DNA of 64,000 bases from a bacterium (lineage in GTDB: Bacteria > UBA8248 > JACPRG01 > G963555815): the NCBI GenBank assembly GCA_965218795.1, contig OZ244653.1, positions 544,001-608,000 of the forward strand, given 5' to 3'. How positions within the stretch are numbered: the first letter of the stretch is position 1; every line of letters begins with the position of its first letter. This document shows positions 1 through 64,000 of this stretch, in pieces. The notes beneath the pieces are model-generated. The model was not told where the DNA came from and searched no databases. It saw nothing but the letters and a program-made list of their open reading frames with translations. The position numbers were made by a program, and so were the translations under genes.

Positions 1-150
1 CTGCGAGGCCACGAAACCCGGGTCCCCGAGCGCCTCCACACCGAAGCGCCTGGCGCTCATGCCATGGCGTACGCGCCAGGCCGCAACACTTCGTCGTAGG
101 CGCTCGTCCAGAGCCATACCAGTGTGGTAGTCGAGCGTCGTCATGTGCAT
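1..150 (-). CDS. Cro-like HTH regulator, phage/plasmid type (5' part; runs off window start)
   Basis: Manual translation from ATG at 150: MHMTTLDYHTGMALDERLRRSVAAWRVRHGMSARRFGVEALGDPGFVASQ. The GMSxxxFGxxALGDPxFV pattern resembles proteobacterial phage Cro-like proteins. Divergent from a cI-like remnant. Confidence 0.6.
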   Translation of the reverse strand, partial: MHMTTLDYHTGMALDERLRRSVAAWRVRHGMSARRFGVEALGDPGFVASQ

Positions 151-287
151 GAACATAAGGGCAGGGTTCCTGCTTGATAAACGTTATTAATAGTTAAAAA
201 CCGACTAAACACGATTTTTCTTGCTCGCGTCTGCGGTGGACTGCGTAGCCATCCGGGAAGAAATGAGGTGTTCTCCGCGACGGCGGA

Positions 288-461
288 ATGGAAGGGAATG
301 AGATGGACTCGGACGGGAAGACGGATGAGAGAGAGGCGATCAGGCGGGACCCGGTTCGGCTCAGGCTGATCTCCGCCAACCGGCACTACGCCCCCCACTC
401 GTGCCTCGCCGCCGACGTCCACATCCGCGGCAAGGTATTGTGGGTGGTGCGACGGATGTGA
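288..461 (+). pseudogene. Internally deleted CI/LexA-like S24 peptidase repressor remnant (57 aa)
   Basis: MEGNEMDSDGKTDEREAIRRDPVRLRLISANRHYAPHSCLAADVHIRGKVLWVVRRM. The LISxN..Y..V.I.GKVLW tail is the typical S24 C-terminus; the HTH and catalytic core are absent. Confidence 0.6.
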
Positions 462-1471
462 GCGCATGGGTCCGAGAATCAAAGGAGGCGTGGACCGAGA
501 TAGTCGGACCCTGGCAACTGCACTCGAGTCGTTGTACCTTCTTGACATGTCAATAAATCAGTTGAATTTCTGACGATTCCCTAGATGCTGCTCGCTGTGC
601 CAAGCCTGTCGGAATACATCATGAAACATGCCGCCGTCCTCGAAGAGGGGGAGCAGTTGTGCTCGGCCACCCTGCTGCACTTCGGGAGACGTGGATCAGG
701 AATTGTCGCGCCTCGCCCGCTCGGGGCAGGTGGTTAGGGAACTGCCAAAGCGTATATATCCCACCCGTTGAGACGCCGTTTGGTTTGCGTCCACCCGCCG
801 TCGAGAAGGTGATCTCTTCGCTTTCGGTATTCTAGATGAGAAACCATCGTCCCCTGCGGGGGAGCCGCGGCCAACCATCTTTAACAGACAACCTATAGGT
901 CCCTGTGCGCCCCGTCTAACTGACCTCCAGGTTTAACCGGCAGCTGTGATCGGGCGCATCTTCTGGAAAGGGACACCCGGTTTGTCAGCACCCTGCGCAC
1001 TCTATTTGGCGTGCCGTACCGGGACGATCTGACATTCCAGGGGAAACACCACTGTCCAAGGTCTAGCATGCAATCAAACAGTTTTCGGAAGATATCGATA
1101 TCACCTACGACAACCATGCCGTTGCATCGGATCTGGTGACCAAAACCAGCGAAAGAGTGCTCTCTTCGACACCCAGCTAGGAGCGCCGCCAACTCGCGCG
1201 CATCGAGCGAAGTGCCCTGTGCATGCGGCAGCGGCCATGCGCTATTGTGGCCGACTGCCAAAAGTGTCCCCTTTCTTATCCGACCACGAGCGCGTGGTTC
1301 TGAATGCATCTTCGAGTACCACCACGTCCTCGTTGAACATGATCCGGAAGAAACTCTTAGGCCTCTCGGTGCAATATGTCATGAAGAGATACCTCAAAAA
1401 CCTGAAATGACGGCCTCGGCCGTTGCGACACGAAACCGTTTTCAGGCAGGCATAGAGCCAGAGCTTGAAGA

Positions 1472-2530
1472 CTAGAAACTGTATCTCAACGAAAGGACGA
1501 CCTTGGTTCCTTTGGATGCGATTAGGCTCACGCCCCGGAGATTCACCCTCGCGTCTTCATAGTTGAGGCCGAAATTCGCGGACAATCCCCGCGCCAGATC
1601 GTATTGGACACCCAGGGCGGCGGAAGTTTTCTCCTCTCCTTCGACCCGGCCGTAGTGGCCTTCGATGGAGAGGCTCACGACGCCGATTTTGATGTGAACG
1701 CCCGATGAGACGTACCATTGCTCGAGGTCCAGGCCGGGCGATGAGAGGGTTTCATAGCACACGCCGAGGTCGAACAAGGCGCTCCCGTAGATGAATTCGC
1801 CCACGCCGCTGACGGCTCTGGTGTCGAACCGCCTCGACCCGTCGGCAGAGGTGAATCCGGCCTCGGTATATCGTCCGGTCAGACGATAGTCCTTATCGCC
1901 GATCGGACGTTGATACATCGCACCAATATCGAAGTTCCCGTCCTCATCCACCACCGCACTCAGGACCCAGGGACCAAAACGGCCCAGATAGCCCCCGCTC
2001 CAGCCATTGAGCGAGCCGAATACGTCGTCGTAGGCCAGGGAGGCTGCTCCCGCCCCGCGCCTACGCCCGGTCTGGCCGCGAACGACCTCCGAAACATTGC
2101 CGCTCACCACCGCGCCCCAGACGCCCCCGATCGAGAGCGCGACGTCGTCCTCGTAATCGTCATCCACCCTGGAGGCGAAACCCGAGTCGGGGTTGTCTTG
2201 CGGGTCGCTGGCGTATCGGCCTGAATAGGTCAGCCTGACACGCCAGCGGTTGGCCAATTGCGTCTGGGCACCGACCTGAAAGCTGCCGTCAAGGCTCTCG
2301 TCCGTGTCGTCGCTTTCCGGACGAAAGGTCCATGCTCCGTCTACCATGCCTCTCAAGACGAGTGTTACGTCGCCGAATTCGGTGGCGAGAGGGGCTTCGA
2401 GCAGCGACATGTCGTCGTAATTGAGAAAGATTTCCTGCGCCCCGGCCGGCGCCGGTGCCCCGATGGCGCAGATGAAAAGCACCGCCGCCCAGAAAAGGCT
2501 AAACCTCGGAGTCGCATTTTGCGTCGCCAT
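1472..2530 (-). CDS. Outer-membrane beta-barrel porin-like protein
   Basis: 352 aa; Sec signal peptide (..APAGA|QE), amphipathic beta strands, C-terminal LRYSF BAM-type signature; 4 bp downstream of the haloperoxidase gene. Confidence 0.75.
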   Translation of the reverse strand: MATQNATPRFSLFWAAVLFICAIGAPAPAGAQEIFLNYDDMSLLEAPLATEFGDVTLVLRGMVDGAWTFRPESDDTDESLDGSFQVGAQTQLANRWRVRLTYSGRYASDPQDNPDSGFASRVDDDYEDDVALSIGGVWGAVVSGNVSEVVRGQTGRRRGAGAASLAYDDVFGSLNGWSGGYLGRFGPWVLSAVVDEDGNFDIGAMYQRPIGDKDYRLTGRYTEAGFTSADGSRRFDTRAVSGVGEFIYGSALFDLGVCYETLSSPGLDLEQWYVSSGVHIKIGVVSLSIEGHYGRVEGEEKTSAALGVQYDLARGLSANFGLNYEDARVNLRGVSLIASKGTKVVLSLRYSF

Positions 2531-2534
2531 GGTC

Positions 2535-3911
2535 TCAAGCCTTTTTCGGAAAAGTGGAGTGAAAGGCTTGGCGCGCGATGGCGCGACCGGCCGTCAATGC
2601 CTGTGTGTTATCGATTTCCCAATGAACGCCGCCGTAGATGCGGCTGAGCCCGTTTTCTTCCGCCATCTGGCGCAGGCTGCTCCAGCGCCTGATGACACCC
2701 CGAAGTTGCGGCCACAGCACCTCGTCGGGCGATCGACCCGAGAACGAAACGTCGTCGCGGCCATGGATCAGCGCGATCATCTCGGCAGCGGCGGCGGCGA
2801 ACGTGGAATGCCCCGAAGTGTAGGAGGGAAATTCTGGGGTCGGTATGTAGCTGCGCCAGTCGGCTTGCAGTTGCACGTACGGATCGGGGTTGGCGAATTT
2901 GGGCGCGCGGACGCGGATGGCGGTTTCCGGGCGGAGGATGTCGTGATGATACTTGCTATCCCACGCGCTGATGGAAGCGTCGCACTGCGTCATTCCGATC
3001 AGCGCGAAGGCGCGCGCGAGTTCAATGAAGCTCAGGCCGCGATCCTGGAGAATCTGCATGGCTATATAGATCATGTGCCCCGGTGGCGTGATACCCCAGG
3101 GGCCGTCCTCCCAGAAGAGCGCGATCTCCGACTCCGCAGCGGTTCGGATGGAGCTGTCCATCCCCCCGAGACGGCGGATGCGGTCGAATTCTTCGGCGAA
3201 TTCCGGACTTGCGGGATCGTAGAAACCGGAGGCGCGAAACTGCGAACCACTCCTCATCGTCCAGGGCTTGATTTGGCCATGCCCCGGAAACAGGCCGCGA
3301 TCGAAAGAGGCGAACGCCGGCCCCGGCGTCGCGCCGTAAAACGGACCGGTGGGCGCCCATCGCAACGAATCCGCGCGCCGCTTGTAACGGCCCAGATAAT
3401 AGTTCGCCTCGCTCGGTTCGGCGCCATCGTTTGTCCGTATCCCGAGCACCTTACGGGCGGCCGTGCGGCCCCATTGAACGCCGAGGGACTTCGCCTCGTT
3501 CCCGGGAAAGCGGCTCAAGAATCTGGCGCGCTCGAAGAGGGAGGGCTGCTGAAATGCTTCCGCCGCCGCGCTGGCGAAGGCCACGCCGTAGGCGACCTCG
3601 GGATCCGCGCCGCGCGGGCCGATGCCGATGCCGAAAGGTTCGTCATAAGTTTGGAGAATCCCGTTCGCGGCGAGAAATCCGGCGGCCATGGTCAGACTGT
3701 AATTGTATGCGGCCCGCGGAACGAGGATCCTCTGGTTCCGCACCTGTTGTAAGGCCGTATCCACCCAGTGGAAGACGGTGTTCTTGTTCTGGGGTTTTAG
3801 TATCTGGCTCGTATAGGAAGCCTTGTGTCCGTGGGGGCTGACGCACCCCGTCGCGAGGAGTGCGGCGGCGCCCGCCGCGTTCCTCAGAAACTGCCTTCTC
3901 GTGTAGGTCAT
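2535..3911 (-). CDS. Vanadium-dependent haloperoxidase-like protein (PAP2 superfamily), Tat-exported lipoprotein
   Basis: TRRQFL Tat motif and LATGC lipobox; K-x6-RP (KYHHDILRP), FPSYTSGHS, SRIYGGVHWEID, plus FWEDGP..TPPGH. Confidence 0.85.
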   Translation of the reverse strand: MTYTRRQFLRNAAGAAALLATGCVSPHGHKASYTSQILKPQNKNTVFHWVDTALQQVRNQRILVPRAAYNYSLTMAAGFLAANGILQTYDEPFGIGIGPRGADPEVAYGVAFASAAAEAFQQPSLFERARFLSRFPGNEAKSLGVQWGRTAARKVLGIRTNDGAEPSEANYYLGRYKRRADSLRWAPTGPFYGATPGPAFASFDRGLFPGHGQIKPWTMRSGSQFRASGFYDPASPEFAEEFDRIRRLGGMDSSIRTAAESEIALFWEDGPWGITPPGHMIYIAMQILQDRGLSFIELARAFALIGMTQCDASISAWDSKYHHDILRPETAIRVRAPKFANPDPYVQLQADWRSYIPTPEFPSYTSGHSTFAAAAAEMIALIHGRDDVSFSGRSPDEVLWPQLRGVIRRWSSLRQMAEENGLSRIYGGVHWEIDNTQALTAGRAIARQAFHSTFPKKA

Positions 3912-4091
3912 TGCTCGGGTCCTTTATATGAATACAATGAATGAACGGCTTTCCCGGCCTCGCTTATCGGCAAATATATTTTTTCTCCTTGACAGGCTCC
4001 TTATCAGCCCAAGGAAGCGAGCATCCCCAACTCGTGCAGCCCATTCCTGGGTCTGACCGCCAATCTGCCAGCAGAATTGGTGTGTAGCTCG

Positions 4092-4114
4092 CCGATAACT
4101 TCTACTTACGGGAT
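4092..4114 (-). other. lox-like recombination core site A (inverted relative to site B)
   Basis: CCGATAA-CTTCTAC-TTACGGGAT; 21/23 identical to the reverse complement of 4259-4281, including the 7-bp asymmetric spacer. Confidence 0.6.
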
Positions 4115-4230
4115 GCGAAGAGTCTCATTGCGCCGCTGAGATACCGCCTTGAGCCGTATGTGTGCCGCAACCGTGCAGGAAAAGGTGCGAAACGAGGCAC
4201 GGAACCCCTCCCAGGTTTTTAGGCTTACGC

Positions 4231-4260
4231 TTGACATGGCCATGAAATGTGTTATAGAAT
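4231..4260 (+). promoter_or_regulatory. Sigma70-type promoter between the two inverted core sites
   Basis: TTGACA (4231-4236), then TGnTATAGA extended -10 (4250-4258) or TAGAAT (4255-4260). Confidence 0.65.
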
Positions 4261-4282
4261 CCGATAAGTAGAAGTTATCGGA
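4260..4282 (+). other. lox-like recombination core site B
   Basis: Perfect 8-bp arms TCCGATAA / TTATCGGA around asymmetric spacer GTAGAAG; upstream of a Cre-like recombinase. Confidence 0.7.
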
Positions 4283-4365
4283 ATAGAGTAGAGCTATCGC
4301 TTTTTTTTACAATTTCCGTATACCAACGTGACATTTTCTTTGGGCGATTTCTTGTTACGGGCCTA

Positions 4366-4399
4366 TTTACATGACGTTAAGGTAACAACCTCATGTAAA
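4366..4399. promoter_or_regulatory. Inverted repeat, possible operator or accessory site
   Basis: TTTACATGA-N16-TCATGTAAA with an inner GTTA/TAAC dyad. Confidence 0.35.
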
Positions 4400-4467
4400 G
4401 AAAAGAGTGCTCAACTTATTCTTGCGCAACGGAATCGTCGGCGAAGTGACAAGGCATCGAGCAGAAA

Positions 4468-4674
4468 ATGAGCCTTGGAGAACTGCATGACAGGCTTGCA
4501 ATACTCAAAACATATTTCACTCGGGAGAAAAAACCCATCGCCCTCAAGCCTACGGATTTTCAACCCTCGAAAGCCGAAACGAAGAAGAAAGTTTGGATTC
4601 CGGCCACGTCAGAGAACATCGCGAAGGCAATGGTTCAGGACGTGAAGCTCAGATTCTCGTCCAGGACCGAATAG
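4468..4674 (+). CDS. Small hypothetical protein
   Basis: 68-aa ORF with ATG start, co-oriented upstream of the recombinase; contains FQPSKAE...IPATSENIAKAMV. Confidence 0.45.
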   Translation: MSLGELHDRLAILKTYFTREKKPIALKPTDFQPSKAETKKKVWIPATSENIAKAMVQDVKLRFSSRTE

Positions 4675-4747
4675 GGCGAATGTTACTTTGGTATGTGATT
4701 TCCCAATTTCTTGAGTCTTGGCCTCAACTCAGGCTGCGGAGTTCGCT

Positions 4748-5713
4748 ATGACAATGGAGACAACACCATCCGGCCCGACACAAGATACCGCTGTAACGAC
4801 GACGCCAGCGCCGGTTGACGCTTCCGCCCCAGCTCGCCCAATGCGGGGGGCTGCGGACTTGGTGCGGGCGTCGATTGCCGAAAATACGCGCCGGGCGTAC
4901 GAGCGGGCGTTGCGACAGTTCGAACGTTCGGAGTACTCGGAGACGGACGCCGGGGTAGCGGCGTACCTCGGCAGGCTGTACGAACAGGGGCGCTCCGCGG
5001 CCTGTGCCGCTATGGTAGTTGCAGCGTTGCGTTTCCGGGCCAAGCTGCATGGTTGGCCGTCTCCAGTGGGCGCGGCGGCGCGGCGGGTGTTGGCCGGGTT
5101 CCGGCGTCTGGCCGCGGGGCGGGGCCGCGGCAAGGTGGTCGGGGTCCGCTGGGAGCAGGCGGACCGGGCGGCGGCAATGGCCGAACAGCCGGGGGAGCTG
5201 GCCGGGCTGCGGGACGCCGCGATTATGGCGGTAGCGAGTGACGCGCTGCTCAGGGTGTCGGAGGTCGCGGCTTTGGACGTGCCGGACGTGAATCTAGCGG
5301 AGCAAACGGTGTTGATCCGACGCAGTAAGACAGATCAGGAAGGCAAGGGCGTGGTGCAATACCTGGGGAAGCCGACAGCGGAGCGTATTCGGGTCTGGCT
5401 GCTGCACTCCGGTCTGACGGAAGGGGCATTATTCCGGCCCGTCAACAAATCGGGTCGAGTGCAGGACGGGCGCCTGACGGTCAGGAGCATCCGACGCATT
5501 ATCACCCAGTGGGCCAGGGCCGCCGGGGTGGACGGTCGGGTCAGCGGACACAGCCTGCGCGTAGGCAGTGCGCAGAGCCTGGCAACTGCCGGGGCCTCCC
5601 TGGTCGAGATGCAGATTGCCGGGCGCTGGCGGTCGCCGGCCATGCCAGGGCGTTACGCGCAAGGGCAACTGGCAAAACAAGGAGCCGTGGCAAGACTCCG
5701 GTATGGCTCATGA
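4748..5713 (+). CDS. Cre-like tyrosine recombinase
   Basis: AENTRRAY N-terminal domain; LRDAAI..LLRVSE (R), RRSKTDQ (K), SGHSLRVG (HxxR), GRWRS..MPGRY (W and Y as in Cre). Start uncertain (4718/4748/4841). Confidence 0.92.
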   Translation: MTMETTPSGPTQDTAVTTTPAPVDASAPARPMRGAADLVRASIAENTRRAYERALRQFERSEYSETDAGVAAYLGRLYEQGRSAACAAMVVAALRFRAKLHGWPSPVGAAARRVLAGFRRLAAGRGRGKVVGVRWEQADRAAAMAEQPGELAGLRDAAIMAVASDALLRVSEVAALDVPDVNLAEQTVLIRRSKTDQEGKGVVQYLGKPTAERIRVWLLHSGLTEGALFRPVNKSGRVQDGRLTVRSIRRIITQWARAAGVDGRVSGHSLRVGSAQSLATAGASLVEMQIAGRWRSPAMPGRYAQGQLAKQGAVARLRYGS

Positions 5714-5919
5714 GTTCGACTTTGTACAATCCGCCTCGTCAAATCCGGGATGATCTGTTTTTTCGACGGTTCGTCGAGCACCACGGCCAGCCGTCCGTTC
5801 AATGAACCAAGAATCCATCGATTAAAGCGCGCTTTTCGGGTTTAAACCGAGAAGTGACCCTCCCCCTGGTTTAGGGCCAAGTGGGTTGAGAGTTTTCGGT
5901 TGTGATCATAGAGCGAAGC

Positions 5920-6263
5920 TGCCCGTGTTGCCGGGTAGGCGGCCGGTGCTTTGTACCAACGCCACCTCTGGCGTTCGGAAGGCTTCCACGGCGAGGCGAA
6001 GCTCTGGCACGGCCTCGGGCGCGCGGTCCGGCGCGGTCTCGACAACATGAAGGTCCAGGCCTACATGACGGCCGCGGCGATCAATCTCAAGCGGCTTGGG
6101 GCCGCCCTTGTTGCCATCCTATTGGCCAATTGGACGGCCCGCGTTGCCGGACAAGAGCCGCTGCATGTCCATCACGCCCACACACCCCGAACAGACTTGC
6201 GGGCGGCCGCCGCCACGTGATCCTGCATGCGCCCGGTCTCGAAACCGGCTTTTTCAACAGCCC
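5920..6263 (+). mobile_element. IS1182-family remnant: transposase C-terminus and right terminal repeat
   Basis: YQRHLWRSEGFHGEAKLWHGLGRAVRRGLDNMKVQAYMTAAAINLKRL, followed by GCTTTTTCAACAGCCC (6248-6263). Confidence 0.75.
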
Positions 6264-6289
6264 CACCATCGGCAGGCTCTGCGACCACG

Positions 6290-6607
6290 CTAGGATGCGG
6301 TGGAAATGGCCCCGACCTCGTTGTCGACGATGACGGGCGAGTCGAAGTATTCGATACTCGCTTCGACTCCCAGACGCTCGCGCAGTCCGGCCCGCCAAGC
6401 CTCGTCGTACAGCCGCTCGGCATCGGCGCGCGATTCGAAGAGATACACGCCTCCGCCGGTCCGCACGTCCTCGGACAACAGATAGTATTTGCGCACCAGG
6501 CCGGGAACGTCCCGGTAGAGCGGCGCGGATTTCTCATAAGCCGCGGCCATGTCCTCCTGGGTCTTGCCCTCTGGAAGCGTGAAGCGAACGATTGCAGTGA
6601 CAGCCAT
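6290..6607 (-). CDS. YdhR-like monooxygenase (dimeric alpha-beta barrel)
   Basis: VPGLVRKYYL..GGGVYLFESR motif; GAGGAGG RBS. Confidence 0.8.
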   Translation of the reverse strand: MAVTAIVRFTLPEGKTQEDMAAAYEKSAPLYRDVPGLVRKYYLLSEDVRTGGGVYLFESRADAERLYDEAWRAGLRERLGVEASIEYFDSPVIVDNEVGAISTAS

Positions 6608-6724
6608 GGAAACGTCCTCCTCTGCGCGATGAATTGGCTCCGAACCATAGCACGGAACAAGGGCCGGGTGAGCGCGGATGAGCGGCGGGGTTTGTTGTCC
6701 GTCCCCCCCTTCAGGCTCGCCGGA

Positions 6725-7126
6725 TCAGGTGAGGGGATACATACGCTTGACGCTCAGCCGTGTCACGAGTCGTTTCTCATCTTTCATCGCTTGTAGATAT
6801 TCATCGAGATCATCCGGGTCTTTTCCGGTGATGCGCCGGTACAGGTCGAGGTTTTTCAGACCATCGGGGTCTTCGACGAGCGTCGCATCTCCTTCCACGC
6901 AAAGATAGGGGTGGAACCTGTCCTGCGGCAGCACGCAAAGCGTGGCCCTCGGGTCTCGCTTGAGGTTTCTGGCTTTCACGCGATCCCAGGTCATGGAGGT
7001 TTCCACGACCCCGTCCTGGTAATCGAACATGATCGGCGTGGGGTGCGGCCTGCGGTCTTCCAACAATGTGCTCAGAACGCCATGGCGCTGCTCGTTCAGG
7101 AAGGCCAGGGCCTCATCGTGCGTCAT
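6725..7126 (-). CDS. PPOX-class (F420/FMN-dependent) oxidoreductase
   Basis: GVLSTL..RRPHPTPI..KARNLKRDPRATL..VEGDA; AGGAG RBS before ATG 7126. Confidence 0.85.
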   Translation of the reverse strand: MTHDEALAFLNEQRHGVLSTLLEDRRPHPTPIMFDYQDGVVETSMTWDRVKARNLKRDPRATLCVLPQDRFHPYLCVEGDATLVEDPDGLKNLDLYRRITGKDPDDLDEYLQAMKDEKRLVTRLSVKRMYPLT

Positions 7127-7280
7127 GGGGTTTCTCCTTGTGAATCCGCAACAATCGCGATATCGACAAAGTTCTCGAACGCGGAGGAAAAGGCCTCGGG
7201 CGCCGGCGGCATCGAGCACGGTCGATGCACGGCCCTTTCAACCCAGATACATCGAGCCGTTTTCATAAGCCGTAAGATCC

Positions 7281-7299
7281 TCATATCATATTGATATGA
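7281..7299. promoter_or_regulatory. Palindromic operator candidate upstream of the PPOX/YdhR pair
   Basis: TCATATCA-TAT-TGATATGA, a perfect 8-bp dyad in an AT-rich patch. Confidence 0.4.
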
Positions 7300-7683
7300 T
7301 TATAAATATACATTTTCTCCAATTCCGTTCGGAACCCGCCTGTTACAGCATGTAATCAAAACGAAAGCGGATTCATTAAAACTCCCGCGTATCCCGGCGG
7401 GTCCGTGTCGGACCAGGGACCATCCCGGCTCCCCTTCCACCCGCACAGCGCAACCGTGCCTCCGGCCTATTCCACCATGCGCCTGAGCCCGCGCAGCGGC
7501 TGAATCCTGACCGCCCGCGAGACCGGGCGGAGGACGCGGGCGATGAGGAGCCCGAACACGGCGTAGCCCTTCGCGGCTCGCTCCGCTGGTAGGGAGACGG
7601 CGTCGCGCCGCTTCTCCAGGGCGCGCTTCCTCCTTCGAATGGCGGGAGGTCGGCTTTCCGAGCCGAAGGAGCATGTTGACGCA

Positions 7684-8082
7684 ATGGGAAGATTGGACCC
7701 GTCGCGGGCGATGACGATTCTGAAGCGGGGTCTGCGGCTCGTGTGCCCCCGATGCGGGAAGGGAAGGCTCTACCACACCCTGTTCTCGATGGTTCCGGAG
7801 TGTCCCGAATGCGGGCTCCCTTGTGAGCCGGAAATGGGGTACTGCGTTGGGGCGATATACATCAATTACGGGTTGACCACGCTGATTGCGTTGGCCGGGT
7901 ATTTCATTCTCGATGTCTACACAAGCATCTCGCTCAACTGGCAACTTTTGCTGTGGGCTGGCTTTTGCGTCCTGTTTCCAGTGTTTTTTTTACGGTATTC
8001 CAAGAGCCTTTGGTTGAGCTTCGATTTTATCTTCAACCGTCCTTCATCCGGGAGGCGGGGCACGAGGCCCGGGCCGGGATGA
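7684..8082 (+). CDS. DUF983-like Zn-ribbon membrane protein
   Basis: CPRCGKGRLY..CPECG followed by two TM helices and SKSLW. Confidence 0.8.
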   Translation: MGRLDPSRAMTILKRGLRLVCPRCGKGRLYHTLFSMVPECPECGLPCEPEMGYCVGAIYINYGLTTLIALAGYFILDVYTSISLNWQLLLWAGFCVLFPVFFLRYSKSLWLSFDFIFNRPSSGRRGTRPGPG

Positions 8083-8203
8083 AGGACGAGCGCATCGGGC
8101 AGGCCGCGCGAAGGTCGCGGCCGAGACCGACAAGCCCTTGATGGAACACGCCGCGAGCGATGCGCCGTTCATCGGCGAACGGCTGGCCGAGTATATGGTT
8201 CCC

Positions 8204-8731
8204 TTATTTTTTGCACCTCTTTCTGCCGGCCAGTCTTTCGGACGTCGTCATTCCGAAACTGCATTCCCTGAGGAATTCACCGACTCCGGAGCGGCCATAC
8301 ACCACATCGCCGTTTTTGTCATAGACAGTCTGAGTGACCGACACGACTTCGCCCCGATGATGCTGGACGATGAGCACCTGGTCGTTCCCCAATTCTCCGA
8401 TAAAAATATCGGTAAGGTATCTCTCCGTACTCGTGCTCACCAGGGATATGGCGTCATCTCCCAGGAAACTGACGTTTGCGGTGTTGTCCTGGTTCACGGT
8501 GATGGAGCAGCTCTCTCCGGTGATTTCAGAACCCACCATGAGTCTTTGGAAGAAGCCCCTGGCGGGTATGTGGACGCAACCATGGAGCGTCCCCGGTCTC
8601 AGTTTTTCCTGATGTCGAGGCGGGTTCGATAAAAGCCGCCTGACGTAACCTTTGGTCAGAGGCTGTTCCGCAGCACTATGACAAATTGTTGCAAAGACGA
8701 ATATACATGCGGAAATCAAAACGAATTTCAT
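8204..8731 (-). CDS. Hypothetical secreted protein
   Basis: 175 aa; signal peptide MKFVLISACIFVFATICHSA; GGAGG RBS. Confidence 0.6.
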   Translation of the reverse strand: MKFVLISACIFVFATICHSAAEQPLTKGYVRRLLSNPPRHQEKLRPGTLHGCVHIPARGFFQRLMVGSEITGESCSITVNQDNTANVSFLGDDAISLVSTSTERYLTDIFIGELGNDQVLIVQHHRGEVVSVTQTVYDKNGDVVYGRSGVGEFLRECSFGMTTSERLAGRKRCKK

Positions 8732-8769
8732 TCAACGCGCCTCCTTTGACAGGCGAATCCGTGTCCCCA

Positions 8770-8992
8770 TATTGTAGCCGCCCGTCCGTACCAGCAACCG
8801 CTGCACCGACTTCGTGGAGCATCCGATGGCTGATGCGATCTCCGCGTGTGTCTGACCGGTTCTGATCCGTTCTCTGACCTCGAGGCGATCACTCCTGCTT
8901 AGCTTTCCATACTCCTCCCGTGGCCGCATCACCACCCCCTGGCAATGAGTTGATCATTACCAAGACCGTTGCGTCGACCACTTGAGACCGCC
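8770..8992 (-). mobile_element. IS30-family left-end remnant with N-terminal HTH of the transposase
   Basis: End GGCGGTCTCAAGTGGTCGACGCAAC; truncated ORF KLSRSDRLEV..THAEIASAIGCSTKSVQRLLVRTGG. Confidence 0.65.
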
Positions 8993-9064
8993 CGTGGCGG
9001 TAGGACTCGAACCTACAACCCGTCGGTTAACAGCCGACTGCTCTACCAATTGAACTACGTCGCG
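8992..9064 (-). tRNA. tRNA-Asn(GTT), probably degenerate
   Basis: Cloverleaf: D arm GTTC/GAGC, anticodon stem GTCGG-CTGTTAA-CCGAC, T arm GTAGG-TTCGAGT-CCTAC. Acceptor CGCGACG/CGCCACG has two C:A mismatches; no CCA. Confidence 0.8.
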
Positions 9065-9178
9065 AGGCGACTCGGGGGGCGGTCTGAATAGAGATCACAT
9101 GGCGCACTCCATCGACTTTCATCTTGCATGGGCCGCTCATACTGTGTTATTTTCGCTTTTTATTCACTTAGGTAAGCC

Positions 9179-10417
9179 ATGCGCCAACCGACCAAACCGA
9201 AGCGGCTCTATATCGATTTCGATGGTTTTTTCGCGTCCTGCGAGGAGCAGGCGGACCCCGGCCTGCACGGCCGCCCCGTTGGAGTCATACCGTTTGCGGG
9301 GGCGCGCAACAGTTGCGTGATCGCTGCAAACGCAGCGGCCAAGAGGTTCGGCGTCACGACCGGGACTTCAATCGCCGAGGCGCGCCGGTTGTGCCCCCGG
9401 ATAGCTCTCCCGCCGCAGCGGCCGGATCTGTACGTCCGGATCCACCACCGGATCGTGGCTGCGGTGCTCTCCGTGTTGCCGCTTGATGTCGTTTGCTCGA
9501 TCGACGAGTGCGCCGCCGTTCTGGGGAATCGGGACTGCCCTGAAGAGATCGCGGGAAGGATCAAGAGCCGCGTGCGGGCAGCAGTCGGGGAACGCATCAC
9601 CTGCTCCATCGGCTGTGCGCCCAACAGGTGGCTCGCCAAGATCGCCGCGGGCCTGGAAAAGCCGGACGGTCTGACGGTGCTGCTTCCCGGCGACCTGCCG
9701 GGTCCTCTGCTCCACCTCGGGCTGGAGGCGTTGCCCGGGGTCGGCAGGCGCATACGCGTACGTTTGAAGCGGAGTGGGATAACGACGATCGAGGACATTT
9801 GGAACAGTGAGCCCGGGCGGCTGAGCTCAGTCTGGGGCAATGTGACCGGCGCGCGCTTTTGGTACGCGCTCCACGGCTACGCCGTGGAACCGCCGGTGAC
9901 GCAACGCGGCTCGATCGGCCACGGCCGGGTCCTGCCTCCAGGGGAGCGCAACGCGCAGTCCGCCCGGCCGATGGCTAGGCAACTGGTGGTGAAGGCGGCC
10001 CGGCGCCTGCGCCGGGAGGGGTTCCTCGCCCGGAGGCTCACCCTGTCGGCCGAGTGTCTCGATGCGCCCTCCTGGACGGCCTCGACGGTCGTCGCAAGAG
10101 CGAACGATGATCTGACCTGCCTCGACGCCATCTCGACGCTCTGGGCCGCACTCACCACGGCGCGGAGCCGGGCCACCCTGTTCCGGATCGCCGTATCGTT
10201 CGACCGCTTCATCCCGTCGGATGAAGCGCAGCTCGAACTGCCTCTTGAAAAGCCGGACGACAGGCGCCGGCTGACAAGGCTGAGCGCCGCCGTCGATTCG
10301 ATCAATGGCCGCTATGCGCGCACCGTCGTCGGCTACGGCGGGTGTGCTCCTCCGGGCGGCTACGCGGGGGCCAAGATTGCGTACGGCCGCGTTCCTCAAC
10401 TGGAGGATTTCCAGTAG
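9179..10417 (+). CDS. Y-family DNA polymerase (DinB/UmuC-like)
   Basis: YIDFDGFFASCE, SIDE catalytic motif, LAKIAAGLEKPDG, HhH LPGVG, C-terminal QLELPL clamp-binding-like motif. Confidence 0.92.
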   Translation: MRQPTKPKRLYIDFDGFFASCEEQADPGLHGRPVGVIPFAGARNSCVIAANAAAKRFGVTTGTSIAEARRLCPRIALPPQRPDLYVRIHHRIVAAVLSVLPLDVVCSIDECAAVLGNRDCPEEIAGRIKSRVRAAVGERITCSIGCAPNRWLAKIAAGLEKPDGLTVLLPGDLPGPLLHLGLEALPGVGRRIRVRLKRSGITTIEDIWNSEPGRLSSVWGNVTGARFWYALHGYAVEPPVTQRGSIGHGRVLPPGERNAQSARPMARQLVVKAARRLRREGFLARRLTLSAECLDAPSWTASTVVARANDDLTCLDAISTLWAALTTARSRATLFRIAVSFDRFIPSDEAQLELPLEKPDDRRRLTRLSAAVDSINGRYARTVVGYGGCAPPGGYAGAKIAYGRVPQLEDFQ

Positions 10418-10668
10418 TGGCGCTTTGTTTGGGCGATTATGCCGAGGGCGACTGGTATTTCATCGCGGTATGCAAGACCTGCGGCCGGGAGACGGCCTTG
10501 GAGCCCGCCGAGCTCCTGGCCCGGCCGGGGACGGAAAAAGTGCATCGCGGAATGCGTGTGGAAGACCTGGAGCCCCTCCTGCGCTGCCGGGAATGCCACT
10601 GTAGGAAGGCGCATCTCGAACCGGTCGCCAGAATTCGCAAGCAGGGTTTCGTCGGTGGGATGATCTGA
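10417..10668 (+). CDS. Small Zn-ribbon protein translationally coupled to the Y-family polymerase
   Basis: GTG overlaps the polymerase TAG; CKTCGR...LRCRECH. Confidence 0.65.
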   Translation: MALCLGDYAEGDWYFIAVCKTCGRETALEPAELLARPGTEKVHRGMRVEDLEPLLRCRECHCRKAHLEPVARIRKQGFVGGMI

Positions 10669-10771
10669 AAGGCAAGGCGCTTTTCGATAATGCCGGGTAT
10701 GAGGGTCTCCCCGAAAGCTGGTCCACTGAGAAAGTGATTTCTGACAAACTCCCAGGAAAGGAGGGTGTCAG

Positions 10772-11038
10772 ATGAAGCGCAAGCGATTCTCGGTTGAGCA
10801 GATCGTGGCAGCAGTGAAGCAACACGATCTCGGTGTTTCGGCGACCGACATTGCCCGCAAGTTAGGCATTGCGGAGCAGACCTTTTACCGCTGGAAGAGG
10901 CAGTATGGCGGCCTGGAGGCGGCCGAGGTCCGAGAACTGAAGCAGTTGCGGGAGGAAAACGCCCGGCTCAAGAGGCTGGTAGCCGATCTCAGCCTCGACA
11001 AGGTGATGCTGCAGGAGGTCGCCTCAAAAAAATGGTAG
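10772..11038 (+). CDS. IS3 transposase OrfA
   Basis: MKRKRFSVEQI..TFYRWKRQYGG..LREENARLKRLVADLSLDK. Confidence 0.9.
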   Translation: MKRKRFSVEQIVAAVKQHDLGVSATDIARKLGIAEQTFYRWKRQYGGLEAAEVRELKQLREENARLKRLVADLSLDKVMLQEVASKKW

Positions 11039-11861
11039 GCGCATCGCAACGCCGGTCGGCGGTGCGCCATCTGCAGCGGTGCTATTCGGTCAGCGAGCGA
11101 CGCGGCTGCGAGGTCACCGGCACCCATCGCAGCACGCACCGGTACCAGTCGGTGCGGCCCTGCCAGGCGGCGCTACGGCGGAAGGTCCGAGATCTGGCGC
11201 AAAGCCGGATACGCTACGGCTACAAGCGTGTCCATATCCTGCTGAGGCGTGAGGGCATTCACGTCAACAAAAAGCGCGTCTATCGCCTGTATTGTGAGGA
11301 AGGCCTACAGATTCGGGCCCGGCGTCGTCGACGGCCGCCCCGCACCAGACCGCAGGCGCCGAACGTGGCCTGGAGCATGGACTTTGTCAGCGATCAGACA
11401 GCGAGCGGAAAACGCTTTCGGGCGCTCACCGTGGTCGACCTCTTCACCCGCGAGTGTCTGGCGGTTGAACCCGGCCAGAGCCTGGGGGGTGCCGAAGTGG
11501 TCGACATTCTCAGCCGGATTGCCATGCAACGGAGCACACCGAAGCGGATCCACTGCGACAAAGTGGCAGTGAGTTCGCTGGCCGTCTGGTCGATCTTTGG
11601 GCCTACGCCAACGGCGTAGTGATGGAATATTCCCGGCCAGGAAAGCCGACCGACAACGCCTGGATTGAGTCGTTCAACGGCACGCTGCGGGACGAATGCC
11701 TGAATGTGCACTGGTTCGACGATTTGACGGACGCACGGAGGAAGTTGCAAGCTTGGCAGCGAGAGTACAATGAGACTCGACCTCACAGGTCTCTCAATGA
11801 ACTCTCTCCCCAGCAATTCAAGGCCCTTTGGGCCCAACAACGTCAGAAATTCACTGACTGA
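11032..11861 (+). pseudogene. IS3 transposase OrfB, frameshifted
   Basis: RYGYKR..WSMDFVSD..VVDLFTRECL; the DNGSEF motif is broken; PGKPTDNAWIESFNG continues in another frame. Confidence 0.85.
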
Positions 11862-11896
11862 GTGGACCAATAAATGGGGGCCCTTCAAAAGCTACG

Positions 11897-11937
11897 ACTC
11901 TAACTTTACGTGTGGTACTAAACGTGGGGGCAGGTCA
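11897..11937 (+). mobile_element. Right-end remnant of a second IS3-family element
   Basis: CTCTAACTTTACGTGTGGTACTAAACGTGGGGGCAGGTCA resembles an IS3 right IR ending in CA. Confidence 0.5.
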
Positions 11938-12007
11938 GGGCACAATTGGACTCTTTTGATAGCCCGAAACCACTGGTGACGCTGGCTCGTATTAGCTACT
12001 CAACGCC

Positions 12008-12892
12008 ATGGACAAACATCCGGAGGATCTTCCGCTTTTCGGCGGGCTAGCGGGAGCGACGCTCTGCGTAGACGAGTTTAAGGTCTGCGAAGGGTTGGTC
12101 CTTAGGCGGACTTACGCCCACGTGATGTCACCATACATACTCGCCTTCAAGCGACCCGAGCCCCCCGACAGGTGGCATCCGGCGCCGTGGAAACCGGCGC
12201 GTGGCGGGATGTCCTTGGATGTGGAAATCGAAGTTACGTTGGACGGGGGCGCGCGACCTACGGGTTTCGACCGCATCAACACCCTTTGGTGGACGCTCGC
12301 GCTGTTACGGTTGTCGACCGGCGCGAAGTTGCGGATGCCGGTCGTGTCGGACACTTCGTTCACGAGCGTGAGGACGAGTTCGGTCGAGCCGGTCTTATGG
12401 CCCATCGAGATGCTGCCCCGACAATTCCTTACGGTTACAGATCCGCCGGAGGTGATTGGCGAAGAGCACTTGGTGTGGATGCGCGAAGCCTTCGGCCCGG
12501 GATCGGAGCTGATGAACGACGAGGCGTTCGGGCGCGCCTTTCAAGCCTTCGACGACGTGATGTGGGCGCATTCGGCCGGTAGTGCGATCGTGATGGTCTG
12601 GGCCGCGTTGGAGACCCTGATACAGCCCGGTCGAGATCAGATCACCAAGAGGCTGGCGTCCTCGTTGGCCGCACTTTTGGAGCCGCCGGGCGCGGAGCGA
12701 GAACGGTTGTTCCAGCGTCTTACATTGCTATACGAAGCCCGCGGTGGCTCGGCTCACGCGTCTCGATCGCCGGAGGCCCAGAAGCTCATGTCGAGTTTCG
12801 ACGTTGCTCGACGGTCGTTCATCGCCTGCATTGACAACCGCGAGGTACCCAATGCCGCGAAGCTTCACGAGATGTGGCGACTGAAGAAGTAG
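12008..12892 (+). CDS. HEPN (ApeA/RiboL-PSP-like) domain protein
   Basis: WAALETL..ITKRLA..LYEARGGSAH (R-x4-H) C-terminal HEPN pattern; 294 aa. Confidence 0.7.
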   Translation: MDKHPEDLPLFGGLAGATLCVDEFKVCEGLVLRRTYAHVMSPYILAFKRPEPPDRWHPAPWKPARGGMSLDVEIEVTLDGGARPTGFDRINTLWWTLALLRLSTGAKLRMPVVSDTSFTSVRTSSVEPVLWPIEMLPRQFLTVTDPPEVIGEEHLVWMREAFGPGSELMNDEAFGRAFQAFDDVMWAHSAGSAIVMVWAALETLIQPGRDQITKRLASSLAALLEPPGAERERLFQRLTLLYEARGGSAHASRSPEAQKLMSSFDVARRSFIACIDNREVPNAAKLHEMWRLKK

Positions 12893-13119
12893 CGGCGCTA
12901 TCGTAAGGGAATGTTGGAGACGACGACCTTCTTCGCCGCGTCTTCGACGCCAGCTTCCTCATGTAGATGCATCACGGCGCCGCACGTTGTAACCCGGTGT
13001 CCGTCGGCCCGATGCAACCCTTCCAGTCGGCGTTTCAAAGGCGACAATTCGTCATCCCGCCTACAGGTGGCTTGAATGGAGCGGAGCTTGGCGAGTCATA
13101 AATTCCTTGTCGCTCAGAG

Positions 13120-13217
13120 TGGATTTGCCCCGTTTCGTTGGACACCTTCAGACTGTGCAGCAAGAAGTTCCCATGTCAAAAACTCATCCGCCGTACGCGT
13201 CTGTATTCCGGCGCGTA
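13120..13217 (+). mobile_element. IS3-family left-end remnant
   Basis: TGGATTTGCCCCGTTTCGTTGGACACC end followed by truncated OrfA start MSKTHPPYASVFRR. Confidence 0.6.
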
Positions 13218-13720
13218 AAAGACAGGAGCCGGTGGTTCGTGGATAGGCGTTACCGGATTCCGGAGGGTCAACCATAAGCGAGTTGTTGCGGGGTCGGACT
13301 TTTTTATATATTAGGGTAAAGATTCAACGGTTCGCCAGGGACTCGACTGGATGCGCGGAACTTGTAACGAATCCGCTTTCATTTTGATTACAGCCTATAC
13401 AAAGCGAGTTCCGGACAAGAGCGAGAATAATGTGTATTTACCAATAATATCAATATGTTAGTAGGGTCTCACGGCTGATGAGAATAGTTCGATATAGTGA
13501 ATTGTCAAGAAAAGAGTATGAGAAAAATCATCTTGGAAACGATTCGCTCGATCTTGCGCCCTTCAGATCCCCGCTGAGATTAACGCGGATGTTGAGGCTG
13601 TGAAGGAGCAGGACCATTTTCGTGGAGTTTGGCAAAGAAGTTCGGGGAAGTTGTCAAAAATGAGTCCTTGCGTCACCAAGCGCCCTCGATCTACCGGGCG
13701 TCGGTTTATGGAGGGGGAAA

Positions 13721-14065
13721 ATGGCAAACGTGGACTGGCTGTATTACCGGACCAGCTGAAACACCTGCGCCAAAACGCAGGGGTTCCTTGCGGAAAACAA
13801 CATCCAGGTGGCCCAACAGGTGAGCGCGAAGGAGAAGCTGCAGGCTTCCGATGCCCTGAAATTGGCGAGGGAGGTGGATGAAATCTATTCCGCCAAGGGA
13901 AAGAACGTCTGTCGTCTTCATCTGGAACAGGACAATCCCGATGAGGAGACATTATTGAGCTTGATGCTGGGGCCGACGGGGAATCTGCGCGCCCCTGCGC
14001 TGCGATCCGGGAGGACCCTCATCGTCGGATTTCACAAGGACACGTATGCCGAAATTCTCCGTTAG
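13721..14065 (+). CDS. ArsC-like thioredoxin-fold selenoprotein (UxxC)
   Basis: GGAGG RBS; MANVDWLYYRTS-U(TGA 13757-13759)-NTCAKT.. continues in frame to LGPTGNLRAP..LIVGF; SECIS-like hairpin at 13776-13792. Confidence 0.85.
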
Positions 14066-14108
14066 AGAAGGGCTGGAGAACCCGGAATCTCATCTTCCGG
14101 TTGAATGT

Positions 14109-15107
14109 TCAAATCTTGAAGTCCAACAACGCTTCCAGAACCTCCCCAACGCCGATTTCGGATAGGCAGATGTGTCCGGAAGCCGATCCCTTTGCACATG
14201 CCTGGCAGCCGGCATTCCGCCGCAGGGTGACGACTTCCCGCCCCCGGGGCCCCCATACGGCCGGGTCGGTTGGGCCGAACAGGGCAACCGTCGAAGCGCC
14301 GCAGGCGGCCGCAAGGTGAGTCACCCCCGAATCGTTCCCCACGTATCCCGCAGACTGCCGGAGTATTCCGGCGAGTATGGGAAGAGGAGGGGAATCCAGC
14401 AAGTTGAGTGAAGTTCCATCCCCGCGGCGCTGAAGTCCGTCATGAATTTTGGAATCCGCCGGGCCGAAGATCCATATGACCTCGCCTTCGTATGACAAGT
14501 GGCGGGCGAGTTCGATGAAGTTGGAGATCGGCCAGCATTTCTGCACTCCTCCGCTTCCCGGATGAAGGAGATAATATTTCTTGCCGGGATAGACGCCGAG
14601 ACCTAGCAGTTCTTGGCGGGCCTGCTGGAGGTGCACTTTCGTCGGTTGCACAGTGGACATGTCGACCGGCGGCCGGTTGGAGGCGTTGACTCCAACCGGC
14701 AGAAGGGTGGCGAGGAGATAATCCGACGTGTGAAGCGGAGGCTCCTGAGCGGGCGGATGCGGCTCCGCCCGGATGATTCGTTTCGCCAGGGTCCCTAAGT
14801 TCCTTTCGAAGGTTTCGTCTCCCGGGGTCCAGGCGACCAGAAGGTCATACGGCGTGTCGCGCGAAAAGCTTCCTCGAATTTCCTCGGGTGTGGATATCCC
14901 GGAGCGTAGAATCGCGAACTCTCTCCCGTCCGCGGATCGGGTTCGGCTCAGGTTGATGGCGAGAGGGAGGATGGGGAGGTAGGCGGGATTGCCCGCCCAT
15001 TCGATGGCGCAAGGTTGGAAGTGACGCCTTACTGTGTGAACGGCCTGCAGGGCGAGCAGGGTGTCCCCCAGCCCGCCACCCCTGAGAATCATGATGTTTG
15101 CAGGCAT
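14109..15107 (-). CDS. Glycosyltransferase family 9 (heptosyltransferase-like)
   Basis: RGGGLGD, HPGSGG..KCWP, VGNDSGVTHLAAA..LFGPT. Confidence 0.9.
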   Translation of the reverse strand: MPANIMILRGGGLGDTLLALQAVHTVRRHFQPCAIEWAGNPAYLPILPLAINLSRTRSADGREFAILRSGISTPEEIRGSFSRDTPYDLLVAWTPGDETFERNLGTLAKRIIRAEPHPPAQEPPLHTSDYLLATLLPVGVNASNRPPVDMSTVQPTKVHLQQARQELLGLGVYPGKKYYLLHPGSGGVQKCWPISNFIELARHLSYEGEVIWIFGPADSKIHDGLQRRGDGTSLNLLDSPPLPILAGILRQSAGYVGNDSGVTHLAAACGASTVALFGPTDPAVWGPRGREVVTLRRNAGCQACAKGSASGHICLSEIGVGEVLEALLDFKI

Positions 15108-15203
15108 CGTAAGAGCGGTTCGCCTATCGAACGAAATGGAAAATCCCCTGTCCTGCGTCCGGAAGGACTCAGTGAGGAGAGGCGAAAGCAGGATTTCAGC
15201 CGG

Positions 15204-17123
15204 TTATTCTGCGAATTCTTCTTCGAACGAATGATCGCCGTCGCCCAGCTCGCTCAGAGGCTTCATCCAGACGATCTGGTATGGAGCCATGTCGACCCTG
15301 AGAATTCCTCCATCCGCCCTGTATCTCCCGCCACGGATCAGATCGTGCCATTCGAGTTCTTGGACGCCGAGTTCGGAGATGGCGAAGACGGCTTCGGCCT
15401 GCTCTTTGCTGACATTCGTCATGGCAAGAATATGTTGGTCTCCTTCGGGGGAGGTTCTCAGGATCGAAAACACCTGTTTTGAGGTTGTCAGGATCCGTCT
15501 CGGGCCGTGTGGGTGAAAGGCTCGCTGGCGGGTGCGCAGGAGAAGGATTCTGCTCAGGGCATCTGCAATGAGTGAGAGCTTCGACTCGGGGTTGCTTAGG
15601 CCCTTTGTGATTGTTCCCCTGTGAATCGGCTGCCGATTGATATCCCGTTTTGAGCCGGTTTCCCGGACAGCATCCGGAAGATTTTTGGTTCCGAGCACGC
15701 CGTGAACATAGATGCCCGGGACGCCCGGGAGCATGAGCGAAAGGCTTCGGGATGCAATAAAGCGACTGACCTGAAGGGAGAGAGCTTCATCGCCCCCTTC
15801 AGGGTTCAAGGCGCTCCACCAGGTGGAGTTGATCTCATAGGGTTCTTCCATGCCGTTTTTGGCCGTTTTGAAAGAAATGAACGCGCCCAGATCCTTGGCG
15901 CGCTCAGTGATTTTTTCGATTTTCTCCTTTCGAAGGATCCCTTGCACACCCATCAAACCGACTCCGTCGTGCGTGTCCAGCACATTGAAGAACGTCGTTG
16001 TATCTGAAGGACTCAACAGGTTTTCGGCCCAGTTGGAAATGGCAGTGACGTCTTCCTGATAGAAGGTGTGAAGGACAAGGGGAGGTAAGGCGAAGTTATA
16101 GACCATTTGAGCCTCATCGGACCCGTCTCCGAAGTAAGAAACGTTCTCCTCATGGGGAACGTTGGTTTCCGTTATCAGCGCCACATGGGGGGCGACGATT
16201 CCCAGGATGGTTCGGAACAGCTTGACAATTTCGTGCGTCTGCTCCAAGTGCACACTGCTGGTCCCGGGTTCTGCCCAGATGTACGTAACAGCGTCCAATC
16301 GAATGGTGTCAGCACCTTGGCGAACGTAGAACAGGAGCAGATCAACGACGCTCAACAAGACCTCGGGGTTCTTGTAGTTCAGGTCGACCTGGTCGTGGGA
16401 GAACGTCGTCCACACATATCGCGGTCCGTCGAGGGTCTCGAACCGGGTCAGGATGTCCGAGGTTCGAGGTCGGAATATCTTGCCTCGATCCTCAAGGGTC
16501 AATTCCTCAGGCGAACGAAATGAAATGAAGTAATCCTGGAACTTGGGGTTCCCGTTCAGGAATTCTCTGAACCAGGAGTGTTGAGAGGAAACATGGTTGA
16601 TCACCCCATCGAACATGAGTTGGAAACTGGTTTCCAGCCGGCCAATGTCTTGCCAGTTGCCGAGGCTGGAGTCCACGGAATAAAAATCAACAACGGAAAA
16701 TCCGCGGTCCGAGGAAGATGGATAGAAAGGGAGAATGTGAACACTGCTGATGATTTCGTTGTAGGTTTCGAGGGTTTCAGCCATTTGGTGTATCGGCGGG
16801 CCTTCACCACCGTGAAACATATCGCCATAGGTGATCAGAACCGTGTCGCTCTCCGTGAACCGCTCTCTCGGGTCGAAATGGAGATCCTCCTGAATCATCT
16901 CCGGTTGCTTGTGGGCGTAATAAACCTTGAGAATGCGCTCCAGTTCAGGAAGGCTGGTCTCAGCGGGATCCTCCCCATAAAGAATGCGGAGATGGGCCAA
17001 GAGCCTGTCCCGATGGTCCGATGAGATTTTCAGGAGGGGTTTCGAGAAATCGGGGCTCGGCTCGTGGACGGTTTTGGTGAAGGGGTGCGATTGTCCTGAA
17101 CCTTGAGGTAGGTCTTCCGCCAT
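15204..17123 (-). CDS. GH13_18 sugar phosphorylase (glucosylglycerate phosphorylase-like)
   Basis: ITYGD, VHILPFYP, WTTFS.DQVDLN, IRLDAV, ITETNVPH, THDG, PYEIN. Confidence 0.88.
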   Translation of the reverse strand: MAEDLPQGSGQSHPFTKTVHEPSPDFSKPLLKISSDHRDRLLAHLRILYGEDPAETSLPELERILKVYYAHKQPEMIQEDLHFDPRERFTESDTVLITYGDMFHGGEGPPIHQMAETLETYNEIISSVHILPFYPSSSDRGFSVVDFYSVDSSLGNWQDIGRLETSFQLMFDGVINHVSSQHSWFREFLNGNPKFQDYFISFRSPEELTLEDRGKIFRPRTSDILTRFETLDGPRYVWTTFSHDQVDLNYKNPEVLLSVVDLLLFYVRQGADTIRLDAVTYIWAEPGTSSVHLEQTHEIVKLFRTILGIVAPHVALITETNVPHEENVSYFGDGSDEAQMVYNFALPPLVLHTFYQEDVTAISNWAENLLSPSDTTTFFNVLDTHDGVGLMGVQGILRKEKIEKITERAKDLGAFISFKTAKNGMEEPYEINSTWWSALNPEGGDEALSLQVSRFIASRSLSLMLPGVPGIYVHGVLGTKNLPDAVRETGSKRDINRQPIHRGTITKGLSNPESKLSLIADALSRILLLRTRQRAFHPHGPRRILTTSKQVFSILRTSPEGDQHILAMTNVSKEQAEAVFAISELGVQELEWHDLIRGGRYRADGGILRVDMAPYQIVWMKPLSELGDGDHSFEEEFAE

Positions 17124-17434
17124 TTCGGTTCCGGCCTCTTGGGGGATGCGCTTTTCCCGCTCCGCGTTCGGAATCCGGGTTAGAGGGTTTCCTGCGAGTG
17201 AAGGAAGCCGGATGGGTGCCTCCCTTGTTTCCTGATACTCCTCAGGCGGACATTATATCAAGATGCAATGATATAAATTCAGCCGGAGGCTGGAATCATT
17301 TTCGGCGTGCCCGGCCAGCGGCGAATCGTATTCTGGGCAACCAAGATGACAGAGGGACGATTCCTCGACATGAAGACACAATCGATACTTCGGATCAGGC
17401 TCCTGGTCCTCACTCCGTTCACCAGGGGTCGAAG

Positions 17435-17741
17435 ATGGAAGTCCATCGGCGGCAATGTCGGAGTTGCGGCTCATATGACACAAAAAACATCCTCGTTCAG
17501 AATCGATTCCCCAACGAATGTTTTTGTGCGATGCGGGAAGTGTGGCAAGTTGGTGGCCGGATAAGTGTTGGGAGACGACTATCACGGGAAAGACCTTGAA
17601 TCGATTCTGCGTTCTCACGGCGCCGCGGCCGCCGAGAGCGGGAGGGACATCCTCGGGGACTTCAAGCGCGTTCAGGAGGGATCGGTCAAAGTTTATGAAC
17701 GCGCGCTGAAGGCGCTGGAGGAGCAAGGGAAGGCGGTCTGA
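17435..17741 (+). pseudogene. Zn-ribbon hypothetical protein, disrupted
   Basis: MEVHRRQCRSCGS.. frameshift ..VFVRCGKCGKLVAG*(TAA)VLGDDYHGK..AESGRDIL..; directly upstream of eno. Confidence 0.55.
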
Positions 17742-19109
<1,368 letters not shown>

Positions 19110-19256
19110 CTCTCCGCACCAGAATAAGAAACATGGGGAGCGAAAGGCGCAGCCGTGGAAGTTTTCTGTTCCGGGATTTCAGGTGCGATATTTGTCTCGG
19201 TCCATGCACTTTGAATCCTTCCGAGCGTCGAAATGATTGCTTAAGGGACTTGATGA

Positions 19257-20180
19257 ATGACGAAGCGGGTTAAGGAAATTCTGAGTTGGTATGGCAGCGA
19301 TAATCCGGGATCTCTGACGAATCTCGCCCGCCTGTTGAACCACGGAAAATTAGGCGGCACGGGGAAAATGGTCATCTTGCCCGTGGATCAGGGGTTCGAG
19401 CACGGACCAGCGCGCAGTTTTGCGTCAAATCCGCCGGCGTACGATCCCCGGTACCACTTTGAGCTTGCCGTCAAATCGGGCTGTAACGCCTATGCCGCTC
19501 CCTTGGGATTTCTGGAGGCTGGAGTCCGGGAGTTTGCGGGCGAAGTTCCTCTTATCCTCAAGGTCAACGACCACGATGTCCTTCTCCACGAGACCGACCC
19601 CAATCAGGCATTGACCGGCTCGGTGTCGGATGCGCTTCGTTTAGGATGCGTCGGAATTGGATTCACGATCTATCCGGGGTCCGCGCACCGAATCGAAATG
19701 TACGAGCAAATTCGGGCCTATGCGGAAGAAGCCAAGGATTGCGGTTTGGTCGTCGTTATCTGGTCTTATCCGCGAGGATCGGGGCTGAGCAAGGAAGGCG
19801 AAACGGCGATTGATGTCACCGGGTATGCCGCGCACATTGCCGCTCAGCTCGGGGCCCACATCGTCAAGGTCAAGCTGCCTTCCGCCCACATCGAACAGGA
19901 CGCCGCCCGCAAGGTTTACGAGAAAGAGAAAGTCCGGATTGAGACGCTGCCCCAGCGGGTTCAACACATCGTGCAGTGCACGTTCGACGGACGGCGAATC
20001 GTGATCTTTTCAGGAGGTCCAACGCAGTCGGACAAGGCTGTATTCGAGGAGGTTCGCGCAATCAGGGATGGGAACGGATTCGGCTCGATCATCGGCCGGA
20101 ACTCGTTCCAACGGAAAAAGGCCGGCGCCCTCCGCTTTCTGGATACGATCATCCAGATCTATGCTGGGAAGGTGAAGTAA
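19257..20180 (+). CDS. fbaB: Class I fructose-bisphosphate aldolase
   Basis: ILPVDQGFEHGP, WSYPRG, IVKVK Schiff-base Lys, GSIIGRNSFQR. Confidence 0.95.
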   Translation: MTKRVKEILSWYGSDNPGSLTNLARLLNHGKLGGTGKMVILPVDQGFEHGPARSFASNPPAYDPRYHFELAVKSGCNAYAAPLGFLEAGVREFAGEVPLILKVNDHDVLLHETDPNQALTGSVSDALRLGCVGIGFTIYPGSAHRIEMYEQIRAYAEEAKDCGLVVVIWSYPRGSGLSKEGETAIDVTGYAAHIAAQLGAHIVKVKLPSAHIEQDAARKVYEKEKVRIETLPQRVQHIVQCTFDGRRIVIFSGGPTQSDKAVFEEVRAIRDGNGFGSIIGRNSFQRKKAGALRFLDTIIQIYAGKVK

Positions 20181-20181
20181 T

Positions 20182-20837
20182 TCAGCGGAAGAGGGAAATG
20201 CCGGTTCGCATCTTGGCGCAGCGGAATGAAATGAGGGCGCTCCGGGCGTCCGGTTCGTTACTGTAGCGGAGGGAGGCTCGAAAGTTATTTGTATTCTTTC
20301 AGATCCACGAATCTCCGCGCATAACTCGCAGGCTACTGATTCCGGGCCTTTAGGGTTACGGTCCGGGACGTCCTTGTAGCTGCTTCCCGAACCTGAAGGC
20401 GCTCGCCGGTTGGCATCTGACTTCTTCATCCATTCCGCACCGGTCCAGACATATCCCCGATCACCCTTTCCCGTCTCCGTTCGGTAACCAGTGGCCTCAG
20501 CAAAACGACCGAACGCTGTATTCCTCACCGGATACTTGTCGATAAAGTAATCATTCAGGTGTACGCGCCGCTGCGGCTTCTCGCTATCATTCCTCCCGTT
20601 ATTGCTCCCCATGATGAAATCGCCTGCGAGAACAAAACCGTCGTATTCAGCCCGATCCTGGTCTGATGCGGCTTGGGGGGGCCCGACGGCATCCTTCAGA
20701 GCGAAACTATGCCGTGGGAATCTGAGGCGCTCGTAGCTGTCGATACCAATGACGACAGCCCAAGAGTCGGCGCAGAGGGAGGGAACGGCTAAAAGGACCG
20801 TCAGCGCGAAGTTCAGCCTGAGACGCCACAACTTCAT
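20182..20837 (-). pseudogene. Decayed secreted caspase-like + FGE/SUMF1 domain protein
   Basis: Signal peptide, WAVVIGIDSY..ALKDA (caspase start), then AGDFIMGS..EKPQRRV..YFIDKYPV (FGE); internal deletions and a frameshift before RVMRG.SW..FRCA. Confidence 0.65.
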
Positions 20838-20944
20838 GGAGAACCTCGATAAGGTATTAGCAGTCATGAAACCATTGAATATGGGGAATGAGAAGGTGGG
20901 CCACATGCCGGCGGAGGAAATCAATTGAAATGGAAGGAAGTGAT

Positions 20945-21020
20945 TGGTGGAGGATACCGGGATCGAACCGGTGACCTCGTGATTGCGAACCACGCGCTCT
21001 CCCAGCTGAGCTAATCCCCC
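20945..21020 (-). tRNA. tRNA-Ala(CGC)
   Basis: 76-nt cloverleaf, G3:U70 identity pair, anticodon CGC, encoded CCA. Confidence 0.97.
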
Positions 21021-21059
21021 ACCGAACATCGAATATTTAGATACAACCCTCGGAAGCTG

Positions 21060-22037
21060 TCAAGCTTGAGCCTCCGGGGCCTCCTTGGTCCTGCCCCGCC
21101 AGTAATCCAATAGGTCTTTCAGCGATTGGTCGAGTGGGATTTCGGGTTTCCAGCCGGTCGCTTGCTTCAGCTTTGCATTGTCGCCATCCAGAAGGGGCGT
21201 ATCCACGGGACGCATCCGCTCCGGGACCTGGACCTTCTGCAAGGGGCAAGGGCTCAGGGCGATCAGCCGGTCCAGAACCGTCTCGACCGAAAGGACCGTA
21301 TCCCCGCAAACATTGTAGGCTTCCCCCGGCCGGCCCCGCTCCATGAGAAGAGCATAGGCCCGAACAATGTCTCGAACGTCATTGAAATTTCGTCGGGCCG
21401 AGAGATTCCCCACGTGGATCTCGCCTCCACCCTGACCCTCGCGCTCGGCGACCTGCCGCGCAAAGTTACCGATGGCGTGTTTGTCCGCTGGGCCCGGACC
21501 GATGTGGTTGAAGGCTCGCGCCCGCAGGATTTCCAAGCCGTACGTCTCTTGATAGAGTGCGGCCACCTGATCCGCAACCGCCTTGCTGATTCCGTAGGGG
21601 TCATTGGGTCTTAGGGGCATATCCTCAACAAGCTTGCCGTCCGCCGGCGGGAGACCGTACACGGTCGCGGAACTGACCAGGAGGATCCTGGTCTCAAGAC
21701 TCAGCGCCCGGCAGCCATCGAGAAGATTGACTGTCCCCAAGCTATTGACTCGAAACGTTTCCCCCGGCTCCTGCCAACTCAACCCCACCGCGGCCTGGGC
21801 CGCCAGATGGAAAATTCGGCTTGGCTTCGCTCCTGAAAGGGTTTTCTGTGTGTCGATCGGATCTTTCAAATCACAAGGAATCAGTGGGATGAGACCATCG
21901 GGAAAATCGGGAGGTATTTCTCCGTACCTCGTACCGGCCACATCCATCCCTTGCGAAAGGAGATGTTCGACGAGAACGCGCCCTGCGAAACCCGTCGCTC
22001 CCGTTACGAGAACTCGATGAGCCATCACTGATCCCAT
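21060..22037 (-). CDS. NAD-dependent epimerase/dehydratase (GDP-mannose dehydratase/Rmd-like)
   Basis: VTGATGFAG, FHLAAQA, YGISK, RAFNHIGPG. Confidence 0.9.
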   Translation of the reverse strand: MGSVMAHRVLVTGATGFAGRVLVEHLLSQGMDVAGTRYGEIPPDFPDGLIPLIPCDLKDPIDTQKTLSGAKPSRIFHLAAQAAVGLSWQEPGETFRVNSLGTVNLLDGCRALSLETRILLVSSATVYGLPPADGKLVEDMPLRPNDPYGISKAVADQVAALYQETYGLEILRARAFNHIGPGPADKHAIGNFARQVAEREGQGGGEIHVGNLSARRNFNDVRDIVRAYALLMERGRPGEAYNVCGDTVLSVETVLDRLIALSPCPLQKVQVPERMRPVDTPLLDGDNAKLKQATGWKPEIPLDQSLKDLLDYWRGRTKEAPEAQA

Positions 22038-22368
22038 TTTGGCGGAACCGAATGATTCCTGCTTTCGGCTTCCCGCTCCGAGGGTTGTCCAATGCCGTCA
22101 CCCTTTCAGAATGTAACATAAACGGGCGCGTTCCAAGATTTCCGTGCAGGGCAGGGGGCTGGCGGTCTCCTTCGACACGAGGATTTTCTTCACAAGTTCC
22201 ACCTGATGAGGACAGTCAGCGGGTCCTGCGCCCCGCGATTGAGTCTGCTAGACTGATAATTTATTCAGGTTTCAGTTGGCGATAAATTCGAGCTTTAAAG
22301 GAGGAAAGTCCGGCGGGATCCGAGCCGGAATTCCACAGATTCAGACGGGAGCGCGGAAGGGATTGGAA

Positions 22369-23769
22369 ATGGCCGATTTTGACGTGGCCGTCATTGGAGG
22401 TGGTCCTGCGGGCTATGTGGCCGGGATTCGCGGCGCGCAGATGGGCGGGAGGGTCTGCGTCATCGAACGGGAAAGGGCCGGGGGAGTCTGTTTGAATTGG
22501 GGCTGCATCCCCACGAAAAGCCTGATCGCTTCAGTGGAAGTCCTCCGGATGACACGGCGCGCTGCTGAATATGGAGTGACGATTGACGGAGATGTCCGGG
22601 CCGATTTCGCCGGGATGATGGCGCGGAAGGACAGGATCGTCGATGGGATGGTCAAGGGAATTGAAGGGCTGTTCAAGAGTCACGGGGTCACCCATCTGAA
22701 CGGTCATGCTTCATTCAAATCCGCCGGCCTCATAGAGATGAAGGGATCGGATGGCGAAATTTCCGAGGTCTCCGCCGACAATGTCCTGATCGCGACTGGC
22801 TCTCGTCCCGGCCAGATACCGAATTTCCCGACCGATGGAAAAAATATCCTTTCGTCCGATGACGCTGTGGTCATGAAGGAGATACCGAACAGTCTGATCA
22901 TCGTCGGCGCCGGAATCATCGGATGCGAATTTGCCTTCATCTTCAGCGCGCTTGGATGCGAGGTCACGATTCTCGATATGTTGCCGCGCGCAGTCGCCAC
23001 GGAAGACGAGGATATCTCGAAGCTCCTGGAGCGTGAGTTGAAGAAAGAGAAGATACGCCTTGTCGTCAATCAGGAAATCGAGCGCGTAGAGAAAAAATCC
23101 GGATTTGTGGAGGCGGCCCTGGCTGGCGGAGAACGGATGAAAGCGGAAAAGGCGCTCATCTCGATCGGACGCGCCATGAACACTGACGGAATGGGCTTGG
23201 AGACGATCGGCGTCGCCCTGACGGACCGGGGGACGATTCAGGTCAATCCACGGATGGAGACGAGCGTTGCCGGAGTTTTCGCCGCCGGAGACGTGGCGGG
23301 AGGAAAACTCCTGGCCCACAAGGCGAGTGCGGAGGGAATCGCCGCAATGACGAACGCCCTGGGCGGGGACAGGTCCGTGCGGTATGAAACCGTCCCGGCG
23401 GGAATTTTCACACATCCCGAGATCGGCAGTATCGGATTGACGGAGGCCCAGGCCCGTGAATCCGGGAGGCCCATTCGGACCGGCCGTTTTCCCTGCAGGG
23501 CGCTTGGTAGGGCTCAAGTGGCGGGCGAAATCACAGGCGAGGTCAAGATTGTCTCGGATGAGGCGACCGGCGAGATCCTGGGCGTTCATATCATCGGCGC
23601 GCAGGCCGCCGATCTGATCCATGAAGCCGCCTTGGCCATGACATGGGAACTGGGCGTCGAGGAACTGGCGGAAACAATTCACGCGCACCCGACGCTTTCC
23701 GAGGGGGTCATGGAGGCCGCCCACGCCGTCCAGGGGATGAGCGTCCATCAGCCCAGGCCACCGAAGTGA
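22369..23769 (+). CDS. lpdA: Dihydrolipoyl dehydrogenase
   Basis: GGGPAGY, GGVCLNWGCIPTK, HAHPTLSE. Confidence 0.97.
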   Translation: MADFDVAVIGGGPAGYVAGIRGAQMGGRVCVIERERAGGVCLNWGCIPTKSLIASVEVLRMTRRAAEYGVTIDGDVRADFAGMMARKDRIVDGMVKGIEGLFKSHGVTHLNGHASFKSAGLIEMKGSDGEISEVSADNVLIATGSRPGQIPNFPTDGKNILSSDDAVVMKEIPNSLIIVGAGIIGCEFAFIFSALGCEVTILDMLPRAVATEDEDISKLLERELKKEKIRLVVNQEIERVEKKSGFVEAALAGGERMKAEKALISIGRAMNTDGMGLETIGVALTDRGTIQVNPRMETSVAGVFAAGDVAGGKLLAHKASAEGIAAMTNALGGDRSVRYETVPAGIFTHPEIGSIGLTEAQARESGRPIRTGRFPCRALGRAQVAGEITGEVKIVSDEATGEILGVHIIGAQAADLIHEAALAMTWELGVEELAETIHAHPTLSEGVMEAAHAVQGMSVHQPRPPK

Positions 23770-23785
23770 GCGGCCCCGAAATTTC

Positions 23786-24703
23786 ATGGATCGGTGGACA
23801 AAGGGAATCGAGGATTCATCACCTGAAGGCGAAAAATTATTGACCGTCCCTGAAATTCAAAAGGTAGGTGTTGTCGGGACCGGGACCATGGGGCACGGAA
23901 TTGCCTGGGTGTCGGCTCTTTTCGGGTATGAGACCTGCATCTTCGACCAATTACCCGAGGCTCTTCAGCGCGGCCGAGAGAATATCCTGAAAGGCTTGGA
24001 GAGGGGAATCGAGAAGGGCCGTTTGAAGGCCGAAGATCGCGACGCCGCCATCGCGCGGTTGAATGACGTATAGGAAATGGATGAGATGGTGGATTGCGAC
24101 CTGGTCGTGGAGGCGGCCCCTGAGAATCTTGAGCTCAAACAAGACATTTTTCGACGCCTGGACGGCTTGACCCGTCCTGAGGCAGTCCTGGGGACCAATA
24201 CCTCCTCCATTTCAGTTACGAAAATTGCTTCCTCGGTCCAAAATCCCGGCCGGGTGATTGGAGTTCACTTTTGGCTCCCCGTCCCGGTGATGCCGTTGCT
24301 GGAGATGATCCGGGGCCTGGAAACCAGCGATAGAACGGCGGATCTGGCCAGGCGATGGGGAGAGAGCCTCGGAAAGACCGTGGTGGAATCCCAAGATCCC
24401 CCCGGTTTCATCGGCAACCGGTTTCTGATGCCGATGATCAACGAGGCCATCTTTGTCCTGTACGAGGGTGTCGGGACAGCGGAGGGAATTGATAAGGTCG
24501 CGAAGCTGGGAATGTCGCAACCGATAGGTCCCCTGGCCCTGGCGGACTTGGTGGGACTGGATACGCTGCTTTCCATCCTGGAGGTTTTGCATCGGGAGAT
24601 GGGGGATCCTAAATATCGACCGTGTCCGCTCTTGCGCCAGATGGTCGACGCAGGCCGTTTGGGCAGGAAGTCGGGGAGAGGGTTTTTCGAGTATTCGAAA
24701 TAG
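23786..24703 (+). pseudogene. 3-hydroxyacyl(butyryl)-CoA dehydrogenase interrupted by one in-frame TAG
   Basis: GTGTMGHGIA..RLNDV*(24071-24073)EMDE..VEAAPE..NTSSIS..GRLGRKSGRGF, all in one frame. Confidence 0.85.
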
Positions 24704-24770
24704 CTCGAATTGTGTACACGGCATCAACCGTATCCGGGGTTGAGCCGCAACCGGGATCGAAAGAATCGTC

Positions 24771-26285
24771 ATGGACGATCAGTATACAGGCGATCTCAAT
24801 GTCAAACGACTGACCGCTGCCATTGAATCGCTCCGGGAGCGAATTGATTCTTTGCCCTCCGGCCACGCTTCCCCCGGTCTGACGACCGATGATTACCGCG
24901 AATTGATGGAGACCCGGGTGCGGAAAGGGGTTATCTCGTCGGTTTTCCGCTCATCGTTGCTCTTCATGGTATTGATGGCCGCCTTCATTGCGGCCGGAAC
25001 CTGGCTGTGGCTCGGTCGGGAATTCCGCTCTTTGGCGGATGAAATCCGAGATCAGGAAGTCCCCAGGGCGCTGCGGCAACAAATCGGCGAGCGCCTCAAT
25101 ACGGTCGTCGAAGAAAAAGCCAAGGAGGTGTCCGAAGGTTTTCGAGAAGAAATGATGAAAGCCCGGCGGAACCAGGCCGACCAGTACCTTTCGTCCAATT
25201 CGAAGATTCTCCAAATCCAGGGGCTGAAAATTCTACGTGAATCAGGCGCCGCCGCCGCCGTGGATCGGGTCCTGAGATTCATGCGGGAGAAGGGCTCCCT
25301 CAGTCCGCTCTCTCCTGAACTCCGGGAGGCCAATTTCGATTATGGCGTGCAGGCGTTGCTGTCGCTGGGGTCCGAGGAGGCTCAAGGCGCGTTGCGACAA
25401 ATCATTGCGGACCCCGGCTACGCCTCCGACATACGGGCGGATGCCACGAGAGCGGCTACGATTCTGGAGGATCGCAAGGCCTTGCCGGCACTGCGCGCCG
25501 CGTTGGGAGATACGGATCGAGACGTGCGTCGGGCGTCGGTCGAAGCCGTAGAAAGGATGGAAGCGCGGGAATCGTGGCCTTATCTGGTCCGGATTCTTTC
25601 AGAAGGACGATACCCCAAGGATTTCCCCAGAGTCATCGCCGCATTGAAGAAACTCGGAGTCACCCAGGCGTCGGAGGCGGTGGTGGCCATTGTGGAGCGG
25701 ACCGCCAAGGACCCCGCGGACCTGTCCAAGCATCTCAAGACGCATCTGGAGGGGATTACCTATTTCCGCGTGATGAAAACGGAGACCGCGCTTCCCATCC
25801 TGTTTGATTTCCTGATGCACCCGAACCCGGATGTGCGGTTACAGGCCGTTGCGGCGGTCCGTGAGTTGGCGGCGATCAATCTGGGAACGCTGGAGGAGTG
25901 GAAGACTCAGGATGCAGAATGGCGAGCGGCGAAAGTGACCGAATGGCGGGAGCGCGCGATAGCCGCGGGAAAACTGAAGCCCCGGCCCGAAAGCGAGGAC
26001 GTCGCCGCTCCGAAGGGACCACTGCTCCCTTCCGGCGCATCGTCCTCCGTTTCGGAGGAATCGAAATCCAAAGCACCCGCCGCGGCATTGTCCCAAGTTC
26101 CAGGATCCGACGGGACTCATTTTCCAACCGAACGTCCTATTGAGAAGTGGGAAGGATTGACAGAAGGAGCCGAGTCCGACAGTCCTTCTTCCGGCATGCC
26201 GGATCAACCTGTCGTCACTCCCCCCGGCTCGTTCCCGCCGGAGACAGGGGGGGCAAGTCCGCCGGAAAGCCGGTCCAATCCCTGA
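24771..26285 (+). CDS. Membrane-anchored HEAT-repeat protein
   Basis: One TM helix, coiled coil, ALPAL..D.D.DVR repeats, Pro/Ser-rich tail. Confidence 0.75.
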   Translation: MDDQYTGDLNVKRLTAAIESLRERIDSLPSGHASPGLTTDDYRELMETRVRKGVISSVFRSSLLFMVLMAAFIAAGTWLWLGREFRSLADEIRDQEVPRALRQQIGERLNTVVEEKAKEVSEGFREEMMKARRNQADQYLSSNSKILQIQGLKILRESGAAAAVDRVLRFMREKGSLSPLSPELREANFDYGVQALLSLGSEEAQGALRQIIADPGYASDIRADATRAATILEDRKALPALRAALGDTDRDVRRASVEAVERMEARESWPYLVRILSEGRYPKDFPRVIAALKKLGVTQASEAVVAIVERTAKDPADLSKHLKTHLEGITYFRVMKTETALPILFDFLMHPNPDVRLQAVAAVRELAAINLGTLEEWKTQDAEWRAAKVTEWRERAIAAGKLKPRPESEDVAAPKGPLLPSGASSSVSEESKSKAPAAALSQVPGSDGTHFPTERPIEKWEGLTEGAESDSPSSGMPDQPVVTPPGSFPPETGGASPPESRSNP

Positions 26286-26346
26286 TTTTGGTCATGACGG
26301 ATTTTTCCGGGATTCGCGTCGGCCTCATTGCCGAAGGCTACCCGGC

Positions 26347-27216
26347 CTAATGTCCCAGGCCGGTGATGGTGGCCGCCCCCGCAACAATCAGAGCAGACCC
26401 GAGAAAGAGCCGGGCCGTGATCTGCTCTTTCTCTTTCAGGAAGATCCAAGCGAGCAACACCACAAGCAGAGGGGCGGTGTGCACCAGGGGCACGACAACG
26501 CTGACGGTGCCCAAGCGAAGACCCTCCAGCAGCATGTAGAGGGCCAGGGCAATCCCCAGCATATGAACAAAGTATAAGAACAGCCCCTTGGGATGAAAGT
26601 TCAGCCGGGAGCCTGCCGGCATGAGCGGAAGCAGCAGGATGAGTGTCAGCACCGCCCCCACATTCCCGATCGCCATCCCCGTTGTCGATGATGGAATGTA
26701 GTCGAGTCCAATCTTACGGAAGGTGTGCGAGAGAGCGAAGAAAAGGGCCGCCAGAACGGCAAACACATAGCCCGATCTGCTTTGCATGCCTCCTTTTCTT
26801 TCATAGGCGAGCGCGCCTACGCCGGAGACGATGCCCAGGGTTCCTATCCAAACCCACGCATTCGGCCGTTCTCCCAGAAAGAGGATGGCTGCAACGGCAC
26901 TGAAAAGAGGAGAGGTTCCCAAAACCGTTGCCGCTCGGGCGACGCCGATACGGGCGAAGGCCGCGAAATAGCAGATCACGCCGAGGCCCGGGTCAAAGGC
27001 CCCTGAAGCGAAAAACCACCAGCCCCCGGCATTGAAGATGTCGGGGCGGGGAGAAATCGAAAGGGCCAGGAGTCCAAAAATGATCAAGTGGACAACGGCC
27101 TGCATCATCGCCCCTGTGTATGGGGATGCATACCGCACAGCGACGCGGGCCGCGAATTCCGAGCAGGCGAAGGCCGAGGCCGAGTACAGGGCGAGCGAGA
27201 CGGGCGTGTAAAACAT
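26347..27216 (-). CDS. DMT/EamA family transporter
   Basis: About 10 TM helices in two EamA repeats (FLGER, FLKEKE). Confidence 0.9.
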   Translation of the reverse strand: MFYTPVSLALYSASAFACSEFAARVAVRYASPYTGAMMQAVVHLIIFGLLALSISPRPDIFNAGGWWFFASGAFDPGLGVICYFAAFARIGVARAATVLGTSPLFSAVAAILFLGERPNAWVWIGTLGIVSGVGALAYERKGGMQSRSGYVFAVLAALFFALSHTFRKIGLDYIPSSTTGMAIGNVGAVLTLILLLPLMPAGSRLNFHPKGLFLYFVHMLGIALALYMLLEGLRLGTVSVVVPLVHTAPLLVVLLAWIFLKEKEQITARLFLGSALIVAGAATITGLGH

Positions 27217-27334
27217 GGGGTGATTGGCGTTCCGGTCTCCCCAAGAGGAGATCCAAATGCGGTGTTGGCGGAGAATACGGGACCCAGTCCTGACCTTCAA
27301 GAGCCCAATCAAGCTTATCAGATTGGCGGCAGGA

Positions 27335-27829
27335 TCGCCACTCGTCCGGGTAGAATCCTTCTCCGAAGGGCGCCCCCATGTCTTCGTTCTCCCCCACGTC
27401 GGCCAGTTCCTTCCGTACCGGATCCGAGGAGATACGCGCGAACCCCACGGTTTCCTTCAATCGGCTGGCGACGAGCGACTTCCCCGCCCCGGGAAGTCCG
27501 CCTACCAGGACGAGACAGGGTCGTTTGGTCGATGAGGCGAGTATCCGCAGCGGCCAGGAGAAAGTGAGCGCGGACGCTCTCGAGGGCACTCTCCTGATCG
27601 GCCGGAGGGACCTCGGATTCCGCGCGACTTCATTCCCTCCACCTTTCCCCGTACGACCGCCCGGTAGGCCTTGTAGAACGGGAGGAGAGTTCTTCCTCCC
27701 TTGTCCGGGTGCGCTTCGAGATAGGCATCGGTGAAGACCTGGGAGAGATCGCCCCGGCCTTGAAAGTCCAGGTCCATCGCCAGAAAGGCCATGTCGGAGA
27801 TGGGGTCGGCGTAGCGATAGCGCTCGTTG
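27335..27829 (-). pseudogene. 3' part of a bifunctional APH-like kinase/AAA protein
   Basis: ERYRYADPISDMAFLAMDL..FYKAYRAVVRGKV; frameshift; GGLPGAGKS P-loop; truncated. Confidence 0.8.
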
Positions 27830-27870
27830 TCCGGGATCGATAATAACTGTAGGGGCAATCGTTACAGGAA

Positions 27871-27900
27871 ATACCGGATAATACCGGGAAATACCGGGAC
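27871..27900 (+). repeat. Three tandem 10-bp repeats
   Basis: ATACCGGATA / ATACCGGGAA / ATACCGGGAC. Confidence 0.75.
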
Positions 27901-28172
27901 GGGGGTCGGTTTTTGCCGTTGCGGGTGCTCCGCAAAGATGCGTTTCAAATCCTGATCTTTCGTCAAAAGGCGGACCGTCACTTTTTGGCCTCGGATCGCC
28001 TCAATACAGCGTAACAAGCGGCTTTTTCGGGGCTTTTAAAGACGGGAGGGGTTGACAACAGCCTGTAAGGCCCGAATGGGAGGACAGCGCACCCAGGAGA
28101 AAGCCGGACGACTGCTCGGGACCCCACTAAAACAACAAAAGAAATAATTGTAGATTTCAAGCGTGCAACGGT

Positions 28173-28224
28173 CGCAAAAGGCCCCTGACGCGCCGTTTCA
28201 TGGGCGATTCAGGGGCCTTTTGCG
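28173..28224. repeat. 16-bp perfect inverted repeat (hairpin, possibly a bidirectional terminator)
   Basis: CGCAAAAGGCCCCTGA-N20-TCAGGGGCCTTTTGCG. Confidence 0.7.
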
Positions 28225-28240
28225 GGGGGATTTTCCACAT

Positions 28241-28675
28241 GTCATTCCCGCGGAAGCCTGCCTCCGGTCCTTCAATCACTCCCCCCCTTGAGGGGGAGTC
28301 GGCAAGGCGAGGACGAAGTCCGCAGCCGAGCCGGTGGGGGGAAGACGGCTGTTCGTCTTGACGCGGCGGAGGGAGTAGCCTTGTTGCCGGACAAGGACGG
28401 GAACCCATGCGGCATGGCTTCCAACGGGAGCCTTCGGGGACTCGCCCCCAGCCCGTCATTCCCGCGAAGCCTGCCCTCGAATGCTTCAATCGGGAGGCGG
28501 GAATCCATAGACCCCCGTGGCCGGCGCCACGCTCGCATTCATGATCTGCGCCACGACCCGTGCGATCCTTGCCCTGCACGGGCGCTCTGGATTCCTGCTG
28601 TAGCCTGCCCTCGAATGTCTTAATCGGGGGCAGGAATGACCGAGAGCCTGCCCCTGCATGGATTCAGCAGGGGGC
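28241..28675. repeat. Cluster of nested REP-like palindromic elements
   Basis: GTCATTCCCGC..GCGGGAATCCA (28455-28507) and an inverted copy (28588-28640), each carrying AGCCTGCCCTCGAATG..AATCGGG; CTCCCCCCCTTGAGGGGGAG element near 28279. Confidence 0.75.
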
Positions 28676-28874
28676 ACCGCAATCCGAAAGTCATTCATTA
28701 AGGATGGTGTCCCCAGAATCCCGGGATGAGCGTCGCCCTGGTCGGAAAGCTGATCGGCCGCCGGCATCGAGCACGGTCCATGCACGCCCCTTGCAATGGC
28801 TTTTCACGGGCGGCTTCCAGGCCATTTACAAATAATTCTGATCCCATTCTCAATGATTTTCGCTCCGCTGCAAC

Positions 28875-29319
28875 CGTTGAACTCGATGCAGTCCAGGACC
28901 ACGAGGTCGCCGGGGGTGTCCTCTCCGGGGAAAGAATAAACGTAACCCAGGTGCAGGTTCCCGTGGGTGTCGCGCGGGACCTTCCGGCCCGCCCGATCCT
29001 CAATCAGGCCGCGGTGCTCTTCCAATACGGCTTCGGTCATACACTGGAGCCTCTCGAAGACCCGGCGGCTGACGGAGAAATTGATGAATGGTTCGACCTG
29101 TTCGAAGTTCTCGCGGCAGTTGCCCGCTACGGCTTGCCACTGAGCCCAGCGCGAGACATGCTCACCCGACTCGGCCCGGTCATGAAACGCCGCGGTCCGT
29201 CTTCCGTGGTCTCTGACCGTGTCGCCCCCCAGACCCTCTCGCTGGAGCAGGCGAAACATGGGGAGCTCTATTGGCATGCTCTTGACAATCTTAAAGGTAA
29301 AAGGTTCAGATTGCCTCAC
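28875..29319 (-). pseudogene. 5' part of a bifunctional APH-like kinase/AAA protein (N-terminus lost)
   Basis: AAFHDRA..ENFEQ..RDTHGNLHLG..VLDCIEFN. Confidence 0.8.
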
Positions 29320-29549
29320 ACAGCACCGGTTTGGAATGGGTCCTCGGAGTTTGAAATGGGGAAATCCCGTTCAATTCCTATCAGGGTTGTCCGAAGGCCG
29401 AAGCAGAATGCCCCTCTCCTGGCCCCGTGCAGGAGAGGGGGCGAAGCGTCGCCTATGGGAAGGAGAGAAGGGATGACGCGCGGAGGCGGCCGTCACGCGG
29501 CGTTGAATTTGCGAGTCGGGTAGGAAACCAAATTGGAGGAGAACAAATC

Positions 29550-30563
29550 ATGGACCGGAACAAGAGCAGTGTTTTCACACGGGTCGCAGTGCTGTCGGTG
29601 TTCCTGCTTCTTCTTGCCTGGCCTTCGCCTGGTTGGGGTCAAATGAAGGACAAGGTGCTCCTGCGGGATTCCTGGGTGTTCACCACCAAGACCGCCGCCC
29701 TTTTCCTCGGGAGGGAGAAAGGGTTCTTCGCGGCTGAAGGGATTGATCTCACGATGGAGCCGGGACGAGGCTCAGCCTTGAACTTCAAGCTTCTGGGGGC
29801 CAAGAAGCTCCTGTTTGCCATAGGGAACGCCGCCACCGGAACGAGATTCATCACCGAGGGTCAACCCGTCACAGTCGTTTGGGGCTGGTATCAGACGAGC
29901 CCGCAATGCATCGTCGTCCAACGGAAATTGGGGGTGAAGACTCCGAAGGACCTGGAGGGGAAGAGGCTGGGCGATGCGCCCGGAAGCGCGGGCAGGGCCG
30001 TCTTCTCCGCCGTGGCCAAGGCCAATGGAGTGAGCCTGTCCAAGGTCAACTGGGTGAACCTGACCCCGGCCGCCAAGCTGACGGCGCTCCTGGACGGAAG
30101 CGTGGATGCCATCACCACCTATTTCCCGGACGTCCCCATCATCCGTTCGAAGGGCGGGAGTGTCGACTCTTTGTTGTTCGCGGACTTTGGGGTCAATACG
30201 CTCGGAACCTCTATCAGCGTGCACAATTCCGTTCTTACCGAAAAGGCCGATCTACTTCGCCGGCTGCTGCGCGGTGTAAGCCGGACCGTCCAGTACGCGC
30301 TGACCCACCGCGACGACGTCGTCGCGGCCCTGAAGAGGGCCGCCCCGCTCGTCATGAAAAACACGGAGGTCGGCCGGAAGTCGCTGGATGCATACCTCAC
30401 CTTGCTTCACACAAAGAACACCATGGGCAAGCCCCTCGGATGGATGGCGAAGAAGGACTGGCAAGAGACCGTGGATATCCTCTCGAAGTATGGGGGCATG
30501 CAGAATCCGCTCCCCGCGGAGAAATACTATACGAACGCCTTTGTCTCATCCGCCACCTTCTGA
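29550..30563 (+). CDS. ABC substrate-binding protein, NMT1/THI5-SsuA family
   Basis: Signal peptide, EKGFFAAEGIDL..GRGS, KTPKDLEGK, YYTNAF; GGAGG RBS. Confidence 0.9.
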   Translation: MDRNKSSVFTRVAVLSVFLLLLAWPSPGWGQMKDKVLLRDSWVFTTKTAALFLGREKGFFAAEGIDLTMEPGRGSALNFKLLGAKKLLFAIGNAATGTRFITEGQPVTVVWGWYQTSPQCIVVQRKLGVKTPKDLEGKRLGDAPGSAGRAVFSAVAKANGVSLSKVNWVNLTPAAKLTALLDGSVDAITTYFPDVPIIRSKGGSVDSLLFADFGVNTLGTSISVHNSVLTEKADLLRRLLRGVSRTVQYALTHRDDVVAALKRAAPLVMKNTEVGRKSLDAYLTLLHTKNTMGKPLGWMAKKDWQETVDILSKYGGMQNPLPAEKYYTNAFVSSATF

Positions 30564-30635
30564 TCCCGGGCTTGGGTCCGAGTCCAGACCGCGGAGGGCA
30601 ATCGAAGAAAAAGAGCGGCACCGGGCCGGAAGGGA

Positions 30636-30716
30636 GACGGCAATAACTTCGTTGGTTTTATAAACCGCGCGGGCGACGGGTTCGTTTCCGTCCAATGTGG
30701 CGAATTTCGGGGTCAT
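30636..30716 (-). pseudogene. N-terminal fragment of pyruvate:ferredoxin/flavodoxin oxidoreductase (NifJ-type)
   Basis: MTPKFATLDGNEPVARAVYKTNEVIAV; homology ends before the YPITP motif. Confidence 0.6.
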
Positions 30717-30901
30717 TGGCTGATCCCCCCCGTGCATCGGCATGATGGATGGGGGCGCGGCCGCGCGACGGGTCAAGCAATCTGCGCATCACCACGTCCC
30801 ATCGCTGCATCCATATGCGGTCCTGCGGCGGAATGCAGTATGATGTGGATCGTATTGAGGGGGGCTAAAGAGGGCAGTGGGGGGGGTGCGCTGAACGCCG
30901 G

Positions 30902-32908
30902 TCATTCCAGGGCTTCTGCCACCAATTCAACCAAATCCTTGACAACCAGCCGGTCGTCGGCGTTCTTTGTCTTGATTCCATCTTCGAACATCTGCATGCA
31001 GAAGGGGCACGCAACGGCCACGGTATTGACGTCCGCGTCGAGGGCGTCCTGCACACGGATCTGGTTGATGCGGTCGTCTGCTTCGCCGTCTTCCATCCAC
31101 GCAAAGCCCCCGCCCGCCCCGCAGCATAGGCCGTTGGAGCGGGTTCGTTTCATCTCCCGAACATCCGCTCCCGGCAGGGCGGAAACCACCTTGCGGGGGG
31201 CGTCGTAAATTTTGTTGTGCCGGCCGAGATAGCAGGAATCATGGTACGTGATCCGGCCGACGGCCTCCCCCGATATGTTGAGGCGGCCCGCCCGGATCAG
31301 TTCGGCGACGTACTCGGCGTGATGGACGACTTCATAATGACCGCCCAATTGGGGGTACTCGCGCTTGATGGTATTGAAGCAGTGCGGGCAGTGGGTAAGG
31401 ACCTTTTTCACACCGAACCGGTCCAGTGTTTCGATGTTCTTCCGAGCCATCATCTGGAAGGAATACTCGTTGCCGACGCGGCGCGCCGGATCGCCGGTGC
31501 AGACCTCATCGGCCCCCAGGACGGCGAAATCCACGCCCGCGGCCTTGAGCACCGTGACGAGGGCCTGGGCTGTTTTCATATTTCGGTCGACCAGCGAAGC
31601 GGTGCATCCGACCCAATAGAGGATTTCGGCGCTTCCCTTCTCCGAGAGAACGGGGACATCCAGGCCCTCCATCCAGTCGGTCCGGGAGAACCGCGTTCCC
31701 TTCCAAGGGTGCATGCGGTCATCCAGGCTCTTGAGGAACGTCTGGGTTGTCTCGGGCATCTTCGATTCCATGAGGACCTGATGGCGCCGGGTTTCGATGA
31801 TCTTCGGGATGTGCTCGATGTGAACCGGACAAGCCTCTTGGCAGGCCCCGCAGGTGCGGCACGCCCAGATCGCCTCAGACTTCAGGATGTCGACCAGCGG
31901 GGAGGCCTCTTCGGATGAGCCGATTTTGGACATCTGGCGCCGAATATCCAGGATGATGTTCTGGGGCGACAGTGGGGTTCCGCTCAGATACGCCGGACAG
32001 GCGGCGTCGCATTTTCCGCATTTCGTGCAGGCGTCCGCATCCAGCAGGTCCTTCCAGGTCAGCTCTTCCAGTCTTGATGCGCCGAAGGATTCGGCGGTCT
32101 CGTCTTCGAAGTCGATGTAGGACAGGGCGGGCTCCGTTTTGGCGTCCAGATCCCGAAATAGAATCGCAATGGGGGCGAAGAGGGCGTGGCTGAGCTTGGA
32201 CCATCCCATGTAGGCGATCAGGCCGAAGGAAATGACAACGTGGATCCACCACCAGGCCCGATGCCAGGCGAGGAGGCCGGCCTCGGTGGGGATGGCCCTC
32301 TCGAGCCAAAGGGCGATGACATATCCCACGGGAGACCAGACCGCCCAATCGGGATGCTGGCGCAGTTCCGTGGCTCCGATGCGCAGGCCCTCGACGAGAA
32401 AGCCGGTGAGGAAGACCAGGATGAGGCCGAAGAGCGCAACGGCGTCGTCCCACGTTTCCGAGAGGTGGGCAGGCCGCAGGACGTAACGTCTGAATCCGAG
32501 TAGAATCAGCCCCGCCCCGCCCAGAGCCATGAGGATGTCGCCCAAGGCGGAATACCAGAGGTAGAAGCTCCCTTTCCAAAAGTTGATGTGCAGTCCGAAA
32601 TAGTTGAGATCCTTCTCGATGGCGATAATTGTTGTGGCGATCAGCGCCGCCACAAAGCCAATGAAAAGAAGGAAGTGGCCGAGGCCCGGCAGTTTTTCCC
32701 GGTAGAATCCCTTATGCGCGAATGCGTAGAGGAAGAGGCCGGCCATTCGCTCGCCCCATCGATCGAGCCGCTTCGCCGCCTTGCCCATCCGCCACAGCTG
32801 CACACGCCGAAGAATCCCCCATGCGAAGATTCCGACAGCGAGCAGCGCGATCAAATAAATCCATTCGCCGCCGGGTATATTTCCAAAGACCTCTCGGGAA
32901 GCTTCCAT
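30902..32908 (-). CDS. Membrane-bound Fe-S oxidoreductase (FadF/HdrD-like: NarI-like TM domain, 2x4Fe-4S, CCG domains)
   Basis: CTKCGKCDAACP, CRTCGACQEACP, CPHCF, YHDSCYLGRHN, CCGAGGG. Confidence 0.92.
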   Translation of the reverse strand: MEASREVFGNIPGGEWIYLIALLAVGIFAWGILRRVQLWRMGKAAKRLDRWGERMAGLFLYAFAHKGFYREKLPGLGHFLLFIGFVAALIATTIIAIEKDLNYFGLHINFWKGSFYLWYSALGDILMALGGAGLILLGFRRYVLRPAHLSETWDDAVALFGLILVFLTGFLVEGLRIGATELRQHPDWAVWSPVGYVIALWLERAIPTEAGLLAWHRAWWWIHVVISFGLIAYMGWSKLSHALFAPIAILFRDLDAKTEPALSYIDFEDETAESFGASRLEELTWKDLLDADACTKCGKCDAACPAYLSGTPLSPQNIILDIRRQMSKIGSSEEASPLVDILKSEAIWACRTCGACQEACPVHIEHIPKIIETRRHQVLMESKMPETTQTFLKSLDDRMHPWKGTRFSRTDWMEGLDVPVLSEKGSAEILYWVGCTASLVDRNMKTAQALVTVLKAAGVDFAVLGADEVCTGDPARRVGNEYSFQMMARKNIETLDRFGVKKVLTHCPHCFNTIKREYPQLGGHYEVVHHAEYVAELIRAGRLNISGEAVGRITYHDSCYLGRHNKIYDAPRKVVSALPGADVREMKRTRSNGLCCGAGGGFAWMEDGEADDRINQIRVQDALDADVNTVAVACPFCMQMFEDGIKTKNADDRLVVKDLVELVAEALE

Positions 32909-33005
32909 GTTCGGTCCTTTGCGGATTGCGGCTCACCCAGAAGAAAAAGCCGTCTGAAACCTTCCCGATCATTATCCATCAAAAGCCGCCTCGGCGTGAT
33001 GGAGT

Positions 33006-33497
33006 TCACACGTCCATAGAGGGGCGGCGGTGCCACTCCGAATATCCCGAAAAAAGGTTGGAGAGAGAGCGTGCCCCCCCCCAGGGCACTTCTGCGGTCA
33101 TGGCTTCCCGGTCCAGCGGAATGTGCAGCCGCCGCAGGAGCGGGAAATCCTCGGGCAAAGTCCCGAACAGGGGCCAAATCAGATTATATCCCCAATCGGC
33201 CTTGAGCTTGCATTCGAGAATTCTCACTTCCAAGGTATCACCCGGATCGGCTCCGTTCACCCAGACCGGACCCGTCATGAAATGCGGTCCGGGTCCGCGC
33301 TCGCACTTCTTGTGAATCTCAAAAGTTTCCGAAGGGATCACGGAACGGTCCGGCGGCATATCCTCGGGTTCCCCGGAGATGCAATGAAAGGTCACCCGGT
33401 CTCCGGAGTCTATTCGGAGGGCGGACGGAAGGTTCGCATCGAAAAATCCCCAATGAACCGTGTCGGGTGACGCGTGAAGCTCATGATGATTCGGCAT
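33006..33497 (-). pseudogene. Acetamidase/formamidase family protein, 3'-truncated
   Basis: TVHWGFFD, GPGPHFMTGPV..GADPGDTLEV; frameshift near PFFG.FGV, then the C-terminal half is lost. Confidence 0.75.
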
Positions 33498-33690
33498 CGT
33501 TCTCCCTCTCCTTGGGTATGGAATGCAGGCGGTCAATTCAATACACCCGCCGCCGGGGATATTGCCGGGGACCTATCGGTCATTATAAGTCTCTGAAGCG
33601 TCATTGGCGGCGTCCCGATCAGGCGGATTTTTGGCATAATGGGCTGTCGGGTCGGACATGAAGGGGAGTTTTCGGTGAGGAGAGAGCGGA

Positions 33691-34833
33691 TTGGATTTTG
33701 ATCCCAGCGGGTTACAAACGCACATTCAAGAGATGGCCAAGGCTTTCGTCCGGGAATGTGTCCTTCCAGAGGCGGAAGCCTGGGAGAAGAACTGCGAGAT
33801 ACCGGAAAGATTTCTCGAACGCATGGCCCAGCAGGGTTTTTTGGGCCTTGTCGTTCCCCCGGAATACGGGGGCAGCGGGATTGGGCCAGTCGGCCTCGTC
33901 TTGGCGTTGGCGGAGATCTCGGCCGCTTCGCCCACGCTGGGGTTCATCATGTCCATCAACAACCAGTTTTGCGATGCAGTGTACCGCTTTGCTACTGACG
34001 ACCAGAGACAGCGCGTCCTGCCGGATCACGTGGCCGGCGGGCAGATCGGCTCCATCGCCCTGACGGAAGCGGAAGCGGGGTCCAACGCCACGGCCGTTCA
34101 GACCTCGGCGAAGCGGACCGAGGGGGGCTATCTGCTCAACGGCGAAAAGCTCTACGTCTCGAACGGGGGCTACAAGGGAAGGGTCGTGGTATGCACTCGA
34201 ACGTCGGATGACCGGAGAAAGGGCTTGACGTTCTTTCTGGTGGACAAGGAAGCCGAGGGCTCCCGCCGAAAGCTGATGGAACAGACCATCGGCCTGCGGC
34301 CCGCGAACATGACGGTACATACGTTCGAGGACTGTTTTGCGCCCGAGCAGGACCGGCTGGGGGAAGAGGGCTCGGGATTCGATTTCATTCAACTGGCTAT
34401 CGGAAACGGGCGGCTCGGCATTGCGGCCCAGTGCGTGGGGATTTCACGGGCTGCGCTGAATCTGGCCCTGGAGCATGCCAAGAGCCGAAAGCAGTTCGGC
34501 GGACCTCTGGCCAAGCTTCAGGCCGTCCAGTTCTATCTGGCGGACATGGCCACGGCCATCGATGCCGCTGAGCTGATGACGCTTCGGGCCGCGTGGTCGA
34601 AGGAGAACGGCAAGCCTTACGACACGGAGGCGGCCATGGCCAAGCTGTATGCCTCCGAGGCGGCGGGAAAGGTGACGGATACGGCCCTCCAGATCTTGGG
34701 AGGGAAAGGGTATTTCGACGCCTCTCCGGCGGCGCGCCTGTACGCGGATGCCCGGGGCGCCAGAATATTCGAGGGCACGAATGAGGTGATGAAACTGCTG
34801 ATCGCGCGAGGAATTCTGGGCGAATTCAAGTGA
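33691..34833 (+). CDS. Acyl-CoA dehydrogenase
   Basis: ALTEAEAGS, LNGEKLYVSN, GRLGIAAQ, RKQFG, IFEGTNEV. Confidence 0.95.
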   Translation: MDFDPSGLQTHIQEMAKAFVRECVLPEAEAWEKNCEIPERFLERMAQQGFLGLVVPPEYGGSGIGPVGLVLALAEISAASPTLGFIMSINNQFCDAVYRFATDDQRQRVLPDHVAGGQIGSIALTEAEAGSNATAVQTSAKRTEGGYLLNGEKLYVSNGGYKGRVVVCTRTSDDRRKGLTFFLVDKEAEGSRRKLMEQTIGLRPANMTVHTFEDCFAPEQDRLGEEGSGFDFIQLAIGNGRLGIAAQCVGISRAALNLALEHAKSRKQFGGPLAKLQAVQFYLADMATAIDAAELMTLRAAWSKENGKPYDTEAAMAKLYASEAAGKVTDTALQILGGKGYFDASPAARLYADARGARIFEGTNEVMKLLIARGILGEFK

Positions 34834-34858
34834 ATCCAAAGCGAGCTGAGAGGGAGGC

Positions 34859-35176
34859 ATGACGGAATATCGTGTGGTCTTGATCACTTGCGGGGGAGAG
34901 GAGGAGGCCGACCGGATCGCGACTGCGCTGGTCGAAGAACACCTCGCGGCATGCGCAAATATCGTGCCGAAAGTTACATCCGTCTACCGGTGGAAAGGGG
35001 AAATTTGCAGGGATTCGGAAGTTCTCCTGATCGTGAAGGCGTGCGCGAGCACCCTCCGCAAACTGGAGGAACGTGTGAAAGAGATTCACAGCTACGAAGT
35101 CGCTGAGGTCATCGCGCTGCCGATTCTTGCCGGGTCGAAAGAGTACCTGGATTGGATGAAGGACGCATGCAGGTAG
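34859..35176 (+). CDS. cutA: Divalent-cation tolerance protein CutA
   Basis: LAACANI..SVYRWKG..HSYEVAE. Confidence 0.93.
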   Translation: MTEYRVVLITCGGEEEADRIATALVEEHLAACANIVPKVTSVYRWKGEICRDSEVLLIVKACASTLRKLEERVKEIHSYEVAEVIALPILAGSKEYLDWMKDACR

Positions 35177-35260
35177 CGGCCGAAATACAGAGACGGTCGA
35201 ACCCGAACACCGGATTCTTGGCTAGCCGCCGTTTATTCCTCTTCGGGCGCGCCGAAAAAA

Positions 35261-35508
35261 TCAGACGAGTTTTGCGACCTCAATATTCTGTTTTGAGCGA
35301 AACGTCTCCGGTGTTCTTGCGATCAGGGCTCCCACATCGTCGATGACACGACCGACGAGATAGGGCATCCCTCAAGCGGAGTACGAGGTTGTGTACTCCC
35401 CTCTCAAGACGACGATATCCAGGTCGTGCCTGCGGCGGCGCGGGCCTGGAAAGCCGCGCTCATGCCCGCAGCATCGTCTCCGATGACGATCCAACGAGCC
35501 TGTGCCAT
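35261..35508 (-). pseudogene. Remnant of a selenocysteine-containing CoA-disulfide reductase/NADH oxidase
   Basis: GGAGG RBS; MAQARWIVIGDDAAGMSAAFQAR (frameshift) ..DIVVLRGEYTTSYSA-U(TGA 35372-35374)-GMPYLVG..LIARTPETFR; SECIS-like hairpin follows. Confidence 0.75.
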
Positions 35509-35657
35509 GCTTCATCCCTCCAGTGATGGACCACCGGCAGCGCAGGTGTTTCTGCATGACTCCGAATCAGTACCCCGAAATTGACGCGGAGACAGTAGGA
35601 CAAGATAGAGGAGTGAGCCGCGTGTCGTTGCAGCCGTCTTTTCAGCCCGAGCCTTGT

Positions 35658-36239
35658 TCAATTTTCTCGATTGCTTTCAGCCCGCACCTTTGTAATGACG
35701 TTTTTGAAGCTTTGAAGGATTTCCTCTTCGGTTTCGGCCGCCGCGTAAGGGCTGGGGAGCAGGAAGACCCGGCTCTCACCGAACAGGCCCTTCCACGCGT
35801 CGTCCTGCGATTCGATGAGTCCGCCGTCGCCGGGTACTTTTCCTCCAATGATTGCCTCCAAAGCCTTTTTGTAGATGAAGCAGACGATACGAGGGCGACC
35901 CTGTCGAATCTGATGGACGACGAACTGCGAGCCGAGCGAAAGTTCTTCCTCGGTAATCTGGTCAGCGCGAGCCGTGGGCCGCGGGACGAGATCCGTGATG
36001 CCTAGACCGTTGTCCAGCATGGATTGGTCCTCCACCCCGACTTCCGCGTCTTCCATCAAACCGATGGAGCGAAGGCGCCGCCAGAATTTCTTGCCGAGAT
36101 TGCCTTGATGGTAGTGGCCGGACTCAATGCTGGGGGGAGAGGGGTTCAGGCCGACGAAAAGTATTTCGAGATCGGCTTTCCAGATGGGAGCGAGGGTCGT
36201 AATCTCCGAATTTTGCCAAAAAATATCGATGAGCTGCAT
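35658..36239 (-). CDS. Mismatch-specific uracil/thymine DNA glycosylase (Mug/TDG family)
   Basis: LFVGLNP..SGHYH..FWRRL..GLGITDL..LLPSP. Confidence 0.85.
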   Translation of the reverse strand: MQLIDIFWQNSEITTLAPIWKADLEILFVGLNPSPPSIESGHYHQGNLGKKFWRRLRSIGLMEDAEVGVEDQSMLDNGLGITDLVPRPTARADQITEEELSLGSQFVVHQIRQGRPRIVCFIYKKALEAIIGGKVPGDGGLIESQDDAWKGLFGESRVFLLPSPYAAAETEEEILQSFKNVITKVRAESNREN

Positions 36240-36245
36240 GCGGAA

Positions 36246-37046
36246 TCAATCCGGTTCTTTTCTGGCGGTCCACAGGGTTTTCATCAGACCATGATAGGGC
36301 AAATCGAAAGGATTGAACCGTTCGGCATTGATATCCCCGAATTTCGCTTCACTGAGCGAGCGGGCCACATCGCTGCCTGCAAACATTTTTTCGACCACGA
36401 CTTCTTGGACACGCTGGTAAGTTTTTCTCTTTCGAATGAAAGCGGTCGATTCCACTCGGCCGACACCTTGCTTCGGCGAATAGGTCAACCGAACGGCCAG
36501 CGAGTAGTCTTTCGTCTCAACGAATTCCGATCGGCCGTTCCAATAGGTTTCAAAGAATTCCTGGTCGTTCAGGTCAAAAATGAAGAAACCTCCCGGCTTC
36601 AAGGTTTTATAGGCGTTCCGGAAAACTTTTTGAAGGTCGGATTTCGTGGCTAAATGATTGAGGCTGTCATAAGTGCACGTGACCAGGTCGGCCTCCTTTG
36701 TCTTGGCCCACTTACGCATGTCCCCCCGGATATAGGTGACCTTCTTTCCGGCTTTGCGGGAATTCATTTCAGCGACGCTGAGCATATTCTGGGAGATGTC
36801 CACGCCAAAAACGGTCCAACCTTTTCCGGCGAACAGATTAGCCAGCCGACCCGTCCCGCAGGCAAGATCCACCATGACGCCGGGCTTGACTCCCTCCCGG
36901 CGAAGAAAGGCGGTTGCCCGAGCGAATACCGCCTTTGCGAAGTCCGCCGCCCATTGCTGATCGTAGATTTCCGCCAACTGCGTATATGGGGTCGATGCCT
37001 TGATGTCCACTGCCTCCGTTGGAAGCCCGCCCAGGCCTCCGGACAC
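36246..37046 (-). CDS. Class I SAM-dependent methyltransferase
   Basis: VDLACGTG, GVDISQNML, GDMR, DSLNHL, LKPGGFFIFD. Confidence 0.92.
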   Translation of the reverse strand: MSGGLGGLPTEAVDIKASTPYTQLAEIYDQQWAADFAKAVFARATAFLRREGVKPGVMVDLACGTGRLANLFAGKGWTVFGVDISQNMLSVAEMNSRKAGKKVTYIRGDMRKWAKTKEADLVTCTYDSLNHLATKSDLQKVFRNAYKTLKPGGFFIFDLNDQEFFETYWNGRSEFVETKDYSLAVRLTYSPKQGVGRVESTAFIRKRKTYQRVQEVVVEKMFAGSDVARSLSEAKFGDINAERFNPFDLPYHGLMKTLWTARKEPD

Positions 37047-37077
37047 GGTTCGATTCCGACAATTGCCTACATCGTGG

Positions 37078-38067
37078 CTAACTGTCCATCAGCTCTCGGC
37101 ACTTGGCCGTGAAGGCCGGTATCACTTGCTTGTAGTCTCCCACAACGCCAAAATGGGCGCGCTCAAAGATGGGGGCCTCCGGATCGGTATTGATGGCTAC
37201 AATATTCTTGGAAGGACCGGCGCCGACCATGTGTTGGGTCGCTCCTGAGATTCCAACGGCAATGTAAAGTTCCGGGCTGACGATTTTCCCGGTCTGGCCA
37301 ACCTGGTATTGGGGGGGTACCCATCCTGCGTCCACTGCGGCTCGTGAGGCGCCCAAGGCGGCCCCCAGGACGTCCGAAAGCTCTTCGAGATAGCTGAAGT
37401 TTTCCGCTCCGCCCAGTCCCCGGCCGCCGGAAATGACGATATTGGCGTCCTCCAGGCGAACGCCTTCCGTTTTGATGCTGACCTTTTCGAGGAACCGGAC
37501 GGGTAGGGAGGAACCGTCCAATCCCGAGGGGCGGGATTCCACCTGCCCCGTCCTGGATTCGTCCGGCTCGGCTCGCGAGAATGCCTTGGGCCGGATTGAA
37601 ACCACTTGCATCCGGTCTTGCCTGGATGTGGTTTCCGCAACCGCGCTTCCTCCCCAGACCGGACGACTCAGGATCAGCCTTTCTCCATCCCAGCGGGCCT
37701 CGGTGCAGTCGCTCGCGAGGTGCGCCTGCTGTCGATAGGCCACACGGGGCGCGAGGTCGCGGCCTGTGTCGTTGGATGCGCAAAGAAATATTGTGGGCCT
37801 TTCCTCTTCGATGGTCTGATTCACCACCTGTGCATAGGCCCCCCCCTCATAACCGCCCAGAAATGAATCCTCCACCAATATGGCCCGGTCGGCTCCGAGG
37901 TGGATCAGTTTCTCGCCCAGCGCCGAGACGCCCTCCCCCGGCAATAGGGTGGCCACTGTGCCTTCAGATTGATCGGCCAGTTTTCTTGCCGTTCCAATGA
38001 CCTCGGCGGTGACCGGCGCAATTGAACCCTCTATGCTCTCGGCCAAGGCGAGAATGGAAGCGGGCAT
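37078..38067 (-). CDS. etfA: Electron transfer flavoprotein alpha subunit
   Basis: SGGRG, GASRAAVDAGW, QVGQTGK, GISGATQH. Confidence 0.97.
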   Translation of the reverse strand: MPASILALAESIEGSIAPVTAEVIGTARKLADQSEGTVATLLPGEGVSALGEKLIHLGADRAILVEDSFLGGYEGGAYAQVVNQTIEEERPTIFLCASNDTGRDLAPRVAYRQQAHLASDCTEARWDGERLILSRPVWGGSAVAETTSRQDRMQVVSIRPKAFSRAEPDESRTGQVESRPSGLDGSSLPVRFLEKVSIKTEGVRLEDANIVISGGRGLGGAENFSYLEELSDVLGAALGASRAAVDAGWVPPQYQVGQTGKIVSPELYIAVGISGATQHMVGAGPSKNIVAINTDPEAPIFERAHFGVVGDYKQVIPAFTAKCRELMDS

Positions 38068-38079
38068 GACACAGTCTCC

Positions 38080-38898
38080 TCAGATCAGTTTACGGTCGCG
38101 GAGCAGAACAGCGAGATTTTCCGCCGCCTCTTCAACGGTGTCTCCATTCACTATCTCACACGCGCCCTCATGTTTCGGAATGTAAAGCAGAAGCAATGCT
38201 TCACGCGATGAAGCCTCCCCGAAACCGTTGGCGGTCAGGGCCAAATCCGAGACCCCCAGGCTGGGCACTTGCTTTCTGGAGGCTTTGAGAATGCCCGGTA
38301 CGGTTGGTAGGCGCGGCTCACCAATTTCGTTGCTGATGGTCAAAACGCAAGGCGTGGACACCGCATATGCAGCGCTCCCATCCTCGAGCACGCGTTCGAC
38401 GCGTACCCCCCCCTCCGACGGTTCGATTTTCTGGACCTGGGTGACGCATGGGATGCCCAGGGTTTCGGCCACGGCGACTCCGGTGGCGCCGGAACTCCAG
38501 TCAGAGGAAACCCTGCCGAACAAGACCAGATCAAACGGTGCTTTTTCCTCGCCGATCTTCCGGATCGCAGCAGCCAGCACCTGTGCTGAACCGAATGCGT
38601 CCGACCCACTGAATTCCTCGTCGTCCAACAGTACGGCCTCGTCGCAGCCCATTGCCAAGGCCTTCTTGATGTTATCCATCGTATCCGGGGCGCCGACGCT
38701 CAGGACGGTGATGCTTCCCCCGTGCGCCTCTTTCAGTTGAACCGCGGCTTCGAGCGCATACTGATCGAAATTACTGATTACAGGAGAAACGTTTGGCGGG
38801 GGAACGACTGACTTCGCGGCTTCATCAACCTTGAAATCACGCGCGGGTATGTCGGGGTCGAGAACCTGCTTTATGCAGACGATGATATTCAAAATCAT
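38080..38898 (-). CDS. etfB: Electron transfer flavoprotein beta subunit
   Basis: IVCIKQV.D, DQYALEAA, ALAMGCD, EPRLP. Confidence 0.96.
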   Translation of the reverse strand: MILNIIVCIKQVLDPDIPARDFKVDEAAKSVVPPPNVSPVISNFDQYALEAAVQLKEAHGGSITVLSVGAPDTMDNIKKALAMGCDEAVLLDDEEFSGSDAFGSAQVLAAAIRKIGEEKAPFDLVLFGRVSSDWSSGATGVAVAETLGIPCVTQVQKIEPSEGGVRVERVLEDGSAAYAVSTPCVLTISNEIGEPRLPTVPGILKASRKQVPSLGVSDLALTANGFGEASSREALLLLYIPKHEGACEIVNGDTVEEAAENLAVLLRDRKLI

Positions 38899-39225
38899 TG
38901 ACTCTCGGTACTTCCTGGGGCGGGGCCTTGAACCCTCTTCATTGCCGGTCGTCTGCTCCGTGTGGGTTTTTGGGGAGCCAAAAAACCGTCAAAAATTATC
39001 AGCCATCCCCTTAGGGTGTCAATACATATTTAATATTTCAATCCATCATTCTTGCGATAGCTCTAAGTCCCAGCAGAATATTGTACAGGCATTCAACAAG
39101 AAAGCCGCTTCCGGTTGACACTCCAAGAAACCGTATGCTAATGAAAGCCTTTTGTGAATAAGAAAGTCTTCGCATTTTCGGCGGAAATTCCGCTGCCCAA
39201 TTTTCGGTTTTCCGAGGATTTTTGG

Positions 39226-40005
39226 ATGGAGTTGGAAGGGAAGGTGGCCATCGTTACGGGCGCCGGTCGGGGAATTGGGCGGGCCATCAGTAAAGTCCTG
39301 GCCAGAGAAGGAGCCGCTGTGACTCTCGCCGCCCGGTCGATGGATCGATTGAACGCCACGGCGGGGGAAATACAGGGTGACGGGGGCCGATGCCTTGTGG
39401 TCCATACGGATGTCAGCTCTGAGGGGTCCGTGAACCAAATGTTCAGGGAGACCATCGACGAGTTGGGGACGGTCGATATCCTGGTGAACAACTCCGGGAT
39501 TGCCGGACCCACCGCCTTATGCGAGGAAACGACCGTCGAAGATTGGAATGAAACGTTTGCGGTCAATGTGATTGGGCCGTTTCTTTGCGCGAAAGCGGTT
39601 TTGCCGCTGATGAAGGAAAAGCGGTACGGCCGAATCGTCAACATCTCCTCGATGAGCGGGAAGCGTCCTTTGGTTATGCGGACCCCTTACACCAGTTCCA
39701 AAATGGCCGTTATGGGCTTCACGAGGACCCTCGCTCATGAGGTGGGAGAATATGGGATCACCGTCAATTCGGTGTGTCCGGGAGCGACATCCGGCGAACG
39801 GATCGATAATGTCATTCGGAATCTGGCCGAGAGCCAGGGCAGGACGGAAGAAGATGTCAGATCCGATTTTACGGGTCCTTCCGCGCTGAAGACGCTGGTT
39901 GACCCCGAAGACACGGCAGAGGTGGTTTGTTTCCTCGCCTCCGAGCGCGCGGCACACTTGACGGCTCAGGACATCAATGTAACGGCGGGTTTGGTCTGGT
40001 ATTGA
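39226..40005 (+). CDS. Short-chain dehydrogenase/reductase
   Basis: TGAGRGIG, VNNSG, YTSSK. Confidence 0.93.
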   Translation: MELEGKVAIVTGAGRGIGRAISKVLAREGAAVTLAARSMDRLNATAGEIQGDGGRCLVVHTDVSSEGSVNQMFRETIDELGTVDILVNNSGIAGPTALCEETTVEDWNETFAVNVIGPFLCAKAVLPLMKEKRYGRIVNISSMSGKRPLVMRTPYTSSKMAVMGFTRTLAHEVGEYGITVNSVCPGATSGERIDNVIRNLAESQGRTEEDVRSDFTGPSALKTLVDPEDTAEVVCFLASERAAHLTAQDINVTAGLVWY

Positions 40006-40189
40006 GTTGCGGGCCGGCATTCGGGGGGCCCAGAGCAGGGGACCATGACCCGCAGATTTCTGCGATATACTGTATTCCTCCTCTTTTCTGGAACGGGAAT
40101 GGGCGAGGGGAGGATTCTGCTTGGTTTTTCATTCTATTCATCTCGGCATGCATTGACTGTATGGGTGAGGGATTTTAGGGGGCGGTTGA

Positions 40190-42505
40190 ATGGACCAACA
40201 CGGCAATCTGACCATTGTCGGGAGCGACCAGGCGAACGTTGATGGGTTTTTGAAGTCAACGGGCCAGGCGGTCTATGGGGCGGATTTCTCAATGCCGGGC
40301 ATGCTCGTGGGGAAATACTTGCGGAGCCAGCAACCCCACGCCAGGATTCTCAACATCGAGACAGCGCGTGCGGAGAAGCTGAGCGGTATCCGCGCCGTCG
40401 TGACGGGCAAGGACTTCCCCAAACGCTTCGGCCTCGTCCTGCGCGATCAAGTCTATTTGGCGGTCGATCGAGTCCGATACGCGGGCGAACCCGTGGTTGG
40501 CGTTGCGGCCGAGGACCTGGACACGGCAATGGAAGCCTTGGAATCAATCCAGGTCGAATACGAGCCTTTACCGGCATTGTTCGATCCGGAGGAATCCTTG
40601 AAAGAGGACGCCATCCTGATCCACCCCGACCTGGGCGAGTATGAATGCACGCCGAGCTTCCATCCCGTGCCCGAAACCAATATAGCGAACCACCTGAAAG
40701 TACGTACCGGGGATGTCGACGAAGGCTTCCGCCAGAGTGCCGTCGTCTATGAAGGGACCTACACAACGCCGGCCGTTCATCACGTTTACATGGAGCCCAA
40801 TGCTCATGTGGCCCAATTTACGAGCGACGGAAGACTCAACCTCTGGGCCGATACCCAGACGACTTATCTTTCGCGTCTGAAACTCTCCGAGTCCCTGGGG
40901 CTCCCCATGAGCAAAATACGGGTGATTGCCACCTATGTGGGAGGGGGCTTCGGCGGGAAGCACTTCCAAGGCCAACCGGAAACCGTAGCCTTGGCCATGA
41001 AAACCGGCGGGAGACCCGTGAAAGTTCAGTTTACGCGGGAGGAGGCCTTCCAGGCCACTTCGCTGCGCCATCCTTCCAAGGTGACCATTACGACCGGCGC
41101 AATGAAAGATGGGACCTTCGTAGCCCGCAAGAACCGGGTCATTATGGATACGGGGGCCTACTCCGAGCGCGGCGTGATGGTGACGAAGAACGCGGGATAC
41201 AGCTCGCCGGGTCCGTACCGCTTTCCCCACGTCTGGATCGATGCGTACTGCGTCTATACCAACAAGACCATCAGCGGGGCTTTCCGAGGATTCGGAATTC
41301 CCCAGGTCTGTTGGGCGCATGAGGTCCACCTGGAGGAACTGGCGGAAGAGCTGGGTATGGATTCCTACGACCTCAGGATGAAGAACGCCTTCGTCGATGG
41401 GGACGTGACCTGGACTGGCCAAGAGTTGAGCAGCGTGGGCGTCAAGCCCTGCCTCGAGGCGGTTTTCGAATCGATCGATTGGCCCAGGAAACGCGGCCAC
41501 AAAGGGAATATCCGGCGGGGGCGCGGCATAGCGGCCATGCAAAAGTCGACGGTGACGTTTTCCTCTGGCGCCACCCTCAAGATCAACGAAGATGGAACGG
41601 TGAATGTGCTTTCCGCGGCGGTCGATTGCGGACAGGGCTCCAACACCATGCTCGGCCAAATCGTTGCCGAGGAGTTGGGCGTCAAGCCGGAATCCGTGGT
41701 GATGGCCGCCTCGGACACGGATATCGGTCCATTTGATTGGGGGACCGCAGCGAGCCGGGTAACATTCATTCTGGGTCCGGCCATCCGGAACGCGGCTATC
41801 GACGCGCGCAATCAGCTCCTCGAGCGCGCGGCCGACCAGATGGAGGCGCGGCCGGAGGATCTCTTTGTGCGGGACGGGATGATCCGGTTCAAGAGTGATC
41901 CGGAAAAGAGGATGTCCATATCAGAAGTGTACATGGGCAATCACCGGCAGGGCGGGAAAGGCACCCCCATCATGGGCGTCGGGGCGCATGCCAACGAGAT
42001 GACGCCCCTGGATGAGCTCGGGCACGGGACGAAGCCGACTCCCTTCTGGATGCATGCGGCTCAGGCCGCCGAGGTGGAGGTGGATACCGACACGGGAGAC
42101 GTCACGGTCACCAAATTGGTGGGTGCTCACGACGTCGGCAAGGCCATCAATCCCATCAGTTGCGTGGCGCAGATTGAAGGCGCCTTGGCGACGGGGCTTG
42201 GATACGCCCTTTCCGAGGAGCTTCAATACGACGGTGGAGAATGCATCAATCCAAGCTTGGCCGATTACAAGATTCCCACGGCCTTGGACTGTCCTCCCTA
42301 CGAATCTATCGTCATCGAGGTGCCCCACGAAGATGGACCTTACGGTGCCAAGGGACTTGGTGAGCCGGGTCTTGCACCGACGGCAGCAGCCATCGCCAAC
42401 GCAATCCATGACGCCTGCGGGGTAAGGATTCGCAATCTCCCGCTCACTGCGGAAAAGGTGTATGCGGAGCTGCAACGGATGAAGGCGGAGGAGAAGGGCA
42501 TGTAG
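40190..42505 (+). CDS. Xanthine dehydrogenase-family molybdopterin-binding subunit
   Basis: GGGFGGK, GAFRGFG, GQGSNT..QIVAEEL, SLADYKIPT, GAKGLGEP. Confidence 0.95.
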   Translation: MDQHGNLTIVGSDQANVDGFLKSTGQAVYGADFSMPGMLVGKYLRSQQPHARILNIETARAEKLSGIRAVVTGKDFPKRFGLVLRDQVYLAVDRVRYAGEPVVGVAAEDLDTAMEALESIQVEYEPLPALFDPEESLKEDAILIHPDLGEYECTPSFHPVPETNIANHLKVRTGDVDEGFRQSAVVYEGTYTTPAVHHVYMEPNAHVAQFTSDGRLNLWADTQTTYLSRLKLSESLGLPMSKIRVIATYVGGGFGGKHFQGQPETVALAMKTGGRPVKVQFTREEAFQATSLRHPSKVTITTGAMKDGTFVARKNRVIMDTGAYSERGVMVTKNAGYSSPGPYRFPHVWIDAYCVYTNKTISGAFRGFGIPQVCWAHEVHLEELAEELGMDSYDLRMKNAFVDGDVTWTGQELSSVGVKPCLEAVFESIDWPRKRGHKGNIRRGRGIAAMQKSTVTFSSGATLKINEDGTVNVLSAAVDCGQGSNTMLGQIVAEELGVKPESVVMAASDTDIGPFDWGTAASRVTFILGPAIRNAAIDARNQLLERAADQMEARPEDLFVRDGMIRFKSDPEKRMSISEVYMGNHRQGGKGTPIMGVGAHANEMTPLDELGHGTKPTPFWMHAAQAAEVEVDTDTGDVTVTKLVGAHDVGKAINPISCVAQIEGALATGLGYALSEELQYDGGECINPSLADYKIPTALDCPPYESIVIEVPHEDGPYGAKGLGEPGLAPTAAAIANAIHDACGVRIRNLPLTAEKVYAELQRMKAEEKGM

Positions 42506-42606
42506 CAGTCCCGGGCCGACTCCGTTCTCTCTGGAGAGGGTCGGAGGCTTTCGCCTCCGCGGCTTCCCGGGCATGCGACCATCACGGAGCAATAGGAATC
42601 GTTGAA

Positions 42607-43074
42607 ATGACAAACTCAGGCGAGAAAGGCCCCAAACGGGGGGAAGAGAAGAGTATCGAAGAGGTTCAGCGCGAGGGCGGGGTCTTCAATATCGACGAGA
42701 GCCAGGCGGTGCATGAGCTCCCGAATGGTACGCTCCGCCTCCTTGTGTGGCCCGGGATGGGCGCGCGAATGCTGAGCACACATTCGGCCCGCCTCAAACC
42801 CGGACAGGCCTTCGAAGCGCATGCCCACGCTGTAGCCGAAGACGTCATCCTCGTATATCGTGGGAAGGGCAGGGTATTTCTCCATGATCGCTGGTATGAC
42901 GTCAAAGAGGGTGATCTGGTATACGCTCCGGCGGGCGTGAAGCACGGCTTCGCGAATCCGGCCGAGAACACCGAAGATATGATCACATTGGGTACCGGTT
43001 CGCCCCCGATGCTGGATCTCTACGAGAGCGCCGGGTATTTGAAGGACAACGTTTTTACATTCAAAGACGAATAG
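42607..43074 (+). CDS. Cupin domain protein
   Basis: HAH..E..G.G..GDLVYAPAGVKHGFAN. Confidence 0.88.
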   Translation: MTNSGEKGPKRGEEKSIEEVQREGGVFNIDESQAVHELPNGTLRLLVWPGMGARMLSTHSARLKPGQAFEAHAHAVAEDVILVYRGKGRVFLHDRWYDVKEGDLVYAPAGVKHGFANPAENTEDMITLGTGSPPMLDLYESAGYLKDNVFTFKDE

Positions 43075-43090
43075 TCGAGCGGACATTTCG

Positions 43091-43903
43091 ATGAAGGTCG
43101 GATTCTATCAATTTGCACCGGTTTTCGGGGATGTTGGCGGAAACCTGAAGACTGTCCGGGATGCGGTCTCCGGGATGGAGGCCGACCTGATCGTACTGCC
43201 TGAGCTGTTCAACACGGGATACCAGTTCGTGTCCGAGGGAGAAGCGCGCGAACTGGCCGAGCCGATTCCCGGCGGGGATACCTGCGGGGCCATGATGGAC
43301 CTGGCCGATGAGCGCGGATTGTACATTGTGGGTGGTCTGGCCGAATGCGAAGGCGGCAGAGTCTACAATTCATGTGCGCTCTTCGGTCCGGAAGGCTTTA
43401 TCGGGCGGTACCGCAAGCTTCACTTGTTCTACGAAGAGAAGCGGTGGTTTCAGCCGGGAGAAGAGCCGCCGCCCGTTTTCGATCTGGGAGACGTAAGCGT
43501 CGGCCTCATGATTTGCTTTGATTGGTTTTTCCCCGAAACGGCGCGCATGCTCGCGGTCCAGGGGGCGGACATCGTGTGTCATCCCGCCAATCTGATTTTC
43601 ACGCTATGTCATCAGGCGATGTTGACCCGGTGTCTCGAAAACCGGGTCTATGCCGTTACGTGCAATCGAACGGGTAGGGATGAGCGGAAGCAGGATGAGA
43701 CTTTGACATACACGGGCGGAAGCCAGATTGTCGATCCCCACGGGAAGTTGCTGATTCGGGCCGGAGAGGGCGAGCCGGAAGGACAGGTTCTCGAAGTTGA
43801 TCCGAAAGCCGCAAGAAACAAGGATTTTAATGAATTCAACAATATACTGAGCGACCGGCGCGTGGCGATTTACGAGTCGCTGAACCGTCCCATTGCCTCA
43901 TGA
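43091..43903 (+). CDS. Carbon-nitrogen hydrolase (nitrilase superfamily)
   Basis: LPELF, YRKLHL, ICFDWFFPE (E-K-C catalytic triad). Confidence 0.93.
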   Translation: MKVGFYQFAPVFGDVGGNLKTVRDAVSGMEADLIVLPELFNTGYQFVSEGEARELAEPIPGGDTCGAMMDLADERGLYIVGGLAECEGGRVYNSCALFGPEGFIGRYRKLHLFYEEKRWFQPGEEPPPVFDLGDVSVGLMICFDWFFPETARMLAVQGADIVCHPANLIFTLCHQAMLTRCLENRVYAVTCNRTGRDERKQDETLTYTGGSQIVDPHGKLLIRAGEGEPEGQVLEVDPKAARNKDFNEFNNILSDRRVAIYESLNRPIAS

Positions 43904-43919
43904 GGTATTGGAGGACACA

Positions 43920-45584
43920 ATGAAATTCAACTCCAGGACGATCAACGACTTCCGGAGACCGAATTGCGTCCTCCCCTTGATCGTCTCGCTGACCCTGATC
44001 GGTTTGTCAGGTCTGTCCGTATCTGGTGCTGGTGCAGCCGAAAAGGTCGCCCGGATCGTTTTCTCACCAAAAGAGGAACTGACCCTCGAACGATTGGACC
44101 CCATTCCGCTTGCCTGCCGTCGAGGTCCCTTTCAGCTTGAAATTCCCGTAACTCGCTTGGCCTCCGTAAGTGTCATCGACCGGACAGTTCTCGAGCTGCG
44201 ATTCCGGGGCGGAGGTTCCTGCAAGACGAAGGTTCCCAAGTCACCCGTCACCGGGGAGTGGTCGCATGGAGCCTTCAAGCAGGATTGGAAAGACCTCCGG
44301 CGGATTGAAATTCTCAAGCCGTCGAAGTCGGAGGATGGAAAGGGCCGCGGACCCTTGGCCGTCATCCGCGCCGGCAACCGGGTGACAATGAAAGGCGTCC
44401 GTCTCAGCGAAAACGAACCGCTGAAGGTCAGAAAGGGGGCGTTCCAGCTTCTCATCGCCTGGAATCGGATTCAGGACCTTGAACAGGCGGCCTCCGGAAA
44501 GGCGATGCAAATCCGGTTGATGGACGGAGTGGCCGCCGGAGGGAAACCCCCGAAGCTCGTGGAAGGTGAATGGCGGGGGGCGTCTTTGAAAGTTCCGGGC
44601 CGGCTGGTCCGAAGCATCGAGATCCAGGATGAAAAGAAGAAATCGGAAGCCATGGAGAAGAAGGGGCAGCGGGGGTCGCCTCCACCTGGTCAGCGATCAA
44701 GGACGAAGACTTGGGGCGTGGTGGCGGACGACGGCGGGGTCCGCTTTGACATCACCGGGCCGCCGGAGTTTGACGGGCCGTTCAACTTTTGGAACGAGAT
44801 TCGCCAAGTCCGGGATCGGTCCTACCTGCCCCTGGCGCAGGGGCCGTCCGTCAAGGACGGGAGGACGATTTTGATTCCGGCCGAAAGGGTTCGGGATGTC
44901 AAGAAAAGCAAGGAACGAAACGCCGTCCGTTATGAGGTGACGCTGCAATCGGGACACCGATATTCAGGCAGCGTCGCTTCCGGCAATCTCTATGCCGCAA
45001 CCCTCGCCGGAAGGATCGAAATCCCGATTTCCCGGATTAGCCTGTTCGCCCCTGTGAAAGCGTCCAAACGGCCGGTGCCCCCCGCAACCCTTCGGGCGGT
45101 GATCCATCCGCCTTCGGGCAATCCGATCCGGGTGAAGGACCCGTTGTTGTTTTACGAGCGGAAGCTTCGGCCCGATTGGAAGGAGTCGGGTCCGAGCTGG
45201 GCGGGGGGACATACAAAGCCGTTCCTTTTCGTCAAGCTGGGGAGCACCGTCCAGCGCGTCAGCTTCTCCAAGTTGAAACGGCTGGAAGTGCCGGCCGGTC
45301 CCGACGGTCGATTTATATTTGCAAACAGGGACGGCAGTCAACTCAGTTTAACGGTGGATTGGGACCGGCACCGCGAAGTGGAGGACCTGGCCGGGATCGA
45401 GCAGGTTCACCCTTCCGGAGAGGCCTATGAGCTCGGTCATATCGGGCTCGTGGGGCGGATCGCTCCGGGGATCCTTGTTCACATTCCCTGGAAACATATC
45501 CGGGCCGTCGATCTGGAGAAGGCGCCTGCCGGAGCTCCCGGCCCGAAGGCCCCCTCGCCAAGAGTTCGGTCGACCGACCCGTAG
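43920..45584 (+). CDS. Hypothetical secreted protein with repeated small beta domains
   Basis: Signal peptide; about 8 copies of an IPW/x..I..I-like motif. Confidence 0.65.
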   Translation: MKFNSRTINDFRRPNCVLPLIVSLTLIGLSGLSVSGAGAAEKVARIVFSPKEELTLERLDPIPLACRRGPFQLEIPVTRLASVSVIDRTVLELRFRGGGSCKTKVPKSPVTGEWSHGAFKQDWKDLRRIEILKPSKSEDGKGRGPLAVIRAGNRVTMKGVRLSENEPLKVRKGAFQLLIAWNRIQDLEQAASGKAMQIRLMDGVAAGGKPPKLVEGEWRGASLKVPGRLVRSIEIQDEKKKSEAMEKKGQRGSPPPGQRSRTKTWGVVADDGGVRFDITGPPEFDGPFNFWNEIRQVRDRSYLPLAQGPSVKDGRTILIPAERVRDVKKSKERNAVRYEVTLQSGHRYSGSVASGNLYAATLAGRIEIPISRISLFAPVKASKRPVPPATLRAVIHPPSGNPIRVKDPLLFYERKLRPDWKESGPSWAGGHTKPFLFVKLGSTVQRVSFSKLKRLEVPAGPDGRFIFANRDGSQLSLTVDWDRHREVEDLAGIEQVHPSGEAYELGHIGLVGRIAPGILVHIPWKHIRAVDLEKAPAGAPGPKAPSPRVRSTDP

Positions 45585-45630
45585 CGTCGACGCGGGCCGG
45601 ACGGGACATCGCCCCGCCGCTCTTCAACCC

Positions 45631-46644
45631 TCAGACCTTCGCGACGTCCAGGGTTGACTCTACGAACAACTCATCGACCGACAGCTTGCGCTCGGACAGG
45701 CCCTGCTCGAAGGAGTACCGGGTCAGGGCCTCGATGGTCGTGCGGTTGGGTTCGACGCCGTACGACCAGTAATCCTCGCCCAATACCTGCTTGCTGACTT
45801 CCAACTCATGGACCAGCCAGGGGAGCGTCGCCCCCAATGCCGCCGTCGACTCCAGGTTCTCAAGGGCGAGAGCCTTGGAACGGCACAAGGCTTCGTACAA
45901 GTTTTGGGCGACCCAAGGGTCATTCTCCAGGATCGATTCCTTGATAACGACCAGATGCATGATGGGATAGACGCCCGTGCGCTTGTAGTAGTCCATCTCC
46001 ACTTCTTTGTAATCGGGGAAGAGCCGGACCACGTTGGAGTCCGGCTGGTAAAACGCAGATGGCGCTCTGGCGGTGAACAAAGCATCGATATCACCGCTGT
46101 CCAGCATCTCGTTCAGCGTTTTGGGGGCCGGGGGGTTCTCGACTGTGATCGTAGGCGGAAGATGGAGATCGACTCTTTCCTTTCGGCCCCACTCTTCCAG
46201 TCCACCGGCGACCCAGGTCACGCCCGTTTGATCCACGCCGTATTCATGGTGAAAGATTCCTCTCAACCAGACAATGGCGGTCATGGCGTACTCGGGGACG
46301 CCGATTCGCTTGCCCGCCAGATCCTCCGGTTTTTCGATTCCCGCATTCTTGTTGATGAAAACGCAGGAGTGCCGAAAGAATTTGGAGGGGAATACCGGAA
46401 TGGCTCGGAAGGGCGGGTTCGGGCGAGACCGAAAGATGAGGTAAGCCGAAAAACTCATCTCACTGGCATCAAACTCCTGGAACTTGCTCTGGCGCCAAAA
46501 GATGTCTTCCACCGGAAGGCGAAGAAAGTTGAGATCAATGCCCCCGGGCACAATGGTCCCGTCTTCAAGGTAGCGTGTCCGATCATAATCGGCACAAGCG
46601 AAACTCATCTTTAAATTCGACACCATCGTTCTCCCATTTCCCAA
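45631..46644 (-). CDS. 4,5-dihydroxyphthalate decarboxylase-like periplasmic-binding-fold protein
   Basis: CADYDRT, FDASEMS, AIPVFPS..FRHS, GVPEYAMTA, YPIMH, YGVEPN. Confidence 0.85.
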   Translation of the reverse strand: MGNGRTMVSNLKMSFACADYDRTRYLEDGTIVPGGIDLNFLRLPVEDIFWRQSKFQEFDASEMSFSAYLIFRSRPNPPFRAIPVFPSKFFRHSCVFINKNAGIEKPEDLAGKRIGVPEYAMTAIVWLRGIFHHEYGVDQTGVTWVAGGLEEWGRKERVDLHLPPTITVENPPAPKTLNEMLDSGDIDALFTARAPSAFYQPDSNVVRLFPDYKEVEMDYYKRTGVYPIMHLVVIKESILENDPWVAQNLYEALCRSKALALENLESTAALGATLPWLVHELEVSKQVLGEDYWSYGVEPNRTTIEALTRYSFEQGLSERKLSVDELFVESTLDVAKV

Positions 46645-46718
46645 CCAGGGGTGATGAGCCGCGCGGTTCCGCGGCCCGCGAACCTGAATTACGTTCCTCT
46701 GGAATTCTCCTTATCCGA

Positions 46719-47516
46719 TCAGATATCCATCAAGGCTTTGCGCTGGGCCCCGTCCACCGTAATGGAGGCGCCGGTGATGTAACTGGCCCGTTCGGATGCA
46801 AGAAAGACGACGAGATTTCCAACCTCATCCGCTGTGCAGAAACGGCCCAGGGGGAGGCTCCTCAGGGCCAATGCAGATGCCTCCTCTCGCGTGCAGCCCC
46901 GGCCTTTGGCCATCGTGTCCACCAGACCCCACCAGCGTTCTGTGTCAACGGGCCCCGGATTCACGGCGTTGACGAGAATGTTGTCCTGAGCCAGGCTTTC
47001 CGCGATCGCCAGGGTGAAATTGATTCCGGCCGCATTTGCGGCGCCGGGGGTCAACTCGAAATGGATGGGTTTGACGCCGTCGTTTCCGATGACGTTGACA
47101 ATCCGCCCGTACTTGCGCTCGCGCATGTGAGGGACCACTGCGGTCGTGCACCGGACGTATCCCATGAATTTCAGATTCAGGCTCTCCATCCAGTCGGCTT
47201 CCACTATCTGATCAATGGTCCCGCCCGGGGAGCTTCCGGCGCAGTTCACCAGAATGTCCACATGACCGAAGTGCTCGACACATTGCTGGACGAAATGGCG
47301 GGCGTCGGCCTCCTTCGTGGTGTCGGCGGTCACCGAAAATGCCTTTTTCCCGGTTCTTGCCTCGATCGCCCGCCCGGCCTCGTCCATACCGGCCTGGTTC
47401 CGGGCGCACATGCCAATTTCGGCGCCTTCCTCGGCAAGGAGCGTGGCCGCGGATCTCCCGATACCCTTACTGCCTCCATTGATGATGGCCACTTTCCCCT
47501 GTAGTCCCAGGTCCAT
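46719..47516 (-). CDS. Short-chain dehydrogenase/reductase (lacks canonical YxxxK)
   Basis: NGGSKGIG, LVNCAG, VNPGPVDT; PGAANA occupies the YxxxK position. Confidence 0.9.
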   Translation of the reverse strand: MDLGLQGKVAIINGGSKGIGRSAATLLAEEGAEIGMCARNQAGMDEAGRAIEARTGKKAFSVTADTTKEADARHFVQQCVEHFGHVDILVNCAGSSPGGTIDQIVEADWMESLNLKFMGYVRCTTAVVPHMRERKYGRIVNVIGNDGVKPIHFELTPGAANAAGINFTLAIAESLAQDNILVNAVNPGPVDTERWWGLVDTMAKGRGCTREEASALALRSLPLGRFCTADEVGNLVVFLASERASYITGASITVDGAQRKALMDI

Positions 47517-48152
47517 TGGTTCCTTCCTTCCATTGAGGCGACGACCCGAAGGATCGAGACCTCCAGGCTCGCTGAATTCACCAAGCGTGAACCCAATGCG
47601 CCGTTCAGCCGGCGCAAAGAGATTCCCTATCGTTCAAATTCTGTGATTCTACCGATTTGGCGCGGGAGAAAAAAGGGCTGCGTAAACCCATACCGGACTT
47701 CAAAGCGCGGGAGGTGAAGGAAGTGTTCTGCAATTGCCTGGTACGGGCGGTCTGGTTCCTTCGGATTTACAGCAGCTTTCGGCAGCCGCCGACGGAGGCA
47801 GACCCACCCTTCGCCCTCAATTTTTTCGGATGCTCAGCGGAAGGCTTTTCTTCCTTCGTTCGTAAGTCTCGGGAGCGTCCTGAGCGGGAGGGAGAGCGCG
47901 GGTGGGTGTGTACGGCGGGTCGATAAATCCCGGCAGACTCCTTTTTGAGCTCTCTGCCGGCAGACATTTGCCTCCTTGGGCGCGCAAAAGTGCGAACGGT
48001 TCCGGTGCCAAGTGCGCCTGCCGGTGATTCGTTCTCGCAGCATGAGGAAGGAAGATAGAACGCTGCGTCATTCGCCCGCGCGCCCATGACATCGCACCTC
48101 ATGCGGGCCATCACGGCGGACCGGGCCTCAAGCGGGAAGGCGGCGTGTCGGA

Positions 48153-49271
48153 TTATCCCATCTTCAATGGAATGAACGCCGTGGAATCCGGCTTGTCCGC
48201 GGTTCCTTCTCCGATATTGATCGCGCTGATTTTCGCGGCTACGTTGCTGGCGATCTCCCGAAAAGACGCAGCCACCGGGCTTTCAGGATCTGAGTAAACA
48301 ATCGGACGGCCTTCATCCCCCCGTTCACGGATGCGGACGTCCAGCGGGATGGCGCCCAGATACGGGACTTCATACCGAGCGGCCATCCGTTCACCGCCGC
48401 CGTGGCCGAAAATCTCAGTCCGTTCGCCACAGTGGGGGCAGACGTAATAGCTCATGTTTTCAATAATACCCAGGATGGGCGTGTCGACCTTGTTGAACAT
48501 CTGGAGACCTTTTTTGGCATCCAACAATGCGATGTCCTGCGGGGTGGTGACAATGACCGCGCCGGTCAGCGGCACCTTTTGCGTCAGCGTGAGATGGGCG
48601 TCACCGGTTCCGGGCGGCATATCGACCACCAAGTAGTCCAATTCTCCCCAGTCGACATTCTGAACGAACTGGGTCACGGCCTGCATGACCATGGGCCCCC
48701 GCCAAATGATTGGCGTGTCATCGCGGTCGCCGAGCAGGAGACCCATCGACATCAGCTTGACGCCGTAATTCTGAAGCGGAAGGATGCGGTTTCCCTCGCC
48801 AACATTCGGCTGGCCGGAAATGTTCATCATGAGGGGGATGCTGGGCCCGAAAATGTCCGAGTCCATCAGGCCGACGGCGGCGCCATACTGAGCCAGAGCC
48901 ATTGCCAGATTGACGGCGACGGTGGACTTTCCCACGCCGCCTTTCCCGCTGGCAACGGCAAAGACGTTCTTGACGCCCGGGATGAGCTGCCGATCTGTCG
49001 TGGCCCGCCCCTGGGGGACGCGGAACGTCATCTCAACGGAAACCCGTTCGACTCCGGGAAGTTCCAGGATATGCTTCTCGACCTGGGCTTGCAGATCATC
49101 CTTGACCGGGCAGGCAGGGGTGGTCAACTCGATACTCAGCGAGACAGCCGGTCCGTCGACACTCAGGTTTTTTACGAACCCCAGCGAGACGATATCCCGG
49201 CTGAGATCCGGGTCGATGACACCGCGCAGGGCGTTGAGTACTTGCTCTTCCGTAACGGATGGATTGACCAT
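48153..49271 (-). CDS. apbC: Fe-S cluster carrier Mrp/ApbC
   Basis: LTTPACP, SGKGGVGKST, DMPPGTGD, CPHC. Confidence 0.96.
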   Translation of the reverse strand: MVNPSVTEEQVLNALRGVIDPDLSRDIVSLGFVKNLSVDGPAVSLSIELTTPACPVKDDLQAQVEKHILELPGVERVSVEMTFRVPQGRATTDRQLIPGVKNVFAVASGKGGVGKSTVAVNLAMALAQYGAAVGLMDSDIFGPSIPLMMNISGQPNVGEGNRILPLQNYGVKLMSMGLLLGDRDDTPIIWRGPMVMQAVTQFVQNVDWGELDYLVVDMPPGTGDAHLTLTQKVPLTGAVIVTTPQDIALLDAKKGLQMFNKVDTPILGIIENMSYYVCPHCGERTEIFGHGGGERMAARYEVPYLGAIPLDVRIRERGDEGRPIVYSDPESPVAASFREIASNVAAKISAINIGEGTADKPDSTAFIPLKMG

Positions 49272-49617
49272 GTCCCCCTTCCTCCAAGACCGGAGATGTG
49301 AGCGGCCTCAGACGGGCCGCTTCCACTTTATTCAATCGATGATTTCCGATGCAGTCCTTTCCTTGGGACCGAGGATACGAAGAGTGAATCTTCTTCAAAG
49401 TCTCTTGCATCCTGGATTCCGCCAGACGCTGGCCTGAACCCTCCGATGGATTCCTTCGGAACTCGATGAATCGAAACATCTGCCGCGCCCGATCCGGGTG
49501 CGGAAAATCGTATTCTATTGGAAGACCTTCACGCCTGGGTCGCAAAGGCCGAGCAGCGCCTCCGGAAAGCCTCGGTTGCAAGACGAGCTTGGCCTAGACC
49601 TCCTTAGCAACCGACGC

Positions 49618-52085
<2,468 letters not shown>

Positions 52086-52146
52086 GTCGATACGTTTCCT
52101 TTCTGTTTTGTTTTGGGAACCGGGTTCAGGCGCAGCGGCCTTGCGG

Positions 52147-53946
52147 TCAACCCGCCTGACCCATCATGACAGACACCCCGCGGGCCGGCGGGATGGATTC
52201 TTCAATTCTGATGTGTTTGGCGGCCCAAGCCCGGACCGCCTCGGTGGAGGGTAAAGACATCACTTCGTCGGCCCAAGCCTTCGCCTTCGCCAATGAGATG
52301 CTTCTCAATGCCTCTTTGATTCTTGGAATCCTCTGGGGGCTCATACTCAACTCGCGTACCCCCATCCCCGCCAACAGCACCGCTGAGGTCGAGTCGCCTG
52401 CCATCTCCCCGCACACGGCTACCATGATTCCGGATTCGTCCGCGGATTGAACGACCCGCCGGATCAACCTCAGGACCGCCGGGTGGAGAGCGTCGTAGAT
52501 ATACGAGATCCTTTCATTACCCCGGTCGGCGGCCAATGTGTATTGGGTCAGGTCATTGGTCCCAATGGTGAAAAAGGAAACCTCTTTTGCCAGGACATCA
52601 GACATCAACGCCGCTGCTGGAGTCTCAACCAATATCCCGACGGGGGGCAGATTCCCAATCGCGAGCCCCTCACTTTGCAGATCCCGGGCACAGGCCCGGA
52701 GGAGGTCGTTGGCATGTCGGACTTCTTCCAGGCCGGAGACAAACGGATGAAGGATGTGCACGCGCCCTTGCAACGAGGCCCGCAAAAGGGAGCGAAGTTG
52801 AGGGCGGAGCACGTCTTCGCGCGCCAGCGAGAGCCGGATCGCGCGCAACCCGAGCGCCGGATTCGCCTCGATTGCGGGGGTGAGCGTGTCTGCCGCAACG
52901 TCTCCGCCCAAATCAAAGGTCCGGAACACCGCGGGCTGTGGCGCTACTCCCTCGATAATCTGACGATACACTTCAAGGTGCTCCTCCTCGGTCGGCAGAT
53001 CCGCGCGGTTCAAGTAAAGGCATTCGGTCCGGTAGAGGCCGACGCCGGTCGCCCCGTTCGCGCGGATGGCTTCCAGTTCTGTCGGAGAGCTGATGTTCGC
53101 GCGAAGGACCATCCGACTCCCATCCGTGGTTTCGCACGGCAGATCCCTGAAGTACAGCAATGCTTGCTGCCGATCTTCATGCGAATTCTTGAGCGCGTTG
53201 AAATTTCGCAGCGTTTCCCGGCCGGGATGGATATGGAGGGCGCCTGTCCCTCCCTCCATCGCCACTGAATCTCCCTGCCGAATGCTCGAGGTTGCCCCAT
53301 CCACCCCCATGATGGCCGGGATTCCCAGGGTACCCGCGATGATTGCGGCGTGAGAGGTTCTTCCTCCCAATTCCAGGACGAGACCCCTCAGGCGTTTTCG
53401 GTCCATTCCCAGAAGGTCCGCCACGGCCAAGTCGCGGGCCACCAGAATGTCTGGAGGGCCCAAATAGGCTGAAAGCTGCGGATTCACGCCCATGAGTCTG
53501 CGCAGGACATGCTGAATCACCTGGCGAACGTCGCCGCGTCGCTCCCGGATGTATTCGTTGGTCAATTCCGTGAACCTGGCTTCATACCCCTCAAGGGTAT
53601 TCTCCAGTGCCCATTCCGCATTCCAGTAATTCGTTCGAATACATTCGAGAGCCTCTCCGATGAAGATCTCGTCGGACAGGATCATCAGGTGGGCATCCAG
53701 GATGTAGAGAGGCTCTTCTCCGAGTTCGCCGGCTAGGCCTTCTCGCATCCCCTTGATTTCCGCCTCCGTTTCCTTGAAGGCTTCTTGGAGGCGATTGACT
53801 TCCCCGGCTGCTTGTTTCGGGGAGATCAGATATCGTGGGTTTCGACGATCCGCCGATTCCAGCACGAAAGCCTCCCCCCACGCGACCCCCGGAGAGACGC
53901 CGATTCCTCGCAATACAAGTTCTTCAGGCATTCGCGTTTCCGTCAT
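52147..53946 (-). CDS. ptsI: PTS enzyme I
   Basis: [40 protein letters not shown]. Confidence 0.96.
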
Positions 53947-54221
53947 GAGGCATCATTGAACCCGTTGTTGACCAGTGCGACCAACTCCTGAACCATGGCG
54001 TCGGCATCGTCGCCTTCGGCTCGAAGGACAAGGCAGGACCCCTGGGAGGCACCCAACATCATGACTCCCATAATGCTTTTCCCGTTTACGCAGAGGTCTT
54101 TTTTTGAAACCACGATTTCGCTGCTATAGCGGTTGGTTACTTTGACGAAAGCGGCAGCGGGTCGGGCGTGTAAGCCCAACCGGTTGCGAATCTCAACTTC
54201 TGCTTCAACGACCGGATTCAA
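53943..54221 (-). CDS. ptsH: HPr phosphocarrier
   Basis: GLHARPA, NGKSIMG. Confidence 0.97.
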   Translation of the reverse strand: MNPVVEAEVEIRNRLGLHARPAAAFVKVTNRYSSEIVVSKKDLCVNGKSIMGVMMLGASQGSCLVLRAEGDDADAMVQELVALVNNGFNDAS

Positions 54222-54664
54222 TCTGCGGACTCCTCCATGTCAAGCATGTCGCCAGCCACGGTAATCGTCTTCTTCCCATAATCCCGGACAAATCCGGCGG
54301 CCTCCCGGAGGCCAAGCTTATCGAGGATAAATGGCAGCTTCAACAGCATGGGAAGGTTCACACCGGTCACGACCTCGATATTCCGTTGTTCAAGAAACGA
54401 CAGACTGATGTTACAGGGCGTACCGCCCAACATATCCGTCAGGAGTAATACGCCCTGTCCCCCATCCACTTTTCCAATCGCTTTTCCGATGGTTGCCCGG
54501 GCTTTCTCGACATCCACGTTCTGGTCGATATGGATGGCTTCGCACTGGGGGAATTCGCCAACGATGCTCTCCGCATTTTCCTTTAAAACCGAAGCCAGCG
54601 CGCCATGAGTCACGATCACCACGCCGATGGCGCTCGCGGCAGCCGTCTTTGATGGGCGGCTCAT
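54218..54664 (-). CDS. PTS EIIA, mannose/fructose type
   Basis: VTHG, LTDMLGGTPCN, GVNLPML. Confidence 0.93.
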   Translation of the reverse strand: MSRPSKTAAASAIGVVIVTHGALASVLKENAESIVGEFPQCEAIHIDQNVDVEKARATIGKAIGKVDGGQGVLLLTDMLGGTPCNISLSFLEQRNIEVVTGVNLPMLLKLPFILDKLGLREAAGFVRDYGKKTITVAGDMLDMEESAD

Positions 54665-54665
54665 T

Positions 54666-55622
54666 TCATTCCGGGCCTTGTTCAATGGAATCCGCCGCTT
54701 CCGTCATCCTCCTGAGGATGCCTTCTTGAAAAGACTCGGCAGAACGATGTCCCATATTTTTCAATAATTGGTTTCGCGCGGCCACCTCGACCAGGGTAGG
54801 AATGTTCCGTCCTGGCTTGACCGGGAGCCGAACATAAGGGAGTGGGATTCCGAGGATCTCGTAGGGATGTCCATCCAAACCGAGCCGGTCATATTCCTGA
54901 GCGGGATCCCACTCCTCGAGCAGGATGACCAGATCGACCTGTTTGACATCCCGAATGGAGACTACGCCGAATAGGTCCCGAATGTTCAGAATTCCCAACC
55001 CGCGAATTTCCATGTGATAGCGTCCGATTTCGAGACTTCGTCCGTTCAGCCGGTCACCGGTCCGGCGAATTTGCACGACGTCGTCCGCCACCAGACGGTG
55101 GCCGCGCTGGACCAGATGCAAGGCGCTCTCGCTTTTTCCAATTCCGCTTTTTCCCAAAATAAGGACGCCGACCCCATTGACATCGATCAGGACCCCATGC
55201 TCCGTCGTTACCGGCCCCAGTCGAGCCTCCAAGTACATGGAGAGATGAGAAATGACGAGAGAGCTTTGACTGCGCGAGCGGATCAGGGGAATGCCCGAAT
55301 TCTCGGCAGCCTCGATTAATTCGCTCGGAACATTCAGCCCTTTCGTCACGAAGAGGCAACAGATGGGATGCCCGCAGAAGTTCCGGATGGCCTCCCGGGC
55401 TCGTTCTTCCGGGAGAGTGGTCAGGTACTCAATCTCTGTCTCGCCCAAGACCTGTACACGGTCTGGATGAAAATTCTTGAAGAAATCTACAAATGCAAGG
55501 CTGTATTTTTGCAGCCGGGGATTCGGGATGAGGTTGTTCAACCCGCGCTCACCTGCAAGCAGCTCGAGATCCAGATATTCTCTCTGTTCCTCAAAGAGTT
55601 CCTGGACCGACAATTCCGTCAT
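54666..55622 (-). CDS. hprK: HPr kinase/phosphorylase
   Basis: HGVL, GKSGIGKSE, LVADD, MEIRGLG, PVKPGRN. Confidence 0.97.
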   Translation of the reverse strand: MTELSVQELFEEQREYLDLELLAGERGLNNLIPNPRLQKYSLAFVDFFKNFHPDRVQVLGETEIEYLTTLPEERAREAIRNFCGHPICCLFVTKGLNVPSELIEAAENSGIPLIRSRSQSSLVISHLSMYLEARLGPVTTEHGVLIDVNGVGVLILGKSGIGKSESALHLVQRGHRLVADDVVQIRRTGDRLNGRSLEIGRYHMEIRGLGILNIRDLFGVVSIRDVKQVDLVILLEEWDPAQEYDRLGLDGHPYEILGIPLPYVRLPVKPGRNIPTLVEVAARNQLLKNMGHRSAESFQEGILRRMTEAADSIEQGPE

Positions 55623-55856
55623 CTGGGTATCCTGGCCCCTTCCGCTCAGAAAAACCCGCCATCGGTCGGAGGGGACCTCTGGCCGCCCTTGACAGTCACG
55701 ATGAAATGGGCGGGACTCACCGGAAGGCCGAATCTTGCAGTTGCCCATCCCAAAGAGATTCGACTGACAGGCGCACTATCCTGCAGGTCAAATTCATTAT
55801 GTCTTCACAGATGTGCCTTGGTTTCAAAAGAACCGAATCTCGGGCCACCCATCGAG

Positions 55857-56432
55857 TCAGCTTGGCTTGGGTGCGATAAGTCCTATTTGTCCGTCTCCAA
55901 GGTAGTAGACAATGTTTATTTCTTCAGTTTCGGAGTTTCGAAACACGAAAAATTTATGATTCTGAGCGGACAACTGAAGGGTTGCCTCCTCGATTGACAT
56001 GGGCTTGATGGGCACATGTGAAATCTTCGCAACCGGCGGTGCTTTTCCCAATGGATGGGGTTCGTCCGGCTCCTCTTCGAAGGTTTCCTCCATCACTTCG
56101 GATTGGGACTTCGTCGCTTCCGATTCCCTCTGGTTTTCCCGGATCCGGTTGGAGCCGCGGCGTGTCTTGTGCTTCTCGATTTGTCTCCTCAATTTTTCCA
56201 CCGTATTGTCTACGGCGATATGGAGGTCATTGCTAACATCTTCCCCATGAAACTTGAATCCGTTCCCGAGAAGTGTGATCTCGGCCCCTTGCCGGTATTT
56301 CTCGACGGAAAGCACAACATTGGCTGAGGTTGCACTGTCCAGCAACCGCTCGAGTTTTTGAACGCGCTCCTCGACATGATTCCTCAACGCGTCAGTCAAA
56401 TGGGTGTGTCGCGCGGTAATTTTCACCTGCAT
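55857..56432 (-). CDS. hpf: Ribosome hibernation factor (long HPF/RaiA)
   Basis: MQVKITARH, KLRRQIEKHK, KPMSIEEA..FFVFRN. Confidence 0.95.
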   Translation of the reverse strand: MQVKITARHTHLTDALRNHVEERVQKLERLLDSATSANVVLSVEKYRQGAEITLLGNGFKFHGEDVSNDLHIAVDNTVEKLRRQIEKHKTRRGSNRIRENQRESEATKSQSEVMEETFEEEPDEPHPLGKAPPVAKISHVPIKPMSIEEATLQLSAQNHKFFVFRNSETEEINIVYYLGDGQIGLIAPKPS

Positions 56433-56580
56433 GCTTGATTCTCCTCCTTATTCCCGATTCCATGCGCAACAAAGTCATCCCCCCGCAGAGCGAGGTTATC
56501 ATGTCTGTTCGATAGGGAAAAGAATGCGTCAACTGGATGGGTTGAAAGTTTGCGAAAGATAACGGAGGCCGGAAATGCGT

Positions 56581-57925
56581 TCAGAAAGCGACGCGTTTAC
56601 GTCTGCTTGCAGGAGGAATCTTTAATTCTTTTCGATACTTTGTCACTGTTCTACGCGCGATTTCAATGTTTCTCGCCTTGAGCAGGTCTGCGATCTTTTG
56701 GTCTGTCAAAGGGTTCTGTGCGTCTTCGTCGTCCACCGAATGCCGAATCTGCTCCTTCACGGATACGGACGATGTACTCTCTCCCAATCTGGATTTCAGC
56801 TCGCTGTGGAAAAAGAATTTCAATTGATGAATCCCTTGCGGCGTATGCATGTATTTACCGGTTGTGGCTCGGCTGACGGTGGATTCATGCATGCCGATAT
56901 CCATCGCAACGTCTCGCAAGACCAACGGCCGCAAAGCCTGTATCCCGTAATCCAGGAAATCTCGCTGAAACCGGACAATGCTGCGCGACACCTTCATGAG
57001 CGTCTGTCGCCGCTGTTCGATGCTTTTGAGGAGCCATAGGGCGGACCGGAGTCGGTCCTCCAGATATTGTTTCGTTTCGCCTTGATTCTTGTTGCGCAAA
57101 AGCACCCATAAGCAGAGTTGATTCGGAGGCGGGGCATTCCGTCCTCATTGAGGAAAATCTGATATTCTTCGCCGGGCCCATTTGCAGTCTTGAATACATA
57201 GACGTCGGGGTAAACATACTCCGGCTGCGTTTCATCGAAGCGAAGTCCGGGCCGTGGATTGAGCGAGCGGATCAGGCGAACGGCCTCAAGCACATCGGTA
57301 ATGTCCGCCCCCACGGAGCGCGCAACTTTGGGGACAAAACGGTCTTCGAGCTGATCCAGATGGTTTTCCAGGAGTTCATGGATCAGGTCATCGACAATTC
57401 CAAGGGATCTCACCTGGAGGAAAAGGCATTCCTTCAAGGATCGGGCCGAAAGTATCCATCGTCAGCCAGATTCCCTATGATTTCTACGGCTATCGGTTTC
57501 AAGTCTTCCGAAATATCAGAGAGAGACAGCTGCCAAAGGAGGTGTTCAGCGAGGGTTGTGTCTTTACGAAGGCGGTTTTCAAGAGAGGAGAACTCCGACT
57601 GGTCGCCTTCGTGATATCCCATGTCCAGGTTGCTGTCGAAATAGGCCGTCAGGTCGCTCTCCAACTCATCCCGACCGGACTCCGACGGTGAAGCGGTCAG
57701 GTCCATGCTCCCGCTTTCCCATTCGGGTGCGACGTCGTAACCTTCCTCTTCAGCCTGACCGTCTTCCAGGAAAGGGTTTTCTACCATTTCCTGGCGAATT
57801 TTAAGGATGAGTTCCTGGCGGGTCAGGGGAAGCAGCTTGATGGCCTGCTGGAGCATGGCCGTCATCACTAGCTTCTGACTCAGGTTCTGGAACTGGCCGA
57901 GCCTTGGCCCTACGTCCATGGCCAT
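56581..57925 (-). pseudogene. rpoN: Sigma-54, disrupted by a deletion/frameshift (~57440) and a second frameshift (~57110)
   Basis: LQQAIKLL, ENPFLE, DDGY joined directly to ARSLKECL, HESTVSR, RpoN box ARRTVTKYR; spread over three frames. Confidence 0.92.
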
Positions 57926-57975
57926 TGTAGAACTCCCCCATAATCCCGACCGAGCAGTGATCGGGACCCTGCAAA

Positions 57976-58695
57976 TCAGTTTCCGAGTGAGAAGTGCTCG
58001 CCGAGATAAATGTCGCGGGCCTTTTGGCTTTTCGCAATTTTTTCGGGCGACCCGCTTTCCAATATTACTCCCTCATTTAAAATGTATGCCCGATCGACAA
58101 TTTGAAGCGTCTCCCGCACATTATGATCGGTGATCAGTACGCCAATCCCCAAGTTTTTCAACTGAACCACCATGTTTTGTATGTCCCCAACGACGATGGG
58201 GTCAATTCCGGCAAAGGGCTCGTCCAGAAGTATGAAAAGAGGCTCGGTGGCTAATGCCCTGCAGATCTCCACCCTGCGCCGCTCACCTCCTGAAAGAGAG
58301 AACCCCTTGCTCTTCCGGACATGGAAAATGTTCAACTCTTCCATGAGGTCCCGGGCCTTCTTCTTCCGCGCTTGGCGTCCCAATCCCTGAGTCTCGAGAA
58401 TGGCGAGAATGTTCTCCTCAACGGTTAATTTACGAAAAACCGAAGGCTCCTGCGGCAAATAACCAATTCCCATTCGGGCGCGTTGGAACATGGGCAAGTC
58501 GGAAACATCCTTATCGTTCAAGATCACCTTGCCCTCGTCCTGGCGGATCAATCCTACGACCATGTAGAAACTCGTGGTCTTTCCCGCTCCGTTTGGGCCC
58601 AAGAGCCCAACGATCTCTCCAGGACGGATGTCCAGGCTGACGTTATTGACGACTCGACGATTTCGAAACGACTTTACGAGTCCGCGGGTCGCCAG
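57976..58695 (-). CDS. lptB: LPS export ATPase LptB (no canonical start codon; CTG at 58695?)
   Basis: [52 protein letters not shown]. Confidence 0.93.
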
Positions 58696-59317
58696 TTGTC
58701 TTTTTTGCTTGGGACAAGTCTCTTCCGTTCCCGGATTTTTTCTGGGCGGAGGGTTTTTTGTCGTTGGTTGAACCGCGGCCCTGATTTCTTACGTTCTCCT
58801 TCGTGGGATAAAGAACAACATCTACGCGGCGATTACGGTTAGAGTCTCCTTGCACGATTAATTGGTCGGTCTTCAGATAGAAGCTCATCTTATGGCCGAC
58901 GATGATGTTGTCGTTCTCCCAGACCTTCGGGTTTCCGAGGAGAACGATCTTCTGTTCACCGTCATAATACACGGCCTTGTCCGCCGTTGCATACTTGCCT
59001 TCCCGGCTTATGTCCACACGACCTATCGCCTCGATACGGTCGATCTTCTCCGTCTTTGCGTTCCTGTAAACTTCGAGACGGTCGCTGTGGATAACAAGGG
59101 CGCCCCGGGTCGCCGTGACATTACCGATGAAATGGACCCACAGGTTCTTGTTGTCGGCGACCATTCGGTCCGACACAATGTGAATGGGAACTTCTTCTTT
59201 GATAGTCTTATTTTGAAGGAGGCTTTGGGCCACGACTGTTGTGACCGGTCCGACCGCCGGTAACACACAGAATATAAGAATACCCGTCAACGTTTTGACA
59301 ATACAGGATTTTTTCAA
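58643..59317 (-). CDS. lptA: LPS transport periplasmic protein LptA
   Basis: Signal peptide, [25 protein letters not shown] (OstA fold); lies between lptC and lptB. Confidence 0.88.
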
Positions 59318-59913
59318 TTTTTTTTCTTCCCTGTGGGTTTCCAATCCTTGAATGCAACCGGGATGAAGTTCGCTTTCACTTTGTTCTCGAGCCAAAACCG
59401 CTGCTCGTCAACCTTCACGCGCAACCCGTTCCCAATCAGCCTGAACGTCTTCCCGGCGATCCAAACCGGTCTTTTCGTCACGATCTCTCGTTGCTCGTTG
59501 CGCCAACGTAATTCTTCGGTTCGAAGGGTGTATCCATCTTCGGAAACGACCTCCACATTTCCACGAATCCGGATATCTTTGGATTCGTTGTCGAGTTCTC
59601 CGGTCTCTCCGGTAATATGTACCGGTTTTCGGCCCTCGACAAACACTTTCACACGAATGTCCTCTAGCAGGGTCTTGTTATTTTCGTGGTACATTTGTGC
59701 CCATTCGGCTTTGAGCTCCCATACTTTGGCCCCCCCTTTGTCCTCCGTGAGAAAAACATCCTTGAGGCGCAAGTCCGCATCCGTGCCTGCAAGCTCGAAG
59801 CGCTTGGGCAGAAACCGTTCTTGCGTGTTGGTCAAAAGGAAGAATGCGACACTCGCGAGAACTGATCCAATAAGCAGAAGAAGCCAAAAACGAACACTTT
59901 TCAACAAAGGCAT
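59314..59913 (-). CDS. lptC: LPS export protein LptC
   Basis: N-terminal TM, WELKA..A, GNVEV..GYTLRTEEL.W; synteny with lptA/lptB. Confidence 0.88.
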   Translation of the reverse strand: MPLLKSVRFWLLLLIGSVLASVAFFLLTNTQERFLPKRFELAGTDADLRLKDVFLTEDKGGAKVWELKAEWAQMYHENNKTLLEDIRVKVFVEGRKPVHITGETGELDNESKDIRIRGNVEVVSEDGYTLRTEELRWRNEQREIVTKRPVWIAGKTFRLIGNGLRVKVDEQRFWLENKVKANFIPVAFKDWKPTGKKKN

Positions 59914-59983
59914 TGCAGAAACAACTCCCTTCCATCCAAGTTATGTCACAAAGCTGCAAGGCTGTAAAGACAGAAGGTTCAAG

Positions 59984-60595
59984 TCATGGCCGCTCGAAAG
60001 GGGGCGTGTATTCTTCAGAGGCGGAACACGATTGGGGGGAGGGCATAACGGTATCGGAATCAGAAGAAATGGCCTGGATCAGGCTCTGATGCCTTGCCCC
60101 GAAAGCCTGTATCAGGAATGTTCGGGTTTCCGGTGTTTCTATTTGAATATGGATTTCCATCCGGCCCTCGGGTGTCAAATCTTCAAGCTTTTCGGCCCAT
60201 TCGATGATCACCGCACCCGATGAAGATTCGGAAACCATGCCCAGCAGTTCATCCAGACCGATATCGGCGATTTCCTTCCGGGAACCGATCCGGTAAAGAT
60301 CGACGTGGTAGATCGTGAAGGGTCCGGAATACTGATTGATGAGGGTAAATGTAGGGCTTCGAACACCCTTGGAGGTTCCCCTCACCCCTTCCGAAATACC
60401 CCTTGTCATAAGGGTCTTGCCCGACCCAAGGGTTCCAAAGATGCTGAGGATATGCCCCGCCGACAGATGCCTGCCGATCCGCCGCCCCAACGAAAGGGTT
60501 TCTTCCTCACAAGTCGAGAAATAACGGAAGATTCTTTCGTTTCCGGCGATACCGGTATCAAGAGATTGGACAATCTTGGAAGGGTCCGCGTTCAT
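59984..60595 (-). CDS. tsaE: tRNA threonylcarbamoyladenosine biosynthesis ATPase
   Basis: GTLGSGKT, SPTFTL, HVDLYR, IIEWA. Confidence 0.95.
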   Translation of the reverse strand: MNADPSKIVQSLDTGIAGNERIFRYFSTCEEETLSLGRRIGRHLSAGHILSIFGTLGSGKTLMTRGISEGVRGTSKGVRSPTFTLINQYSGPFTIYHVDLYRIGSRKEIADIGLDELLGMVSESSSGAVIIEWAEKLEDLTPEGRMEIHIQIETPETRTFLIQAFGARHQSLIQAISSDSDTVMPSPQSCSASEEYTPPFERP

Positions 60596-62181
60596 TCCTC
60601 CTCTCCACCCATTGAGGTGAGCTCTCTTGAGCGGATCAATCTTTCCCGGGCTTCAGGAAGCAGGCGCATCACGTCCGAGGCGAGGATCCCCCGTCCTCCC
60701 ATCTTCATGGCCGCCATATCCCCCGCCAGCCCATGCAAGTGGACGGCCGCCCGTAACGCATCGGCCGGAGGAAGTCCCTGTGCGAGGAGCGAGCCCGCCG
60801 CACCCGCCAGCACGTCGCCCGTACCGCCGGACGCCAGGGCCGGATTTCCGCTCATGTTGATCCAAACCTCTCCATTCGGGGAGGCCAGAACGGTTCCAGC
60901 TCCTTTGAGGGCGACCTCGACGGCCTTCTCATTCGAGAATTCACGGGCGGTTTCGATCCGATTCGCCTGCACCGATTCCAAGGTTTGACCTGTCAACCTG
61001 GAGATCTCTCCCGGGTGTGGCGTCAAGCAGAGCGGAGCGGATACTTGGCTCCACGCTTCGAAGCCCGACGCCATGGCATTTAATCCATCAGCGTCTACCA
61101 CCATGGGCCTGTCGCACTGGAGCAGCCAATCGTGGACGAACGACACGGTTTCTTCCTGTGTTGTGATCCCCGGTCCGATCACTACGGCATCCATCCCTGA
61201 CGCGGCCGTCAGTCCAGGCTGCAGGCCTTCCACCGAGAATGTACCTGAGGCAGTTGAGGGTAAGGGGAGACTCATGATTTCGGGGGGGGCGGGCCCCAGC
61301 GTAACGGCCGCCTCCGGGTAGGCCAAGGTGACCAAACCGGCGCCCGAGCGAAGGGCTGCTTCAGCAGCCATGAAAGCCGCGCCCATCTTTCCCGTCGATC
61401 CGGCAACAACGAGGACATGGCCGAAGGTTCCCTTGTGGGCGTCGGCCGGGTAGGTGGGAAACAGCGAAGCCGCTTCGCCGGCTTCGAGTAGAAAAGTCTG
61501 TACGCCTTGGGCGCCCGCCGCGGCCCGCGGAATCCCGATGTCGGCGATAACGAGGCGTCCGGAATAATCCGGTCCAGGGTGAAGGATGTGCCCCCGCTTT
61601 GGAAATCCAAAGGTGACAGTCAGGTCGGCCCGCAAGGCGATTTCCATGGGTCGTCCCGTATCGGCATGAAGGCCCGAAGGGATATCAACGGCTGTGATAG
61701 GCGTCTCCCTCCGGGAAATGGCGGAGAGAGCCGTGGCAACATGGCCACGGGGGGCGGAGGTGAGACCTGTCCCGAATACCGCATCGACCCAGAGATCCAC
61801 GTCACGAAAACTCTCTTTGCTCCGGAGGACGGCTTCTTCGTCCGGCAGGACCTGAATGTGGATCCCCATCCGCCTCGCGCTGTCGAGGTGGGTGCGGGCG
61901 TCGCCGACGGATGCATCCGTATCGAACAGACAGTACACACATACACGCGAGCCCAGATTATGGAGGTGCCGGGCGATCACATAACCGTCACCACCGTTGT
62001 TTCCCTTGCCGGTCAGAATGCCGATCCGACGGCCTTCCAGCTCTCCATACCGCTCCTGCATGGTGCGGACTACGCATACGCCGGCGTTTTCCATCAGGCA
62101 TACGCCGGGAATTCCGTACTCTTCGATGGCGCGGCGGTCGATGCCGGCCATCTCCTCGGCCGTAACCAGGAGTGGAGGCAT
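60592..62181 (-). CDS. nnr: Bifunctional NAD(P)H-hydrate epimerase/dehydratase
   Basis: LMENAG, GKGNNGGDG, DIPSG, HKGTFG, TPHPGE, GGTGDVL. Confidence 0.96.
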   Translation of the reverse strand: MPPLLVTAEEMAGIDRRAIEEYGIPGVCLMENAGVCVVRTMQERYGELEGRRIGILTGKGNNGGDGYVIARHLHNLGSRVCVYCLFDTDASVGDARTHLDSARRMGIHIQVLPDEEAVLRSKESFRDVDLWVDAVFGTGLTSAPRGHVATALSAISRRETPITAVDIPSGLHADTGRPMEIALRADLTVTFGFPKRGHILHPGPDYSGRLVIADIGIPRAAAGAQGVQTFLLEAGEAASLFPTYPADAHKGTFGHVLVVAGSTGKMGAAFMAAEAALRSGAGLVTLAYPEAAVTLGPAPPEIMSLPLPSTASGTFSVEGLQPGLTAASGMDAVVIGPGITTQEETVSFVHDWLLQCDRPMVVDADGLNAMASGFEAWSQVSAPLCLTPHPGEISRLTGQTLESVQANRIETAREFSNEKAVEVALKGAGTVLASPNGEVWINMSGNPALASGGTGDVLAGAAGSLLAQGLPPADALRAAVHLHGLAGDMAAMKMGGRGILASDVMRLLPEARERLIRSRELTSMGGEEE

Positions 62182-62185
62182 AAGA

Positions 62186-62932
62186 TTACTCGGAGATTTC
62201 TCTGGATTCCCCGGACGCGTTTTCGATGAGCGTCACCATGTCCCGAACGGCAATCTCCATGCCGGAAAATATGGACCGGGACACGATACTGTGACCGATA
62301 TTCAGTTCCAAAATCTCCGGAACCGCGGCCACCCGGGTGACATTGAGGTAGGTCAGGCCATGACCGGCGTGAACTCCGAGCCCTTGGTCCGCGGCCCTTC
62401 GGACACCCGTGAGGATGGTCTCAACTTCTTGATCGCTCTCCGCGGGCGTCTTTGCTTCCGAATAGGCGGCCGTGTTGATTTCAACGAAATCCGATCCCAG
62501 GCGCTTTGCGCTGTCAATCTGGTCTGGGTGGGGGTCGATGAAGAGGCTCACCTGTATTCCGGCTTCGTGAAGACGGGAAATATAGGGCTTGATCCTTTCT
62601 TCCTGGCCAGCGGCGTCCAGTCCGCCTTCGGTGGTGACTTCTTCGCGCCTCTCGGGAACGAGGGACGCTTGGTCCGGCTTCACGTCGAGAGCGAATTGAA
62701 GCATTTCGTCTGCAGCGGCCATCTCCAGATTGAGCTTTCCCCGAACGGTCTCACGCAGCAGGCGAACATCCCGATCCTGGATGTGCCTTCGGTCCTCCCG
62801 CAAGTGGACTGTGATTCCAATCGCCCCTGCGAGTTCCGACTGGACGGCCGCCCAAACCGGATCGGGCTCGACCGTTCTGCGGGCTTGCCGCACGGTGGCC
62901 ACGTGATCGACGTTGACGCAGAGATGTGCCAT
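62186..62932 (-). CDS. pdxJ: Pyridoxine 5'-phosphate synthase
   Basis: [39 protein letters not shown]. Confidence 0.98.
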
Positions 62933-63018
62933 ATGGGTGAAGGGCGCAGGGGGGCCGTCAGGGAGGCGGGATTCGCAGGGGGAGCGTCGTTTTCATGATG
63001 TTCGGCCCTCAATGGTGC

Positions 63019-64000
63019 TCAGGCGGGCTGCTCACTCGGCGGCACGGGAGGAATCTTGCCGGACACAGGCGTTTCCGACGGAGCCTCGGACTCCTCTCCG
63101 CCCTCATCCGGCTCGGTTTCGTCCTTGATCGGCAGTGGGGGCAGTGTATCGCCCCGAATCAGCATGTCTACCTCATTCCCATCAATGGATTCCCTCTCCA
63201 TGAGGGCTTCGGTGATGGCTTCCAGCGCGTCCCGGTTTTCTCGAATGATGGTTTCCGCGCGCTCGTAGCCACCCATGACAATACACTTGATTGCTTCGTC
63301 GATAGACTCGGCGGTTTTCTCGCTGTAGTCTTTGCCCCGCTGGATTTCACGCCCCAGGAAGATCGCCTCGTCCTCTTTGCCGAACGATAGAGGCCCGAGC
63401 TTCTCGCTCATGCCCCATTCGCAGACCATCTTTCGGGCCTGCAGGGTCGCACGCTCAATGTCATTGGCCGCCCCCTGGCTTTCCAGATTGAGGATGAACT
63501 GCTCGGCCGCCCGTCCACCCATGAGGATGGCAATCTCTCCCTGGAGGAAGCCCTTGTCACGGTTATACCGATCCTCGACCGGAAGGGCATGCGTGAGGCC
63601 CAGCGCCATTCCGCGAGGGATGATGGTGACCTTGTGGATCGGGTCGCTCCCTGAGATCAGCTTGGAGACGAGAGCGTGGCCGGCTTCGTGGACCGCGGTC
63701 ACCCGCTTTTCCTCTTCACTGATCACCATGCTCCGCCGCTCTTTGCCCATCATGACTTTGTCTTTGGCGTATTCCAGATCGTTCATGCCGACGAATTTCT
63801 TTCCCTGGCCGGCGGCATATAGCGCCGCTTCATTGACGAGGTTGGCCAGGTCGGCCCCGGAAAATCCAGGAGTTCCCCTGGCCACGATCTGGAGGTCAAC
63901 GTTCTTGGCCGTTGGGACATTCTTACCGTGCACCTTGAGGATGCCGAAGCGTCCTTTGATGTCAGGGCGCGGAACCACCACGCGCCGATCGAACCGACCG
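63019..64000 (-). CDS. ftsH: ATP-dependent Zn metalloprotease FtsH (3' part; runs off window end)
   Basis: [38 protein letters not shown]. Confidence 0.98.

Follow-up and report, generated by a model that had tools for sequence, protein, structure and literature searches.

Promoter inversion is a classic bet-hedging device. In the fimS switch of Escherichia coli, a promoter segment between short inverted repeats is flipped by the tyrosine recombinases FimB and FimE, which are encoded beside it. To our knowledge, nearly all work on promoter inversion has concerned gut bacteria and pathogens. The ipuS/IpuA system of uropathogenic E. coli is a fimS-related switch (PMC6083910). Invertible promoters are also described in Bacteroides, alongside local tyrosine recombinases, and in Clostridioides difficile, in which RecV controls the switches (PMC10403206, PMC9286219, PMC8890394). 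Other reports cover the Cre-type systems Vika/vox, Nigri/nox, and Panto/pox (PMC3553980, PMC4957104, PMC11260471). Inverton surveys (PhaseFinder, DeepInverton; PMC11602134) predict the same class of elements across many phyla, including in marine metagenomes; the survey passages compared here make no mention of the recombinase clade or the spacer covariation reported below.

The locus described here is part of a 64,000-nucleotide stretch of DNA, the window. It belongs to the known class of invertons, and its recombinase clade is not of the FimB/E type. The region 4091-4282 is very probably a promoter inversion switch for a haloperoxidase operon. This reading draws on the two sites, which recur nowhere else in the genome, the consensus match of the promoter, the unbroken recombinase gene, the conserved architecture, the covariation of spacers, and the flipped homologues.

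Sites, promoter, and genes of the locus

Table 1 Features of the probable switch locus, numbered from the first letter of the window
Feature	Position	Strand	Description
Site A (left inverted repeat)	4091-4113		outer arm GCCGATAA 4091-4098, spacer CTTCTAC 4099-4105, inner arm TTACGGGA 4106-4113
Site B (right inverted repeat)	4260-4282		inner arm TCCGATAA 4260-4267, spacer GTAGAAG 4268-4274, outer arm TTATCGGA 4275-4282
Invertible segment interior	4114-4259	+	promoter at right end, now facing the recombinase
Cre-like tyrosine recombinase	4748-5713	+	likely start ATG 4748 (321 aa); longest ORF from TTG 4718 (331 aa)
Low-GC leader to recombinase gene	4283-4747	+	includes orphan 68-aa ORF 4468-4674; mostly missing from relatives
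Fixed leader, left gene to site A	3912-4090	-	would make most of a ~195-nt 5' UTR with the promoter facing left
Vanadium-dependent haloperoxidase family protein, 458 aa	2535-3911	-	twin-arginine signal; first gene of the putatively switched operon
Second left-operon gene, 352 aa	1472-2530	-	signal peptide, C-terminal ...LRYSF, outer-membrane beta-barrel-like

Sites A and B are 23 bp long and mutually inverted, and each is formed of two 8-bp arms around a 7-bp spacer. The asymmetric spacers are identical in seven of seven positions in the inverted orientation. The sequence of site B is as given in the original prediction. For site A, the predicted pairing over 21 of 23 positions and the identical inverted spacer were recovered, as a repeat finder paired 4092-4114 with 4259-4281 at 21/23; the predicted coordinates 4092-4114 required correction. 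The register of arms and spacer lies one base to the left, and in this register site A matches the reverse complement of site B at 20 of 23 positions. The two sites are the only matches in the window to a degenerate site pattern with up to three mismatches, for which shuffled sequences give an expectation of 0.01. They are also the sole matches in the whole genome (5.17 Mb) when up to five substitutions are allowed. Together, the arms agree with the arm consensus at 29 of 32 positions, which is among the best of the 34 loci introduced below, and the inner arm of site A deviates from the consensus at two positions. The 7-nt spacer is unique among these loci; all relatives have spacers of 6 nt. 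The additional putative half site CTTATCGGC that had been predicted near 3963-3971 is present in the sequence, within the leader to the left gene. The motif CCGATAA has 438 copies genome-wide, which corresponds to a post hoc estimate of about 0.015 copies for the 179 bp that separate the left gene from site A.

The predicted near-consensus sigma-70 promoter was found between the sites. It has the -35 element TTGACA at 4231-4236 and the extended -10 element TGnTATAGA at 4250-4258, with the -10 hexamer at 4253-4258. In the promoter scan, the site at 4231-4260, with TAGAAT at 4255-4260 as an alternative -10, matches the consensus at 11 of 12 positions and is the only strong sigma-70-like promoter match in 3800-4800. 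From its position, transcription is predicted to start within site B. The placement of the promoter inside the segment, beside site B, is kept in related loci. The scan of 3800-4800, including the leader 3912-4090, gave no promoter-like site on the minus strand. An Rfam scan of 3700-4900 gave no match, and no intrinsic terminator was scored in 3800-4800, unlike in the relatives, which carry one inside the invertible segment. The G033 locus shares part of the fixed leader (3912-3987) at 82% identity.

The gene to the right of the sites encodes a tyrosine recombinase (PF00589, E 4.8e-19), and its best relative of solved structure is Cre, with low similarity (50 bits, E 2.2e-12). As predicted, the recombinase is Cre-like and intact: the ORF is unbroken, and all six catalytic positions R-K-H-R-W-Y are aligned with Cre, at motif positions 177-315. 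The ATG start codon is aligned with the starts of relatives, and the gene is single-copy in the genome. The protein scores far below the cut-offs of the models for FimB/FimE-type DNA invertases (NCBIfam NF007371, 20 bits against 222), XerC (50.7 against 335), and XerD (44 against 330).

Alignment to 12 relatives identifies a stretch of about 230-370 bp between site B and the recombinase gene as an insertion. It had been proposed that the promoter is aimed at a small ORF and the recombinase. The direction towards the recombinase stands, and the small ORF was rejected as a supported gene, as it has no Pfam or NCBIfam match, and neither the genome nor any retrieved locus contains a homologue. The part of the leader at 4320-4694 has 16-nt inverted repeats; a MITE-like origin was ruled out because the stretch is unique in the genome.

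To the left, the first gene bears out the predicted assignment to the haloperoxidases. Its product matches the vanadium-dependent haloperoxidase of PDB entry 4cit with an E value of 2.6e-20 and vanadium chloroperoxidases with 1e-10. It scores above the cut-offs of Pfam PAP2 (33.2 bits, cut-off 27.2) and of a twin-arginine signal model (17.7 bits, cut-off 16.7), and below that of VCPO_2nd (21.5, cut-off 27). The motifs KxxxxxxRP, SGHS, and RxxxGxH are visible in the translation; they are common to haloperoxidases and acid phosphatases. The protein is described as a member of the vanadium haloperoxidase family with putative halogenating activity. The gene is single-copy in the genome. The 352-aa gene begins 4 nt past its stop codon, and the encoded protein has no Pfam or NCBIfam match; it may be a porin, judging from its barrel-like features.

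Site pairs, spacers, and segment orientation in homologous loci

The comparison included 34 tabulated loci, namely that of the window, 32 from 13 related genomes, and one from another metagenome-assembled genome (MAG). An inverted pair of sites 158-179 bp apart is present in 34 of 34 loci; in the 21 loci outside a 13-locus alignment, the pair was found by requiring a spacer match, so that these loci attest only to the presence of a pair where one is expected. The upstream regions of the 13 loci were aligned by position, with the spacers ignored. Both sites are conserved in this alignment, a homologue of site A is aligned in all 12 related loci, and the spacers of A and B are reverse-complementary in 13 of 13 loci and differ from locus to locus. 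Among the 34 loci there are 18 distinct spacers, none of them palindromic, and the spacer of A is the reverse complement of that of B in every case. When A and B are taken from different loci, their spacers match in 46 of 1122 combinations.

The conservation of paired inverted sites beside recombinase homologues, which the original prediction had named as a check, was observed in 34 of the 38 loci in which the recombinase is at least 60% identical. The pair is missing from the remaining four (L016, L053, L056, and L126), and the recombinase clade is thus not always tied to a switch. A protein search of metagenome contigs yielded one close relative, L126 (77% identity), which is without a switch. 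Six further metagenome relatives of 45-56% identity gave no site pair at the thresholds used, and an exact 24-nt pattern running from the left flank of site A through its outer arm and spacer had no match in metagenome contigs. Beyond the close relatives, 44 more distant homologous loci contain an inverted repeat of at least 17/20 upstream of the gene in seven cases and downstream in none. At the 17/20 stringency, at which 12-nt cores would escape the scan, no switch is thus evident in most of the distant homologues.

The inner arm of site A had been considered degenerate, so that site A might have been an accessory site of a res-type system. The data do not favour this proposal. Six related loci (L008, L009, L015, L030, L032, and L038) have exactly TTACGGGA as the inner arm of their site A, so its divergence is an asymmetry that has been conserved. 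The orientation of the sites is, moreover, inverted and not direct.

The genes to the left of the switches encode secreted or surface proteins across the family, namely lipoproteins, cadherin-like/fn3 and RTX proteins, and TonB-dependent receptors. Phase-variable genes usually encode secreted or surface proteins. Two genomes contain eight and six of the tabulated switch loci, and the spacers within these genomes mostly differ. Nearly every switch is accompanied by a recombinase gene of its own, and the spacer, too, is mostly particular to the switch. The paralogous loci are about 80-96% identical in DNA.

In four of the 34 loci (L012, L018, L037, and L039), the segment is flipped, and the inner arms are exchanged as strand exchange within the spacers predicts. 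The flipped segments were compared with those of five relatives: the alignment scores are 0.69-0.95 after reverse complementation (best 0.79-0.95 for each locus) versus 0.53-0.64 directly. For the segment of the window, the scores against relatives are 0.63-0.67 in the same orientation and 0.53-0.56 in the flipped one. L037 and its paralogue L031 from the same genome are 95% identical and have opposite orientations. L018 is flipped beside a recombinase gene broken by stop codons. The promoter faces the recombinase in 30 of 34 loci, a bias that could reflect rare switching.

The orientation in the organism itself was followed in assembled contigs of four public sequencing runs. Contigs of runs X1, X2, and X3 span the switch in the reference orientation. 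Those of run X4 are broken inside the segment, where 4144-4187 is uncovered and one piece of 151 nt has a depth of 2.7; the break is attributed to low depth and is not evidence on inversion. The assembled contigs of X1-X4 contain no inversion joint, and a minority of flipped molecules is compatible with this result because contigs drop minor variants.

Proposed mechanism and alternative explanations

The predicted promoter switch, situated between the recombinase and a haloperoxidase operon that diverges from it, is supported by the layout conserved in relatives, the covarying spacers, and the four flipped homologues. The Cre-like recombinase would bind sites A and B at their 8-bp arms and pair the sites, and strands would be exchanged inside the 7-nt spacers, which are identical. 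As these asymmetric spacers are mutually inverted, the approximately 170 bp between them would flip. In the assembled orientation, the promoter would fire rightwards from within site B to the recombinase, and the haloperoxidase operon would be OFF because no recognisable promoter is available for it. After the flip, the promoter would lie against site A and fire leftwards through the leader of about 195 nt into the haloperoxidase gene and then the barrel-like gene, and the operon would be ON. Inverted sites, an internal promoter, and an adjacent recombinase are all observed at the sequence level, and orientation-dependent expression is predicted from them. We infer that this copy still flips, that its promoter is the sole promoter of the operon, and that the neighbouring recombinase is the enzyme responsible. 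It was also proposed that the switch is self-limiting, as inversion would turn the promoter away from the recombinase. This detail is uncertain, because in related loci the recombinase has a further promoter-like element, also conserved, that lies outside the invertible segment.

It is possible that the locus descends from a working inverton but no longer flips, and that the operon is permanently off or is transcribed from another, unrecognised promoter. Such a fossil would fit the contigs of three of the four runs, which contain the reference orientation only, the exceptional length of the spacer, and the separation of site B from the recombinase gene by sequence alien to the relatives. The flipped L018 with its broken recombinase demonstrates that decay of such modules does occur. 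However, the recombinase ORF of the window is intact in all six catalytic positions, the arms remain close to the consensus, and the spacers are identical, whereas two spacers free of selection and ongoing recombination would diverge. We therefore regard a fossil as improbable. The probability is lower still, and in our judgement very small, that the sites belong to a mobile element, either for resolution (res/dif-like) or as attachment sites for integration and excision. Integration, excision, and resolution use direct sites, but the asymmetric spacers are inverted in all 34 loci. The two sites, separated by 170 bp, lie to the same side of the recombinase gene and therefore cannot be the ends of an element. 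The similarity of paralogous copies stops 70-180 bp to the left of site A rather than at site A, and the low XerC and XerD scores point in the same direction. What speaks for mobility is the multi-copy nature of the recombinase in related genomes, with up to 12-14 matches in single genomes, fragments included, and a shared module that extends about 1-1.3 kb downstream and includes an excisionase-type HTH gene. In addition, the 5' half of the haloperoxidase gene recurs together with the switch in another family at 82% nucleotide identity, and the L126/L043 similarity breaks at site B. The module may have spread by some other route.

The least probable of the explanations, to which we give almost no weight, is that the sites are operators: the recombinase or a repressor would bind both, loop the DNA, and thereby autoregulate the promoter of the recombinase, and nothing would be inverted. 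The predicted transcription start falls within site B, and the -10 element directly adjoins this site, so that the promoter would also be repressed by whatever protein occupied it. Operators, however, have no need for spacers that are matched within each locus and yet exist in 18 variants between loci, and looping leaves the four reversed segments with exchanged arms unexplained. Binding and repression at the sites may well occur in addition to the promoter inversion, which remains the preferred reading.

Relation to known systems

It is quite possible, although we hold this view only tentatively, that the locus represents a large undescribed family in which a Cre-like recombinase acts on an invertible promoter between lox-like sites of 22-23 bp. 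The 6-7-nt spacers would be diversified and the paralogous switches thereby insulated from each other, and the family would make surface or secreted proteins phase-variable in several phyla, with an extracellular halogenating enzyme as the case here. On the same tentative reading, the family is present in Binatia and Latescibacterota and possibly in Poribacteria, Gemmatimonadota, and Gammaproteobacteria. If this is true, the diversification of spacers is a natural counterpart of engineered heterospecific lox sites. Closely related recombinases with short sites that differ mainly in the spacer form a natural series, which may interest builders of orthogonal recombinase tools. A full-text literature search found no paper linking haloperoxidases to phase variation, and a phase-variable form of halogenation, or of oxidative chemistry at the cell surface, would therefore be a new trait for the mechanism. 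The comparative signature of spacer covariation within loci and flipped paralogues could be used to find working invertons in assemblies for which raw reads are not at hand. The locus would extend promoter inversion to an uncultivated lineage, with a recombinase clade nearer to Cre than to FimB/E.

The locus resembles fimS and the related ipuS (PMC6083910) in that a short promoter segment with inverted repeats and an adjacent tyrosine recombinase is positioned to turn a neighbouring surface-protein operon ON or OFF. In contrast to FimB and FimE, the recombinase is of another family, and in contrast to fimS, the sites are lox-like palindromes (8-7-8) and, in the OFF state, it is the recombinase at which the promoter is directed. 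The many invertible promoters per genome that act on surface structures in Bacteroides and C. difficile are likewise inverted by tyrosine recombinases. In those bacteria, however, one or a few recombinases serve many sites with a shared repeat, whereas in the present family almost every switch comes with a recombinase of its own. Its hosts, unlike Bacteroides and C. difficile, are uncultivated groups known from MAGs. As in Cre/loxP, two inverted arms surround an asymmetric spacer that sets the orientation and has to be shared by partner sites, a requirement reflected here in the covariation. The loxP site is 34 bp long (13-8-13), whereas the sites of this family have arms of about 8 bp. Cre-type systems function in phage and plasmid maintenance; in contrast, the role of the present family is that of a chromosomal gene switch, with many modules in one genome.

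Inverted sites, promoter and neighbouring genes

The ~170-bp segment between the recombinase gene and the divergent haloperoxidase operon is bounded by two inverted 23-bp sites with 8-bp arms (Table). The sequence and coordinates of site B are as given in the original prediction. Site A is present as had been described, but its coordinates shift one base left; the repeat finder paired 4092-4114 with 4259-4281 at 21/23 positions. A degenerate site pattern allowing up to three mismatches matches the window only at A and B, where shuffles lead to an expectation of 0.01 matches. The two sites are also the sole matches with up to five substitutions in the whole genome, which is a single contig of 5,174,045 bp with 60.5% GC. 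The near-consensus sigma70 promoter proposed between the sites was found from 4231 on. Its TTGACA (4231-4236) and a -10 element abutting site B agree with the consensus at 11 of 12 positions and form the sole strong sigma-70-like promoter in 3800-4800. The promoter scan detected no promoter-like site on the minus strand of this interval.

The closest solved relatives of the recombinase are Cre structures (E 2.2e-12). The segments LLR, SKT, GHSLR, GRW and GRY line up with the catalytic R, K, H/R, W and Y of Cre. Alignment with relatives puts the start codon at 4748 (ATG), and the genome has one copy of the gene. Against the models for XerC, XerD and FimB/E-type invertases, its product stays far under the cut-offs. 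The haloperoxidase matches the solved vanadium-dependent haloperoxidase 4cit (E 2.6e-20) and vanadium chloroperoxidases. The product of the gene behind it, a putative porin, has no family match in Pfam or NCBIfam. The orphan 68-aa ORF has no homologues in Pfam, NCBIfam, the genome or the fetched loci; it lies in a low-GC stretch flanked by a 16-nt inverted repeat (88%), and the stretch is mostly absent from relatives and unique in the genome.

Coordinates of features in the window and in related loci
Feature	Position	Description
Site A	4091-4113	GCCGATAA-CTTCTAC-TTACGGGA
Site B	4260-4282	TCCGATAA-GTAGAAG-TTATCGGA; arms perfectly palindromic over 8 bp, spacer asymmetric, 7 nt
Half site	3963-3971	CTTATCGGC; in the fixed leader left of site A
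Recombinase ORF	4718-5713	Phage_integrase domain, E 4.8e-19
Haloperoxidase gene	2535-3911	divergent from recombinase; TAT signal; 4cit match
352-aa ORF	1472-2530	4 bases behind haloperoxidase gene; signal peptide; C-terminus ...LRYSF
Orphan 68-aa ORF	4468-4674	
16-nt inverted repeat	4320-4335 / 4679-4694	
Y-family DNA polymerase gene	9179-10417	IMS domains; few kb right of switch
IS3-type transposase fragment	11032-11619	HTH_21 + rve; few kb right of switch
HTH_17 protein, window	1-144	off left end; genome 543422-544144
HTH_17 protein, locus L045	3977-4696 (-)	
Recombinase paralogue pairs	G017:C20:368137-370056; G023:C134:2282-4276; G039:C235:3844-5881	

Spacer covariation and flipped copies in related loci

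Homologues of the recombinase were sought in the genome of the window and 60 relatives. They are present in 23 of the 61 genomes, mostly in genus g7 (17 of 23 genomes), which belongs to another family of the same class. The homologues are 73-77% identical, with at most 12-14 matches per genome, fragments counted. The 980 nt upstream of 12 homologues were aligned with the window, and the sites were not consulted in aligning. Both sites and the promoter align across all these sequences. The spacers vary between loci, and spacer A is the reverse complement of spacer B in 13/13 sequences. All remaining full-length matches were fetched, and 34 loci were tabulated, of which 32 come from 13 related genomes; the other two are the window and L043, from a MAG labelled Candidatus Binatia. 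Whether homologues keep paired inverted sites bore directly on the original prediction; the pair is present in all 34, at distances of 158-179 bp. None of the 18 distinct spacers is palindromic, and spacers of A and B from different loci match in 46 of 1122 combinations. In the 21 loci outside the alignment the pair was located by demanding a spacer match, and what the evidence shows there is the presence of such a pair where one is expected, against an estimate of ~0.002 per locus by chance.

The pair is absent from four loci with a 60-82%-identical recombinase (L016, L053, L056 and L126), one of which, L056, has a different inverted repeat (19/20, 253 bp apart). L126, a metagenome contig without the switch, encodes a 77% identical recombinase; its similarity to L043 (1380-1500 versus 2860-2960) breaks off at site B's outer arm, as though a rearrangement had stopped there. 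In three genomes the recombinase gene is immediately followed by a further paralogue, 63-67% identical to the query, and a single switch precedes the two. Just downstream of the recombinase gene, many related loci encode a convergent 239-aa protein with an excisionase-type HTH_17 domain, in a common stretch of ~1-1.3 kb at 90-95% identity. The genome of the window encodes 4-5 homologues of this protein, four at 62-63% and one at 41%; one of them is located at the distal end of the left operon.

The promoter faces the left gene in four of the 34 loci: L012 (G041), L018 (G030), L037 (G020) and L039 (G036). Compared with five relatives, the four flipped segments match at 0.69-0.95 when reverse-complemented (best 0.79-0.95 each) and at 0.53-0.64 directly. 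Their inner arms are swapped exactly as strand exchange inside the spacer predicts. The flipped L012 reads GCCGCTAA-TTATTG-TTATCAGA / TCCCGTAA-CAATAA-TTATCAGA, and its comparison locus L009 reads GCCGCTAA-TTATTG-TTACGGGA / TCTGATAA-CAATAA-TTATCGGA. L037 and L031 are paralogues within one genome with a common spacer and 95% identity, one in each orientation. L018 lies next to a recombinase gene broken by stop codons. As read from the sequences, the number of separate inversion events is at least four. The flipped loci together with the spacer covariation show that recombination takes place between A and B in this family of switches.

A role of the sites in resolution, as dif, or in attachment is contradicted by their inverted arrangement in 34/34 loci and by the position of both on one side of the recombinase gene. 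Operators that loop the DNA without inverting it cannot explain why the spacers covary, nor how flipped copies arose. A fossil switch, locked in one state, is disfavoured, since the recombinase is intact and the spacers of A and B are identical.

Orientation and action of the proposed promoter inversion switch

Four public sequencing runs (X1-X4) contain 87-97% of the words sampled from 3000-6000. Their assembled contigs, placed on the window, span the switch in its reference orientation in X1 (3658-5892, no differences), X2 (3658-4390) and X3 (3807-4604, one difference, 4160 G>A). The majority state is therefore the promoter towards the recombinase; minor variants are lost in contig assembly. 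The X4 contigs break in 4144-4338, where 4144-4187 is uncovered and a 151-nt piece has a depth of 2.7, next to depths of 6.7 and 10.3; the cause is probably low depth or a variant. No inversion joint was reported in the assembled contigs of X1-X4. Contigs of all four runs have the same 36 extra letters at 5911.

In the assembled state, transcription from the promoter would start within site B and run towards the recombinase gene, leaving the left operon without a promoter. After inversion, the -10 element would abut site A, and the transcript would run through ~195 nt of leader before reaching the haloperoxidase start codon (ATG), which has AAGGA in front of it. Relatives have a conserved TTGGAA-N16-TATACT outside the segment, before the recombinase gene, and a terminator-like hairpin inside it, on the strand opposite the promoter; a hairpin with a T-run is at 2754-2771 (-) in L045 and 1231-1248 (-) in L009. 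The hairpin would stop read-through into the gene that the promoter does not face. These two elements in relatives imply that recombinase supply need not depend on orientation; neither scores in the window (3800-4800), so that the self-limiting action of the original prediction may hold there. The inner arm of site A is identical in six relatives, and this conserved asymmetry may bias the direction of inversion.

The left genes of related loci encode long lipoproteins without a family match, cadherin-like/fn3 proteins and, in one case, an RTX-repeat protein. In the Latescibacterota MAGs L057, L058 and L060 (about 2490-2796), a 280-bp version of the switch with TTTCCGATAA arms and a 53-54% identical recombinase lies beside TonB-dependent receptor genes, and its spacers covary between the three loci. 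The sole other haloperoxidase-linked switch is in G033, a genome from another family (L123 5552-6319), where the left neighbour has 82% nucleotide and 85% protein identity to the gene in the window and retains the first 251 of 458 codons. This suggests that the region was transferred and then truncated. The place in G033 aligned with the half site reads GC-TATCACC; it keeps the GATA core and resembles the TGATAA arms of G033 itself. Judging from these two sequences, the half site may be an accessory binding site.

Comparison with known switches

Diversification of the spacers could keep the many paralogous switches within a genome insulated from one another, a reading of the family as a whole to which we give slightly less than an even chance. 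Seven distinct spacers among eight loci in G036 and four among six in G020 count for insulation, and three same-genome pairs with a common spacer count against it. The literature search found no work in which invertible promoters are connected with sponge or symbiont lineages, Binatia, Cre-like recombinases or haloperoxidases, and passages of an inverton survey (PMC11602134) name no such recombinase clade. Functionally, the device corresponds to fimS with FimB/E, ipuS, the Bacteroides promoter switches and the RecV switches. However, its recombinase clade is nearest Cre, unlike the clades of those systems, and its sites are short lox-like palindromes of the form 8-6/7-8.
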